From assembly GCA_030610785.1 (NCBI GenBank), contig JAUWRB010000001.1:1-40694 (forward strand): a stretch of 40,694 bases of DNA. Direction: 5' to 3'. The notes below the pieces were generated by a model. It made no database searches. It saw nothing but the letters and a program-made list of their open reading frames with translations, and had not been told where the DNA came from. This document shows positions 1 to 40,694 of the stretch, one piece after another (within the stretch, counting starts at the first letter, position 1; the number at the start of each line of letters is the position of its first letter). The translations under genes were made by a program, and so were the position numbers. The stretch is from Promethearchaeota archaeon. GTDB taxonomy: Archaea; Asgardarchaeota; Lokiarchaeia; Sigyniarchaeales; SOKP01.

Positions 1-1946
1 TCAAACTCAATATTAGATATTTCTATTTTATTCAAATTCAAATTTAAAAACCTAAAAGCGTTCCAAATTTTAGTTAAAAATCGAGAAGCTCCCGTTAACT
101 GTTCATAGCGTTTACGATATTTCTTATTGAATTTGTTTTTCGGTAATTTTTCCATTTCTTTTTTAATATTATCATCTGATATTGGTTGCTTTGTCTGAAT
201 ATTAATCCAAGTATATGTGAAAGGATAATCATCTCCAAGTGTACCTAATGCTGACCATTGTCTAAGTGCATCTGCTCCAAATTCTGGCATGATTTCATCC
301 GGAGATATAATATTGCCGAAACTTTTTGACATCTTCCTCAAGTCAGGTCCAGCAACCATTCCGTTTATCATTATTTCGTAAAATGGTGCTTTTCCGGTTA
401 ATTTTTTACATCTGAATAGAGTATAAAATAACCACGTTCGAATGATTTCATAACCCTGTGGACGATGAACTTTTGCGTCTAAATAAGTTTTCTTAAAAAA
501 GGTATCATCTTCTAACCATTTAGAAATAGCTAATGGTGTGATACTTGAATCAATCCAACAATCACAAACATCCTTTTCTCCTACAATGTTTTTACTTTTA
601 CATTTCGGACATTGCTTCATTGGAGGTGATGTTTTTACCGGATCTAATGGCAAATCTTCAGCTTTAGGAGGAATTATTTCTCCACAATCATTACAATACC
701 AAAACGGAATTGGCGTGCCAAAAACTCGCTGACGTGATATTACCCAATTCCAATCTAATCCTTCACACCAATCTATTAATCGTTGTTTATGTTTTTCAGG
801 ATACCACTTCATGAGTTCCCCGGATTCAATGATTTCATCCTTAAAATCTTTAACATTTATGAACCATTGATAAACTGGTAAAAATTCGATTGGTTTTCTA
901 CACGATCCCCTTTCTGAATGTATGACTAATCTATGCTCGTAATCCTCTATTTTTTCAATTAATCCCATTATTTCAAGATCTTTGACTATTTGTTTTCGAG
1001 TTTCTAAGATTGTGAGCCCTTTATATTTTGAATTTTTGTTCATGTGGCCATCTTCTGTAAAAATTTGAATCTCATCTAAATCGTATTCCAATTTCCATTT
1101 AATATCCATCTCGTCTCCATAAGTACAACAATACACTATCCCCGTCCCAAAATTCATATCTACATTTCTGTCCATTTGAATACGAACTGTTCGATTTGTT
1201 AATGGAATTTCAACTTCTGCAGCAGAAAGGTGATAAAAGCGCTCATCGTTCGGGTGAATAAATACTCCAACACATGCCTCCATATATTCGGGTCTGGTAG
1301 TTGCAATTGATATATATTCGTTTTTTCCTCCAACAATAGGTAATTTTATATACCATAACATTCCCTTTTCATCACTATAACCGACTTCTGCTTTTGCAAC
1401 GGATGTTTGACAATTGACGCAAAAATGAGTTGGAAATTTTTCTCTATATAACCATCCTTTTTCGTGATAAAATAATAGAGATCTCTGAACTTTTAATTTA
1501 TAATCGTCGTTCATCGTCCGATAAGTATAATTCCAATCAGTTGAATATCCTAATTTATCGAACTGAATTGACATGTTCTTTATATTATCATTAACCCATT
1601 CAATGCACTTGACTAAAAATTTTTCTCTATCGTCCTTAGAAATACCATAATTCGCCTCTACAGCCAGTTCTACAGGCAGACCGTGGCAGTCCCATCCTTG
1701 CGGGAAAAATACATTTTCACCTTTCATCTTATGATATCTTGCCACAAAATCTATCCATGAGTGATTTAAAATGTGACCCAAGTGTAGAGTTCCACTAACA
1801 AACGGTGGAGGCGTATCAATTGAAAAAATGTCTCCGTTGGCGTTAATGTCGAATTTATAAATTTTTTCATCTCGCCAATATTTGATCCATTTTTTTTGAA
1901 CATCATTAAAATTAAATCGTCTTGGATAATTGTTTTCTTGTGTCAT
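1..1946 (-). CDS. valS: Valyl-tRNA synthetase, 5' part (N-terminal ~648 aa); the C-terminus lies beyond the window start
   Basis: Not in the ORF track because it runs off the window. My translation of the reverse strand from the ATG (complement of 1944-1946) gives MTQENNYPRRFNFNDVQKKWIKYWRDEKIYKFDI...FSIDTPPPFVSGTLHLGHILNHSW (HIGH-type motif in the ValRS-like context IDTPPPxxSGxLHxGH), then WDCHGLP, RPQGYEIIRTW and KMSKSFGN (KMSKS). These are class Ia aaRS motifs and match the archaeal ValRS pattern best. Confidence 0.85.
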   Translation of the reverse strand, partial: MTQENNYPRRFNFNDVQKKWIKYWRDEKIYKFDINANGDIFSIDTPPPFVSGTLHLGHILNHSWIDFVARYHKMKGENVFFPQGWDCHGLPVELAVEANYGISKDDREKFLVKCIEWVNDNIKNMSIQFDKLGYSTDWNYTYRTMNDDYKLKVQRSLLFYHEKGWLYREKFPTHFCVNCQTSVAKAEVGYSDEKGMLWYIKLPIVGGKNEYISIATTRPEYMEACVGVFIHPNDERFYHLSAAEVEIPLTNRTVRIQMDRNVDMNFGTGIVYCCTYGDEMDIKWKLEYDLDEIQIFTEDGHMNKNSKYKGLTILETRKQIVKDLEIMGLIEKIEDYEHRLVIHSERGSCRKPIEFLPVYQWFINVKDFKDEIIESGELMKWYPEKHKQRLIDWCEGLDWNWVISRQRVFGTPIPFWYCNDCGEIIPPKAEDLPLDPVKTSPPMKQCPKCKSKNIVGEKDVCDCWIDSSITPLAISKWLEDDTFFKKTYLDAKVHRPQGYEIIRTWLFYTLFRCKKLTGKAPFYEIMINGMVAGPDLRKMSKSFGNIISPDEIMPEFGADALRQWSALGTLGDDYPFTYTWINIQTKQPISDDNIKKEMEKLPKNKFNKKYRKRYEQLTGASRFLTKIWNAFRFLNLNLNKIEISNIEF

Positions 1947-2063
1947 CCTAAAGTCAAATAAATTCCTATTTAGAGGGATAATTATTATAAAAAAGTATAA
2001 TGATTAATGATTTTATAAATTTATTCAATAAATTTTGTTTTGAATGTATGGGATTAAAAAAAG

Positions 2064-2165
2064 TGGACCTGACGGGATTTGAACCCGTGGCCTCTTGATT
2101 GCGAACCAAGCGAAACATGCTGGCCAGAATTTGAATCCAACAATCTGCGACTAATCTACAGGCCC
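2064..2165 (-). tRNA. tRNA-Ala (anticodon CGC), 102 nt, with about 29 extra nt between the acceptor/D 5' side and the anticodon stem (non-canonical intron or introns); no encoded CCA
   Basis: The reverse complement reads GGGCCTG-TAGATTAGTCGCAGATTGTTGGATTCAAATTCTGGCCAGCATGTTTCG-CTTGG-TTCGCAA-TCAAG-AGGCC-ACGGG-TTCAAAT-CCCGT-CAGGTCC-A. It has a 7-bp acceptor stem including the G3:U70 alanine identity pair. The anticodon arm has loop TTCGCAA (CGC). The T arm has a GTTCAAATC loop. The D region is 48 nt instead of about 19. Confidence 0.6.
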
Positions 2166-2422
2166 ATTAAAAATGTAAGTTTTATTACTAATATATTTTT
2201 TAAAAAATTTACATGACTAAAAATATTTTACAATTTAAGATTAAAATAAAATTAGACTGCTTTTTTAATTAAAAAAAAAAATTAAAAATATTTTTTTAGT
2301 AAGAGCTAATTTTTTTTTCTATATACTCTTTATCAATAATCTGATACTACTTATATTTTTAGTGAAAATCGTAAAAGTGTGTGGTTATGCTATGATTATC
2401 ACATATTGAGAAGATAATCTCA

Positions 2423-3349
2423 TTAACCCCCTCCAATTTTTACAATTAATCCCTTTGATTCTAAAAATAGTTTGAATTCTTGTATTTTTTTTTTTTCAGT
2501 AAGAGGAATATTTTTTAACTCATAATTCATACCTAATCGTTCGTATTTTTTTTCAGCTAATCTGTGGTAAGGTAAAATGTGAATTTCAAGAAGAGCTAAT
2601 TTTTTCATTAATTCAGCTAGTTTCGAAAAAAAATTCATGTTATCGTTAATATTCGACACTATTGGAACTCGAATAACAATATTTTTAAATTTATTTTTTA
2701 CAAGTTTTTTTAAATTTGACAGAATAACATCATTAGTAACTCCTGTATATTTCTCATGTTCATCGCTATTTAAAAGTTTTATATCGTAATAAAGAAGATC
2801 AACATTTGGAAGGATCTTCTCAAAGTAATCCCATTTAGCGTGTCCACACGTTTCAATTACAGCATGTATTTTTTCATCTTTACATTTTTTTAAAAAATCA
2901 GCCAAAAATTCAGGTTGGTAAAAAGGTTCTCCACCAGATATTGTAATTCCCCCGCCTGAATTCTCGTAATATAGCGCGTCTTTTTTAACAATATTTAAAA
3001 TCTCGTTTATTGGCATTTTTTTCCCAATTAATTGAATAGCTTGAGCAACACAATTTTTTACACAACTTAAAGAACAATTTGGTACCACGCATTTTTCACG
3101 ATTTATTCTACTAGCTTTTTTAAATTGTATCGCATCATGCTCACAAGCAGTTAAGCATTTTTTACAGCCGATACATTTTTCCTCCAAAAAAATTATATCT
3201 TCTGTTTTTTTCCATGATTCTGGATTTTGACACCATTTGCAGCGTAAAGGACAACCTTTCAAAAAAATTAGCGTTCTAATTCCAGGACCATCATGTACGG
3301 CATAACGTTGGATATCAAAAATTAATCCTTCTAAATTTTTTTCGTTCAT
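2423..3349 (-). CDS. Glycyl-radical enzyme activating protein (radical SAM, PflA/PflC-like family with extra ferredoxin-type clusters)
   Basis: CX3CX2C radical-SAM motif (GCPLRCKWCQNPE) near the N-terminus. Two additional Cys-rich ferredoxin-like motifs (CIGCKKCLTACEHD and CVVPNCSLSCVKNC). GGEP motif (ISGGEPF). It lies 75 nt downstream of the GRE on the same strand. Confidence 0.85.
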   Translation of the reverse strand: MNEKNLEGLIFDIQRYAVHDGPGIRTLIFLKGCPLRCKWCQNPESWKKTEDIIFLEEKCIGCKKCLTACEHDAIQFKKASRINREKCVVPNCSLSCVKNCVAQAIQLIGKKMPINEILNIVKKDALYYENSGGGITISGGEPFYQPEFLADFLKKCKDEKIHAVIETCGHAKWDYFEKILPNVDLLYYDIKLLNSDEHEKYTGVTNDVILSNLKKLVKNKFKNIVIRVPIVSNINDNMNFFSKLAELMKKLALLEIHILPYHRLAEKKYERLGMNYELKNIPLTEKKKIQEFKLFLESKGLIVKIGGG

Positions 3350-3424
3350 GATTACTATAACCCTAATAAGAAAAAAAGAATTAAAAGAAAAAAATCACAT
3401 GATATTATGATTAACATTCTGTTA

Positions 3425-5806
3425 TTAGCATTCTGTTCTATTAATAATATCTTCTTGTGCCACTTTTGATAATTCTGTAAACAATACAGAATATCCCGCA
3501 ACTCTTACAACCAGATCTCTATATTCATCTGGGTTTTTTTGAGCCTCCAGTAGTATTTCTTTGCCAACAATGTTAAATTGTACTTGAAATCCCCCATTAT
3601 AATTAAAAAATGTTCGAATAAGGGCCGGAAATTTGTCTATTATTAAGGAATTAGGATGAAAAGCTAAGATAAGTGAACTTCCATTAGAAATTAATAGATG
3701 ATCAAGTTTTTTAACCGAATTTAGAACTGCTGTGGGTCCATTTTTATCCATTCCATTAGTGGGACCAAGACCATTTGAGAGGGTATCTCTAGATTTCCTT
3801 CCATTTGCTGATGCCGCTGTAAATACACCAAATGCTAAATGAAAAGTAGTCGATAAGATTCCGGGATTGAATTGACCCCCTCGATTATTTTTATGTTTTA
3901 AAATCTCAGTGCAATATGCTTTTACAACATCAACAGCAATTGAATCAACATAATCGTCATCGTTTCCATATTTTGGAACATTATTAATGAAGATTTGTCT
4001 CCATTCACTTCCTTTTTTTCCTTGATAGGATCCTCTAAAGTTTTTCATGAGCATTTGGACTAAATCTTCAAATGGAAGGAGTTTTTCTTCAAATACCATT
4101 TGTTTTATTACTGCTAGACTATCTGCCACCGTAGCTAAACCAAGTAATTGTGCTCCTGTAAAATTATATATCGCACCTCCCTTAGTAACATCAAGACCGT
4201 TTTCTATGCAATTATCTGTTGTTGCAGATAAAAATGGTTGAGGAGTAAGTTCTGCAATAGCAGTATCGAGAGTATCCATGGTTAAAACCATGTATTTTAT
4301 AAAATATTTCATTTGATTAATGTATGCCTCCCATAGATCTTCGTAAGATGCAATTTCTTTATCATATTTTACACCATAATCAACTCTTGTAAACATGTCA
4401 ATTCCGTTTGTTAACGCTAATTCTAAACACTTTACAAGATTGAGTTGATTTGCGTTTGTTGACCCATACGATTTATATGGATGTTGAGGCTCTACACATC
4501 CAATGGGCGCATATTCTCGAGCATCTTCAAGAGTAAATCCAAGATCTTCTAGACTTTTTACCATTATATCGTCATTAAATAAAGCAATGCTAGATCCTGA
4601 CTTTATTGATTCCCCAACTTTAACAATAAAATCCTCTGGAGTTTTTTCGTGAATTCGAACGGAAAAAGTGGGTTGAACTGTTTTTAGATGAGTATAAGCA
4701 TCTAACATGATATGTGATAATTCTGTCGTTGCGTCATTACCTTTACGATCAAGTCCCCCGATAGTTAGATTTTCTGAGAGCGGAGGTCCTTCAGCAGCTA
4801 TAATGCCTTTGCTAATAACATAATTCCATAACATTGTAAGTTTAATATAAAAGCATTCAATTAAAAATTGAACTTCCTCATCTGAAATCTTTCCTTCACT
4901 TTTATCTTTTAAATAATATGGATACAAATATTGGTCCAATCGGCCAATACTTACTGCGAAACCACCATCTTCTAGACCACATATTAATTGATTAAAATAA
5001 ATGAGTTGAATTGCCTCTTTAAAAGAAGTTGGCAGATTTTCGGAAATATTTCGACAAATCTCAGAAATTTCAATAAGTTCTTTTTTCCGATCAATATTGG
5101 GCTCGTTTTTTGCCTCTCCTTCAGCTAAAAGTGAAAATCGTTGAATAAAATTTTTTACGGCCGTACAAAGAATGATAACAGATTGTAAAAAAACCCTTTT
5201 TTCGGTATCCTCCAAAGAAAAATTTTTTAACCTTTTTTCAGCCTTTTGAATTAAGCCTTTTATTCCATATTTAAAAACATTTTCATGGCCTATTAGGAAA
5301 TGGCCTACACCATTAACAAGCTCTACATCAACAAGAAAAACCAATTTTTCCATCATATTTTTTATATCTGGCTTTAAATATGATTGAAACCTTGCTTGAA
5401 CGGTTTGGTCTTCGTTCTTCCAATATGGAATTAACTCTTTTTTTATATAATCTCTCTCTTCATTAGAAAGGAATAATTTTTGTACTTCACGAGAATCGTA
5501 AGAATCACAATCTTGTTCTATTGTATCGATTCGAACTTCAGGATATAAAGGGGTTCCCATATATTTTGTAGAACGGTTACCGACAATGAATTCGTTGTCC
5601 CAAATAACGATTGTCATGTTTGTTAATAAATCCTCCATGGCTTTCGCAAATCGAATAATGGGATTTTCTCCTTTTGTTTTTTTGTATGATTCTGTAAAAA
5701 ATTTAGCTCTTTCAATACATATTTCATGTGGGTGATTAATTACTTTTTTTTTCATTAATTGAGTACATTTTTTATAATTGGGCTGAGGAATTTGTTCTAA
5801 TACCAT
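3425..5806 (-). CDS. Glycyl radical enzyme, PFL2/dehydratase-like class (single active-site Cys); substrate unknown
   Basis: 793 aa. C-terminal glycyl-radical fingerprint VVRVAGYSVLF (Gly codon at complement of 3494-3496). Active-site loop PIGCVEPQHP has one Cys followed by Glu (Cys codon at complement of 4495-4497). That is typical of the glycerol/diol dehydratase, HypD and CutC-like clade rather than the Cys-Cys of true pyruvate formate-lyase. Confidence 0.85.
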   Translation of the reverse strand: MVLEQIPQPNYKKCTQLMKKKVINHPHEICIERAKFFTESYKKTKGENPIIRFAKAMEDLLTNMTIVIWDNEFIVGNRSTKYMGTPLYPEVRIDTIEQDCDSYDSREVQKLFLSNEERDYIKKELIPYWKNEDQTVQARFQSYLKPDIKNMMEKLVFLVDVELVNGVGHFLIGHENVFKYGIKGLIQKAEKRLKNFSLEDTEKRVFLQSVIILCTAVKNFIQRFSLLAEGEAKNEPNIDRKKELIEISEICRNISENLPTSFKEAIQLIYFNQLICGLEDGGFAVSIGRLDQYLYPYYLKDKSEGKISDEEVQFLIECFYIKLTMLWNYVISKGIIAAEGPPLSENLTIGGLDRKGNDATTELSHIMLDAYTHLKTVQPTFSVRIHEKTPEDFIVKVGESIKSGSSIALFNDDIMVKSLEDLGFTLEDAREYAPIGCVEPQHPYKSYGSTNANQLNLVKCLELALTNGIDMFTRVDYGVKYDKEIASYEDLWEAYINQMKYFIKYMVLTMDTLDTAIAELTPQPFLSATTDNCIENGLDVTKGGAIYNFTGAQLLGLATVADSLAVIKQMVFEEKLLPFEDLVQMLMKNFRGSYQGKKGSEWRQIFINNVPKYGNDDDYVDSIAVDVVKAYCTEILKHKNNRGGQFNPGILSTTFHLAFGVFTAASANGRKSRDTLSNGLGPTNGMDKNGPTAVLNSVKKLDHLLISNGSSLILAFHPNSLIIDKFPALIRTFFNYNGGFQVQFNIVGKEILLEAQKNPDEYRDLVVRVAGYSVLFTELSKVAQEDIINRTEC

Positions 5807-5996
5807 TTTAATACACCAAAAATTATCATTTTCGTTTAATTTGAAATTTTAAGAAAAAACTTTTTTAAATTTAATCTTTTTAAATAAAACTATCACATTA
5901 AAAGTTATATAAATTTTTATTTTAATAGGAATAATTTATTTATTAAAAGTGAAAAAATGAAGTTATATTCATTAATTTTCAAAAATTCTTAAAATA

Positions 5997-6935
5997 ATGA
6001 GCAAAGAAAATTTTTCTAAACTTTTTAAAGAACGATTAATCAAAGACCTCTCTGAAGAACAAATAGATATAGTTTTATCAGGTCAATATGGGAAAGCTTT
6101 AGAATTACTAAGAGATGCTGAAGCAACAGGCTTGTTTCCTGCATTAGTAGGTCCGCCTGGTGTTGGAAAAACAATTTTATGCAGATATTTCGCTAGTCTA
6201 AGAGCAAAGGAGAATAAAAATAAAGGTTTTTATTGGTTAACTATGGATGAGAGCATCAAACCCTCAAATTTTATTGGATCTTTTGATCCCGCGATTACTT
6301 TACAAAAAGGCTTTGTACTCGAAGCTTTTAATTCGGGACCTCTTTTAAATGCGATGCTAGAAGGTGGTACGTTTTTAGCAAATGAAATCAATAGAGCAAC
6401 AGAATATTCACAGAATACATTATTGGAGCCTTTAGAAGAAGCTTCAATTGGAATACCCCATTTAGGGCGAATTAAAGCAGATAAAGATTTTTTCTTTATT
6501 TGTGCCATGAATCCAGAGGAGCTTTCAGGGACTCATAGATTATCAGAAGCATTAAAAGATCGAATAAAAATATGGATTCAATTAACTTATCCTGAAAAAT
6601 CAACAGAGTTAGATATAATAAGAATTAACCTTCCCGAGCATTTCGAGATAGAAGAATCCGAATTAGAAATAATATATTCAATTATTGAAGAGACAAGAAA
6701 AAATAAAATAGATATAGAGGTTCCCGCTTCTGTAAGAGCTGGAATTGCTATAGCGAAATTATTGGGAAGAAGAAGGCTTTTGGAAAAAGAAAAAAAAGTA
6801 AAAGAAAAAGAATCGGTTTATGTATATCTCTCTGAAATAGCCAGATATGTCTTATTAGGCAGTATTAAACCTAAACCAGGAGTAAAAGTAGATAATATTA
6901 TAGAAAGCATTATTCATAAAACTTTAGGAGCATAA
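5997..6935 (+). CDS. MoxR-like / AAA_5-type AAA+ ATPase
   Basis: Walker A GPPGVGKT (6150-6173). Walker B region FLANEINRA (Asn at the usual Asp position, 6381-6383). Sensor-like FFFICAMNPEE. LSEALKDRI arginine-finger-like region. Size of 312 aa is typical of MoxR. Confidence 0.8.
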   Translation: MSKENFSKLFKERLIKDLSEEQIDIVLSGQYGKALELLRDAEATGLFPALVGPPGVGKTILCRYFASLRAKENKNKGFYWLTMDESIKPSNFIGSFDPAITLQKGFVLEAFNSGPLLNAMLEGGTFLANEINRATEYSQNTLLEPLEEASIGIPHLGRIKADKDFFFICAMNPEELSGTHRLSEALKDRIKIWIQLTYPEKSTELDIIRINLPEHFEIEESELEIIYSIIEETRKNKIDIEVPASVRAGIAIAKLLGRRRLLEKEKKVKEKESVYVYLSEIARYVLLGSIKPKPGVKVDNIIESIIHKTLGA

Positions 6936-6943
6936 TACCTTAA

Positions 6944-9448
6944 GTGGGTAATAATATGGGAGTTTTTCCTGAAAATCCGTGTGAATTTGCGGTTGAATTT
7001 GTTCGAAGGATGAGAAATCATCCAGATATAATTCAGATACCTTCTTCCCGTCAAGTATTATCAATACCTAAATTAATTTTATCAAGATATTATCGTAAAG
7101 GGAATCTTAAACCAATCGATTTTATAGAAATAAGCACTGTTACCTCATTTCCGGATAATCAAAAATTAGCAAAAGATATTGCTTTTGAAATTCTTTTTCC
7201 AAATTATAAGAAAGATTTAATGACTTCATTTTTTGATAAAGATCTTAAACAAAATGATATAGACCCCAATGAATTATTAAAACCTGAAGAAAAATCAGAA
7301 TTAGATCAACTTCAAGATTTAATTGATGAAATCGAAACGTCAAAATCTGTCGATATTGACACTATAAAAGATTTAGAGAAATTTTTTGAAGAATTGAACC
7401 AAAAAAGAGAAGAAGAACCATATAAATCAGCATTAAACTTCTTTGATGATGATACCGAATTGTTTAAAGAAAAAATCACCTCTTTACAAGAATTAATTGA
7501 AGAAGCACGAAAAAGAATGGAACAAAAAATAAATTCCCTTAATCCAAATGATCTAAAAGCAGGCGCTAATTTAGACTTAAATGATTTAATTCAAGAAAAA
7601 TCTCTAAGAGAGTGGGAGAAATTAGCAAGTAAAGCTCTTGCGAATCAAGATATTACTAAAGACTTGGAAAAGTTAATGAATTCCTCCAATTTTGAAGATC
7701 TAATTCAATCAATGAAATTTTTAAATGAAACAAATGCAATATCCCAAAACCAAATGGATCAATTAATACAAGATTTAAAAAAAAAAATTAATAATTTAGA
7801 CCAATTATTTAATGCTGCTAAAAATTTAGGTGAAACTCCTCAATTTAATCAAGAAAAAGTTCTTAAAAATTCTTTACAACAGCATTCGTTTGAACACAAT
7901 TTCAATTTGGCAAACTCGTTAGATCAATATTTTGGTACTAATCTTAGAGGCCAAATGTTGGAAAAATTTAATCAACAACATCAAAACGCTCAAATGAACC
8001 TCTCACTAGAAACTTTAACTAAAGCAGCGTTAGCCAATAAAGCGTGGAATGAACTTTTTAATAAATCACTTCAGAAATCTATTAAAGATGCAATGGCTCA
8101 AAATAAAAGTAATGAGGCTCTTAAATCTCTCACACATCAAATGCAACAACTCATGAACTCTTGTCAAAATATGCATTCTAGTCAAAAAATGGCTCAAAAA
8201 CTTCCTGATCTTATAAAAAAGACTTTAGAATCTTGTGAAACCCCTGAACAATTAAAAAATTCAGTAGAATTCTTAAGAAAAATTGGCCTTCAACCTGAAT
8301 CAGAAGACATTAAAACAGCAGGAAAAAAACTAGAGATGCCTGATGATCAAATTTATGAATTAATTGAACCTAATTATCAATTACTTAAAAAATTAGTTGA
8401 GAAAAAAGCATCAAATTTTGAAAGATTAGAACGTTTAATGAATCAACTTAAAGATCAATTGAATTTTGATCGAATTAAGGAATTAATGGCTAATGCACTT
8501 TCTGCCGATAATAGAGAAGCATTAGGTGCTATGGGCCATTTTGATTTAAATGCTGCGTTAAAAAGTGCTGAACAAATCGGAGGCAAAGAAGGAATGGATA
8601 AAGTTGTTGCTTCACTACAAGCGGGTAGTGGAGAAAATCTTCTTAAACAATGGTTCCTTCATCGAAATAATTTACCTATAAAAGCTAAAGCCAAAGTAAA
8701 AGAATTAGCTAAAAAAATGTTAATTGAAATGGGAATTCATTACTCAAGAGCAAGACTTGGAAGCACTGTTTCTGGACCAATTCCAATAAATTTAGTAAGA
8801 CCATATACTATTGGAGATGATTTTGATAATATAGATTTAGAAGCGACTATTTTCAATTTATTAGAAAAAGGAAAAAAATTGGAGCATATTAATTACGACG
8901 ATTTCTTTGTTAATGAAACAGCAAAGGGCTTGAGAAGTTTGTGTCTTGAGTTAGATATTTCAGGAAGCATGTCTGGAGAAAAACTTTCATCAATGGCTAT
9001 TGCAGTGACAATGATTGTCTATAGTTTAAAGAAAGATGAATTAGCAATAACTTTTTTCGAATCTGACTTACATGTATTAAAAGAAATGAAAAAAAGTGTT
9101 AATTTAGAAGAACTAGCCGATGAATTGTTATCAGTAACAGCTAAAGGCGGTACAAGAGTCCAAGGTGCTCTTGAATGGGCAAGAGAACAATTTAAACGAG
9201 CAGATTCAAGAGATAAGTTGAATATTTTATTTACTGATGCGGAACTTTACGATCTTAACGAAGCAATAGAACAACTACGAATTTTCCGGTCTATGGGCGT
9301 TCATTTTATTTTAGTTTGTCCAGGCCAGTCATATAACCTTAAAGAAGCAACAAAAATGGTAAAAATTGCAGGCGGTCAATTAATGACAGTAGATAATTGG
9401 GAAGAATTTCCAAGCATGATTTCTGATATTATTAATTCAATGTTTTGA
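6944..9448 (+). CDS. von Willebrand factor A (vWA) domain protein with a long Q/N/K/E-rich helical N-terminal region
   Basis: C-terminal vWA domain with a complete-looking MIDAS: LDISGSMSG (DxSxS, 8954-8968), TAKGGT, LFTDAE. The GTG start is 9 nt after the MoxR stop (an alternative ATG is at 6956). About 600 aa of predicted coiled-coil/low-complexity sequence lies upstream of the vWA domain. Confidence 0.75.
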   Translation: MGNNMGVFPENPCEFAVEFVRRMRNHPDIIQIPSSRQVLSIPKLILSRYYRKGNLKPIDFIEISTVTSFPDNQKLAKDIAFEILFPNYKKDLMTSFFDKDLKQNDIDPNELLKPEEKSELDQLQDLIDEIETSKSVDIDTIKDLEKFFEELNQKREEEPYKSALNFFDDDTELFKEKITSLQELIEEARKRMEQKINSLNPNDLKAGANLDLNDLIQEKSLREWEKLASKALANQDITKDLEKLMNSSNFEDLIQSMKFLNETNAISQNQMDQLIQDLKKKINNLDQLFNAAKNLGETPQFNQEKVLKNSLQQHSFEHNFNLANSLDQYFGTNLRGQMLEKFNQQHQNAQMNLSLETLTKAALANKAWNELFNKSLQKSIKDAMAQNKSNEALKSLTHQMQQLMNSCQNMHSSQKMAQKLPDLIKKTLESCETPEQLKNSVEFLRKIGLQPESEDIKTAGKKLEMPDDQIYELIEPNYQLLKKLVEKKASNFERLERLMNQLKDQLNFDRIKELMANALSADNREALGAMGHFDLNAALKSAEQIGGKEGMDKVVASLQAGSGENLLKQWFLHRNNLPIKAKAKVKELAKKMLIEMGIHYSRARLGSTVSGPIPINLVRPYTIGDDFDNIDLEATIFNLLEKGKKLEHINYDDFFVNETAKGLRSLCLELDISGSMSGEKLSSMAIAVTMIVYSLKKDELAITFFESDLHVLKEMKKSVNLEELADELLSVTAKGGTRVQGALEWAREQFKRADSRDKLNILFTDAELYDLNEAIEQLRIFRSMGVHFILVCPGQSYNLKEATKMVKIAGGQLMTVDNWEEFPSMISDIINSMF

Positions 9449-9474
9449 ACTATATAAAATCAATATAAAAAAAA

Positions 9475-11826
9475 ATGTCTTTTACATCTCTATCGGAACT
9501 ATTAATAAAAATATTTGGAGAAAAATTATATAAACAATCAGTTAAATTTCCAAATAATAAAATAAACATTATTTCAATAAAAGTAGAGCCTATAAAAATC
9601 AGAACTATAATTCTCGATAACGATCGAGAGTATCACCTCATAATTAATCAAAAGAAAGCAGAAATATTCCACGATTGCCCTAATTTTTTAATTCATTCTT
9701 CAAGGGAAGATAAAATTTGCATTCATTTCTTAAAATTATTAATATTAATTAAAAAAGAACTTGCTATTAAAATTATAGAAGAATTTGAGAAATACTCACT
9801 TACTTCAGAGGATTTTGGCTCAAAAAAGAAAAGCAAAAATTATTTATTATTAGCTAATGCTTGTTTTGAGACAAATAATTATGTTGAAGGTTTAAGTTAT
9901 TTAAGTAAGGCAATAATTAACCAAAGCGAATGTAAAGTAATTGTTGAAAAATTTTTAAGAGTAGCAATAGATAGAAATTTATTCATAGAATTTTTCGAGT
10001 TTTTAAAATCATGCCATGAAAACGAGTTAGACCAATATATAATTGAATTTAACGATGATATAGAAAAAGGGTTTAAAAAATTTCTAAATACGGTCTCTGA
10101 TTACTCATTTTTTAGTATACTTAGAATTAATAAATCACTAAATAAGATTTTCAAATTTAAAGATATTTCGTTTATTGTATCTTTAATTGACAAATTTAAT
10201 AAAATGGTAAATAGTTCCAATTTTAATGAAAGATATTTTTCTATTTATTTTATTAAAACCAATATAGAACTGTCTAAAGAATTAAATCGAGCATTTTGCG
10301 ATATAATTTCTGGAAATCAATTAGATAAATTAAAAGAGGAATTATTAATTTATTTTTTTACTGAAATCGATAATTTTTGCTTGATTGACAAATTAAAGTT
10401 ATTGAAAAAGCAATTTGACGTATTAGATATTCCTAAAGATAAATATCATGATATATATAAGAAATATAAAAATGAAATAAAAGAATTAGAAAAAAAAGTT
10501 TATCTTAAGAAATTTTCTTTTTTAAATTTATTAATGGAGAAATATAACATAAAAAGAACTAAAGGTGATTTTAGAAAAAAAAGAAACACATATTTTATAA
10601 ATCATGACCAAGAAAATTTAGAAAATCCCGTTTATAATTATATTTTATCTCGTATTGGTTTTTTTGGAATAAATGAAACAACAATTAAATCATCCGAAAT
10701 TGGAATTAATTATCTTATTATAAAAGAATTATTTTTAGATGATTTAAGCACACTACCTGATGTTTTTTACTACAAAAAACAATTTTGGGGAGAAACATGC
10801 GATTTTAAAATCAATCCTCTTAATGGTTTTTCTTTAATGAGCGAAAATATGCGTTATAATTACGAGATAGACCAAAAATATTCAAACATAAATGATTTAA
10901 TGATTATAGAATGGGATTTAGCAAATAAACCAATTCAAGGATGCCTCGTTAATGCATATGGTTCTCAAATAATCATACCTGATCCAAATAACCCTCTTTT
11001 TGACGATTTAAAACCATTTGATACATGTTATTGTATTAGAACTCCTGTAAAAATCGAAGGAAATAACGTGAAAACAATTAATGTTTTAACCAAATGTTCT
11101 TTTAAAGATGTGATTAAAAGTATTTCTAAAGGAATGACCTTCATAGAAGGCTTTTATCCTTTTTCTCTGATAAGAGCCGTATTAGATAAAGAAATAAGTC
11201 CATTTGAAGCCAATGAAATTGTTGTAAATAATCCAAATAAAATATTTATTCCTAATTATAACAAGTTTGTTGAAACTTTCAGAAATTTTCTATTTAAATT
11301 CATTCATAAAGAAAAGGATTATATTTTCGAAGAAATGAAGAATAATCCCGGGAAAAAAATTAATCAAATTTTAATTTTAATGAATTTGTTGAACGAATTA
11401 TCTGGATTGAATTTACCATTTTTAGAAATAACTGAAAAATTATTTAATCAAAATATTAATCTGAATGAATTCAAATTAAAATTTCTAAGCGAAATACATT
11501 CATGCATAAAAAAAATACTTAATAAACGAGAAATGGGCAGTACTATTATTTTTAACTTAAAAAAGCTTCGTAACACGCCTTTTTTTAAATACTCTAATCA
11601 AATTCTTGAAATTAGAAAATCAGAGTTTGAATCTATAAAGGTTTATAAATTTAAAGATATACATAATGTTTCAGAACTTCAAAAAACTTATTATGGCAAG
11701 CAATTTTTAAAAATTCTAAATGTAGGTTTAAACCCAACTGTTAAACCTGATGTTTTTAAAAAAATTTCTGATTTTGCCACTAAATTAAAACTTAATTTGA
11801 ATGTCATAAAATCTGAATTTACTTGA
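9475..11826 (+). CDS. Large uncharacterised protein with an N-terminal SWIM-like zinc-finger motif
   Basis: The segment EYHLIINQKKAEIFHDCPNFLIHSSREDKICIHFLKLL (H66..H84, nt 9670-9726) matches the SWIM pattern CxCPxF...x(n)...CxH, with the first Cys replaced by His. The rest (~690 aa) is K/N/I-rich with no motif I recognise. It lies 26 nt downstream of the vWA gene. Confidence 0.45.
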   Translation: MSFTSLSELLIKIFGEKLYKQSVKFPNNKINIISIKVEPIKIRTIILDNDREYHLIINQKKAEIFHDCPNFLIHSSREDKICIHFLKLLILIKKELAIKIIEEFEKYSLTSEDFGSKKKSKNYLLLANACFETNNYVEGLSYLSKAIINQSECKVIVEKFLRVAIDRNLFIEFFEFLKSCHENELDQYIIEFNDDIEKGFKKFLNTVSDYSFFSILRINKSLNKIFKFKDISFIVSLIDKFNKMVNSSNFNERYFSIYFIKTNIELSKELNRAFCDIISGNQLDKLKEELLIYFFTEIDNFCLIDKLKLLKKQFDVLDIPKDKYHDIYKKYKNEIKELEKKVYLKKFSFLNLLMEKYNIKRTKGDFRKKRNTYFINHDQENLENPVYNYILSRIGFFGINETTIKSSEIGINYLIIKELFLDDLSTLPDVFYYKKQFWGETCDFKINPLNGFSLMSENMRYNYEIDQKYSNINDLMIIEWDLANKPIQGCLVNAYGSQIIIPDPNNPLFDDLKPFDTCYCIRTPVKIEGNNVKTINVLTKCSFKDVIKSISKGMTFIEGFYPFSLIRAVLDKEISPFEANEIVVNNPNKIFIPNYNKFVETFRNFLFKFIHKEKDYIFEEMKNNPGKKINQILILMNLLNELSGLNLPFLEITEKLFNQNINLNEFKLKFLSEIHSCIKKILNKREMGSTIIFNLKKLRNTPFFKYSNQILEIRKSEFESIKVYKFKDIHNVSELQKTYYGKQFLKILNVGLNPTVKPDVFKKISDFATKLKLNLNVIKSEFT

Positions 11827-11829
11827 TTT

Positions 11830-13017
11830 TTATGCTTCAAATTGCAATTGGCCATAAACGCCATCATAACCGGGGAGAAACCAATATTTTCCTGATCTTA
11901 TTTTTTCAATCGCATTAATTAGTTCATTAGGAATTCCATTATAGTTACTATTTCCGTTCCAAATATTATATTCCCCTTTATTATCTCGAATTAACTTCTG
12001 ATAAATTAATAAATTTTTTTTTGTATATTCCGTTCCACCAAGAGTAATTGAAATTAAATAGAGAAGAGGAACGATATATTGAAAGTTATGATGATTAGGA
12101 GGTTCTTGATCTCTTAATTCATAAACCCGTGATAAGACCCCTCTTGTTAATTCCTTTCCACAATTTGGACATTTATTTATATTGCGTTTCGGGCTACAAT
12201 AATACTCTATTCCATTAAAATGGCGCTCTGCTCTATGACCATTGTAAAAATACCTTCCCTCTGAAGGCTTAAACTCGTAAGTCTTAACGATTTTGTTTCT
12301 TCTGATAGAGTCAATTAAATTTGGGTAATTTAGTTTATTAAAATTAATCGCTGTACCTTCTCTACCTAATCTATGAAAATTAATGGAATGACAATCAGAA
12401 TTAGAAATAATAGAAAATCTATTTAATTCCGATATCATTCTAACCATTTGTGGATCAGCACTTAATCCTGTTTCTACAGAATAAACATGTTCTACGCCTT
12501 GTCCTAAAGCTTCGTATATTGAATTAAAGTGAAGTTTAGAGCCTAATATGCCAAAATATGGCGTAAAGATATGTGCAGGGATTATTTCTATTAAATTTTC
12601 AATTGATTTCAAGTTTAAGATAAGTTTCTCAGGGGATATAAAAACCTTTGGCCTTCCATTAGAGAGATTGCTTAATTTAGATAAAAAACCAATTACTTCA
12701 TCTAATTTTTCAAAATTTGGAATTAAAATGAGGAAATGTGCATTTTTGACTTGAGAATTGTATTTCCAAATAACTTCTACCTCTGTTTGTAAAATAAAAC
12801 TTACTTCTGGTACTTGTTCAACACGAAAAAAACCACTTGAATATTCAACTAAATTATCTTTAAGTTCTTTCAACCAAAAAGGATGAAAACAATCCCCCGT
12901 TCCTACGATATCTATACCTTTTATTTTACAATTAGAAGCAATATTAAATATATCTATTCTATTGCTTGTACCTCCCGAATATTTACTATGAATATGAAGA
13001 TCACATATTCTTTCCAT
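11830..13017 (-). CDS. PHP-domain protein, endonuclease Q (EndoQ)/TIGR00375-like
   Basis: N-terminal PHP motif CDLHIHSKYSGG, followed by GIDIVGTGDCFHPFW. Internal Cys cluster CSPKRNINKCPNCGKEL. C-terminal GYDGVYGQ. This matches my recollection of the archaeal EndoQ family layout (PHP domain, Zn-binding insert, C-terminal helical domain). Confidence 0.6.
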   Translation of the reverse strand: MERICDLHIHSKYSGGTSNRIDIFNIASNCKIKGIDIVGTGDCFHPFWLKELKDNLVEYSSGFFRVEQVPEVSFILQTEVEVIWKYNSQVKNAHFLILIPNFEKLDEVIGFLSKLSNLSNGRPKVFISPEKLILNLKSIENLIEIIPAHIFTPYFGILGSKLHFNSIYEALGQGVEHVYSVETGLSADPQMVRMISELNRFSIISNSDCHSINFHRLGREGTAINFNKLNYPNLIDSIRRNKIVKTYEFKPSEGRYFYNGHRAERHFNGIEYYCSPKRNINKCPNCGKELTRGVLSRVYELRDQEPPNHHNFQYIVPLLYLISITLGGTEYTKKNLLIYQKLIRDNKGEYNIWNGNSNYNGIPNELINAIEKIRSGKYWFLPGYDGVYGQLQFEA

Positions 13018-13178
13018 GATTTTTTAATCAAATGTGTTAAAATTTGCAAGTATTTAATAATTTAATAATAAAAACTCGTAATTTCACCCAGTCACATAAA
13101 ATGAGAAAAATCTACAATTTCAATGTATCCGAGAACCATGAAACTATTTTTGACCCAATTTGGAATCAAATCTGGCTT

Positions 13179-14324
13179 TTAATTTCTTTTTTTATATAAT
13201 TCTAAAAACTTTCTAAAAAACTTTTTGTAAACTTCTATTGTTTTTAAATATTCATCAATTTCTATAAATTCGTTATTGGTATGCTCTAACTTAGGGTCTC
13301 CAGGACCATAAGTGATAGAAGGGATTCCATGCGATAGTCCTATATGATTAATAAATGTTGTACCCGTTTTTTTTATTATTTTTGGCTTATCTTTTATTGT
13401 ATTAAAAATGGCCCACCTCAATGCTCCAATCAAGAGATTATTGCCCGTCATTTCATATCCTTCTATTAAACTTGAAATATTTTCTTGAATTTGAAAATTT
13501 ATTTTTACTTGATTTTCATACATGTGCTTAAAGTTTAAAATGCTTTTTCTTATTTCGCTTAATATTTTTTCCGAATTAATAGAAGGGGGAAATCGAATAT
13601 CCACTTGTATCACGCTTTCCGAGGGAATACAATTTGTTAAATGACCGCCAGATATTACGGTTAAGTTTGGTATTATTTGATTATAATATTTAGTTTTTAC
13701 GCTTTTTTTACAATAATTTTCAGTTAAATGCCAACAAGCTCCTTTTACCATCTTCCAAATCTCTAAACATACTTCAATGGCATTTACATGTAGCCAAGAG
13801 CTAGCGACATGGCCTGATTCAGATAACACTCTAAACCCCAAGCATATTCGACCTTTATAACCGATACAAATTTGATTAATATTAGTAGGTTCTCCAAAGA
13901 TAGCATAATCAGGTTGAATATTTGAATTCATGAACTCTTCAATTCCAATTAGACTGTCTTCTTCTCTTATAATACCAGAAAATATTATTTTTCCCGCATT
14001 TTCTTGTTTAAAATTATATTGAGAAATGGAATATACCATTGCTGCTAATGATGATTTACAATCGACAGCTCCTCGTCCATATATTTTTCCGTCTTTTTCT
14101 ATAACAGGTAATTCACCTGGAATGGTATCCATATGAGAAACTAATAATAATTTCGGTTTTCCTGAACCTTTTTCGGCAATTAAATTCCCTACTTTATCAA
14201 AGCGAACTATAAAGTCGTGTTTTTTTAAAAAATCTGCTAAAAATTCCGAATACTCTTTTTCTTCCCCTGAAGGACTATAAATCTCTATACATTTCTTCAA
14301 GAATTCTTTTGCCTTTTCATCCAT
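13179..14324 (-). CDS. lysK: M20-family deacylase, [LysW]-lysine/ornithine hydrolase (LysK/ArgE-like)
   Basis: M20 peptidase motifs (LLLVSHMDTIPG, GRGAVDCK, EEDS). Its start overlaps the stop of the upstream kinase gene (TAATG at 14322-14326). Cluster context with lysX and lysZ. Confidence 0.7.
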   Translation of the reverse strand: MDEKAKEFLKKCIEIYSPSGEEKEYSEFLADFLKKHDFIVRFDKVGNLIAEKGSGKPKLLLVSHMDTIPGELPVIEKDGKIYGRGAVDCKSSLAAMVYSISQYNFKQENAGKIIFSGIIREEDSLIGIEEFMNSNIQPDYAIFGEPTNINQICIGYKGRICLGFRVLSESGHVASSWLHVNAIEVCLEIWKMVKGACWHLTENYCKKSVKTKYYNQIIPNLTVISGGHLTNCIPSESVIQVDIRFPPSINSEKILSEIRKSILNFKHMYENQVKINFQIQENISSLIEGYEMTGNNLLIGALRWAIFNTIKDKPKIIKKTGTTFINHIGLSHGIPSITYGPGDPKLEHTNNEFIEIDEYLKTIEVYKKFFRKFLELYKKRN

Positions 14325-15145
14325 TAATGTATCACTGTTCCTCTATTATTTTTTAAAGCATCTAATATAGGTGTCTCGGTTAAACCGGAACAAATTACCA
14401 CTTTTTGCACTCCAATTTTTAAGGCTTCTAAAGCTGCGTGTGCTTTCTTTTTCATGCCTCCTTCCAATTCATCTAAAAACTCCTCTAACTCATGTGAATT
14501 TATTGATTTAATAATTGAACTCTTATCGTTAAAATCTTTATAAATTCCCTCTACATCAGTTAAACTAATTAAAATGTCTGCATTTAAAGCTGCAGCAATA
14601 TTACTAGCCGCTCTATCACCGTCAATGTTAACAATATCTCCATCTTTACTCTTTGCAAGAGATCCAATAACTGGTAAATAATTATTCTGTAATAAAAACT
14701 CAATAATAGGAGTATTTACTTTATCAATTTTTCCGGAAAATTCCCCTCTTTTCATTATCTTTTTACCATTAATCATGACTAAAATTTTTTCTTTCCTTAT
14801 CGCTTCTAATATAGATCCATCAATTCCAGTAAATCCAAAAGCATTTACACTTAATTTCTGTAATGCTTCGACTAATCGCTTATTATTTTTTCCACCTAAA
14901 ACCATAATTGCCGCTTCTATTGCTTCTTGATCTGTATATCTTGTTGTAAAACCTGAAGGTGTTGTAAAATATTTTGGTTCTTTGTTCATTTCTTTTAATG
15001 TTTCATTTATTTGCGGGCCTCCTCCATGAACAATTACTAATGTATATTTATCACGATAGTTAGAAACTATATTTGCAACATCTTTAATTACATTATTAAA
15101 GTTTTTTGCAATTAATGCCCCGCCTATCTTTATTACAACAATCAT
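14324..15145 (-). CDS. lysZ: Amino-acid kinase family, [LysW]-aminoadipate/glutamate kinase (LysZ/ArgB-like)
   Basis: VIKIGGA...VIVHGGGPQIN...TRYTD pattern typical of acetylglutamate-kinase-like enzymes. 273 aa. Flanked by lysX and lysK homologs. Confidence 0.75.
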   Translation of the reverse strand: MIVVIKIGGALIAKNFNNVIKDVANIVSNYRDKYTLVIVHGGGPQINETLKEMNKEPKYFTTPSGFTTRYTDQEAIEAAIMVLGGKNNKRLVEALQKLSVNAFGFTGIDGSILEAIRKEKILVMINGKKIMKRGEFSGKIDKVNTPIIEFLLQNNYLPVIGSLAKSKDGDIVNIDGDRAASNIAAALNADILISLTDVEGIYKDFNDKSSIIKSINSHELEEFLDELEGGMKKKAHAALEALKIGVQKVVICSGLTETPILDALKNNRGTVIH

Positions 15146-15173
15146 TTTAAATTTATATGCTCTCTCTTTATAA

Positions 15174-16043
15174 TTAATATTTATTTTTAATATAATCGAC
15201 TATTTCTCCAGCAATATTAATTTTTGTAGCAGTTGCTACACCTTTAAACTGAGGCGTTCCATTTATTTCTATTACAGTTAGCTTTCCTTTATCATTCATT
15301 AAATCTACACCAACTATTTCACCATTTACGGCTTTAGACGCCTTAAGACTTAATTGTTCTAATTCTGGAGTTATTTCAATTGGTTTAGCACTTCCCCCAA
15401 TAGCAATATTACTTCGAAAATCCTTTTCTGGATGATATCTACCCATTGCTGCTACACATTTATTTTCTATTACAAACACTCTTATATCTGTAGGTGTTTC
15501 ATGACTGGATTTTACAATTGGTATATATTTTTGAAGGTAATATATCTTTTGTAAAACATTTCCCATTGTCTCTCGACATTCTAAATTAGCAATTGCGCTA
15601 TTATAATCGTCTAATCTTGCGATTAAGCGTCCCCATGAACCAATAATGGGTTTTAATATTGCAGGATATTTTATATCCTCTTTAATGGCTTCTATAGCTG
15701 ATTTATCCTTAAATGCTATACAAGTTTTTGGTGTAGGAATATTATTTTCAATTAATTTTATACTTGTCAGTAATTTATTTCCTGTTAAATTCAAACACTC
15801 AAAATTATTTATTACTTTATAACCTTTCGACTCTAAGATTGCACAAGAATAAAAACCTCGCCAATAACTTAACGACCTTTCTAAAAAAATATCAAAATTA
15901 TCTTCTAAATCCTTATCCTTAGATAAAGTATAATAGATCTTTTGATTATTCACTAATTTATAATTTATCTGCCTTTTTTCAAACTCGTTTATAATTTGTT
16001 TTATTTCCCAAGTAACTCTATTCATTACAATTCCAATTAACAT
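15174..16043 (-). CDS. lysX: ATP-grasp RimK/LysX family ligase (alpha-aminoadipate/glutamate--LysW ligase)
   Basis: 289 aa with ATP-grasp layout (PAILKPIIGSWGR, RVFVIENK, GVDLMNDKGKLTVIEINGTPQF). It is the first gene of the lysX-lysZ-lysK run. Confidence 0.75.
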   Translation of the reverse strand: MLIGIVMNRVTWEIKQIINEFEKRQINYKLVNNQKIYYTLSKDKDLEDNFDIFLERSLSYWRGFYSCAILESKGYKVINNFECLNLTGNKLLTSIKLIENNIPTPKTCIAFKDKSAIEAIKEDIKYPAILKPIIGSWGRLIARLDDYNSAIANLECRETMGNVLQKIYYLQKYIPIVKSSHETPTDIRVFVIENKCVAAMGRYHPEKDFRSNIAIGGSAKPIEITPELEQLSLKASKAVNGEIVGVDLMNDKGKLTVIEINGTPQFKGVATATKINIAGEIVDYIKNKY

Positions 16044-16237
16044 ATTAAACGACCTCTCGTTATAAAGATAATAAATTTAAGAATTTTAAATTATTAAAAG
16101 TTTTTATGAATGATCTAACAATTAAAATGTTTTAAAATTACAGATCTTTTTATATCATTATTTTTATATTTGAATGTATTTTTATAACATATTATTTGAA
16201 AGTTTTAATGATAAATAGTTACAATAATAATTAAAAT

Positions 16238-17518
16238 ATGGCAAAAAACAATTTTCAGCATCCTTCAAAAGATATTATTGAAAGTAAAGGAACAATTTTA
16301 AGAGGTAAAACTATTGCATTATGCTTGACTGGCTCTGTTGCGGTCATTTCTGCGCCTATTATTGCAAGAGAGCTGATGCGATCAGGTGCTGAAGTAATTG
16401 CAGTAATGACTAAAGCAGCTACGGAATTAATTAACCCTGCTCTAATGCAATGGGCAACAGGAAATCCTGTTATCACCAAATTAACTGGTGCCGTGGAACA
16501 CGTCTATTTAGCAGGAGAAAGACCAAAGACGGTTGGAAAAGCCGATTTAATCTTGGTTTGTCCGGCCACTGCTAATACTATTTCTAAAATAGCACACGGG
16601 ATTGATGACACGCCGGTTACAACAATCGTTTCTACAGCTTTCGGCTCGTCCATACCAATTGTAATAGTGCCCGCCATGCATGAAAGCATGTATAGACACC
16701 CAATTTTAGAAGAGAATGAAAAAAAATTAAAGAAATACGGAGTAGACATATTAGGGCCAAGAATCTCAGAAGGTAAAGCAAAAATCGCTAAAATTAACGA
16801 CATAATTGATCGAGTAATTGATTTATTAATTGCCAAGAAAGATTTGGAAGGAAAAAAAATTCTAATTACCGCTGGTCCCAGTCGTGAGTATATCGACAAA
16901 ATTCGCTTCGTTAGTAATAATTCTAGTGGAAGAATGGGTATAGAAATTGCAAAGGAAGCGGCAGCAAGAGGGGGAGATGTAATATTAATAGCCGGAAAAT
17001 GTATGGTTAAAATTCCAGATTATATTAATACAATTAATGTATCATGTACAGACGATTTTGTAAGAGCTGTAAAGGACGAGTTATCGTATAAAGATTATGA
17101 TTTTTATATTTCCGCTGCAGCGATAAGCGATTATAAACCAATAGAATGTATTGAGGGTAAAATCTCATCCGATAATGTTAAAGAATTACAAATAAACATG
17201 CGATTGACACCAAAAATAATTAATGTAGCCAGGAAAAAAAATTATAAAGTCTTTATAATTGCGTTTAAAGCCGAAACAAATGTTTCAAGAACAGAATTAA
17301 TTGATCGTGCGCATGACCGCCTTTTAAAATCTGAAGCAGATCTAATCGTAGCTAATGATGTAGGTAGAGATGATATAGGATTTGGGAGCAAATACAATGA
17401 AGTTTATATTATTGATAAAGAAAAGCGAATAACGCACGTTAAGAAGCGGACAAAACGATATGTGGCAAGCAGGATAATAGACATTGCTTTAGAAAGTTAC
17501 CGAATAAGAGATCTTTAA
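16238..17518 (+). CDS. coaBC: Bifunctional phosphopantothenoylcysteine decarboxylase / phosphopantothenate-cysteine ligase
   Basis: N-terminal flavoprotein domain (GKTIALCLTGSVAVISAP, VCPATANTISKIAHGIDD, PAMH). C-terminal DFP/CoaB domain (ITAGPSREYIDKIRFVSNNSSGRMG, AAAISDY). 426 aa. Confidence 0.85.
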   Translation: MAKNNFQHPSKDIIESKGTILRGKTIALCLTGSVAVISAPIIARELMRSGAEVIAVMTKAATELINPALMQWATGNPVITKLTGAVEHVYLAGERPKTVGKADLILVCPATANTISKIAHGIDDTPVTTIVSTAFGSSIPIVIVPAMHESMYRHPILEENEKKLKKYGVDILGPRISEGKAKIAKINDIIDRVIDLLIAKKDLEGKKILITAGPSREYIDKIRFVSNNSSGRMGIEIAKEAAARGGDVILIAGKCMVKIPDYINTINVSCTDDFVRAVKDELSYKDYDFYISAAAISDYKPIECIEGKISSDNVKELQINMRLTPKIINVARKKNYKVFIIAFKAETNVSRTELIDRAHDRLLKSEADLIVANDVGRDDIGFGSKYNEVYIIDKEKRITHVKKRTKRYVASRIIDIALESYRIRDL

Positions 17519-17682
17519 ATTAAATTAAGATAAATTTAATTCAAAAACTTTTAAATATCTTGTTGTTATATTTTTGTTATCTTTTTCTATAGTTTTTAAT
17601 ACAAAGTAAAAATTTAAATAAGAGTTCAATTTTTTTAAACAATGAAGGAACAAGTACATTTTGAAAAAATAATTTAACACGA

Positions 17683-17709
17683 TGATATTAGGGTAAATAT
17701 CTAATATCA
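17683..17709. repeat. 9-bp perfect inverted repeat (TGATATTAG N9 CTAATATCA) about 90 nt upstream of top6B
   Basis: Read directly: tgatattag (17683-17691) and ctaatatca (17701-17709) are reverse complements. In a very AT-rich spacer this could arise by chance. Confidence 0.3.
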
Positions 17710-17797
17710 AATAGTGTAACAAAAATCTTAAGGAGTAAATATATAGTATCTTTACAATTTGATTATAAAAAAAAAATGAATTAAAATTTTATCGAGC

Positions 17798-20700
17798 GTG
17801 CCAAAAGTGACAACCAACGATGAGGGAAAGATTAAGCAAGGCACAATAGCTCAATTCATGCGTAAAAGAACACAATTAGTGGGCTTTGAATTTGGACATT
17901 GGAAACACACGCAATATTGTGCAGAGTTTTTAGACAATGCCCTTGATGCGATAGAATCTTTCCAATGGATGGAATTAAATAAAAAAGATTCTAAAATAAT
18001 GTTCTCCTTGGATCAAGATCTATTTTTAGGCAGTTTAACAATTCTAAAAAATGAAAAACAACTTGAAAAATCTCTACCATTAAGTAATGAAGGAAAACGT
18101 ACATTAATGCTTGAATTAGGTATAGAACAATTCGAATTAAAAGAATCTGAAACCCATTTAATTGAAGAAAAGGAAGAAAAATCTCAAAAAGTAGTTGATA
18201 AAAAACATGAGGAAGTTGAAGAGGAAGTAAAAAAAATAATCAATGATCTGGAAGAACTTATCAAGCCTGTAGAATATATCATTGATCTTGAACCAATTGC
18301 TATTATTAGATTAAGTGAATCTGAAGCAGCATCGTTTTTAACATCAGAATTAAGTCAAAAAAATATCATGAATTATGCTTTTGAAATTTTTGATAACGGC
18401 ACGGGGATGTTGAAAGTAGATTTTAAAAAGTTTGGAAAGTATCTTGCTTCCAGTAAAAGCATTGAATTAAAACAAACAAGAGGTAGTCAAGGATTTGGCG
18501 CGCCGAGTGCTTTCAGTGATGCACAAAACACAACTGGAAGGCCTATTATAGCAATTTCAAAATCAGCAGAAAATATTTACGCTACAGTTTCAGAATTTTT
18601 TACAACATCAAAAAATGAAAAAAAATATATCGTTTACCCTACCGATGTCGATTGCCCATTTCTCCATGGAACTTATATTAAATTAAATTATTTAAATGTA
18701 AAATATATCCGGGGGTATGTGGACAAATTTATAGAAGAAACAGCCTATATGAATCCGCACATTACGCTTATCTATATAGATCCTAACGGTGAGGAAACTA
18801 TTTACAAAAGATTAGTTTCTTCGTTTCCAAAAGAACCCAAATTTGCTAAACCACATCCTTCATCAATAAATATAGGCGATCTACAAGATTTATTAGCAAA
18901 ATCCGAAATTAACTCTCTTTCTTCGTTTTTAAAAGAAAATTTTGTAAGAATTAGTTCAAAAATTGCTCAAAAAATTATTGACCTTGCGTCAAAAGATTTA
19001 CAAGATAATTTAAATTTCTTAATTCTTAAAAACGGCTTTATAAATAAAATATCAAAAAAAAGCGATCTTATTTATTTACTTTGCTATGAAAAAAGAATTT
19101 TTGGAAAGTCCAAAAAACCCAGAGACAAATTAATAATTTATAAAGTTGACTCAGAAGATTTGAAAAATAAATATTGGGAATTAATCTTAAATTATAATCA
19201 ATTTAAAGAAAATCACAAAAAAATTAACAATGATATAAAAAAATTTAATTACCGTGTGGAAAAATCTAAAACTTTAAAGGAAATTAAATTTATTGAAAAA
19301 GAAATAAAAAATCTATTAATAAAAATCGATGAAATTAGAAAAGAAAAAGAAATAATAAAAATTAAATTAGAAAAAGTTTTTGAAAATGTTAATGAAGGTT
19401 TAATTGAATTAAAAAAAATTAAAAAAAGAACTGATTTTGAAGATTTAGTTAACGAGGTTGAAATTTCTAAAGCTAAACCAATAGATTTAACGAAAAATCA
19501 ATATAACTCGCTTTTCCTAGCATTTAAATCGATAAAATATATGACTCCTCCTACAGATACAGCTATTCCCGTAGGTGATACTGTATTAGAAAATACGTTA
19601 ATAAAAGAAATAGGATTAAAAATCTCAGAAAATATTGAAGATTTCGCAGCACCCGTGGATGATATTTATAAAATAATTGATATTATACGCGATGAAAAGA
19701 AAAATGCTATAATACGCGAAGATCCAACTGTTAATGATTTAATTTTAAACAAAATCTCAGTAAGTTCTGAAGAAATCATCGATTTAAATTCTAAAATTTT
19801 AACTAATATCGATCTCATGGATAAAAATGTTAATATAAACGAATTTAAACAATCTGTAGAAAAAATTCTTACATTTTCAGAAGAAGAACTTAAAGATAAT
19901 TATAATGATGTGTTTGAATTTTTTTTAATAAATTATACTAAAGACGATGATTTTGTATCAGCTGAAACGAGACCTCCAACGAGCGGTAAAGGTTTAGCCT
20001 ATGTTGTAGAAGCCGTCTTAGCATATTCAAAAAATCTCGGAACCCCTAAACGCGCTCGGGATGTATTAAGCAGATTTGTTAATAGAACCCCAAAATTAAG
20101 AGATACTGCTGACTGCGCAATTACAAAGGCAGTTCAGTCGGTTAATTGGAAGAATTATAAGTTAGAAACTTATGATAATAATTTACCAAAAGGCCCTATA
20201 AAACTTCTGGTAAATGTTTCTGGACCGTTTGTCCATTTAATGTTTAAATCACAATCTAAAAGTGCTTTAGCTGATGATGAAAATTTAATAAAAGAAATAA
20301 AATTTTGTCTTGAAGCAATTGGAAGAAAGTTGAGAATCTTTCTTAATAGAAAAGCAAATATGTATAAAAGCGAAAAGAGAGCAAGTTTAATTGAAAAACA
20401 CATTCCACAATTTATCAAAAGCGTGTATAACATAGCTTCAAGAGGTGAAAGCATATATAAAGCACGTGTTAACGAAAAAGAATTAATAGATTTAATGAAA
20501 AAAGCTATAGGACAAAAGCCTCCTTCGTTTATTAAAAGAGAAATATCACAGGAACCACCTGAAATTGCATCTCCTAAACCAATAGAAATAAAGGAGGAAT
20601 ATGTTAAGAAAGAAGATCTCCAAAAAAAAGAATTTGCCGTTAAAAAAGAGAAAATAATACCAAAGAAAGAACCAGTTGTTAAGAAACCTGAACCCGATAA

Positions 20701-21220
20701 AGAATTCATTTCAGTTAAAACGCTCAATAATTATACCGTAAAAGAGCTAAAAGAATATTGTAACGAGAAAAAAATAAAAATACATTCAAAAATAACTAAA
20801 GTAAATGTTATAAAGAAAATTTCAGAATCATTCGAGAAAAAGTCAAAATTAGAAATCGTGAAAGAACCGATAAGACCTTTGCCAGTCACATCAAGGGCCA
20901 TTTCAGTAAAGAAACAACAATTAAAAATAGCAAAAATAAAAGCTCCGGCATCAACTAAGCCAAAACCCTCTCCGAAACCTCGTGTTACTCCTCCAAAACC
21001 AAAAACAACTCAAACTCAATTACCTATAATTACAACAGAAAGAATTTTAGAAGTATTATCAAAAGAAGAATGGCAAGCAATTACTCACCTCATTTTTAAA
21101 TTAAAAATTAAAGATATGATGGATGCTAGGTTTTTACAAATTAAATTAAAAGAATTATTAAGGAAAGGATTAGTTTTAGAAAATACAATTAAAACTAAAA
21201 AACACTGGAAATTAAAATAA
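17798..21220 (+). CDS. top6B: DNA topoisomerase VI subunit B, unusually long (1140 aa) with insertions and a C-terminal extension
   Basis: GTG start. N-terminal strap IAQFMRKRTQLVGF. Bergerat-fold N box EFLDNALDA (E43/N47/D50). G1 box FDNGTGM (D199). G2-like TRGSQGFGAPSA. YMNPHITLIYIDPNGE. H2TH segment KPHPSSINIGDLQDLL. PPTDTAIPVGD. Transducer motifs ETRPPTSGKGLAYVVEAVLAY, SRFVNRTPKLRD, NWKNYKL and KSQSKSA. Confidence 0.85.
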   Translation: MPKVTTNDEGKIKQGTIAQFMRKRTQLVGFEFGHWKHTQYCAEFLDNALDAIESFQWMELNKKDSKIMFSLDQDLFLGSLTILKNEKQLEKSLPLSNEGKRTLMLELGIEQFELKESETHLIEEKEEKSQKVVDKKHEEVEEEVKKIINDLEELIKPVEYIIDLEPIAIIRLSESEAASFLTSELSQKNIMNYAFEIFDNGTGMLKVDFKKFGKYLASSKSIELKQTRGSQGFGAPSAFSDAQNTTGRPIIAISKSAENIYATVSEFFTTSKNEKKYIVYPTDVDCPFLHGTYIKLNYLNVKYIRGYVDKFIEETAYMNPHITLIYIDPNGEETIYKRLVSSFPKEPKFAKPHPSSINIGDLQDLLAKSEINSLSSFLKENFVRISSKIAQKIIDLASKDLQDNLNFLILKNGFINKISKKSDLIYLLCYEKRIFGKSKKPRDKLIIYKVDSEDLKNKYWELILNYNQFKENHKKINNDIKKFNYRVEKSKTLKEIKFIEKEIKNLLIKIDEIRKEKEIIKIKLEKVFENVNEGLIELKKIKKRTDFEDLVNEVEISKAKPIDLTKNQYNSLFLAFKSIKYMTPPTDTAIPVGDTVLENTLIKEIGLKISENIEDFAAPVDDIYKIIDIIRDEKKNAIIREDPTVNDLILNKISVSSEEIIDLNSKILTNIDLMDKNVNINEFKQSVEKILTFSEEELKDNYNDVFEFFLINYTKDDDFVSAETRPPTSGKGLAYVVEAVLAYSKNLGTPKRARDVLSRFVNRTPKLRDTADCAITKAVQSVNWKNYKLETYDNNLPKGPIKLLVNVSGPFVHLMFKSQSKSALADDENLIKEIKFCLEAIGRKLRIFLNRKANMYKSEKRASLIEKHIPQFIKSVYNIASRGESIYKARVNEKELIDLMKKAIGQKPPSFIKREISQEPPEIASPKPIEIKEEYVKKEDLQKKEFAVKKEKIIPKKEPVVKKPEPDKEFISVKTLNNYTVKELKEYCNEKKIKIHSKITKVNVIKKISESFEKKSKLEIVKEPIRPLPVTSRAISVKKQQLKIAKIKAPASTKPKPSPKPRVTPPKPKTTQTQLPIITTERILEVLSKEEWQAITHLIFKLKIKDMMDARFLQIKLKELLRKGLVLENTIKTKKHWKLK

Positions 21221-21236
21221 ACGAAATGAAGAAAAT

Positions 21237-22427
21237 ATGAGTCAAAAAAAACCTCCCAGTTTAAATTATGATTTAAAAGCGACAAAAAAACTATTTAATG
21301 AATATTTAGAAAAAGGACGCGATAAAACTGAAATTAAACTCCCCCCAGATACCGTCAAGATTGATGATCTTGATAGAAATAAAACCTTAGCAAGACTTTA
21401 TAAACTTGTTGATGATGTTATCGAAAAAATTTATAATACAGGAAGACCATCAATAAAATTACCCTCTAGAGCGACTTCTAATATTAAATGGGATGAGGAA
21501 AATGATTTATTACTTCTTGGTAATCAACTCCAAGAGAAACAGTTTCATACTCTTACTAGCGTTACAGATGTTACGAGATTGATGCGAGTGTTAGAAATAG
21601 TTGATGAATTGCTAGTTAAAGATATTCATGCTACTAAACGTGAAATTTTTTATAGTGATGTAAATTTATTCGTAGAACAAAAAAATAGCGATAAAAGCAT
21701 TGAAGATGTAGCAACAATGTTATATGCCACGCGTAACTCAACTCATATAGTTGCTGCTCCAAAAGGAACTTGTGTAGGGCGCCTTAGAATTAGAGATAAA
21801 AACGATATAATTGACCTTGAAGGATTAGGAAGTGGTGGTTGGACAATTTCTCCCATGTTAGACAATATCGAAATAATAGAATCCGATGCAGAATTTATTT
21901 TAGTAATAGAAAAGGATGCTGCCCTAATGCGCTTAGCAGAAGCAAGATTTTGGCGTAAATATCCGTGTATCTTAATTACCGCACAAGGCGTTGGAAATGT
22001 TGCCGTGCGCATGTTTTTAAAACGATTAAGCAGGGAATTAAACTTGCCTATTTTCAGCCTGGTCGACAGCGACCCGTACGGGCACTATATTCACTCCGTT
22101 TATCTACGTGGGTCGAAGAGATTGAGTTACGAGTCACCTTTCCTCGCCACACCAAATATTAAACTACTTGGAGTCTTAACAAAAGATTTAGACGCATATA
22201 AAATTCCGAATGAAGTTAGGATCCCAATGAATAAACAAGACAAGAAACGTGTAAAAGACATGTTAAATGAAGATTTCGTAAAAAAAAACAAAAAATGGGA
22301 AGAAGATCTAAAATTAGCTCTTAAATTAGAAATTAAAGCCGAAATTCAAGCATTTTCAGCACATGGTTTTGAATTCCTTACAGAAAAATACCTACCTGAA
22401 AAATTAACAACGGGGGACTGGATTTGA
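21237..22427 (+). CDS. top6A: DNA topoisomerase VI subunit A (Spo11 homolog)
   Basis: 396 aa. Winged-helix/5Y-CAP region with KREIFYSD (catalytic Tyr context). Toprim motifs LVIEKDA (Glu) and VDSDPYGHYI (DxD). 16 nt downstream of top6B. Confidence 0.9.
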   Translation: MSQKKPPSLNYDLKATKKLFNEYLEKGRDKTEIKLPPDTVKIDDLDRNKTLARLYKLVDDVIEKIYNTGRPSIKLPSRATSNIKWDEENDLLLLGNQLQEKQFHTLTSVTDVTRLMRVLEIVDELLVKDIHATKREIFYSDVNLFVEQKNSDKSIEDVATMLYATRNSTHIVAAPKGTCVGRLRIRDKNDIIDLEGLGSGGWTISPMLDNIEIIESDAEFILVIEKDAALMRLAEARFWRKYPCILITAQGVGNVAVRMFLKRLSRELNLPIFSLVDSDPYGHYIHSVYLRGSKRLSYESPFLATPNIKLLGVLTKDLDAYKIPNEVRIPMNKQDKKRVKDMLNEDFVKKNKKWEEDLKLALKLEIKAEIQAFSAHGFEFLTEKYLPEKLTTGDWI

Positions 22428-22942
22428 GAATATTTCGTAAAAAAAATGGGGGTATTGTTCAATTAATTGATAAAGAAAAAATGCAAGAATGGCCGGTTGA
22501 ATTACCGCTGATATTTATTGAATATATCAGAAATAAAAAATTAGAATCCTATGAAGATATAAAAGTCAAAAAAGGAGTAGAAAATTATCTTGATGAAATT
22601 ATGGAAGATATAGCCATTCCGAGATTAATTAATGTCTTAGAAGGATCTGATGTTGAAGAAATAATTTTAGCTCTAACTCGTCTTGAACAACTCTCAAGAA
22701 AAAAGATTGAAATGATAAGACCGATCAAATCCTATCTAAATAATTTGTTAAAACTTAAAACTACGAAAATAGTTACATTAGCTCAAACTATTTCGGATAA
22801 TTTTGCTAAAGCCGATAGGAAAAAGGAATTGGCTAAAAAAAGAAAAATTATGCAAGAAAAAGAAAAACAATTTTTAGCGGGAAAAATTGGTGGAGAAGAA
22901 TACGCAAAGGCAAGAAAGGAATACCTCACATTAAAAGAATGA
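22424..22942 (+). CDS. Hypothetical protein (172 aa, possible single HEAT-like repeat plus basic coiled-coil tail), coupled to top6A
   Basis: The ORF's TTG start (22424-22426) overlaps the top6A TGA (22425-22427). An alternative in-frame ATG is at about 22481 (MQEW). The IPRLINVLEGSDVEEIILALTRLEQL segment resembles a HEAT repeat. I recognise no family. Confidence 0.5.
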   Translation: MRIFRKKNGGIVQLIDKEKMQEWPVELPLIFIEYIRNKKLESYEDIKVKKGVENYLDEIMEDIAIPRLINVLEGSDVEEIILALTRLEQLSRKKIEMIRPIKSYLNNLLKLKTTKIVTLAQTISDNFAKADRKKELAKKRKIMQEKEKQFLAGKIGGEEYAKARKEYLTLKE

Positions 22943-22953
22943 TTTGATTTCTC

Positions 22954-23637
22954 ATGAGTTGGAAAAAAGAAGAATTTTACAATTTTATCGTTAAAAATGA
23001 TGTAATTGGCTTCTTTAAAGAACCTTTAAAATTAAAATCGGGGAGGTTTTCTTATTGGTATATAAATTGGAGAAATATTGCTGAAGATGTATTTTCTCTT
23101 GATAAATTAACGGATTACATTTTATCGTTTGTTAAAAATTTGGGTTTAAAACCTGATTGCTTTTTTGGCGTTCCAGAGGGAGCCACTAAATTAGCCTTAA
23201 TTACTCAATATAAATGGGCAAAAAATCAAGAGAATTACGACAAAGGCGTTTATGCATTGTCAATGGGACGGGCAAAACCTAAAAAGCATGGTGCTCCTAA
23301 AGACAAGTATTTCTTAGGTGTTCCTAGGGGAAAAACTGTGATTTTGGAAGATGTAACCACCACTGGAGGATCTCTCCTTACTGTTGTTAATAATTTATTA
23401 GAAAATGATATTAAAATAGTTGCGACTATTAGTTTATCTAATAGAAACGAATTAAGAGACGATGACAAAAGCGTTGAAGAAATTCTTCGAGACAAAGGCG
23501 TAAAATTTTACGCAATGAGTGATGCGGTCGAATTATTACCAAAAATTTATCAAAAATTAAAGCCAGGTAAGGATATCGGAAAGCATGTAGAAGAGTATTT
23601 CTTAAAATATGGAATTATAAAATTAAAACTCATTTAA
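22954..23637 (+). CDS. pyrE: Orotate phosphoribosyltransferase-like PRTase
   Basis: N-terminal FKEPLKLKSGRFSYWYINWR (OPRT-type FxLKSGRxSxYY). PRPP-binding loop VILEDVTTTGGSL. Confidence 0.7.
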   Translation: MSWKKEEFYNFIVKNDVIGFFKEPLKLKSGRFSYWYINWRNIAEDVFSLDKLTDYILSFVKNLGLKPDCFFGVPEGATKLALITQYKWAKNQENYDKGVYALSMGRAKPKKHGAPKDKYFLGVPRGKTVILEDVTTTGGSLLTVVNNLLENDIKIVATISLSNRNELRDDDKSVEEILRDKGVKFYAMSDAVELLPKIYQKLKPGKDIGKHVEEYFLKYGIIKLKLI

Positions 23638-23733
23638 AATCCGAAAAAATATTACTCCTAAAAATTTTTTAATCATAAGCATGCTAAATTCTTCTTCTAA
23701 AAAGCTTAAACTTCCAAAGTAAGATCTATAAAA

Positions 23734-24297
23734 TTAATTTTTTCCCAAATAAAAGCTTCTCCAAGTTACAATTAATTTATAAATATGATTAAATAATAAA
23801 TGTTCTGAATTGGTTAGCTTTCCTTCATCCTCTAAAGATATTTCTGCTTCTGCTTTAGCCAATTTTAATAATTTTAACAATCTATTATCAATAATATTTG
23901 CCATATACGAATTGAACCAATCCATATCTGATTTCGGTTTCTCGCCATCGCTTATTTGTTTTTCTAAAAATATTTTAAATTCTCTAATTTCGTTCAGAAA
24001 AAAATTTTCTTGACGAATTAACCTCTGATCATCGCGTTCGGCGATGGCAAATCGTTGAACATCAACATTATCACACTTTTTACTAGACTCAATTTTTAAA
24101 ATATTATTTTCAATAAAAGGAACGGCGATAAAAAATTTTAAATTATATTTCTTACCTTTCTCAAACGGTCCAAATTGTTTTCCAAATAGAGAAAAACCAT
24201 TGTAATTTTTTACGCATTCGGTAAATATTTTTCCGTTTTTATAAATAAAATTAATTCTATTTAAAGAATCAATTAGTTTTTCCTCAATTTTGTTCAA
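23734..24297 (-). CDS. Possible GINS complex subunit (Gins23-like order: N-terminal beta B-domain, C-terminal helical A-domain)
   Basis: FGKQFGPFEKGKKYNLKFFIAVPFIENNILKIE resembles the GINS B-domain pattern (GPFxKGxxxxLPxxxAxxLixxgxA). The C-terminal segment LTNSEHLLFNHIYKLIVTWRSF resembles the A-domain LTxxExxL...R helix. This is weak by-eye similarity only. Confidence 0.4.
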   Translation of the reverse strand: MNKIEEKLIDSLNRINFIYKNGKIFTECVKNYNGFSLFGKQFGPFEKGKKYNLKFFIAVPFIENNILKIESSKKCDNVDVQRFAIAERDDQRLIRQENFFLNEIREFKIFLEKQISDGEKPKSDMDWFNSYMANIIDNRLLKLLKLAKAEAEISLEDEGKLTNSEHLLFNHIYKLIVTWRSFYLGKN

Positions 24298-24390
24298 ATT
24301 TATTTCTCACTAAATTAGTCTCAAATAATTAAGAAAGTATAATAAGAGAAATAATACTTATATTAATTTATTAATATTTAATAAAATTCG

Positions 24391-27300
24391 GTGAAGATTT
24401 TGATCTTAGATGTTTTATTTATAATTATCTTTCTAGCGTTTTTTCTATTTGGTTTTTTTATTATTTATAAGCAAGTAGCTTTAGTCAAAAAGGGGGAATT
24501 TAACGTTAGTGATCGACTTCAATGTATTATTTACGGAATTATATTTAGTATAGCGCTAATGGTTGTTATAGCCATGGCTTTCATATTTGCTGTACAAACC
24601 CCGGAATTCTGGGAAAATAGTTCATTCCCCCCTCCAGATATAAACCCTCTTGCTCTAATAATTCCTTTTATAATATGCTTGGCTTACATATCTTTTTATC
24701 CTTTAATTGATTTTTTATTCATTGCTGTAAGTGAAGAATCAGATGAAGGACTCACCCCATTTCATAAATTAATAGGAAATAAAGTCATTAATATCTCAAA
24801 AAGTAAATATGGTTCAGTAATCATGGCCATACTGTTATATTGTTTATTTATTATACCTCCTGTTTTACTATCACTCTTAGGATTTTCATTCTTAATGATA
24901 TTTATCTCCTGGATGCTCGTTTATCCAATGATGATATTAACTTTTTATGGTTCTAAAGGTTATATTGCAGGAATTTCAAATTGCTATTATAACATCCCGG
25001 ATATAAGGAGATCAATTTTTCTTAATTTTGAAGATAGTAAAAGGGGAATGAAACAGTTTGCTTCAAATCCCGCATCTTATATCGTTTTCGGTTTAATGAT
25101 ATTTGTTTTTATATGGGCTTGGATTTCTATGATTCAAACCATCACTTTTTTTTTCACAGGAAAAATCGCGATTTCAACTATGACATCGGTATTTGTTTTT
25201 GTAACGCTTTTTTTTGGAATTATGGGATATTTCACCCGATTTTGGGGGAGAAAAATAAAGTATCGCGGGATAGATATTTATTTTGCCGCTTATTTAATGG
25301 CCGCTATTGGTATTAATGTCTTAGTGAATTTTTTAATCGTTAATCCCAATAAATTATTTGATACTTTTAATATGTGGGATTTTACAGACCAAATCATTCC
25401 AAATTATAGAATGTTTGCTTGGGCCGCAGTTATTGAGGAAATTATTTTAATTATCTTCACATCTTATTTCTTTCTAGCAAAAAAAAACAAATTTATAAGA
25501 AATATTAAGTATTCCCGAATAACTGAATGTGGAAATATCTTTAATCCAATTCCCCTATTCAACTTTATAAAAAATAAAAATCTTATTATCAGAAAACACG
25601 CCGAAGAAACACTAATTTTAATGTTTGAAAGAATTCCTCTAAAAGCTAAAATTGATTTAAACAAATTAAAATTTAAATATTTTTTATTTGATGCTTTATG
25701 TGATTATCACTCTAACGCAAGAAGAATTAGCTATAACATTCTCCTTCAATTAGAAAAGGATGTCCCCGATATTGTATTACCGTGGATAATTGAAGGTATA
25801 ACATCTCCTAACTACGATAAAAGCATTCCTATTGCTAGATCTTTATTAAAATCTGAGATAAGCCTTTTAGAAAATATCCCTGAAAATGCAATATTTTCTC
25901 TTATTGAAGACCCAGAATGGAGATTAAAACAATATGGATTAATGATTTTGTCCCGTCTCGTACATAAAAAAAACGATTTAATTTTAAATTTAAATATTCA
26001 TGAATTAGTTAATGACTCTAATAGCAAAGTACAAGTGGAAATTTTAAATTTACTTTCAGAATCTTCAATAGAACTTCCTGTACATGTTATTATTAAAAAA
26101 ATAAATCATTCAAATAAGGAGATTAGAGCTGCTGCAATTAAGAATGTAAAAAACATTAAAATTGAAAATATTGATTCTCAAATAATCAATATACTCTTAC
26201 CATTAATGAAAGACCCTACTAGTTCTGTTAGAGCTTCAATTTTTGAAGTTTTTGCTAAAATAGGAAATTTTAAGAAATTTTCTATCCCCATTTCACCTTT
26301 CTTAGATGGTTTAACTGATTATAACGAAAATGTAAGATCTTTTTCGGTTTTAGCACTTGAGAAATACTCTGATGAGGAACCAGGCAGTATAAATCTTGAT
26401 GTGATTATAAATAAAATTGACCCTAATAATAATGAAGTATTAAGTAGCGTATTGTCCCTGCTTGGTAGATTATGGGAAAAAAATCCTGAAAAAATCATAA
26501 CGATTTTCTTAATATTCATTAAGTTTGATAATGAAAAATTAAAAAAAAATATCTCAAAAATTCTTGTTGAAAAATATCAATCTCACCCAGACTTAATAAT
26601 TCAAAACTTAATTAACATTTCTGATGTCTCTAAATTCATTTCAAAAGGAATTATTTCAACGACAATTATAAAAATTGCTAAAGCAGACCCACAGAATATG
26701 ATTCCTAAATTAATTATATATTTAAATTCAAATAACGAAGATATCGTATTAAACGCAATTTCTTCTTTAGATGGATTAATAGACGAATTTTTTGAGATGA
26801 TTAGCATTAAACCGCTACTTTCATTGATGCAAAAAGATATGAATAATCAAATAAAAAAAGAAGCTTCAAAGCTCATTTCAAAAATAGCTAAAACAAATCC
26901 TTTCTCTATTAAACCTTTTATTCCATTAATTTTTCAAATTGTAAACGACCAAGAACAATCCGTTAAAATTGTGTTATCTAAATCAATATTAGAAATAGCT
27001 AAAACTTCTCCAGAGCTCATCCCTGTTAGGTCCATTATCCCGTTTTTTTCAGATCAAGATTCTTTTATTCGTGAATCTGGTGCAAAAATTCTAGGCTTTA
27101 TTGGATTTGAATTAGTTGACGAAGTTATTGATGTATTAATAAATAAAGGACTAACTGACGAAGAATGGATAGTAAGAGAAGCTTCAGTAGCTAGTTTAGG
27201 AAAGATTGTTGAACATGTGGAGAATAAGGAATTTATAATAAAAAAACTCGTCTATTTATTGGATGATGACCAAAATTGGGTTCGAAGATCAGCCATGAAT

Positions 27301-27747
27301 ATTTTATCTAATATTAAAGAAGTGACTGCTTCACAAATACCTTTTGAGAAAGTTGCAAGTAATTTGACAAGTTCTGATCCTAAAGTTAGAGAAGGATCAG
27401 TTGGATTGCTAAAAATTTATAGCTTTATTAACATCGATAGAGTTTTTGACGATATCCTAACTCTTTTAGGCGATGATTCTGAAGTTGTTAGAAAAAAAAT
27501 GATTAATACCACTGTTGAAATAATTAATAAAATTGGTTTATCTAAGATTTTATCTAAACTTTTAAAAAATTTAAGCGATGAAGGTTCTTTAGAAACACAA
27601 CAATCAATTGCCCTAATCCTAAGAAGAACTGCGAAATATGAAGATAAAAAAATCAAGAAAAGAATAATTTCTTTGCTCAAGATAAGATGTGAGATGAGTC
27701 AAGACCCGATCATATGTCAAACTCTGCAAGAATTGAGAGAGAGTTAA
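24391..27747 (+). CDS. Polytopic membrane domain (~370 aa) fused to a long HEAT/ARM-repeat region (~750 aa)
   Basis: GTG start. The N-terminal third contains many hydrophobic 20-25 aa stretches (for example ILILDVLFIIIFLAFFLFGFFIIY, IIYGIIFSIALMVVIAMAFIFAV). The remainder contains at least 10 repeats with the HEAT signature Dxxxx[VI]R...A...L (DPEWRLKQYGLMILSRL, NKEIRAAAIKNV, DPTSSVRASIFEVFAKIG, NENVRSFSVLALEKY, DSFIRESGAKILGFIG, EEWIVREASVASLGKI, DQNWVRRSAMNILSNI, DPKVREGSVGLLKIY, DSEVVRKKMINT). Confidence 0.7.
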   Translation: MKILILDVLFIIIFLAFFLFGFFIIYKQVALVKKGEFNVSDRLQCIIYGIIFSIALMVVIAMAFIFAVQTPEFWENSSFPPPDINPLALIIPFIICLAYISFYPLIDFLFIAVSEESDEGLTPFHKLIGNKVINISKSKYGSVIMAILLYCLFIIPPVLLSLLGFSFLMIFISWMLVYPMMILTFYGSKGYIAGISNCYYNIPDIRRSIFLNFEDSKRGMKQFASNPASYIVFGLMIFVFIWAWISMIQTITFFFTGKIAISTMTSVFVFVTLFFGIMGYFTRFWGRKIKYRGIDIYFAAYLMAAIGINVLVNFLIVNPNKLFDTFNMWDFTDQIIPNYRMFAWAAVIEEIILIIFTSYFFLAKKNKFIRNIKYSRITECGNIFNPIPLFNFIKNKNLIIRKHAEETLILMFERIPLKAKIDLNKLKFKYFLFDALCDYHSNARRISYNILLQLEKDVPDIVLPWIIEGITSPNYDKSIPIARSLLKSEISLLENIPENAIFSLIEDPEWRLKQYGLMILSRLVHKKNDLILNLNIHELVNDSNSKVQVEILNLLSESSIELPVHVIIKKINHSNKEIRAAAIKNVKNIKIENIDSQIINILLPLMKDPTSSVRASIFEVFAKIGNFKKFSIPISPFLDGLTDYNENVRSFSVLALEKYSDEEPGSINLDVIINKIDPNNNEVLSSVLSLLGRLWEKNPEKIITIFLIFIKFDNEKLKKNISKILVEKYQSHPDLIIQNLINISDVSKFISKGIISTTIIKIAKADPQNMIPKLIIYLNSNNEDIVLNAISSLDGLIDEFFEMISIKPLLSLMQKDMNNQIKKEASKLISKIAKTNPFSIKPFIPLIFQIVNDQEQSVKIVLSKSILEIAKTSPELIPVRSIIPFFSDQDSFIRESGAKILGFIGFELVDEVIDVLINKGLTDEEWIVREASVASLGKIVEHVENKEFIIKKLVYLLDDDQNWVRRSAMNILSNIKEVTASQIPFEKVASNLTSSDPKVREGSVGLLKIYSFINIDRVFDDILTLLGDDSEVVRKKMINTTVEIINKIGLSKILSKLLKNLSDEGSLETQQSIALILRRTAKYEDKKIKKRIISLLKIRCEMSQDPIICQTLQELRES

Positions 27748-27934
27748 TTTAATCAAGCTCAAATCACTAAATCTATCCTCTCTAATTATTTTTTTTCATG
27801 TTTGTTTTATTCACAGATTAATAACCTATCCTATTAATATCAGAATTAAAATATCAAAAAACAATTTAATTAAATATTCAAACAAATAAAGAATGTGGTG
27901 ATATTACACGACAACCCCTCTTCATGGTCCCAAT

Positions 27935-30256
27935 TTGCCAATTAGTAAAGTGCAGAAGTTCGAAGATTTTTATAGAATGTTTCAAGAAAAACCTGGTGTT
28001 TATAAGTATCAAAATCAAATTAATGATATTTTTTCAAAAGGCGATAACGCGCTTTTAATTTTTTACGAGGATTTATTAACTTTTGATTTTCAATTAGCTG
28101 ATATGCTAAAAAATGACCCTGTTTCTCTTTTAGAGGATGCTATTGATGCCTTTAAAAACATATTAAAATTTCAAAGTGGAAAATTAAATATTCAAGATTA
28201 TTTTGTTAGAATAACGACCAAAGACGACCAAAGTCCTTTATCAATTCCTTTAAGGAGGCTAAGAGCAAAAAATATAGATAAATTAATTTGGTCTAAAGGC
28301 ATATTAATTAGAAGTTCTACAATTAGACCAAAATTAATGAACGCAACTTTCGAATGCATGGTTTGTGGATCCCAATTTCAAGTGCTTCAGCTTACTTCAA
28401 GAATAAAATGGCCACAATTTTGTGTTAATAACCGATGCAAAGCTAAAACACAATCTGATTTTAGGCTTATTTCAAAAAATTCAGAATTCATTGACTGGCA
28501 AAGCATAGTGATTCAAGAAATTCCTGAAGATCTACCAGCTGGAAGAATTCCGAGATCAATTCAAGCGATATTAACTTATGATTTAGTTGATACTGTAAAA
28601 CCAGGAGATAGAATAAAGATTATGGGGATCTTTAAGTCTGTTTTAGCCCAATCAACTAAAAGTATTAATTCTAATATATTTAGGACTTTTGTAGATGTCA
28701 CTTTTATTGATCCTGAAGATAAAAGCGAAGGAGACATGGATCTTTCTAAGGAAGAAATAAAAAAAATAGAAGAAAAGTCGAAGGAACCATTTATACAAAA
28801 AAAAATTGCTCGGTCAATTGCCCCTACCATTTACGGAAGGGACGATCTAAAAATGGCATGCGCTTTAAGTTTATTTAGCGGAACAAGGAGAAAAAAACCG
28901 GGAGGAAATTATAAACGAGGTGATATCCACATTTTATTTGTAGGAGATCCTGGGACGGGTAAGTCAGAAATCCTGAAAAGTACAATAGATGTGTCTCCAA
29001 GAGGCTTATATACTTCAGGAAAAGGTGCGTCTGCAGTTGGTTTAACTGCGGCCGTTATTAAAGATACTGAAACGGGTCAAATGAATCTCGAAGCCGGAGC
29101 AATTGTTCTAGCTAACGGAGGCATTGCTGCTATTGATGAATTTGATAAAATGGATACCGCAGATAGATCTGCATTGCACGAAGCAATGGAACAACAATCT
29201 TATCATTATAATACGGAAATTTTAACAACAAATGGCGAAAGAATCGTTATTGGTAAGTTCATTGATGACTTTATCGCTACTAATAAATCTAAAGTCATTC
29301 AAGGAAAGAATTGTGAAATTTTGCCATTTAATAATCTAGAAATTTATTCAACAAATTTCAATAAAATTTACAAGACAAAAATAAATAGAATTAGCCGTCA
29401 TGAAGCGCCAAGTTGTTTTTATAAATTAACATTTACTAATGGTAGATCAATTAATATCACGCCTGAACATCCTATTTTTGTTTTTAATAAAGGGAAATTA
29501 AGATGTAAGAATGCTGAAAAATGTTCAATCAATGAATTTATTCCCGTCCCTAAATACCTTCCTAATTCAAGTAAAATAATAAAACTAAGAAAAAACGAAA
29601 ATATTCAACACATTTTATTTAAAGAAGTCGTATTTCCAGAAGATTTAACACCAAAATTAAGCAGAATACTTGGTTATTTTATAACAAATAAACTAAGTAA
29701 TGAAGGTTCTGGACCTGAATTTTATTATTCTAATAAGGATAATCTTGTTGTAGAAGAATTTAATCGTCTAATATTTGAATTATTTAATATATCTCCTTCT
29801 AAAAAAGAAAGAAACGATGGTTTGATAAGATTAAATTATATTTCTATAGAGTTATGTAATTGGATGAAAACGAATTTTCCTGAGATAATGATAATTTCAA
29901 AAAGTAAAAGAATTCCTTCGAAAGTACTTGGTTGTGACGTTGAAAATGCTAGAGAATTTTTAATTAGTGCTTTTAAAAGTGATGGTTATATAAACTCTAC
30001 TTCGGCATGTATTAAAGCGGCATCAAAGGGTCTTAGCAATGATTATCAAGATTTGTTATTAAAACTAGGAATTCATTCTTATATTGTATTGGATAAAAGA
30101 AATGATTTGTATAAGGTTTATATTCGTGGTCAATCAATAATTAAATTTTGCGATGAAATATTTGAAAAAAATGATCATGGAAACGAAGAAATTAATAATC
30201 TAATAAATTTGAATCTAAAAAAACACATCGTCCTGAAATTTTACCTACTTCTTTAA
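27935..30256 (+). CDS. mcm: MCM replicative helicase, N-terminal extein (27935-29197) plus the N-terminal part of the intein, ending at a frame break
   Basis: TTG start (uncertain). C4 zinc motif CMVCGSQF...CVNNRC. Walker A GDPGTGKSE. Walker B AAIDEFDKM. ALHEAMEQQ is followed directly by intein block A (SYHYNTEILTTNGE) instead of the canonical TVSIAKAG. Confidence 0.85.
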   Translation: MPISKVQKFEDFYRMFQEKPGVYKYQNQINDIFSKGDNALLIFYEDLLTFDFQLADMLKNDPVSLLEDAIDAFKNILKFQSGKLNIQDYFVRITTKDDQSPLSIPLRRLRAKNIDKLIWSKGILIRSSTIRPKLMNATFECMVCGSQFQVLQLTSRIKWPQFCVNNRCKAKTQSDFRLISKNSEFIDWQSIVIQEIPEDLPAGRIPRSIQAILTYDLVDTVKPGDRIKIMGIFKSVLAQSTKSINSNIFRTFVDVTFIDPEDKSEGDMDLSKEEIKKIEEKSKEPFIQKKIARSIAPTIYGRDDLKMACALSLFSGTRRKKPGGNYKRGDIHILFVGDPGTGKSEILKSTIDVSPRGLYTSGKGASAVGLTAAVIKDTETGQMNLEAGAIVLANGGIAAIDEFDKMDTADRSALHEAMEQQSYHYNTEILTTNGERIVIGKFIDDFIATNKSKVIQGKNCEILPFNNLEIYSTNFNKIYKTKINRISRHEAPSCFYKLTFTNGRSINITPEHPIFVFNKGKLRCKNAEKCSINEFIPVPKYLPNSSKIIKLRKNENIQHILFKEVVFPEDLTPKLSRILGYFITNKLSNEGSGPEFYYSNKDNLVVEEFNRLIFELFNISPSKKERNDGLIRLNYISIELCNWMKTNFPEIMIISKSKRIPSKVLGCDVENAREFLISAFKSDGYINSTSACIKAASKGLSNDYQDLLLKLGIHSYIVLDKRNDLYKVYIRGQSIIKFCDEIFEKNDHGNEEINNLINLNLKKHIVLKFYLLL

Positions 30257-30768
30257 TTGAAACTATAATTAAAATCAAAAAAGATTTAGACATCCCTTAC
30301 AATGGATATTTTAACCTCCAATTAAAAAAAAATAATGGTATAACTCGTAATGTTCTCTCGAATGAATTGAATATAATTAAAAAAAAAATAACTTTAATAG
30401 AAAATCAAATTAACAAGATCCTTACTATTTCAGAAATTAGGAAAAAAATAAAATATTCTCAAAAAAAATTAGCTATAATCTCAGGATTCACGAGACGTGA
30501 AATTGATTTTTATGAAAGGGGCTACTATAATAAGAATAAAAGAAATGTTATTAAAACAATATTAATCTCATCTATTAAAAATAAAATTGAAGATATTAGA
30601 AAAAATATCAGATCCGTAGACTATATTAAAGATTCAGATATTTTATGGGATCGAATAATTAGTATTGAAATTATTCAAAATAAAGCAAAGAGTTATACTC
30701 CTTGGGTTTATGATTTAACTGTCGAACCTAATCACACATTTATTGGTCAAGGAGTTGTTTTACATAAT
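29198..30768 (+). mobile_element. Intein (~524 codons) with a LAGLIDADG homing-endonuclease domain, inserted in MCM between EAMEQQ and TVSIAKAG
   Basis: Block A starts with Ser1 (tct at 29198). Block B is NITPEHPIFV (TxxH). LAGLIDADG-like blocks are LSRILGYFITNKLSNEGSG and EFLISAFKSDGYI. Blocks F/G are VYDLTVEPNHTFIGQGVVLHN, followed by Thr+1 (acc at 30769). Removing the intein restores the canonical MCM sequence EAMEQQ|TVSIAKAGI. Confidence 0.8.
30217..30223 (+). other. A7 tract in A_AAA_AAA phase at the MCM/intein frame break: candidate -1 recoding site, or a homopolymer indel
   Basis: The upstream frame reads CTA AAA AAA CAC and stops at 30254-30256. The downstream (MCM C-terminal) frame is open from 30199. 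The two frames overlap only across 30199-30256, and this A7 is the only obvious slippery element there. A -1 shift, or an eighth A, fuses both parts. Confidence 0.35.
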
Positions 30769-31614
30769 ACCGTAAGCATTGCAAAAGCAGGAATTGTTGC
30801 CACATTGAAAGCTCAGACGGCCATAATAGCTGCAGCAAATCCGCATTCTGGCAGATACGATAGATATAAAACAGCTACTCAAAATATTAAATTGCCGCCG
30901 GCCTTATTATCACGTTTTGATTTAATTTTTGTTGTTGTAGATCGACCTGATCCATCTGAAGACGCACAAATGGCAGAATTTATACTACAAAATTCCATGA
31001 AAGGTACTGAAGATGATTCACTAATGCTAGATATGAAAGACGAAGGTATGACCCCTATTTCTAGAGATCTTCTTAAAAAATATATAAGGTATGCCAGAAG
31101 AACTTGTCATCCTATTTTAACCGAAGAGGCTAAAGAAAGAATAAAGGAATTTTATTTAAAATTAAGGGGTCAATATGATAGTGAGGATGCGATCATTTCT
31201 ATTCTAGCGAGGAATTTGGACGCGTTAATTAGATTAAGTGAAGCTCATGCGAAAATGGCTTTAAGAGATAAAGTTACTAAAGAAGATGTTGAAGATATCA
31301 TTATATTATTTAAACGATACCTTAAAGATACCGGTTATGACGATTCTACGGGAAAGATTGATATGGACCGACTTTTCATTGGTGATTCGAGAAGTAATCT
31401 TAACAAGCTTGAAAAATTTTTAACCCGAATAAAAGAAATTTTTGAAGAAAATAATTTTAACGCTCTTGAAAAGATGAATATTGTCCAAATTCTAGATCTT
31501 GAAGAAGATTTCGATAAAAAATACATTGAAAAAGCTTTAAAAGATCTAATTACTGATGGAACCTTATATGAACCGAAATTCGGGCTAATTAAATTCGCTA
31601 GTAAAGATGATTAA
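30367..31614 (+). CDS. mcm: C-terminal part of the intein (to 30768) plus the MCM C-terminal extein (30769-31614). The frame is open upstream to 30199, so the TTG at 30367 is probably not a real start
   Basis: After VVLHN the sequence continues TVSIAKAGIVATLKAQTAIIAAANP (sensor 1), LLSRFDLIF (arginine finger), then LDALIRLSEAHAKMALRDKVT and a C-terminal winged-helix-like tail. These are typical of MCM. Confidence 0.85.
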   Translation: MNIIKKKITLIENQINKILTISEIRKKIKYSQKKLAIISGFTRREIDFYERGYYNKNKRNVIKTILISSIKNKIEDIRKNIRSVDYIKDSDILWDRIISIEIIQNKAKSYTPWVYDLTVEPNHTFIGQGVVLHNTVSIAKAGIVATLKAQTAIIAAANPHSGRYDRYKTATQNIKLPPALLSRFDLIFVVVDRPDPSEDAQMAEFILQNSMKGTEDDSLMLDMKDEGMTPISRDLLKKYIRYARRTCHPILTEEAKERIKEFYLKLRGQYDSEDAIISILARNLDALIRLSEAHAKMALRDKVTKEDVEDIIILFKRYLKDTGYDDSTGKIDMDRLFIGDSRSNLNKLEKFLTRIKEIFEENNFNALEKMNIVQILDLEEDFDKKYIEKALKDLITDGTLYEPKFGLIKFASKDD

Positions 31615-31717
31615 GCATATAGGTTGAGCAATATAATTATTATTCCAATTAAAAAATTAAAGATATTATTTACGATTATGTTGACGGAAACAAGATTGTT
31701 AAAAGTTTAACAAATAT

Positions 31718-32521
31718 TTAAATCCATTCACATTGAGTAATTCCCGCATCTTTTAAAAAGCCTATCTTACTCCAGTGATCTATAAGTCTATTAACGAATT
31801 TCTTAACATTAAAGTCAATTAAATCATGATCTATCTTTAATGTTTTAATACTTCGAATGACTATAATCAAATTCCTTTTCTTCTTCTTTAAATTCCTTTT
31901 AATTAATTCTCTCTCATGATTATATCCTTTTTGAAATTCTTCATCGTAAAAATCTATATATTTGTGTTTTAAATAATCTTTGAATCCCAAATATGTTTTA
32001 TGTAAATTTTCAAAACACCGACCAAAATCAATTCGACATAATGAGTTATCTTCCCGTATAATGAAATGTCGATCATAGACATCATATAAAGATAAGATCT
32101 CGTGTAGATAACATTGTCTTCCTAAAATAAATTTATATTTTGAAATTTTATGTTTCCCTACATTATCTCCTTTTTCAAATGTCGTTATAATGTAAGGAAT
32201 AGCGGTTTTTTTTTTTTTGTATAATCCTGTTAAATAATTTTTGAAACATAATTGAGGGTCAAAAAAAGATCTAGTTAGATGGAGTCCTAATATTTCAAAA
32301 ATGAATTTTTCTCTCACGTATTTTATAAAAAGTAAAGGTTCTCTATTTAGAGAAAAGATAGTCCATTTTTTATAATATGACCAAGTGCATTTTAATAAAA
32401 ATTCTTTTTCTAAAGGAAAATTTAATATTTCAGCACATTTTAATATTTCATTTTCAGAAATTTCAGAAATTGAATGCCAATTGAATATTTTCTTCAAAAT
32501 TTCTATATTTTGAGGATTCAA
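31718..32521 (-). CDS. Small (267 aa) protein with a PI3K/PI4K-like catalytic-core signature (atypical kinase-like)
   Basis: EILSLYDVYDRHFIIREDNSLCRIDFGRCFEN aligns by eye with the PI3K/PI4K segment ILGIGDRHxxNIMvkxxGxLFHIDFGhxl. DRH is at complement of 32066-32074 and IDFG at complement of 32011-32022. Upstream, LLFIKYVREKFIFEILGL resembles the IFKxGDDLRQDxLxLQ lysine/helix region. The Asn of DRHxxN is missing (apparent 3-residue deletion). Confidence 0.45.
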   Translation of the reverse strand: MNPQNIEILKKIFNWHSISEISENEILKCAEILNFPLEKEFLLKCTWSYYKKWTIFSLNREPLLFIKYVREKFIFEILGLHLTRSFFDPQLCFKNYLTGLYKKKKTAIPYIITTFEKGDNVGKHKISKYKFILGRQCYLHEILSLYDVYDRHFIIREDNSLCRIDFGRCFENLHKTYLGFKDYLKHKYIDFYDEEFQKGYNHERELIKRNLKKKKRNLIIVIRSIKTLKIDHDLIDFNVKKFVNRLIDHWSKIGFLKDAGITQCEWI

Positions 32522-32622
32522 TGTAAATATTTTTTAATTTCATTAAATATTAAAATAAACCTTTAATAATTAATCTCGTTTATGATAATTAAAAGTATTT
32601 AAAATAGAAAATAGTCGCAATA

Positions 32623-33465
32623 ATGCCCTCTAGGTTTTTTAATGTAATTGAAAGATATTCTACAGAAAATATTATTGACTTACTTAGAGATGTCGAGAAA
32701 ATATTTGATGGTGAAAAAAACCTAATAAAAATAATTAAAGGTGCTACTTTAATTGTTGGCGATCTTCATGGAGATCTTAATACTTTACAAAAAATAATCC
32801 AATTATTTTTTCGTGATGAATTTAAAACTCTTTTATTCTTAGGAGATTATGTTGATAGGGGCGCTAAACAGGTTGAAGTAGTTAATGTTTTGTTTTATTA
32901 TAAAAGATTGATGCCGGATAGGTTAATATTATTACGCGGAAATCACGAAGATCCAATAATTAACCGTCAATATGGATTTTATGACGAAGTAAGACTTAAA
33001 TTTTCCAATTATAAAGAAATTTTTCGACGCTATAATCACGTATTTTCAAAATTACCATTAGCAGCACTCACGTGGAATAGAATTTTTTGCGTTCATGGCG
33101 GGATTTCTGAAGGATTAGAAAATATTGAAGAAATAAATTTATTGTTAAAAAATCAAGAACAGATTAATTGTCCAATCACAAAACAACTAGTTTGGAACGA
33201 TCCAAAAGAAAAAGTTAAAAATTTTAAAAAAAGTTCTAGAGGGCCAGGAATCAAGAATTTCGGTAAGGAGGCGTTAGAAAAATTTATACAGGAAAATTCG
33301 ATATCCTATATTATAAGGTCTCATGAGAAATTTAAAAATGGATATCATAAATATTTTGACGATAAATTATTAAGTATTTTCTCTTCTCGTTCGTATTCTA
33401 AAAATGTTTCTACTGTTGTTGGAGTAATAGACTTAAACGGAAATGTTGATGTTATCCCGATTTAA
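32623..33465 (+). CDS. PPP-family Ser/Thr protein phosphatase (PP1/PP2A-like, 'PP1-arch' type)
   Basis: Canonical PPP motifs in order: GDLHGD, GDYVDRG, LRGNHE, VHGG, IIRSHE. 280 aa. Confidence 0.85.
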   Translation: MPSRFFNVIERYSTENIIDLLRDVEKIFDGEKNLIKIIKGATLIVGDLHGDLNTLQKIIQLFFRDEFKTLLFLGDYVDRGAKQVEVVNVLFYYKRLMPDRLILLRGNHEDPIINRQYGFYDEVRLKFSNYKEIFRRYNHVFSKLPLAALTWNRIFCVHGGISEGLENIEEINLLLKNQEQINCPITKQLVWNDPKEKVKNFKKSSRGPGIKNFGKEALEKFIQENSISYIIRSHEKFKNGYHKYFDDKLLSIFSSRSYSKNVSTVVGVIDLNGNVDVIPI

Positions 33466-33498
33466 TTAAAATATTTATTATAAGCCAGATATTAATAT

Positions 33499-35346
33499 TT
33501 AAAATTTCAAATTATCCAATCCTAATTCTTTTAATTTCTTAATATTTGGTTTTCCTGTTATTGGATCCCAATCTTTAACTTGATAATAGAATTTTTTCAA
33601 CTTTTCAAAATCAGGTGTCTTACCTTTTACTGCTCCTTCTTTAGTAGGAGTTAATAATATTTTTGGAATGTGATCATTTTCGGAAGTTAACCCCATTTTA
33701 ATATTGAATAATCTCTTTAAGTTAAAAATACGTTCTCCCATTTTTATCATTTGATTTAAATCTAATTTAAATCCCATTAAATTATTAATAAGCTCCGCCA
33801 TGTAAGAAGGTGGTGGATTCGAAAAAAAGCAACAAATCAAACTAGAATATAATGCTCTATAATCGTGTAAAATTGCTGTTGATTTTGCCATTTTTTGATT
33901 ATTTGAGAACATATTCATTTTGTTTATACCAATCGAGGAAAAATCAACTTCATTCTCTTTTCTTAAAACTTTAAAAACATCTCCTGAAGTATGGCACGAC
34001 CCACGTGGAGCAAAAGCGTAAGTTAGCGATAACCCATAACAAGCCCTTATATCGTGATAAGGAATTTCTAAATTATTTATAGTAGCAATATCCTCTTTAG
34101 AAATGTTAAATTTTTTACCTACAGCCTTAGACCCTTCAGCCAATAAATTTCCAATTCCTTTTCTAAACGCAATTTTTTTAACTAACTCAAGCATGGAATT
34201 AGAATCGCCCCATTCTAATTCTAACCCTTCTATTTCTTCTTTTGTAATAATCCCTTTATTATAAAGGTCAAATAATAGAGCAATCGTGCTGCTGCAACTG
34301 ATTGTATCCATACCGTAATCGTTACATAAATGATTTGCTATGCATATTGATTTTAAATCCTTGTTTAATATCATAGACCCAAAACCAGCGATAGTTTCGT
34401 ATTCAGGACCTTCCGTCTCTTTATTTTCAACGATTATTTTTTTACCACAACCGATTGGACAACTATAACACGATTTATTTTTAATCCAGTATTTTTCTTT
34501 AATTTTATCTCCATTTATGTTATATGCATCGTCCCATTCCCCTTGTGACCAATATTTTATTGGGAGGTCTCCAACGGAATGAAAAGGAACTACGGCAGCA
34601 CTTGTTCCAAACTTTCTTAATCCTTTAGTAGCCGTTGTATTGAGAATATATTTTGTTGTCTTCCTTACAATTTCCTTAAATCCGTCTGGATTTGATATTT
34701 GTGGTTTATTTATTGTACCTCTTACTATTATGCCTTTTAAGTTTTTAGAACCCATTACCGCGCCCATTCCTGTCCGCCCAGCAGATCTGCCTTCGGAATT
34801 TAAATTAGCATACTTTATTAAATTCTCTCCAGCTTGACCTATGCAAAGTACCTTTGATTTTAAATCTCCATATTTTTTTTTTAATTTTTCATGCGTCACT
34901 TTTGTACCTTTACCCCATAAATCTGAAGCGTCTAAAATTTCAGCATTACCGTAAAAGATTTTTAAAATAACAGCTTTTTCTGCTTTTCCAGTGATTATTA
35001 TTCCATCATAACCAGCTTTTTTTAATTCAGGACCAAAAAATCCCCCAGCGTTTGCTTCACCCCATAACCCCGTATATGGAGACTTCGAACAAATAACCAT
35101 TCGTGAAAGCGATGGAGCGTTAGTTAAACAAAATGGACCAGTCATGATCATTAAAATATTTTGAGGAGAAAGAGGATCTGTGTCCTTATTAATTAAATCA
35201 AATAAATATCGACAAGCATATCCTGCTCCACCCATGAAATTCTTTCCATGATTAACATTTAAGCTTTCAGTAGTGATTGAATTATTAGTTAAGTTAATTT
35301 TAAGTAGCTTACCTATAAATCCAAAATATTCATTATTTGTAATCAC
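33499..35346 (-). CDS. aor: Aldehyde:ferredoxin oxidoreductase family (tungstopterin enzyme)
   Basis: 615 aa. N-terminal GKLLKINLTN...GGAGYACRYLF. SAGRTGMGAVMGSKNLKGIIVRG. The CYSCPIGCGK [4Fe-4S] cysteine region and the EGPEYETIAGFGS motif are typical of the AOR family. Confidence 0.85.
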   Translation of the reverse strand: MITNNEYFGFIGKLLKINLTNNSITTESLNVNHGKNFMGGAGYACRYLFDLINKDTDPLSPQNILMIMTGPFCLTNAPSLSRMVICSKSPYTGLWGEANAGGFFGPELKKAGYDGIIITGKAEKAVILKIFYGNAEILDASDLWGKGTKVTHEKLKKKYGDLKSKVLCIGQAGENLIKYANLNSEGRSAGRTGMGAVMGSKNLKGIIVRGTINKPQISNPDGFKEIVRKTTKYILNTTATKGLRKFGTSAAVVPFHSVGDLPIKYWSQGEWDDAYNINGDKIKEKYWIKNKSCYSCPIGCGKKIIVENKETEGPEYETIAGFGSMILNKDLKSICIANHLCNDYGMDTISCSSTIALLFDLYNKGIITKEEIEGLELEWGDSNSMLELVKKIAFRKGIGNLLAEGSKAVGKKFNISKEDIATINNLEIPYHDIRACYGLSLTYAFAPRGSCHTSGDVFKVLRKENEVDFSSIGINKMNMFSNNQKMAKSTAILHDYRALYSSLICCFFSNPPPSYMAELINNLMGFKLDLNQMIKMGERIFNLKRLFNIKMGLTSENDHIPKILLTPTKEGAVKGKTPDFEKLKKFYYQVKDWDPITGKPNIKKLKELGLDNLKF

Positions 35347-35506
35347 TTTTATGAACCTTTTAATACTTATTAAAATAATATCCCATTTAAATTAAAGAAG
35401 AATTTTAAATTGATAAAATCAATAAATACAATAAATTTTATTATTCTATAAAAAAGAATAAAATATCTTTTTAATTTTGTGAGTTGAACTAATTATTAAG
35501 GCTGCC

Positions 35507-36475
35507 GTGTTTGAAGATGTGAAAAAAATCACATATAAAGAAGATTATCCTAAACCCGTACCTGGACCTGATGATGTAATAATTAAAGTACATTATTGCG
35601 CTATTTGCGGAAGTGATTTAACTAATTTTAAATATAAGATGTATCAGACTCCATTAGTTATAGGACACGAGTTTGCGGGTGAAATCATAGAGTTAGGAAA
35701 AAATATTAAGGGATTTGAAATTGGAGATAAGGCCACTGGAATAAACATAATTAGTGAAGAAGGCTACGGTCGATCAAAAGCGTTAGGCATTATGAGAGAT
35801 GGAGGCTTTGCAGAATATGTCAAGGTTCCTAAAGAATATTTATTTCATACTCCGAAATCAATATCAATTAGAGATTGTAGTATGCTTGAATCATTTGCTG
35901 TAGTATTACGAGCGATAAAATTATCTGAAATAGAAAATAATCAGAAAATTGCCATTATTGGAGGCGGAAGCATCGGATTAACAACTTTAAATACACTGCT
36001 TAGCGAAAAAGATCCAAATTATGTTCTTGTCATTGAACCTCACGAGTTCTTAAGGGAAAAAGCAATAGAGATGGGGGCAACTGATTCTGTACCACCTCAA
36101 AAAAATAAAATTAGAAAATTTTTAAAAAAAAATGGATTACCTTCGTATATTTTTGAATGTGCTGGTAACGAAAAATCTTTAATGCTAGCTCTTGATTTAA
36201 TAGTGAAGGGAGGAACAATAATGAATGTGTCTGTTTTTAAAGGTAATATATCGTTTCCCATGTTTTTGATAAATTCTAAAGAAATAACCTTAAAAGGATC
36301 CATATCACATGACGAAGAAGATATTAAAGCTGCTATTGAGCTTTTTGAGAAAAAAAAGATTGATCCTAGTAAATTAATATCAAAAGTTGTTCCGTTAAAA
36401 GATATTCAGAACGCATTTGAAGAATTTCTTGAGCCAGGAGATCGAAAATTTATTAAAATAATTGTAAAGATTTAA
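35507..36475 (+). CDS. Zinc-dependent medium-chain alcohol/polyol dehydrogenase
   Basis: GTG start. CAICGSD and GHEFAGEI zinc-ligand motifs. Rossmann motif IAIIGGGSIG. 322 aa. Confidence 0.8.
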   Translation: MFEDVKKITYKEDYPKPVPGPDDVIIKVHYCAICGSDLTNFKYKMYQTPLVIGHEFAGEIIELGKNIKGFEIGDKATGINIISEEGYGRSKALGIMRDGGFAEYVKVPKEYLFHTPKSISIRDCSMLESFAVVLRAIKLSEIENNQKIAIIGGGSIGLTTLNTLLSEKDPNYVLVIEPHEFLREKAIEMGATDSVPPQKNKIRKFLKKNGLPSYIFECAGNEKSLMLALDLIVKGGTIMNVSVFKGNISFPMFLINSKEITLKGSISHDEEDIKAAIELFEKKKIDPSKLISKVVPLKDIQNAFEEFLEPGDRKFIKIIVKI

Positions 36476-36622
36476 AAAATTAGTTCATAATTTTCTTTTA
36501 ATGAAGGACTTTAATTTTTCTGTAGAGCAATCTTTTTAACTACATAAAAAGAATATATATTTATTCTAATAAATTCTATATAAAAAAAAAGCATTTATTA
36601 ATAAATAAAAGTATGAAATAAT

Positions 36623-37717
36623 ATGACTACTGGAATAGTATATCACCCTATCTATCTCGAACACAAAATAGGCACCCATGTTGAGTCACACCTTCGATTG
36701 GTCGCAATTATGGACTTCCTAAAGGAAAATGGGATCATGGATGATCCAAACTTCAAGCTTATTGAACCAAGAAAAGCTACTTTAAATCAAATTAGATATG
36801 TTCACGAAGATAGCCTAATTAAAGAAGTAAAAGAAGTGAGTGAATTAAGTGACGCCACGGGAAATGTACAAAGTCTAGATATGGATACTCTAGTATCCGG
36901 TAAAACTTTTGAAGCTTCCTTATATTCGGTAGGTGGGAATTTACAAGCAATTGATGAGATAATGAATGGAAATATAAAAAACGCTTTTGCTGCGGTTAGA
37001 CCACCTGGACACCACTCAAATAGATATAAATGTTCTGGATTTTGTATTTTTAACAATATTGCTGTTGCTACGGAATATCTCTTTCGAGAAAAAGGCATAA
37101 AAAGAGTTGCAATAATTGATTGGGATTGTCATCATGGAAACGGAACATCTTCCATATTCTATAGCAATACTGAAACTAAAGATTGTGATGTTATCATGTT
37201 TCACTCTCATCAAGATGGGAGGACTCTTTATCCCGGAAGTGGGTTTATTGGTGAAATTGGTTCTGGAAAAGGTGAAGGAAAGATATTTAATTATCCAATG
37301 CCACCTAGAGCTGCTGAAGATATTATAATGAAGTTTTTTGACGAAATAATTTCACCTGTATGTCATGAATTTAAACCAGAATTTATTCTCATCTCTGCGG
37401 GTTTTGATACTCACTGGACAGACCAACTAACAAATATGGGTTGGACATATCAAGGACCGGCTAATTATTTAAAATTAATAAAAAAAATCGCTAAAAAATA
37501 CGCAAATAATAGGATTTTAATAACATTAGAAGGTGGCTACGAGGTCGATAAACAAGCTAAAGCCGTTTATAATTGCTTAAAAGTCCTTAACAACGAAGAT
37601 GATAACTTAATCGAAGAAAAACCAAGAAGTTCTCAACAAGAATTATTGGATTACATTGATAATAAGTTAATGCCCGAAATTAAAGATAAATTAAAGGATT
37701 ATTGGAATTGTTTTTAA
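36623..37717 (+). CDS. Histone deacetylase / acetoin-utilisation / acetylpolyamine amidohydrolase family protein
   Basis: Arginase-deacetylase fold motifs RPPGHH, IIDWDCHHGNGT, SAGFDTH, EGGY. Confidence 0.85.
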   Translation: MTTGIVYHPIYLEHKIGTHVESHLRLVAIMDFLKENGIMDDPNFKLIEPRKATLNQIRYVHEDSLIKEVKEVSELSDATGNVQSLDMDTLVSGKTFEASLYSVGGNLQAIDEIMNGNIKNAFAAVRPPGHHSNRYKCSGFCIFNNIAVATEYLFREKGIKRVAIIDWDCHHGNGTSSIFYSNTETKDCDVIMFHSHQDGRTLYPGSGFIGEIGSGKGEGKIFNYPMPPRAAEDIIMKFFDEIISPVCHEFKPEFILISAGFDTHWTDQLTNMGWTYQGPANYLKLIKKIAKKYANNRILITLEGGYEVDKQAKAVYNCLKVLNNEDDNLIEEKPRSSQQELLDYIDNKLMPEIKDKLKDYWNCF

Positions 37718-37924
37718 CCATTATAATAAAGAGCTCTAAAACAGATATTTATGACAAATAAATCACGGATTATCACGAATGAGATATTTAATTCGACTTA
37801 AATGTGAGATCATGAAAATACTAATTTCAATATAACACTATATAAATAATTGAATTGATTTTTAATTACTAGAATTAAAACAATTAAATTTTAAAATTAA
37901 ATAAAAATTAAAAGGAAGAAAATA

Positions 37925-38785
37925 ATGTCAGATAATGAGAGAATGGATGAAGAAGAAAAAAAAGATCTAAATAAACCGCCTTCGATGCCTCCGCCTCCAA
38001 CACCTCCCCCTATGACGCCTCCATCTTTAATGGAGCAACCTTCAGCGCCCCCTCCTTTAAAAGCCACTCCTGCCCCTATTATAGAATCTCCTCCTGTGCC
38101 TCCTAGTGGACCTTTACAACAAGATTTTGATATTTTAGCAAATCAAATTCAAGAAAAAGATAATATTATTAATACATTACAAAATCAAATTAATGATTTA
38201 AATTCTCAACTTACTAAATTAAACGCTATACTTCTTGAAAAGGATAATCAATTGAATCTTTTAAACGGGCAAATGCAATCGTTTCAGGAGTCTACTGAAA
38301 CGTATCAAAATAGAATAAATGAATTGACTAAAGAAAATGCTGTATTGCAGGCAAAAATTCCAACATTACAACAAGAAAATTCTGTATTGCAACAACAAAT
38401 AGGTCCGTTAAGGGCTCAAATATCAAAATTACAAGAAGATTTAAATTATAAAGAAAAGCGAATCCAAGAATTAAAAGAACCTAAGGCTGTAATGGCATCC
38501 AGCTTAGGTCAACAAGAAATTAGTTCTCAAACCCCCATCTATGGTAGTGAACCAACTTTAGGTTCTTCTATAAGTTCTGGGTTGGGAGCAACCCCCGATA
38601 CAGGTTCAATGCCAAGCACAAGTCCTAAAGTAAGCACTTCTGGAAGCAGGCGCGTGTGTCCAAATTGTGGTGCGTCTGGTTTTGCTATTAAGGAGATCGA
38701 AGATAAATCAAGAATCATTAGTTACATACCTAAACCAATCTATGCTAAAAAAAATCTCTGTACAAAATGTTCTTTTGAATTTTGA
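37925..38785 (+). CDS. Hypothetical protein: polyproline N-terminus, Q/N/L-rich coiled coil, S/T/G-rich linker, C-terminal zinc ribbon
   Basis: KPPSMPPPPTPPPMTPPSLMEQPSAPPPLKATPAPIIESPPVPPSGP (about nt 37973-38110). Heptad-like NQINDLNSQLTKLNAILLEKDNQLNLLNGQMQ...LQQENSVLQQQIGPLRAQISKLQEDL. C-terminal CPNCG...x29...CTKC. A purine-rich aaaaggaag lies just upstream of the ATG. Confidence 0.6.
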   Translation: MSDNERMDEEEKKDLNKPPSMPPPPTPPPMTPPSLMEQPSAPPPLKATPAPIIESPPVPPSGPLQQDFDILANQIQEKDNIINTLQNQINDLNSQLTKLNAILLEKDNQLNLLNGQMQSFQESTETYQNRINELTKENAVLQAKIPTLQQENSVLQQQIGPLRAQISKLQEDLNYKEKRIQELKEPKAVMASSLGQQEISSQTPIYGSEPTLGSSISSGLGATPDTGSMPSTSPKVSTSGSRRVCPNCGASGFAIKEIEDKSRIISYIPKPIYAKKNLCTKCSFEF

Positions 38786-39024
38786 ATTTTTTATTTATCA
38801 ATATTCTTATATAGCACTTTCTAAAAAACTTTTTGAGATAATTTCCTCATTAATATTAAAAATAATTAAGGAATCCATCGGAAATAATCATAATCTTATT
38901 TAATTAGGTTCAAAAATTTTTTTTATTTTTTTCAATTACATGTGGAAAATTTTAAATGTGGGAAAGATTATATAAATTCTAAATCGACCGTGTTAAAAAG
39001 TAAAGAATATTTTAAAAATTTGGA

Positions 39025-40694
39025 ATGTCTGAATTAAGAGAGGAATTATTAGCCCCCAAACATCTTCGAAAGCGAATTATGGGGGTTGTCATTATTGCTG
39101 GTTTGTTAATTGCCGCATTTGCTTTTTCTACAGCTTTAATTAGCTTAATTTTTGACACCCAAAGGTTATCACCTAATAATAAATTAGCGGATGCTGAAGA
39201 TGAGAACGCTTTACTCATGCTCCCTCCCTTTCCTTTTAACGAAAGTTTTTTAGAAGACCTGTTTTCAGATCTTAATCTAACTCCAGAAGAATTAGAAGAT
39301 TTAATTCAAATGTTGTCTGAGATGTTTGATGGAAATATAGACGATTTAGATTTAGGCATATATGGTGCGGGGATTTTAGCACTTTTATTATCCGATGAGG
39401 AGGTATTTAGAGTTTACGATTATAGTACATTTAGTAACATGTCAGATATTTTGTGGAGATATGAATGTTTTGACGAATATACAGGAGATTCGTGGAAATC
39501 ATCAGCCTCTAAAGATGTATACCCTTTTTATTCTTATGAAGATCACGATTCATTGTACCCCAATTTAGATATTTTATTGTTAAAAATGTTTTTATCGCCA
39601 AATTATGGCATGAATTCGCTTGTTATCCCGTCTCTTTTCCCGACACCCTTTATAATGGATGATAGTGTTACCGCACCAAGTTTGGACACAAGTTTAACAG
39701 CTCTTTATAAAGATGATTTTGATTGTACTACTTTAGACGTTTATTTTTCCGAAAGTAATGAAGTAGGCATGAAATATCAATTATTTGGTTTAGAATTACC
39801 CTCGGGTGAAGAAATAAACAGTACAGCTAAAGATGAAAATTACACTCCAACGGATATAAAAAATCTATTTTTACAATTACCCCCCTCTACAGAAGATTAT
39901 AAGAACAATAATAATCACTTTAGATATCATTATGATATTTTAAAAGGTATTATTAAGGATTCTGATAATGCTTTTATTGTTGCTAACAAAATTAGAACTT
40001 ATCTCCAAGATAATTTCGATTTTCCATCTGATATTGATAGCTATAATCCCGCTCCTGAAGGAAGAGACGCTGTAGACTGGTTTTGTGAAACGGGACAAGG
40101 TGTTTTTTCGGATTTTGCCTCCGCTTTTTGCGTGTTCACAAGGGCTTTTGGCGTAGCAAGTCGCTTCATTGATGGATTTAATAGTCAATCAATAGAACAA
40201 TTTAACGATGTGGATGAAGGAGATAAATCAACTTACGCAATAAAATATAAAAACATATATAATTGGGCGGAAATTTACGTCCCTACAGATGTTTCTGGAG
40301 ATGGAAATTGGGTTCAAATGGATATCTTATACGAAAGATATGGCGGAGGAAATGCTTGGAACACGGATGAATATAACTTTACTGTATGTTCAAATTTTAC
40401 TGAAGGTGATAGAGGTCAAGTTGCTAATATAACCGCTACTTTAAATTCTACCACCGGACCTATAGGAGGTCAATCAATTACATTTACCGATATTACTACT
40501 GGACAACACCTTGGTACCGTTCCCACAAATGCTCATGGGGATGCTTTTATTTTAGTTAACATTGATACTACTCAAGTTGTCGGACCTCATAATATCTCTG
40601 CCAAATATAATCCTCAAACAGAAGCTTATACAAATTATACAATTTTTGATATTATTAGAGTAAACCTTCAAAATACTAATCCTTCTGAAATAAA
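39025..40694 (+). CDS. N-terminally membrane-anchored transglutaminase-like fold protein (catalytic Cys and His apparently substituted), 3' end beyond the window
   Basis: Not in the ORF track because it runs off the end. My translation from the ATG at 39025 gives MSELREELLAPKHLRKRIMGVVIIAGLLIAAFAFSTALISLIF (a single TM). Later comes ETGQGVFSDFASAFCVFTRAFGVASRFIDGF (TGase-like GxCxxFA...RAxGIPARxVxGF pattern, with Phe at 40105-40107 in place of Cys). YNWAEIYVP...NWVQMD follows the HAWxEvY...WxxxD pattern, with Tyr at 40258-40260 in place of His. There are several N-x-S/T sequons. Confidence 0.65.
   Translation, partial: MSELREELLAPKHLRKRIMGVVIIAGLLIAAFAFSTALISLIFDTQRLSPNNKLADAEDENALLMLPPFPFNESFLEDLFSDLNLTPEELEDLIQMLSEMFDGNIDDLDLGIYGAGILALLLSDEEVFRVYDYSTFSNMSDILWRYECFDEYTGDSWKSSASKDVYPFYSYEDHDSLYPNLDILLLKMFLSPNYGMNSLVIPSLFPTPFIMDDSVTAPSLDTSLTALYKDDFDCTTLDVYFSESNEVGMKYQLFGLELPSGEEINSTAKDENYTPTDIKNLFLQLPPSTEDYKNNNNHFRYHYDILKGIIKDSDNAFIVANKIRTYLQDNFDFPSDIDSYNPAPEGRDAVDWFCETGQGVFSDFASAFCVFTRAFGVASRFIDGFNSQSIEQFNDVDEGDKSTYAIKYKNIYNWAEIYVPTDVSGDGNWVQMDILYERYGGGNAWNTDEYNFTVCSNFTEGDRGQVANITATLNSTTGPIGGQSITFTDITTGQHLGTVPTNAHGDAFILVNIDTTQVVGPHNISAKYNPQTEAYTNYTIFDIIRVNLQNTNPSEI

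Follow-up and report, generated by a model that had tools for sequence, protein, structure and literature searches.

Three adjoining genes in the window analyzed here, a stretch of 40,694 nucleotides from a Lokiarchaeial (Asgard) genome, probably constitute one operon for a dedicated three-subunit MoxR-type remodeling machine of Asgard archaea. All three lie on the + strand, at the positions given by the first-pass annotation of this DNA. They encode a MoxR-class AAA+ ATPase (P0001; 5997 to 6935; 312 amino acids; Pfam AAA_5 E value of 3e-16 and AAA_3 E value of 5e-13), a vWA adaptor protein (P0002; 6944 to 9448; 834 amino acids from the GTG at 6944; identified from its translation, an alignment, and an AlphaFold2 model), and a third, multidomain subunit (P0003; 9475 to 11826; 783 amino acids), a predicted scaffold from an undescribed family. 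The co-directional arrangement with gaps of 8 and 26 nucleotides was borne out at the exact coordinates. The vWA gene is indeed where it had been placed, but its GTG start is probably not the true one: judging from the sequence, the ATG at 6956 is the more likely start, giving 830 amino acids and a gap of 20 instead of 8 nucleotides to the ATPase gene. Nearly all orthologues of the vWA protein begin with MG(V/I)FPENP, and 8 nucleotides upstream of this ATG there is a GTGGGT stretch. The first-pass domain calls were also right (a MoxR-type AAA+ ATPase, a vWA domain with its entire MIDAS at the C-terminal end of the second protein, and a SWIM-like HxC...CxH motif in the N-terminal part of the third), but the description of the two large proteins as low-complexity was not, since AlphaFold2 models both as well-folded α-solenoids (mean pLDDT, 82 to 85).

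The orthologous Lokiarchaeial loci surveyed to assess the conservation of the triad numbered 80; except for a few without a label and one that is evidently mislabeled, they come from MAGs of Asgard archaea (Promethearchaeota). Of the loci in which the order could be tested, 68 of 71 have the vWA gene immediately before the third gene, and 64 of 65 have the AAA gene before the vWA gene, showing that the three genes stay together in related genomes, a check that the earlier annotation had proposed. The same order is kept in a paralogous triad found at other sites of the same genomes, with unrelated flanks and identities of 55% (AAA), 35% (vWA), and 24% (third protein), and in eight distant triads in unrelated contexts, two of them on Thorarchaeota-labeled contigs, two in the sister family f2 (both in complete genomes), and one in family f9. 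All five of the distant third-protein relatives that we examined sit in AAA-vWA-third triads, with differing neighbors and GC contents of 35 to 56%. The proposal of a single conserved module is thus upheld for orthologous, paralogous, and distant triads alike. No additional conserved partner gene emerged from the genes on either side of the paralogous and distant triads, which have nothing consistently in common. Of the 69 family f1 genomes with a listed match, at least 60 carry a full-length copy. The neighborhood of the orthologous triad is also stable, comprising coaBC, topo VI, and lysX genes and, in many cases, one for a PHP-domain protein. The triad is a conserved, apparently core, module of Asgard archaea. 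The median identity among orthologous loci decreases from AAA (86%) over vWA (67%) to the third protein (60%), and in the distant triads AAA and vWA can still be aligned from end to end, whereas the third protein is alignable at its N-terminal knuckle and a central motif and nowhere else. Going by these alignments, the third protein is the fastest-evolving subunit, and it is always coencoded.

P0001 belongs to the MoxR class, with Pfam scores of 60 bits for AAA_5 (cut-off, 22) and 49.4 bits for AAA_3 (cut-off, 27). It contains a Walker A motif, GPPGVGKT (6150 to 6173), and a Walker B motif, FLANE (6372 to 6386), in which Asn129 replaces the usual Asp, as well as the catalytic E130, sensor-1 N172, the arginine finger R189, and sensor-2 R247. 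All of these motifs are invariant across 13 diverse triads, Asn129 included, and because every member has Asn in place of the Walker B Asp, the ATPase kinetics may be unusual. Among single-domain PDB sequences, that of MoxR (2r44) scores highest, at 63.8 bits, compared to 31 bits for NorQ and 28 bits for CbbQ. The GvpN equivalog of NCBIfam (TIGR02640) reaches 64.4 bits against a cut-off of 266.8 bits, and a search with Pfam gave no match to the CbbQ_C domain. By its sequence, then, P0001 is not a member of the CGN (CbbQ/GvpN/NorQ) subfamily. We also considered a specific kinship to midasin, but the E value of 1e-38 on which it was based is the sum of six domain matches of 4.5 to 28 bits each; since each of these is weaker than the match to MoxR 2r44 (64 bits), they indicate no specific affinity. 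The AAA subunits of the paralogous triads additionally carry an N-terminal tail of ∼70 amino acids that is rich in Lys and Pro.

The model of P0002 (pLDDT, 81.7) consists of a conserved N-terminal helical domain (residues 12 to 84), an acidic linker that is the sole disordered part (residues 89 to 137), a long helical solenoid (residues 138 to 605), and the C-terminal vWA domain (8780 to 9448; residues 613 to 834), which is supported by both Pfam and Foldseek. The Pfam models VWA_2 (37 bits; cut-off, 27) and VWA (33.9 bits; cut-off, 23.8) cover residues 670 to 825, while VWA_CoxE falls just short of its cut-off (26.1 versus 26.4 bits); PF05762 is present in many P0002 orthologues according to precomputed Pfam lists. 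The MIDAS is complete, with D671-x-S673-x-S675 (8954 to 8968), T737 (9152 to 9154), and D765 (9236 to 9238), and these five residues are invariant in an alignment of 21 orthologues and paralogues. Two further elements of the domain are conserved, namely, a highly conserved N-terminal extension (residues 611 to 660), of which residues 613 to 660 are modeled as strand-loop-helix-strand with no obvious hairpin, and the hydrophobic C terminus. The best Foldseek matches of the vWA domain in the PDB are NorD in NorQD complexes (9qhe, 9qhg, and 9qh8; E values of 1.5e-6 to 7.5e-6), and the MIDAS domains of Rea1 (6qt8; E value of 4e-6) and MDN1 (8ql1; E value of 3e-5) were also retrieved. The Foldseek probability was 1.00 for NorD, the Rea1 MIDAS, VWF A1, and integrin I domains.

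For P0003, no match was found with Pfam, NCBIfam, or PADLOC models, apart from a weak SWIM signal in its relatives, nor in a sequence search of the PDB, and a fold search of the PDB and BFVD yielded only nonsignificant matches to generic solenoids of the TPR, SNAP, and HEAT types (E values of at least 0.36). An HMM search for this family retrieved 209 matches from 1.84 billion representatives, and all of those with a source name come from Asgard archaea. The AlphaFold2 model (pLDDT, 85.1) together with invariant ligand positions outlines an N-terminal module of a β-sheet and a SWIM-like zinc knuckle (9475 to 9804; residues 1 to 110), whose presumed ligands H66, C68, C82, and H84 (9670 to 9726) are invariant in 20 sequences and also in the distant triads. 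The signature of this putative zinc knuckle, H-x-C-x13-C-x-H, differs from that of SWIM (C-x-C-xn-C-x-H) in having His in place of the first Cys; the four modeled strands that precede it (residues 30 to 66) and the helix from residue 83 fit the SWIM secondary-structure layout. The Pfam SWIM model (PF04434; gathering score, 19.6 bits) gave no match to P0003 even at an E value of ≤10, while it matches 3 of 20 relatives (best E value, 1e-3), and two distant relatives are borderline (17.3 bits for P0308 and 19.9 bits for P0341). The knuckle module also stands alone in proteins of ∼200 to 230 amino acids. It is followed in P0003 by a TPR-like α-solenoid seen in the secondary structure of the model (9820 to 10542; residues 116 to 356) and by a central α/β domain with invariant alignment columns (10552 to 11154; residues 360 to 560) with the conserved motif E479-W480-D-L...P502-D503...P514-F515-D. 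Partial matches of the HMM search define a C-terminal module of ∼150 amino acids (11362 to 11814; residues ∼630 to 780), and other proteins in the same match list carry this module joined to regions that Pfam assigns to LRR, Ras/Roc, or HEAT repeats.

Taken as a whole, these features most likely describe, by analogy, a housekeeping assembly or remodeling factor of the NorQD/CbbQO kind. A housekeeping role is suggested by the near-universality of the triad in family f1, its constant neighborhood of coaBC, topo VI, and lysX genes, and the lack of PADLOC matches for the two large partners. In the NorQ-NorD and CbbQ-CbbO systems, as in the triad, the gene for a small MoxR-class ATPase precedes that for a protein of 600 to 900 amino acids composed of an N-terminal domain, a linker, and a vWA with a full MIDAS. 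NorD itself is built from an N-terminal domain, a linker, a vWA with a finger, and a C-terminal contact, and a “finger-in-pore” twisting mechanism has been described for it (PMC13036017). P0002 matches the vWA fold of NorD best (E value of 1.5e-6), and its conserved extension at the vWA start and conserved C terminus correspond in position to the pore finger and ring contact of NorD (PMC13036017). By analogy with these systems, the 312-amino-acid ATPase would assemble into a hexameric ring, on which the vWA domain of the 830-amino-acid adaptor would dock; judging from position and conservation, the contacts to the ring could be provided by the extension and the hydrophobic C terminus. The MIDAS Mg2+ site would then grip a client, most likely one whose gene lies at another genome site, by an acidic residue. 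P0003 would be the specificity subunit of the system, either a scaffold that recruits the client or the regulated client itself; we regard this explanation as a whole as probable. There are clear differences from NorQD and CbbQO: P0001 lies outside their subfamily, nearer to MoxR proper (2r44; 64 versus 31 and 28 bits), the Walker B of the triad has N-E and not D-E, its third subunit is obligatory and has no counterpart in either system, and no client gene such as those for NOR or Rubisco is found near the triad.

The first-pass annotation had also likened the locus to yehLMPQ of Escherichia coli. RefSeq annotation and Pfam confirm that yehLMPQ does combine MoxR, vWA, and SWIM proteins, but the likeness is one of architecture only: DUF5682 is missing here, and no homology to YehQ is detectable. 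YehL is an AAA_5 MoxR protein, YehP has a vWA of the VWA_CoxE type, and YehQ has an N-terminal SWIM knuckle (residues 56 to 88 versus 66 to 84 in P0003); the Walker B Asp is absent from YehL, too, which has E-E. However, yehLMPQ comprises four genes and the triad three. No match to DUF5682 (YehM) was found in P0001 to P0003 with Pfam, there is no such gene in the cluster, and a BLAST comparison of P0002, including its 610 N-terminal residues, with YehM was negative. YehL is only 21 to 26% identical to P0001, and YehQ has the canonical C-x-C...C-x-H motif instead of H-x-C...C-x-H. A homology of P0003 and YehQ was rejected, as the comparison of the two families with hhalign gave a probability of 0.09% over 5 aligned columns and BLAST an E value of 16.

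The identity of the client leaves room for a more specific reading, compatible with the remodeling machine, in which the target of the motor is DNA, chromatin, or the replisome and the zinc knuckle of P0003 would direct the motor to nucleic acid or to proteins of replication or repair. SWIM was reportedly first described by Makarova, Aravind, and Koonin in 2002 in SWI2/SNF2 ATPases and MuDR transposases, with a predicted role in DNA or protein binding. The knuckle module makes up the C-terminal half of a 226-amino-acid protein, whose gene sits between orc1/cdc6 and the PolD DP1/DP2 genes in the genome of the window as well as in a further genus (57% identity) and a further family (27% identity). 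The Lys/Pro-rich tail of the paralogous AAA subunits and the synteny of the orthologous triad with topo VI, often along with the PHP-domain gene, point in the same direction. However, P0003 contains no recognized DNA-binding domain and has no fold match to nucleic-acid-binding proteins in the PDB or BFVD, the synteny with topo VI is lost at the paralogous and distant triads, and SWIM-type knuckles can also make protein-protein contacts. The hints of a client related to DNA or replication are indirect and weak, and we consider this reading rather unlikely. A related and still more doubtful idea is that the triad acts on a large nucleoprotein assembly (the replisome, chromatin, or, in the manner of Rea1/midasin, ribosome precursors), on which the zinc-knuckle scaffold would dock. 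Rea1/midasin also has AAA_5-type modules, its MIDAS fold is among the best matches of P0002, and, as with the adaptor here, an extended helical linker and an acidic stretch belong to the functional unit of its motor; however, midasin is a single chain of ∼4,900 amino acids with six fused AAA modules. If true, the triad would be the prokaryotic equivalent, split into separate genes, of a eukaryotic-type AAA-MIDAS remodeler.

An NTP-dependent conflict or signaling system, in which the variable third protein would be a sensor or effector scaffold, is unlikely. Kaur, Burroughs, Iyer, and Aravind are said to have proposed vWA-MoxR-VMAP ternary conflict systems from comparative genomics. The triad shares with them its three components (MoxR, vWA, and a variable third protein, which here diverges far faster than the ATPase), and a second, paralogous copy in many genomes, a C-terminal module common to LRR, Ras/Roc, and HEAT proteins, and weak bpMoxR matches of the ATPases of two distant triads in precomputed Pfam lists would also fit. 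Unlike the ternary systems named in PMC10910872, however, the triad has no VMAP, bpMoxR, EAD, or effector domain (nuclease, protease, TIR, etc.) in P0001 to P0003 according to Pfam and shows the synteny of a core-genome locus. PADLOC gave no match for P0002 and P0003 and only marginal generic P-loop matches for P0001 (E values of at least 0.003), the loci examined show no mobile-element or defense-island context, and the orthologue is stable, with an ATPase that is 78 to 89% identical across the genera of family f1. The earlier suggestion of a vWA-MoxR conflict system is thus not supported.

Highly improbable, finally, is a chaperone function in maturing or repairing the divergently encoded glycyl-radical enzyme (GRE): although the GRE gene is separated from the triad by a 190-bp spacer here and lies ≤1.5 kb from AAA in 36 of 46 testable orthologous loci, metallo- or redox-enzyme maturation is common among MoxR-vWA pairs, and a radical-SAM gene is found upstream of 2 of 4 paralogous triads, the GRE is missing at the other 10 loci, none of the paralogous and distant triads has it as a neighbor, in the window it has its own adjoining radical-SAM activase gene (2423 to 3349), and the adjacency is family-level synteny like that with coaBC and topo VI on the opposite side, so that this speculation of the first-pass annotation reduces to local gene order. 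GREs are also not known to carry a metal site that would need insertion.

Asgard archaea are the closest prokaryotic relatives of eukaryotes, and our literature search on MoxR, vWA, and SWIM combinations, YehL/P/Q, Asgard MoxR, and DUF5682/YehM found nothing on the triad system. Few AAA+ systems are as poorly understood as the MoxR-vWA pairs, for which only a few clients are known (NOR, Rubisco, CODH, Frd/Nuo, and chelatases). The obligatory third subunit of the proposed remodeling machine has a modeled fold that matches nothing solved. Identification of its client would give the MoxR class a new function, would show what the three-subunit version does beyond the two-subunit ones, and may reveal an Asgard-specific assembly or genome-maintenance pathway.

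The three open reading frames proposed in the first-pass annotation were confirmed exactly, both in position and in forward orientation: a MoxR-class AAA+ ATPase gene (product P0001, positions 5997-6935), a vWA adaptor gene (P0002, 6944-9448), and a third gene encoding a zinc-knuckle protein (P0003, 9475-11826). The vWA gene probably starts at the ATG at 6956, not at the GTG at 6944, since MG(V/I)FPENP opens nearly all orthologues and a GTGGGT stretch precedes this ATG. The source genome is 79% complete with a GC content of ∼30%, and the contig (C42) carries archaeal features, among them topoisomerase VI and lysX-type genes together with a tRNA that contains an intron. A 102-nt tRNA match by Rfam (47.5 bits) at 2064-2165 on the reverse strand was missed by ARAGORN, which fits an intron-containing tRNA. 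The Top6B homologue at 17798-21220 has 1,140 amino acids, about twice the usual length, and its orthologues in related loci show comparable extra length.

Four independent lines, drawn from orthologous loci, a paralogous triad, distant relatives, and other families, show that the three genes form one unit. Our survey covered the Asgard phylum, and the related loci come nearly all from Promethearchaeota (Asgard) metagenome-assembled genomes, chiefly Lokiarchaeia. Among 80 orthologous loci, the vWA gene lies upstream of the third gene in 68 of the 71 that were testable, and the AAA gene lies upstream of the vWA gene in 64 of 65, bearing out the earlier proposal of a three-gene module. A paralogous triad with the same gene order occupies other sites of these genomes, in which the flanking genes have nothing in common, and its products are 55% (AAA), 35% (vWA), and 24% (third protein) identical to the window's. 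Five distant relatives of the third protein were looked up, and each sits in an AAA-vWA-third triad with a spacing of 2 to 30 nt, in unrelated contexts with a GC content from 35% to 56%; two are on contigs labeled Thorarchaeota. The triad is also present in two complete genomes of the sister family (f2) and in one genome of a further family (f9), whose third protein exceeds 1,354 amino acids and contains HEAT repeats. The rate gradient is steep, with median identities within the family of 86% (AAA), 67% (vWA), and 60% (third protein); between classes, the ATPase and the adaptor can be aligned end to end, and in the third protein conservation is confined to the knuckle and the central motif.

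A few loci depart from this arrangement. Locus L028 (G006:C351, 2237-8945) holds a third, divergent pair of vWA and zinc-knuckle genes (43% and 33% identity), with a thermosome/Cpn60-family gene upstream in place of the MoxR ATPase and an LRR protein downstream. An extra 1.6 to 2.4 kb separates the vWA and third genes in L015 (G024:C6, 10936-13335) and L019 (G002:C69, 7691-9285), which may represent insertions.

P0001 belongs to the MoxR class (Pfam AAA_5, 60 bits; AAA_3, 49 bits) but falls into none of the curated MoxR subfamilies, NCBIfam GvpN scoring 64 bits against a cutoff of 267. A profile of 13 diverse members matched the structures of MoxR (2r44, 64 bits), NorQ (31 bits), and CbbQ (28 bits). 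A specific kinship with midasin was rejected, since its profile E value of 1e-38 is an artifact of summing six AAA modules of 4.5 to 28 bits each. The family shows no variation in Walker A, the catalytic Glu, sensor 1, the Arg finger, or sensor 2. Walker B reads FLANE, with Asn in place of Asp, in every member, even in triads that are only 41 to 56% identical, which marks it as a selected family signature rather than decay; E. coli YehL has Glu at this position. The ATPases of the paralogous triads (L029 to L032) carry a Lys/Pro-rich N-terminal extension of ∼70 amino acids (MAKKP...KK) that the window's ATPase lacks. In two orthologous loci, L025 (G007:C179, ∼2096-2124) and L022 (G014:C145), the AAA gene contains a 29-nt insertion directly 3' of the Gly94 codon, corresponding to window position ∼6278, where the window's gene is uninterrupted. 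The insertion folds as a hairpin, with compensatory changes between its two copies, and would shift the frame unless removed, 29 not being a multiple of three; it may thus be a BHB-type mRNA intron.

In P0002, the C-terminal vWA is the sole domain recognized by Pfam, and all five MIDAS residues are invariant in the alignment. In the AlphaFold2 model (pLDDT 82), the chain divides into four parts: a conserved domain of helices at the N terminus (residues 12-84), a disordered acidic stretch (89-137), an extended run of ordered helices (138-605), and the vWA domain (613-834). Its best PDB folds by Foldseek were the NorD vWA in NorQD (E value of 1.5e-6) and the MIDAS domains of Rea1/MDN1, over ∼250 to 290 columns, longer alignments than those with plain vWA domains. 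P0002 resembles NorD in its order of parts, an N-terminal domain followed by a linker and a vWA, and likewise has a conserved extension opening the vWA and a conserved hydrophobic C terminus. In NorD, a vWA finger is inserted into the ATPase pore and the C terminus holds the post-sensor-1 loop (PMC13036017).

P0003 had no match in Pfam, NCBIfam, PADLOC, or PDB sequences. The SWIM-like zinc motif assigned to it earlier holds as an invariant knuckle, H66-x-C68...C82-x-H84, conserved across orthologues, paralogues, and distant triads, but its first ligand is a His where the canonical SWIM motif (C-x-C...C-x-H) has a Cys, and Pfam SWIM was matched only weakly, by 3 of 20 relatives. The predicted model (pLDDT 85) comprises an N-terminal four-stranded sheet running into the knuckle, a TPR-like solenoid, an alpha/beta domain with a conserved EWDL...PD...PFD motif, and a helical C-terminal region, with no significant fold match in PDB or BFVD. 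An exhaustive search of 1.84 billion representatives with the family HMM gave 209 matches, of which ∼20 clusters are full length; all those with a source name are from Asgard archaea. In the same search, the C-terminal module of ∼150 amino acids (residues ∼630-780, window 11362-11814), itself without a Pfam match, recurred in other proteins as a fusion with LRR or HEAT repeats or with Ras/Roc GTPase domains (P0331, P0332, P0353, P0357, P0364, P0377, P0379, P0333, P0390, and P0354). It is thus a mobile domain and looks like a shared interaction module.

The E. coli yehLMPQ cluster, to which the locus had been likened, does combine MoxR, vWA, and SWIM proteins. The parallel does not extend to homology: DUF5682 is absent from the window's triad, a comparison of profiles shows no relationship between YehQ and P0003, and the ATPases are just 21 to 26% identical. 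A role in maturing the divergently transcribed glycyl-radical enzyme (GRE) draws on its presence at 36 of 46 close orthologous loci, but the enzyme is never beside the paralogous or distant triads examined, and we rejected this tie as family-level synteny of the same kind as that of coaBC and topoisomerase VI on the opposite side. As for a conflict or signaling function, neither a defense nor a vWA-MoxR-VMAP system was recognizable when the window proteins were scanned with Pfam and PADLOC.

Weak hints about the client come from a 226-amino-acid protein (G000:C222, L141 5801-6481, reverse strand; also L142 and L143), whose C-terminal half is the same module of beta strands and HxC...CxH knuckle as in P0003. 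Its gene lies between orc1/cdc6 and PolD DP1/DP2 in the window's genome, and counterparts occupy the same position in a different genus (57% identity) and a different family (27%); the protein may be an unrecognized replication-cluster protein. Together with the Lys/Pro-rich tails of the paralogous ATPases, this location loosely suggests nucleic-acid-associated targets.

By analogy, the triad would work like NorQD or CbbQO, with the vWA adaptor docked onto a MoxR hexamer and its MIDAS site holding the client by an acidic residue; the third protein would provide a scaffold or specificity subunit dedicated to the complex, or would itself be the regulated client. Since the triad proteins contain no effector domain, and given the stable core-gene surroundings of the orthologous triad and a near-universal full-length copy (at least 60 of the 69 listed genomes of the window's own family, f1), we favor a housekeeping role for the triad.

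Follow-up and report, generated by a model that had tools for sequence, protein, structure and literature searches.

A lineage-specific, enlarged topoisomerase VI B subunit with intact catalytic motifs in an order of Lokiarchaeia

Both the plant endoreduplication topoisomerase and the Spo11 machinery descend from archaeal topoisomerase VI (Topo VI). Sensing of DNA geometry by its B subunit, Top6B, is under active study, and cryo-EM structures of the M. mazei enzyme with DNA were published in 2026. The window analyzed here, a stretch of 40,694 nucleotides from a Promethearchaeota archaeon of the Lokiarchaeia, contains a top6B gene whose product (here Loki Top6B) is about twice the usual size. 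This raises the question of whether the additional sequence is an artefact or belongs to a genuine enzyme and, in the latter case, what it might do. The two genes concerned are as follows, in nucleotide positions of the window:

17798..21220, + strand: top6B, GTG start, 1140 aa; the sole Top6B of the genome, matching NF003218
21237..22427, + strand: top6A, 396 aa; the catalytic partner, with TP6A_N and Toprim domains (E = 4.8e-59)

When compared to family models, Loki Top6B scored 299.3 bits against the Top6B equivalog NF003218, passing its cut-off of 274, while its score of 280 bits against TIGR01052 fell under the cut-off of 380.7, the match being broken up by the inserts; the transducer family PF09239 was matched at aa 716-860 with 98.5 bits (cut-off of 24). 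M. mazei Top6B was the best PDB match in both sequence (E = 2.4e-54) and fold. The best 16 Foldseek matches of an AF2 model of aa 1-905 (pLDDT 71) were the M. mazei and S. shibatae Top6Bs, with target-normalised TM-scores of 0.48-0.67; all PDB entries matched in this search were Top6Bs or other GHKL ATPases, and none corresponded to an insert by itself. This model was obtained by adding canonical Asgard Top6Bs and dropping the C-terminal tail, as compared to a pLDDT of 53 for the full-length protein modelled with Loki-only sequences. Once the inserts are taken out, 85-99% of the core aligns with the 600-700-aa Top6Bs of Odin, Baldr, Frey and Thor, at 43-49% identity; by alignment, the catalytic core (strap, GHKL, H2TH and transducer) is orthologous to these proteins. 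The top6A gene begins 16 nt downstream of top6B, and the gene order is identical at the locus of a relative (L037). The parts of Loki Top6B, with the evidence that delimits each, are:

17798..17962, + strand: N-terminal strap and N-box helix (aa 1-55; E43, N47, D50), pairing with M. mazei residues 12-55
17963..18367, + strand: insert 1 (aa 56-190), within the GHKL fold, separating the N box from the G1 box; M. mazei and Asgard alignments
18020..18202, + strand: core of insert 1 (about aa 75-135), acidic, low in complexity and specific to Loki; absent in other Asgard Top6Bs, pLDDT below 50
18368..18757, + strand: remainder of the GHKL ATPase fold, with the G1 box (D199xGxG) and the G2/ATP lid (aa 225-234); M. 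mazei alignment, homolog alignments and fold match
18758..19006, + strand: H2TH domain, first part (aa 321-403), including the DNA-contact equivalents K379 and R384; M. mazei alignment
19007..19465, + strand: insert 2 (aa 404-556); AF2, homolog alignment and distribution
19466..19612, + strand: last H2TH helix and PPTD/PxG linker (aa 557-605), with K580 as DNA-contact equivalent; M. mazei alignment
19613..19942, + strand: insert 3 (aa 606-715), acidic and helical, located where the transducer begins; M. mazei and Asgard alignments and AF2
19943..20512, + strand: transducer (aa 716-905), with a beta sheet, WKxY (aa 784-787), K821, a stalk helix (828-881) and a further helix (893-904); PF09239 and AF2
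20513..21220, + strand: basic C-terminal tail, with a SAP/HeH-like segment, a P/K-rich linker and a winged-helix-like end; charge, AF2 and homolog Pfam matches

An earlier note on this DNA had described a Top6B of double size with all canonical motifs in order, and this description held at 1140 aa, by the NF003218 match and by alignment with M. mazei Top6B. Residues E43, N47 and D50 are invariant in three homolog alignments, and the G1 box (D199-x-G201-x-G203) and G2/ATP lid (G229-G234) are invariant or at least 90% conserved, canonical Top6Bs included. The PPTD (aa 584-587) and ETRPP (aa 722-727) motifs follow in the expected order and are invariant or nearly so across homologs, while the WKxY motif (W784-K785-N786-Y787) and the switch lysine K821 are invariant in the alignment. 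Bergerat/GHKL motifs, the H2TH domain, the transducer, a score above the equivalog cut-off and a Top6A partner are thus all present. On these sequence features, the best reading is that Loki Topo VI is a predicted active enzyme, made with the adjacent Top6A, and the only topoisomerase VI of the organism.

Alignment with M. mazei Top6B (2q2e_B) paired query residues 11-54 with chain residues 12-55, 197-400 with 78-284, 561-604 with 289-332, and 718-880 with 336-494. Three spacings are longer than in M. mazei, by about 115-120, 155 and 110 aa, which bears out the three expansions at the nucleotide ranges where the earlier note had placed them; the extra sequence comprises aa 56-190, about 404-556 and about 606-715, plus the basic tail. 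The range given in the note ends at 20539, but the open reading frame extends to 21220 and adds a basic tail of about 235 aa. This tail has a net charge of about +30, its last part (aa 1080-1140) is modelled at pLDDT 77-87, and some homologs have Pfam matches to Rho_N or SAP. As for the usual size, 530-620 aa is right for the solved structures, but longer NCBIfam classes (659 and 795 positions) are already catalogued.

Could the extra length come from mis-assembly, unrecognised inteins, or the decay of a pseudogene with a normal top6B elsewhere in the genome? Inteins are common in archaeal replication proteins, Villain et al. (PMC9348778) describe the removal of inteins from some Top6 sequences, and the completeness of the source genome is only about 79%. 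Collinearity with Loki Top6B was nevertheless found in more than 500 homologs, which have about 1070-1210 aa and match at 59-65% identity and 98-100% coverage, and the architecture recurs in 79 species-level genomes from unrelated projects, closed chromosomes among them; Ca. Harpocratesius repetitus encodes a 1154-aa version on a 4.36-Mb contig. The inserts, whose conservation in the lineage the note had left to be checked, are almost gap-free among 56 homologs, in which identity to Loki Top6B is 57, 57 and 44% for inserts 1, 2 and 3, as compared to 81-84% for the core. Inteins were examined as a candidate and rejected, with no Hint or intein domain detected by Pfam in the whole protein or in any insert, and, by reading of the sequence, no Cys/Ser/Thr and terminal His-Asn splice-junction residues at the borders. 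A Pfam scan of each insert at E values up to 5 revealed no known family, merely chance or coiled-coil noise.

The pseudogene variant of this explanation fared no better: the reading frame is open and every catalytic residue is intact. A second, normal top6B was looked for, and a single PF09239 match was found in the source genome, as in nearly all genomes of its family, complete relatives included; neither a second Top6B copy nor paralogs of insert 2 were found in the source genome. Compared to a 95%-identical ortholog, dN/dS was 0.24, 0.27 and 0.33 for inserts 1 to 3 and 0.17 for the core, values that rest on few substitutions (21-29 per insert). An artefact or mobile insertion is effectively refuted, and we regard its probability as negligible. 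Altogether, the protein is a Top6B with intact motifs, present in single copy, conserved in its lineage and under purifying selection; for identity and conservation alone, we are all but certain that the gene is a genuine Top6B. It is an undescribed lineage-specific variant of a well-known enzyme: no account of the inserts turned up in the literature open to full-text search, including parts of PMC9665070, PMC11302465, PMC9348778, PMC12680538 and PMC5484517.

We next consider the inserts individually. At the site of insert 1, Loki Top6B has 135 aa, the Odin, Thor, Baldr and Frey proteins have 79-106 aa, and M. mazei Top6B has about 23 aa. The flanks of the insert (aa 56-75, and a helix at aa 135-158 continuing through a hairpin to aa 190) are common to other Asgard Top6Bs; W57, P157, E165 and P166 are conserved Asgard-wide, and the helix is modelled at pLDDT 81-86. 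The site is thus expanded as the earlier note had claimed, but judging from these alignments insert 1 is mostly Asgard-wide, and the Loki addition amounts to about 30-55 acidic, disordered residues. Net charge is about -18 for the whole insert and averages about -10 for aa 81-138, and a charged stretch, EEKEEKSQKVVDKKHEEVEEEVKK, lies at aa 123-146. The region varies from 140 to 301 aa in distant Lokiarchaeales, in all of which, among the proteins checked, the negative sign of insert 1 and the positive sign of the tail are kept. A profile of insert 1 had no match among PDB sequences, and the same was true of insert 3.

Insert 3 occupies 110-113 aa at a site with 1-3 aa in other Asgard Top6Bs, and measures 74-105 aa in distant Lokiarchaeales. 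It was modelled as five helices with pLDDT of 40-80. The family mean net charge is about -18, with a sign that is less consistent in distant Lokiarchaeales than that of insert 1 and is kept in most. Like insert 2, it is absent from every Asgard family sampled outside the order, genomes labelled Heimdallarchaeota included.

Insert 2 was described in the earlier note as lying between the H2TH region and PPTD. The expansion is real, but it lies inside the H2TH domain, not after it: segments aa 321-403 and 557-605 pair with M. mazei 205-284 and 289-332, and the insert splits the domain. Two independent AF2 runs agree on four strands and two long helices, at pLDDT of about 72-89. These correspond to a basic beta module (aa 404-452), in which R433, G436 and R442 are invariant, and an antiparallel coiled-coil hairpin (helices 453-489 and 493-528), followed by a short return segment. 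There are no gaps in the insert among 56 homologs, and its length stays at 152-163 aa even at about 33% identity, as compared to 3-14 aa at the same site in other Asgard Top6Bs. It is present in 73 of 75 genomes of the source's order (66/68 in its own family and 7/7 in a second family), with no real occurrence in both other families of the class or in about 225 other Asgard genomes. We count the fold and position of insert 2, as modelled, among the results of this work.

The position of insert 2 bears on what it may do. In the H2TH domain of M. mazei Top6B, R263, K268 and K308 contact DNA (PMC13040014). Their equivalents in Loki Top6B are K379, R384 (invariant) and K580 (at least 90% conserved), and by sequence mapping onto the published M. 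mazei structure K379/R384 and K580 flank insert 2, which places it between the equivalents of K268 and K308. From this placement, insert 2 is probably an added DNA-contacting arm; for DNA binding by the insert as such, we put the chance slightly short of even. Its net charge is about +11 but near neutral (-2 and +1) in two of six distant Lokiarchaeales proteins, which weakens a purely electrostatic role in DNA binding, and coiled-coil hairpins are found as typically in docking between proteins as in contacts with DNA.

In a second reading, the insert-2 arm would dock proteins rather than DNA, either recruiting a partner or supporting higher-order assembly of Topo VI, with the acidic inserts in the same network. 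Chromatin proteins, an SMC-type complex and the product of a conserved small ORF that overlaps the stop codon of top6A are candidate partners. Docking arms often take the form of antiparallel coiled-coil hairpins, and a profile of insert 2 found only generic coiled coils in the PDB (myosin, haemagglutinin HA2 and the seryl-tRNA synthetase arm). Moreover, a 172-aa ORF follows top6A both in the source contig and at L037, and plant Topo VI depends on separate partners, RHL1 and BIN4, according to PMC9665070. The near neutrality of the insert in two distant relatives also fits docking, whereas its location between conserved H2TH DNA-contact residues and its basic character in most members speak against it; we consider this reading rather unlikely.

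A third reading holds that the inserts are expansion segments, fixed by drift in surface loops and kept since their deletion would disturb folding, with no added activity. Insert 3 and the core of insert 1 are low-complexity, poorly conserved, variable in length and partly disordered in the model, and these two could indeed be tolerated expansion segments. Top6B length is highly plastic among Asgard archaea, and no insert resembles any known family. Drift is harder to reconcile with insert 2, which holds its length, a confident fold and the R433/G436/R442 residues down to about 33% identity across the order, or with the dN/dS of 0.24-0.33 in all three inserts. Charge sign, too, persists despite sequence change, for insert 1 and the tail in all distant Lokiarchaeales checked and for inserts 2 and 3 in most. 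As an account of all inserts, drift appears still less probable than docking.

We therefore return to the reading of insert 2 as a DNA-contacting arm, from which the following mechanism may be proposed. Accessory modules would have joined the Top6B core in an ancestor of the source's order of Lokiarchaeia and been retained by purifying selection ever since. Insert 2 combines a basic beta element of four strands with an arm of about 35 residues formed by the coiled-coil hairpin, and by the mapping it lies inside the H2TH domain, between the equivalents of residues that in M. mazei touch the flanking arms of bent G-segment DNA. It could thereby lengthen the outer DNA-binding surface of Top6B, and the longer surface may serve to grip or sense DNA that is bent, that crosses, or that lies at a greater distance from the gate. 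The acidic segments (insert-1 core and insert 3), which keep their negative charge and position while evolving fast in sequence, may be flexible and DNA-mimicking or partner-binding. They could tune access to the basic surfaces of the H2TH domain, insert 2 and the SAP/winged-helix tail, or alternatively dock basic chromatin proteins; a regulatory role for them is suggested only tentatively, and we lean against it. For the whole package, in which Topo VI is active, has gained surface for binding the DNA arms and carries acidic segments for regulation or for partners, we judge the chances to be even. GyrA was found in 21 of 21 relatives, the source genome included, so Topo VI in these archaea is probably specialised, e.g., as a decatenase. 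In Villain et al. 2022 (PMC9348778), lineage-specific Top6B additions are linked to gyrase presence.

Elsewhere among Asgard archaea, Top6B has grown in other ways, reaching about 4300 aa. HhH-array Top6Bs of 2300-4300 aa are encoded by genomes labelled Heimdallarchaeota and by further Asgard families. When the giant tails of the Heimdall type were compared with themselves by BLAST, no repeats were detected, and a small HMM built from hand-picked copies found 10-13 significant and about 20 possible modules in them.

A bolder version of the proposal, which we think improbable, is that Loki Top6B has built in accessory functions that other lineages supply by separate proteins, such as RHL1/BIN4 in plants or DNA-tethering domains. 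The insert-2 arm and the SAP/winged-helix tail would then bind DNA well beyond the gate, and the acidic inserts 1 and 3 would mimic DNA intramolecularly or form a histone-binding switch. If so, Topo VI activity would respond to chromatin state and, together with the HhH-array Top6Bs, Asgard archaea would have repeatedly and independently made Topo VI chromatin-anchored. [quoted passage not shown] The order that carries the variant includes Lokiarchaeum ossiferum. Being order-specific, the inserts have no direct bearing on the origin of the eukaryotic enzyme, with the Asgard-wide part of insert 1 as a possible exception.

Among known systems, M. mazei Top6B (2q2e_B; DNA complexes 9o0g and 9o8p) has the same strap-GHKL-H2TH-transducer order as Loki Top6B and shares its ATP-binding motifs, WKxY and switch lysine; the H2TH contacts are basic in both, and both organisms encode gyrase. 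It differs in its length of 621 aa, with about 23 aa at the insert-1 site and 3-5 aa where inserts 2 and 3 lie, in a C-terminal domain with an Ig-like fold in place of the SAP/winged-helix tail, and in a KGRR loop three residues longer than the Loki sequence (VKYIRG-Y). The core is most closely related, at 43-49% identity, to the normal-size Asgard Top6Bs (614 aa in Ca. Odinarchaeum yellowstonii; 600-700 aa in Thor-, Baldr- and Freyarchaeia). These share with Loki Top6B the GHKL insertion (79-106 aa in them), W57, the helix at 135-158, the EP motif and the extra transducer helix that Brinkmeier et al. 2022 (PMC9665070) describe for Asgard and eukaryotic TopoVIB, and lack insert 2, insert 3, the acidic insert-1 core and the long basic tail.

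The earlier note had also pointed to the divergent Top6B-like partners of Spo11, a link for which no support was found. TOPOVIBL/MTOPVIB and Loki Top6B are both divergent Top6B relatives with variable extra regions. In the former, however, the H2TH domain is lost and replaced by a linker, and ATP-binding motifs are often degenerate (PMC9665070), whereas in Loki Top6B the H2TH domain, all GHKL motifs and the switch lysine are intact, so that it shows neither trait of the TOPOVIBL/MTOPVIB type. Because no other archaeal order has inserts 2 and 3 in the genomes sampled, we see no specific relationship to TOPOVIBL. Another known system is E. coli GyrB, which has a 170-aa domain insertion; Schoeffler, May and Berger 2010 (PMC2995079) report that its fold is novel and that the enzyme critically needs it to function. 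That insertion differs from those described here in residing in the TOPRIM domain of a type IIA enzyme and in its unrelated fold, and provides a precedent for a lineage-specific folded domain in the B subunit of a type II topoisomerase.

The end of the oversized topoisomerase VI subunit B (Top6B) gene had been placed by the earlier note at 20539, counting from 17798, which is not the gene end, as the open reading frame goes on into a basic C-terminal tail of about 235 aa.

17798-21220, + strand: top6B, one long open reading frame with a GTG start, 1140 aa
16 nt downstream of top6B: top6A, 396-aa open reading frame with TP6A_N and Toprim domains
22424-22942, + strand: small open reading frame of 172 aa, overlapping the top6A stop codon

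The 1140-aa product scored 299 bits against the Top6B equivalog model NF003218 (curated cut-off, 274 bits) and contained the Top6B transducer family PF09239 at aa 716-860. When PDB sequences were searched with phmmer, its first match was Methanosarcina mazei Top6B (2q2e_B; E = 2.4e-54), aligned in four collinear pieces.

Pieces of the phmmer alignment of the window Top6B to 2q2e_B
query 11-54: chain 12-55
query 197-400: chain 78-284
query 561-604: chain 289-332
query 718-880: chain 336-494

This splitting leaves approximately 115-120, 155, and 110 extra aa at insert 1 (aa 56-190), insert 2 (aa 404-556), and insert 3 (aa 606-715), respectively, bearing out the three expanded sites read from the sequence. 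The motifs reported with them are all there and in order, i.e., E43/N47/D50, D199xGxG, PPTD (584-587), and ETRPP (722-727), and WKxY (784-787) and the switch lysine K821 were likewise found. Most Top6B motifs are invariant among homologs, with D199 kept in at least 90%, and every testable defining feature of Top6B was present in the protein.

Among 5.8 billion proteins searched, more than 500 homologs were recovered; the top 120 are 1073-1214 aa long and 59-65% identical to the window Top6B (one, 93%), with query coverage of 97-100% (a single exception, 88%) and source labels of Promethearchaeota or Lokiarchaeia. With each species represented by a single genome, scanning yielded 79 loci with full-length collinear matches from many unrelated sampling projects; 2 of the 79 lie on closed chromosomes, and the version in "Ca. 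Harpocratesius repetitus," 1154 aa long, is encoded on a 4.36-Mb contig. As to whether the inserts are lineage-conserved, they proved collinear and essentially gap-free in 56 aligned homologs, with identities to the window of 57%, 57%, and 44% for inserts 1, 2, and 3 and 81-84% for the core blocks. Measured against one ortholog 95% identical in DNA, dN/dS was 0.24, 0.27, and 0.33 for the three inserts and 0.17 for the core, values with few substitutions behind them. The second, normal-sized top6B that could have marked this gene as a pseudogene did not appear: the window genome (79% complete) has a single Top6B transducer match, as has nearly every complete genome of its family. Pfam detected neither inteins nor other domains in the inserts, and the defining features of an intein were not found in the protein. 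Given the homologs, the recurrence of one architecture at 79 loci, the gap-free inserts, the selection values, the single copy, and the Pfam result, mis-assembly, intein, and pseudogene are excluded within the reach of these methods. Altogether, we consider the identity, conservation, and selection part of our working model nearly certain.

Some records carry discordant labels. One contig (DATKTW010000133.1) encoding a typical full-length Loki Top6B with 61% identity is filed under "Candidatus Nanopelagicaceae bacterium," and others, with Top6Bs 60-64% identical to that of the window, bear the names Hod-, Hermod-, Thor-, or Odinarchaeota; mis-binning or mislabelling is the probable cause.

Each of the three inserts has its own history. 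When the window Top6B was searched without its inserts, this 535-aa core aligned over 85-99% of its length, at 43-49% identity, with normal-size Top6Bs (600-700 aa) under the labels Odin-, Baldr-, Frey-, and Thorarchaeia. These were compared in a joint alignment of window-family and normal-size Asgard Top6Bs (A3).

Lengths at the insert sites in the joint alignment
insert 1 site: other Asgard Top6Bs, 79-106 aa; Loki proteins, 135 aa
insert 2 site: other Asgard Top6Bs, 10-14 aa; Loki proteins, 160 aa
insert 3 site: other Asgard Top6Bs, 3 aa; Loki proteins, 113 aa

From the N box to the G1 box, normal-size Top6Bs of Odin, Thor, Baldr, and Frey members all have 79-106 aa, compared to about 23 aa in M. 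mazei; most of insert 1 thus belongs, by alignment, to the GHKL fold of Asgard Top6Bs in general. The expansion described there stands, but only an acidic low-complexity stretch at approximately aa 75-135 is a Loki addition. Common to all are the residues following W57, helix 135-158, an EP motif, and a lengthened hairpin, with W57, P157, E165, and P166 conserved (window 17963-18367). When 301 Asgard genomes were searched with insert 2 alone, it was found in the window's family (66 of 68 genomes) and in another family of that order (all seven genomes). The two remaining families of the class and about 225 additional Asgard genomes gave no credible match; the sole match outside the order is weak, its frame broken by stop codons. 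In distant order members (40-45% identity overall), insert 2 holds at 152-163 aa and is still about 33% identical, insert 3 is reduced to 74-105 aa of barely recognisable sequence, and insert 1 reaches 140-301 aa. A possible rival reading takes the less conserved segments as products of neutral expansion. Family net charges are about -18, +11, and -18 for inserts 1, 2, and 3, with a strongly basic tail, and the signs are largely retained in distant members, insert 2 being nearly neutral in two of six.

A first AlphaFold2 run modelled the full-length protein poorly overall (pLDDT 53); a second run, limited to aa 1-905 and supplied with canonical Asgard sequences, gave a pLDDT of 71 and pTM of 0.58. 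The best PDB matches of this second model were M. mazei and S. shibatae Top6B (target-normalised TM-scores, 0.48-0.67). Insert 2 was confidently modelled in both runs (pLDDT 72-89) as four beta strands (407-410, 413-416, 426-434, and 441-450), two long antiparallel helices (453-489 and 493-528), and a short return segment; its R433, G436, and R442 are invariant, distant relatives included. Its profile found nothing beyond generic coiled coils among PDB sequences. The insert 1 core is disordered in the model, and insert 3 has five modelled helices whose confidence is moderate to low.

In cryo-EM work on minicircle-bound M. mazei Topo VI published in 2026, the H2TH domain spans residues 235-311, and its R263, K268, and K308 touch the bent-DNA arms on the outer face of Top6B (PMC13040014). 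By the phmmer alignment to 2q2e_B, these correspond to window K379, R384 (invariant), and K580 (kept in at least 90%). Insert 2 lies between R384 and K580 and hence inside the H2TH domain, not after it as the earlier note had described. From this position, the basic beta module and arm of insert 2 would extend the DNA-arm-binding surface of Top6B, and we put DNA binding by insert 2 at slightly under an even chance. The arm may instead be a protein-docking element, perhaps for the 172-aa open reading frame after top6A, whose length and position are retained in the closest relative (L037:7618-8136). Most likely, the enzyme is an active Topo VI in which insert 2 and the SAP/winged-helix tail enlarge the DNA-contacting surface of the B subunit. 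In this reading, the acidic flexible segments (insert 1 core and insert 3) would modulate this surface or bind basic partners; we consider a regulatory role for them less likely than not.

GyrA was found in 21 of 21 relatives, consistent with the proposal of Villain et al. that the presence of gyrase goes with the gain of lineage-specific additions by Top6B (PMC9348778). The GyrA match is split in several relatives (G165:C17:394719-397385, G183:C59:80924-83674, G168:C476:6105-8855, G301:C165, and G303:C95), either into profile positions 1-93 and 92-431 with about 470 aa between or into 1-41 and 29/36-431 with about 430 aa between; both parts share one open frame of 1240-1310 aa, which suggests inteins in these gyrA genes. 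The window genome's gyrA (G000:C31:9330-10652) is uninterrupted.

Top6B size is strikingly plastic among Asgard archaea.

L033:1594-5637, + strand: Top6B of 1348 aa, labelled Helarchaeota, same class as the window, different order
L032:1315-13866, - strand: giant Top6B of 4184 aa, other Asgard family
L034:2797-9729, - strand: giant Top6B of 2311 aa, labelled Heimdallarchaeota
L035:2131-5475, - strand: Top6B of 1115 aa, labelled Heimdallarchaeota

The Helarchaeota-labelled protein is extended at its N-terminus by about 290 aa (a winged-helix-like part, then a basic stretch), carries, past the last GHKL strand, about 320 inserted aa with CxxC...CxxC motifs at their flanks, and has additional sequence around the H2TH domain, with no homolog of Loki insert 2. 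The other three have a normal-size core (transducer at aa 337-518) and long tails of helix-hairpin-helix (HhH)-like modules of about 34 aa. Pfam matches in the giant tails were to RAD51D_N, HHH_5, and RNA_pol_A_CTD, and a home-made HMM found 10-13 significant copies reaching the C-terminus. Long open Top6B frames (4150-4300, about 3500, and about 2300 aa) are found throughout entire Asgard families. From the differing layouts of the Helarchaeota, Heimdallarchaeota, and 4150-4300-aa family proteins, DNA-binding material appears to have been added to Top6B by different routes in different Asgard lineages. The giant tails are reminiscent of the HhH arrays of topoisomerase V; the literature searched yielded no description of them.

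The window Top6B differs from eukaryotic Top6B-like proteins, whose defining features it lacks. Brinkmeier et al. 2022 reported that Asgard TopoVIB has a C-terminal domain and one additional helix in the transducer (PMC9665070), and Villain et al. 2022 reported lineage-specific C-terminal domains in Top6B (PMC9348778); in the text consulted, internal inserts are mentioned by neither. A full-text literature search likewise found no description of the Loki inserts. Compared to the KGRR loop of M. mazei (VKGRRQS), the window sequence VKYIRG-Y at aa 298-307 (18689-18718) is three residues shorter. This loop reportedly senses the transported DNA segment, as Wendorff and Berger are said to have described in 2018. 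Its equivalent is three residues shorter in other Asgard Top6Bs too.

Follow-up and report, generated by a model that had tools for sequence, protein, structure and literature searches.

A Single-A Difference Divides an Intein-Containing mcm Gene in One Promethearchaeota Contig and Is Probably a Homopolymer Error

The mcm Locus and Its Intein

In the window (the entire 40,694-nt stretch of DNA analyzed here, from a Promethearchaeota archaeon with an AT-rich genome of ~29% GC and many A-runs), the gene for the MCM helicase lies on the forward strand as two open reading frames. ORF1 (27935–30256) begins with TTG, encodes 773 aa, and ends in a TAA at 30254–30256, and the downstream frame is open from 30199, directly after a TAA at 30196–30198, to 31614. 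These two stops border an overlap of 58 nt (30199–30256), the coordinates being those given in a preliminary description of the locus. Inside the overlap is a run of seven A's (A7; 30217–30223) with a T on one side and a C on the other, which ORF1 reads as CTA AAA AAA CAC; the heptamer A_AAA_AAA sits in the X_XXY_YYZ phase of the 0-frame, as had also been described. Past the run, ORF1 continues into an out-of-frame tail (30224–30256; HIVLKFYLLL, then the stop) without homology to anything in the family. ORF2 can be called on its own from a TTG (30367–31614), and its 415 aa comprise the last 134 aa of the intein and the C-extein. With one A added to the run, the frames join into an MCM precursor of 1226 aa consisting of a 421-aa N-extein, a 524-aa intein, and a 281-aa C-extein, which bears out the lengths first proposed.

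The N-extein (27935–29197, 421 codons, ending ...HEAMEQQ) contains MCM_N, the OB fold, and the segment of AAA+ that holds Walker A/B, and is 99.84% identical at the nucleotide level to its counterpart in a closely related contig (L001). The intein (29198–30768, 524 codons with the missing A restored) is inserted right after Walker B and ahead of SIAKAG. The C-extein (30769–31614, 281 codons) begins with Thr+1 and includes the presensor-1 hairpin region SIAKAG, the rest of AAA+, MCM_lid, and the winged-helix tail. Pfam matches across the locus are MCM_N, MCM_OB, the MCM P-loop domain (split), Intein_splicing (split, one part on either side of the break), LAGLIDADG_3, HTH_3, and MCM_lid, and with full-length homologs that are 69–99% identical the domain identity is unambiguous. 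At the N-terminal boundary of the intein (EQQ/SYHY), the nucleophile Ser1 follows EQQ at 29198; block B carries TPEH, in agreement with TxxH, within 29456–29479; and blocks F and G (30706–30768, VYDLTVEPNHTF...GVVLHN) lead to the C-terminal boundary GVVLHN/TVSIAKAG (30751–30771), where His-Asn is followed by Thr+1. Judged by these motifs, the intein in the mcm of the window is of the usual cis-splicing LAGLIDADG kind. The restored or shifted frame would yield the junction peptide ...NLNLKKTHRPEILPT..., and spliced MCM would carry ...AMEQQTVSIAKAG... across the extein junction.

Among database homologs, the same intein is found at the same site in dozens of Promethearchaeota/Hodarchaeota MCMs, some of which hold a second intein and reach ~1,760 aa. 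Insertion sites of archaeal MCM inteins, termed MCM-a to -e, lie within the AAA+ domain. MCM is also the archaeal protein that most often bears inteins (PMC4760082; PMC10643990).

The A-Run in Related Assemblies

At the exact site of the A7 run, eight A's (A8) and an intact protein are found in four independent assemblies from two related lineages (~99.7% and ~95% nucleotide identity). The nearer lineage is represented by NODE_211 of ERZ4220937 (L001/L003/L006) and by Logan contigs of SRR12623522 (L002/L007), which align to the window for as much as 29.5 kb at 99.6–99.8% identity, with the A8/A7 difference at 30217–30223 as the sole gap. Its protein (P0001) is intact, being called at 1212 aa and counted at 1226 aa from the TTG. 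The second lineage comprises GCA_054386175.1 and GCA_054384595.1 (named Promethearchaeota archaeon), also with A8 and an intact 1226-aa protein (P0121, also present in JGI as P0122). In every related assembly the site reads CTA AAA AAA ACA (L K K T), and the extein-intein-extein frame that A7 breaks in the window is continuous in all relatives. The expectation that A8 in place of A7 would restore ...NLNLKK-THR...ILPTSLIETII... is thus matched by what these relatives carry. Because A8 occurs in both the ~99.7% and the ~95% lineage, it is, on comparative grounds, the ancestral, in-frame state, and mcm is by the same alignments ancestrally one continuous frame of 1226 codons. More broadly, 20 homologs without an interruption align colinearly through the junction, and the Lys-Lys encoded by the run is absent at the site in 17 of the 20 more distant homologs.

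The alignments also show how exceptional the gap is. Against the ~95% lineage, the A-run gap is the only coding gap with a net frame change; other gaps in ORFs are net-zero pairs or lie at ORF ends, and the remainder are intergenic, so evolution in this clade purges frameshifts. Approximately 80 homopolymers of at least 7 nt in the compared 29.5 kb, including the T13 at 32206–32218, have equal length in the relative. The earlier remark that other homopolymers are correctly read is upheld, as there is no other indel in 29.5 kb, and what remains is one isolated miscall or private mutation. The split products are equally solitary: that of ORF1 (P0123, 759 aa) comes from the window contig only, and that of ORF2 (P0124, 415 aa) forms a cluster of its own among ~15 billion proteins. 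The compared sequences show an isolated indel that, among these relatives, is unique and private to the window. Searches elsewhere returned nothing further: a scan of JGI metagenome contigs for the site with A7 or A8 gave no match, and a scan of GTDB representative genomes with the intein revealed no relative, so the genus is not represented there.

The window is a distinct haplotype, with ~100 SNPs relative to the nearest relative, two of which lie 9–10 nt downstream of the A-run, where the window reads CC at 30232–30233. At least two haplotypes coexist, as the Logan contig L005 begins at 30234, one base past the SNP at 30233; look-ups of neighboring genes for the SRR14865926 contig upstream of L005, from a sample with a window-like haplotype, found nothing. 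The related populations were assembled at ~4–11x, according to contig names (NODE_211, coverage 11.5; NODE_30669, coverage 4.4).

A further property is shared by the window and both lineages. In the first LAGLIDADG motif (29666–29698), the clade of the window, P0001, and P0121 has ILGYFITNKLS, in contrast to the (S/T)EGHS that is invariant in 17 more distant homologs, and alignment columns place Asn at the position of the catalytic Glu; the second motif retains its Asp (FKSDG). Since the first catalytic Glu is lost, the intein endonuclease of this clade is probably decaying. A cluster of SNPs also lies at 29690–29939.

Origin of the Seven-A Run

We consider it likely, with a probability of roughly 0.7, that the assembly or consensus, built from a metagenome population of low coverage and mixed strains, has the length of this one homopolymer wrong. 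An A8 inside the endonuclease/DNA-binding linker of the intein would have been recorded as A7, splitting mcm into two ORFs in the window contig only. In the organism itself, one precursor would be translated normally and the intein would splice out to leave a 702-aa MCM. This reading is favored because the indel is the only one in 29.5 kb relative to the nearest relative, with A8 elsewhere; because the split products are unique to the window contig; because the related populations have low coverage and mixed haplotypes; and because the gene shows no decay, its splicing blocks and MCM motifs being intact and the polarized substitutions in the intein being symmetrical (5 nonsynonymous to 2 synonymous in the window and in the intact sister alike). 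It is also favored by a large survey of prokaryotic frame transitions, in which homology-validated singleton frameshifts were most likely sequencing errors (PMC3711429). Against it stands the accuracy of the assembly at other homopolymers, which makes a single error rare a priori if the data are Illumina. A genuine strain-specific A7 allele is conceivable because the window is a distinct haplotype that differs even next to the run. In practice, ORF1 and ORF2 are best annotated as one mcm gene, either with a frameshift suspected or as a pseudogene by sequence only, and the MAG should not be counted as lacking an intact MCM.

Less probable, and on balance unlikely, is a private and very recent deletion from A8 to A7 in the strain or a sub-population that left the allele dead or weakly expressed. 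A dead allele might persist for a time, for example as a minority variant taken up by the assembler or within a polyploid cell. The separate haplotype of the window and the multiple haplotypes in related samples would suit a recent deletion, as would the fact that homopolymer slippage is the commonest real source of 1-nt indels. However, the replicative helicase MCM is essential, and shifting the frame within the intein costs it the whole C-extein, so an allele of this kind should not become frequent enough to appear in a consensus; the deletion would also be the sole net frame-changing coding indel in the clade. Alternatively, the allele could be leaky, through unprogrammed -1 slippage of the ribosome on A_AAA_AAA before CAC or through addition of an A by RNA polymerase, an "adventitious" compensation comparable to that of fucA1 in Sulfolobus solfataricus, which is interrupted at an A-rich heptamer and yet decoded at ~5–10% (PMC8211752). 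The codon that follows the heptamer in the 0-frame, CAC, is used less here than the other His codon (49 CAC vs 120 CAT), and transcriptional insertions in bacteria cluster in A/T runs and increase exponentially as the runs lengthen (PMC5574713). Against leakiness, the site has neither downstream structure nor an upstream Shine-Dalgarno-like element or Rfam element, A7 is short for efficient transcriptional slippage given that the cited bacterial cases have runs of at least 9 (PMC5009743), and a study of Buchnera found no transcript error that restored a frame (PMC5574713). Moreover, 49 copies of the in-phase heptamer lie in ordinary genes of the window, and if slippage on it were efficient the proteome would be full of shifted products. 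That A7 is real and that the only replicative helicase is made by low-efficiency ribosomal or transcriptional -1 slippage on A_AAA_AAA-CAC followed by protein splicing, or is rescued by trans-splicing, is very doubtful. If true, it would mean that an archaeon of extremely slow growth keeps an essential gene going through leaky decoding, a situation like that of fucA1 but in a core replication protein.

The preliminary description had offered homopolymer error, very recent mutation, and programmed -1 frameshifting or slippage as explanations; the first two survive, and the third finds no support. A selected, regulatory -1 ribosomal frameshift or transcriptional realignment governing MCM expression in the lineage would be only the second case of -1 recoding in a cellular archaeon, and would concern the replicative helicase of an archaeon related to eukaryotes. 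The heptamer does lie in canonical phase within the frame overlap, and there is an archaeal precedent for programmed -1 frameshifting (PMC8211752). Yet a conserved position across homologs, the working criterion for such events (PMC3711429), is absent: the frame is uninterrupted in the 99.7% and 95% relatives, the Lys-Lys is missing in most of the more distant homologs, and the split products are singletons. There is likewise no long conserved A/T homopolymer at the junction, which has A7 in the window, A8 in the relatives, and no conserved run in the wider family, whereas transcriptional slippage typically involves a run of at least 9 (PMC5009743). Nor was a stimulator found. A folding energy of -7.3 kcal/mol for the 100 nt downstream, against -6.8 on average for shuffled sequences (z = -0.24), points to no unusual structure; the sequence upstream is A/T-only without a Shine-Dalgarno-like element; and an Rfam search at the site gave no match. 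The position of the break, said to be "exactly at" a slippery heptamer, holds, but goes no further than expectation. The window contains 73 A-runs and 37 T-runs of at least 7 nt, and its ORFs (34,140 nt) contain 49 in-phase A_AAA_AAA and 249 in-phase X_XXY_YYZ heptamers, so the heptamer has little discriminating power, and its phase follows automatically from the loss of one A in CTA AAA AAA ACA. In genomes of ~29% GC, an in-phase A_AAA_AAA is so common that it carries no recoding information by itself. Programmed recoding is contradicted by the comparison with relatives and highly improbable.

It is similarly hard to credit that the frameshift creates a spontaneous split intein, in which an ORF1 product (N-extein, N-intein, and endonuclease) and an ORF2 product initiated at TTG 30367 (C-intein and C-extein) would associate and trans-splice to give MCM. 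The break does fall between splicing blocks B and F, in the endonuclease/linker region, both halves retain splicing blocks, and one in-frame start lies upstream of blocks F/G. However, that TTG is the only possible start before the splice junction, is 111 nt past the ORF1 stop, and is preceded by neither a Shine-Dalgarno-like sequence nor a promoter-like context, and the whole C-intein segment is without Met. The arrangement is also unique to the window contig, its relatives being cis-inteins, and there has been no time for adaptation, since apart from the break the sequence hardly differs from the intact allele.

An old pseudogene was rejected, in line with the preliminary description, on the single lesion, the splicing blocks and MCM motifs that Pfam and motif coordinates place intact on both sides, and the lack of asymmetric decay (in the C-extein, just 2 nonsynonymous changes are private to the window, and these fall in a variable linker). 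A frameshift elsewhere in the 58-nt overlap was rejected as well, since the DNA alignment puts the single gap in the A-run.

Comparison With Known Systems

With its LAGLIDADG-type architecture, position in the conserved ATPase core, Ser1, TxxH, His-Asn, and Thr+1, the window intein resembles the archaeal MCM (CDC21/MCM) inteins without essential difference. In natural and engineered split inteins alike, the division lies between blocks B and F, in the endonuclease/linker region, and known split inteins are encoded by independent, properly initiated genes conserved across taxa. The window shares with natural split inteins and "fractured genes" a host protein in two pieces, each with half an intein and a break in the endonuclease region; unlike them, it offers no credible start for the second piece, and its split is confined to one contig.

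The closest archaeal parallel to the frame arrangement is fucA1, which in S. solfataricus P2 is split at an A-rich heptamer and in other Sulfolobales is full length, with A-stretches of differing length (PMC8211752). In both cases an archaeal gene lies in two ORFs, the downstream one in the -1 frame, with a short overlap containing an A-rich X_XXY_YYZ sequence followed by CAC, and close relatives are full-length and differ in the length of the A-stretch; the fucA1 site is flanked by rare CAC codons (PMC8211752). For fucA1, however, the full-length product is proven in vivo and in vitro, a putative stem-loop lies downstream, the same interruption is present in two strains, and the enzyme is dispensable, whereas the split window mcm is known from the sequence of a single contig, without such structure, and is an essential gene. 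Rescue of poly(A)-tract frameshifts by polymerase infidelity in Buchnera and Blochmannia offers a second parallel, with an AT-rich genome, A-runs, and an indel in the A-run of an essential gene (PMC5009743). The rescued tracts there are longer (9–10 or more A's) than the A7 of the window, whose host is no bottlenecked endosymbiont, and a later transcriptome-wide study found no frame-restoring events (PMC5574713).

Ultimately, the category that fits the window mcm best is that of the GeneTack singleton fs-genes, in which a frame transition at a homopolymer occurs in one sequence and both halves match intact homologs. No difference from this category was found, and its members are classed as most likely sequencing errors, or else as fresh indels (PMC3711429).

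The split mcm gene and its intein

The mcm gene lies in two pieces on the forward strand. ORF1 (27935-30256) begins at a TTG and encodes 773 aa. Downstream, the second frame has no stop between 30199 and 31614, with a TAA just before it at 30196-30198, and the two frames share 58 nt. Within this overlap, ORF1 reads CTA AAA AAA CAC through a run of seven adenines (A7, 30217-30223), and re-reading or adding one A yields a 1226-aa product. The preliminary description of two frames broken at A7 was reproduced in its coordinates, overlap, and phase. The repaired product comprises a 421-aa N-extein (27935-29197, ending ...EQQ), a 524-aa intein (29198-30768, SYHY...VVLHN), and a 281-aa C-extein (30769-31614, beginning TVSIAKAG...), with the intein inserted past Walker B and directly before SIAKAG. 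Pfam matches include MCM_N, MCM_OB, MCM_lid, LAGLIDADG_3, and a weak HTH_3, and the frame break splits each of the MCM P-loop and Intein_splicing domains in two. The splicing blocks and MCM motifs, earlier described as intact, are indeed all intact by Pfam and motif coordinates. This is a standard intein-bearing archaeal MCM; among archaeal proteins MCM is the most frequent intein host, and insertion sites cluster in its ATPase core (PMC4760082; PMC10643990). A homologous protein search found the same intein widespread among Promethearchaeota/Hodarchaeota MCMs, and lengths of ~1,755-1,780 aa in P0006, P0009, P0011, P0016, P0017, and P0019 from these groups suggest a second intein in the mcm of those lineages.

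In the clade formed by the window and its closest intact relatives (P0001 and P0121), LAGLIDADG motif 1 (29666-29698) reads GYFITN(K/E/G)LS in place of the (S/T)EGHS invariant in 17 more distant homologs; this clade thus lacks the catalytic Glu, and its homing endonuclease has probably lost activity. Divergence from the 99.7% relative is 1.3% in the intein versus 0.16-0.35% in the exteins, and 15 of the 23 SNP-bearing codons fall within 29690-29939, a pattern that fits an endonuclease in decay and under relaxed constraint.

The gene is directly preceded by a 1118-aa HEAT-repeat protein (24391-27747), and further upstream by Topoisomerase VI subunits B and A (17798-22427), subunit B being unusually long (about 1137-1140 aa); this order is kept in related contigs. 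No Shine-Dalgarno sequence is recognisable in the 40 nt upstream of the start codon for most window genes, and for many this stretch is only A/T-rich, suggesting that initiation in this organism is leaderless or non-SD. A mechanical ORF list includes many TTG and GTG starts. At 2064-2165 on the reverse strand, a full-length Rfam tRNA match (47.5 bits, model positions 1-71) is spread across 102 nt; ARAGORN reports no tRNA anywhere in the window, and the match probably marks an archaeal tRNA gene with an intron.

The A-run in relatives and the wider family

With the frame-repaired MCM as query, a protein search recovered P0001, an uninterrupted MCM 99% identical to the repaired protein (1212 aa as called), encoded on two contigs that share the window's gene neighbourhood, the 44-kb ENA contig ERZ4220937 NODE_211 and a Logan contig of SRR12623522. 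DNA alignment places eight adenines (A8) in these relatives versus A7 in the window, and they read ...NLNLKKTHRYEILPTSLIET... through the junction, exactly as the preliminary description had reconstructed it. P0001 belongs to a four-member 90% cluster, the others being P0121 (1226 aa; NCBI MAGs GCA_054386175.1 and GCA_054384595.1, Promethearchaeota archaeon), the same protein from JGI (P0122), and the ORF1 product of the window (P0123, 759 aa). The P0121 lineage, at ~95% DNA identity, likewise has A8. An in-frame A8 in two lineages and four independent assemblies indicates that A8 is ancestral.

The difference is isolated. Across 29.5 kb aligned with NODE_211 (11237-40694; identity 99.6-99.8%), it is the single gap, and all remaining homopolymers are equal in length, including T13 at 32206-32218. 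Against the 95% lineage, other gaps lie between genes or at the ends of ORFs, or cancel out as net-zero pairs a few bases apart, leaving the A-run as the sole net frame-changing coding difference. The ORF1 product is found on the window contig only, and that of ORF2 (415 aa) is a singleton cluster.

Twenty uninterrupted homologs (47-92% identity to P0121) are colinear over the junction, with the consensus ...NLIKPxxxKTHHHDIFPTS..., in which Pro771 is invariant and His766, His767, Thr772, and Ser773 nearly so. The downstream frame of the window (KKTHRPEILPTS) agrees with this consensus, whereas HIVLKFYLLL, the tail of ORF1, has no counterpart in the family alignment. Lys-Lys is missing from this position in most homologs, which makes the A-run local to this small clade, and neither a conserved interruption nor a conserved shift site was found among the 20.

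Origin of the one-base difference

We consider A7 to be an artefact, with a probability of about 70%. A random homopolymer miscall would hit coding DNA ~84% of the time in the window, while a fixed real frameshift should, judging by the 95% lineage comparison, spare an essential gene. Related populations were also assembled at only ~4-11x, as read from contig names, and several haplotypes coexist. The Logan contig L005 (SRR14865926_13532) starts at 30234, one base past the SNP at 30233, as expected where a k-mer graph branches, and it combines window-type and NODE_211-type alleles in a mosaic. Logan contigs also break at the T13 run (L002 ends and L004 starts at 32203-32218). These breaks and the mosaic imply that three or more closely related haplotypes of this organism coexist in public samples, and its assemblies may be chimeric consensus sequences.

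The foremost alternative, unlikely but deserving of weight, is a real private mutation, either dead or leakily decoded. When differences from the NODE_211 locus were polarised with an outgroup locus, private intein changes were alike in the window and its intact sister (five nonsynonymous and two synonymous), and the window's private extein changes were two synonymous and two nonsynonymous (P1030L and P1043S), both in a linker variable across the family. With motifs intact and no sign of decay, the lesion must be unreal or extremely recent. Three window-private C-to-T changes (31022, 31032, and 31060) are grouped in a 40-nt stretch inside the C-extein, and two of them replace Pro, by Leu and by Ser, in the family-variable linker; this small cluster may be real, or related to damage or assembly. 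Leaky decoding has an archaeal precedent in fucA1 of S. solfataricus (PMC8211752), and the CAC after the heptamer is the less used of the two His codons (49 CAC versus 120 CAT). However, MCM is essential, A7 is short for transcriptional slippage, for which the bacterial cases cited have runs of at least nine (PMC5009743), and a study of Buchnera saw no frame-restoring events (PMC5574713). A stimulator is also absent: the downstream 100 nt fold no better than shuffles (-7.3 versus a mean of -6.8 kcal/mol, z = -0.24), no Shine-Dalgarno-like element precedes the heptamer, and Rfam has no match around the A-run.

Nor is the heptamer itself distinctive. The window, at ~29% GC, has 73 A-runs and 37 T-runs of at least 7, and its 34,140 nt of ORFs contain A_AAA_AAA in the exact frameshifting phase 49 times, in normal genes, and any in-phase X_XXY_YYZ heptamer 249 times (~1 per 137 nt). 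Its presence at the break is no more than chance, and its phase is a by-product, since any single-A loss in the ancestral CTA AAA AAA ACA would produce it. The recoding listed as one of three explanations in the preliminary description finds no support, and programmed recoding, its shift site unconserved as judged by the conservation criterion (PMC3711429), is very improbable. Equally improbable is an accidental split intein acting by trans-splicing, as the C-intein segment lacks Met and the sole possible start for a C-fragment keeping blocks F/G, TTG 30367, sits 111 nt past the ORF1 stop with no recognisable initiation context.

Taken as an artefact or otherwise, the case is a singleton, a homopolymer one base short in a gene that is ordinary in other respects. 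A survey covering 1,106 genomes judged sequencing error the likeliest source of homology-validated singleton frameshifts (PMC3711429). The archaeal precedent, fucA1 of S. solfataricus, is likewise interrupted at a heptamer rich in A, after which come rare CAC codons; it is decoded at ~5-10%, and its orthologues are full length (PMC8211752); in the window, too, CAC comes after the heptamer.
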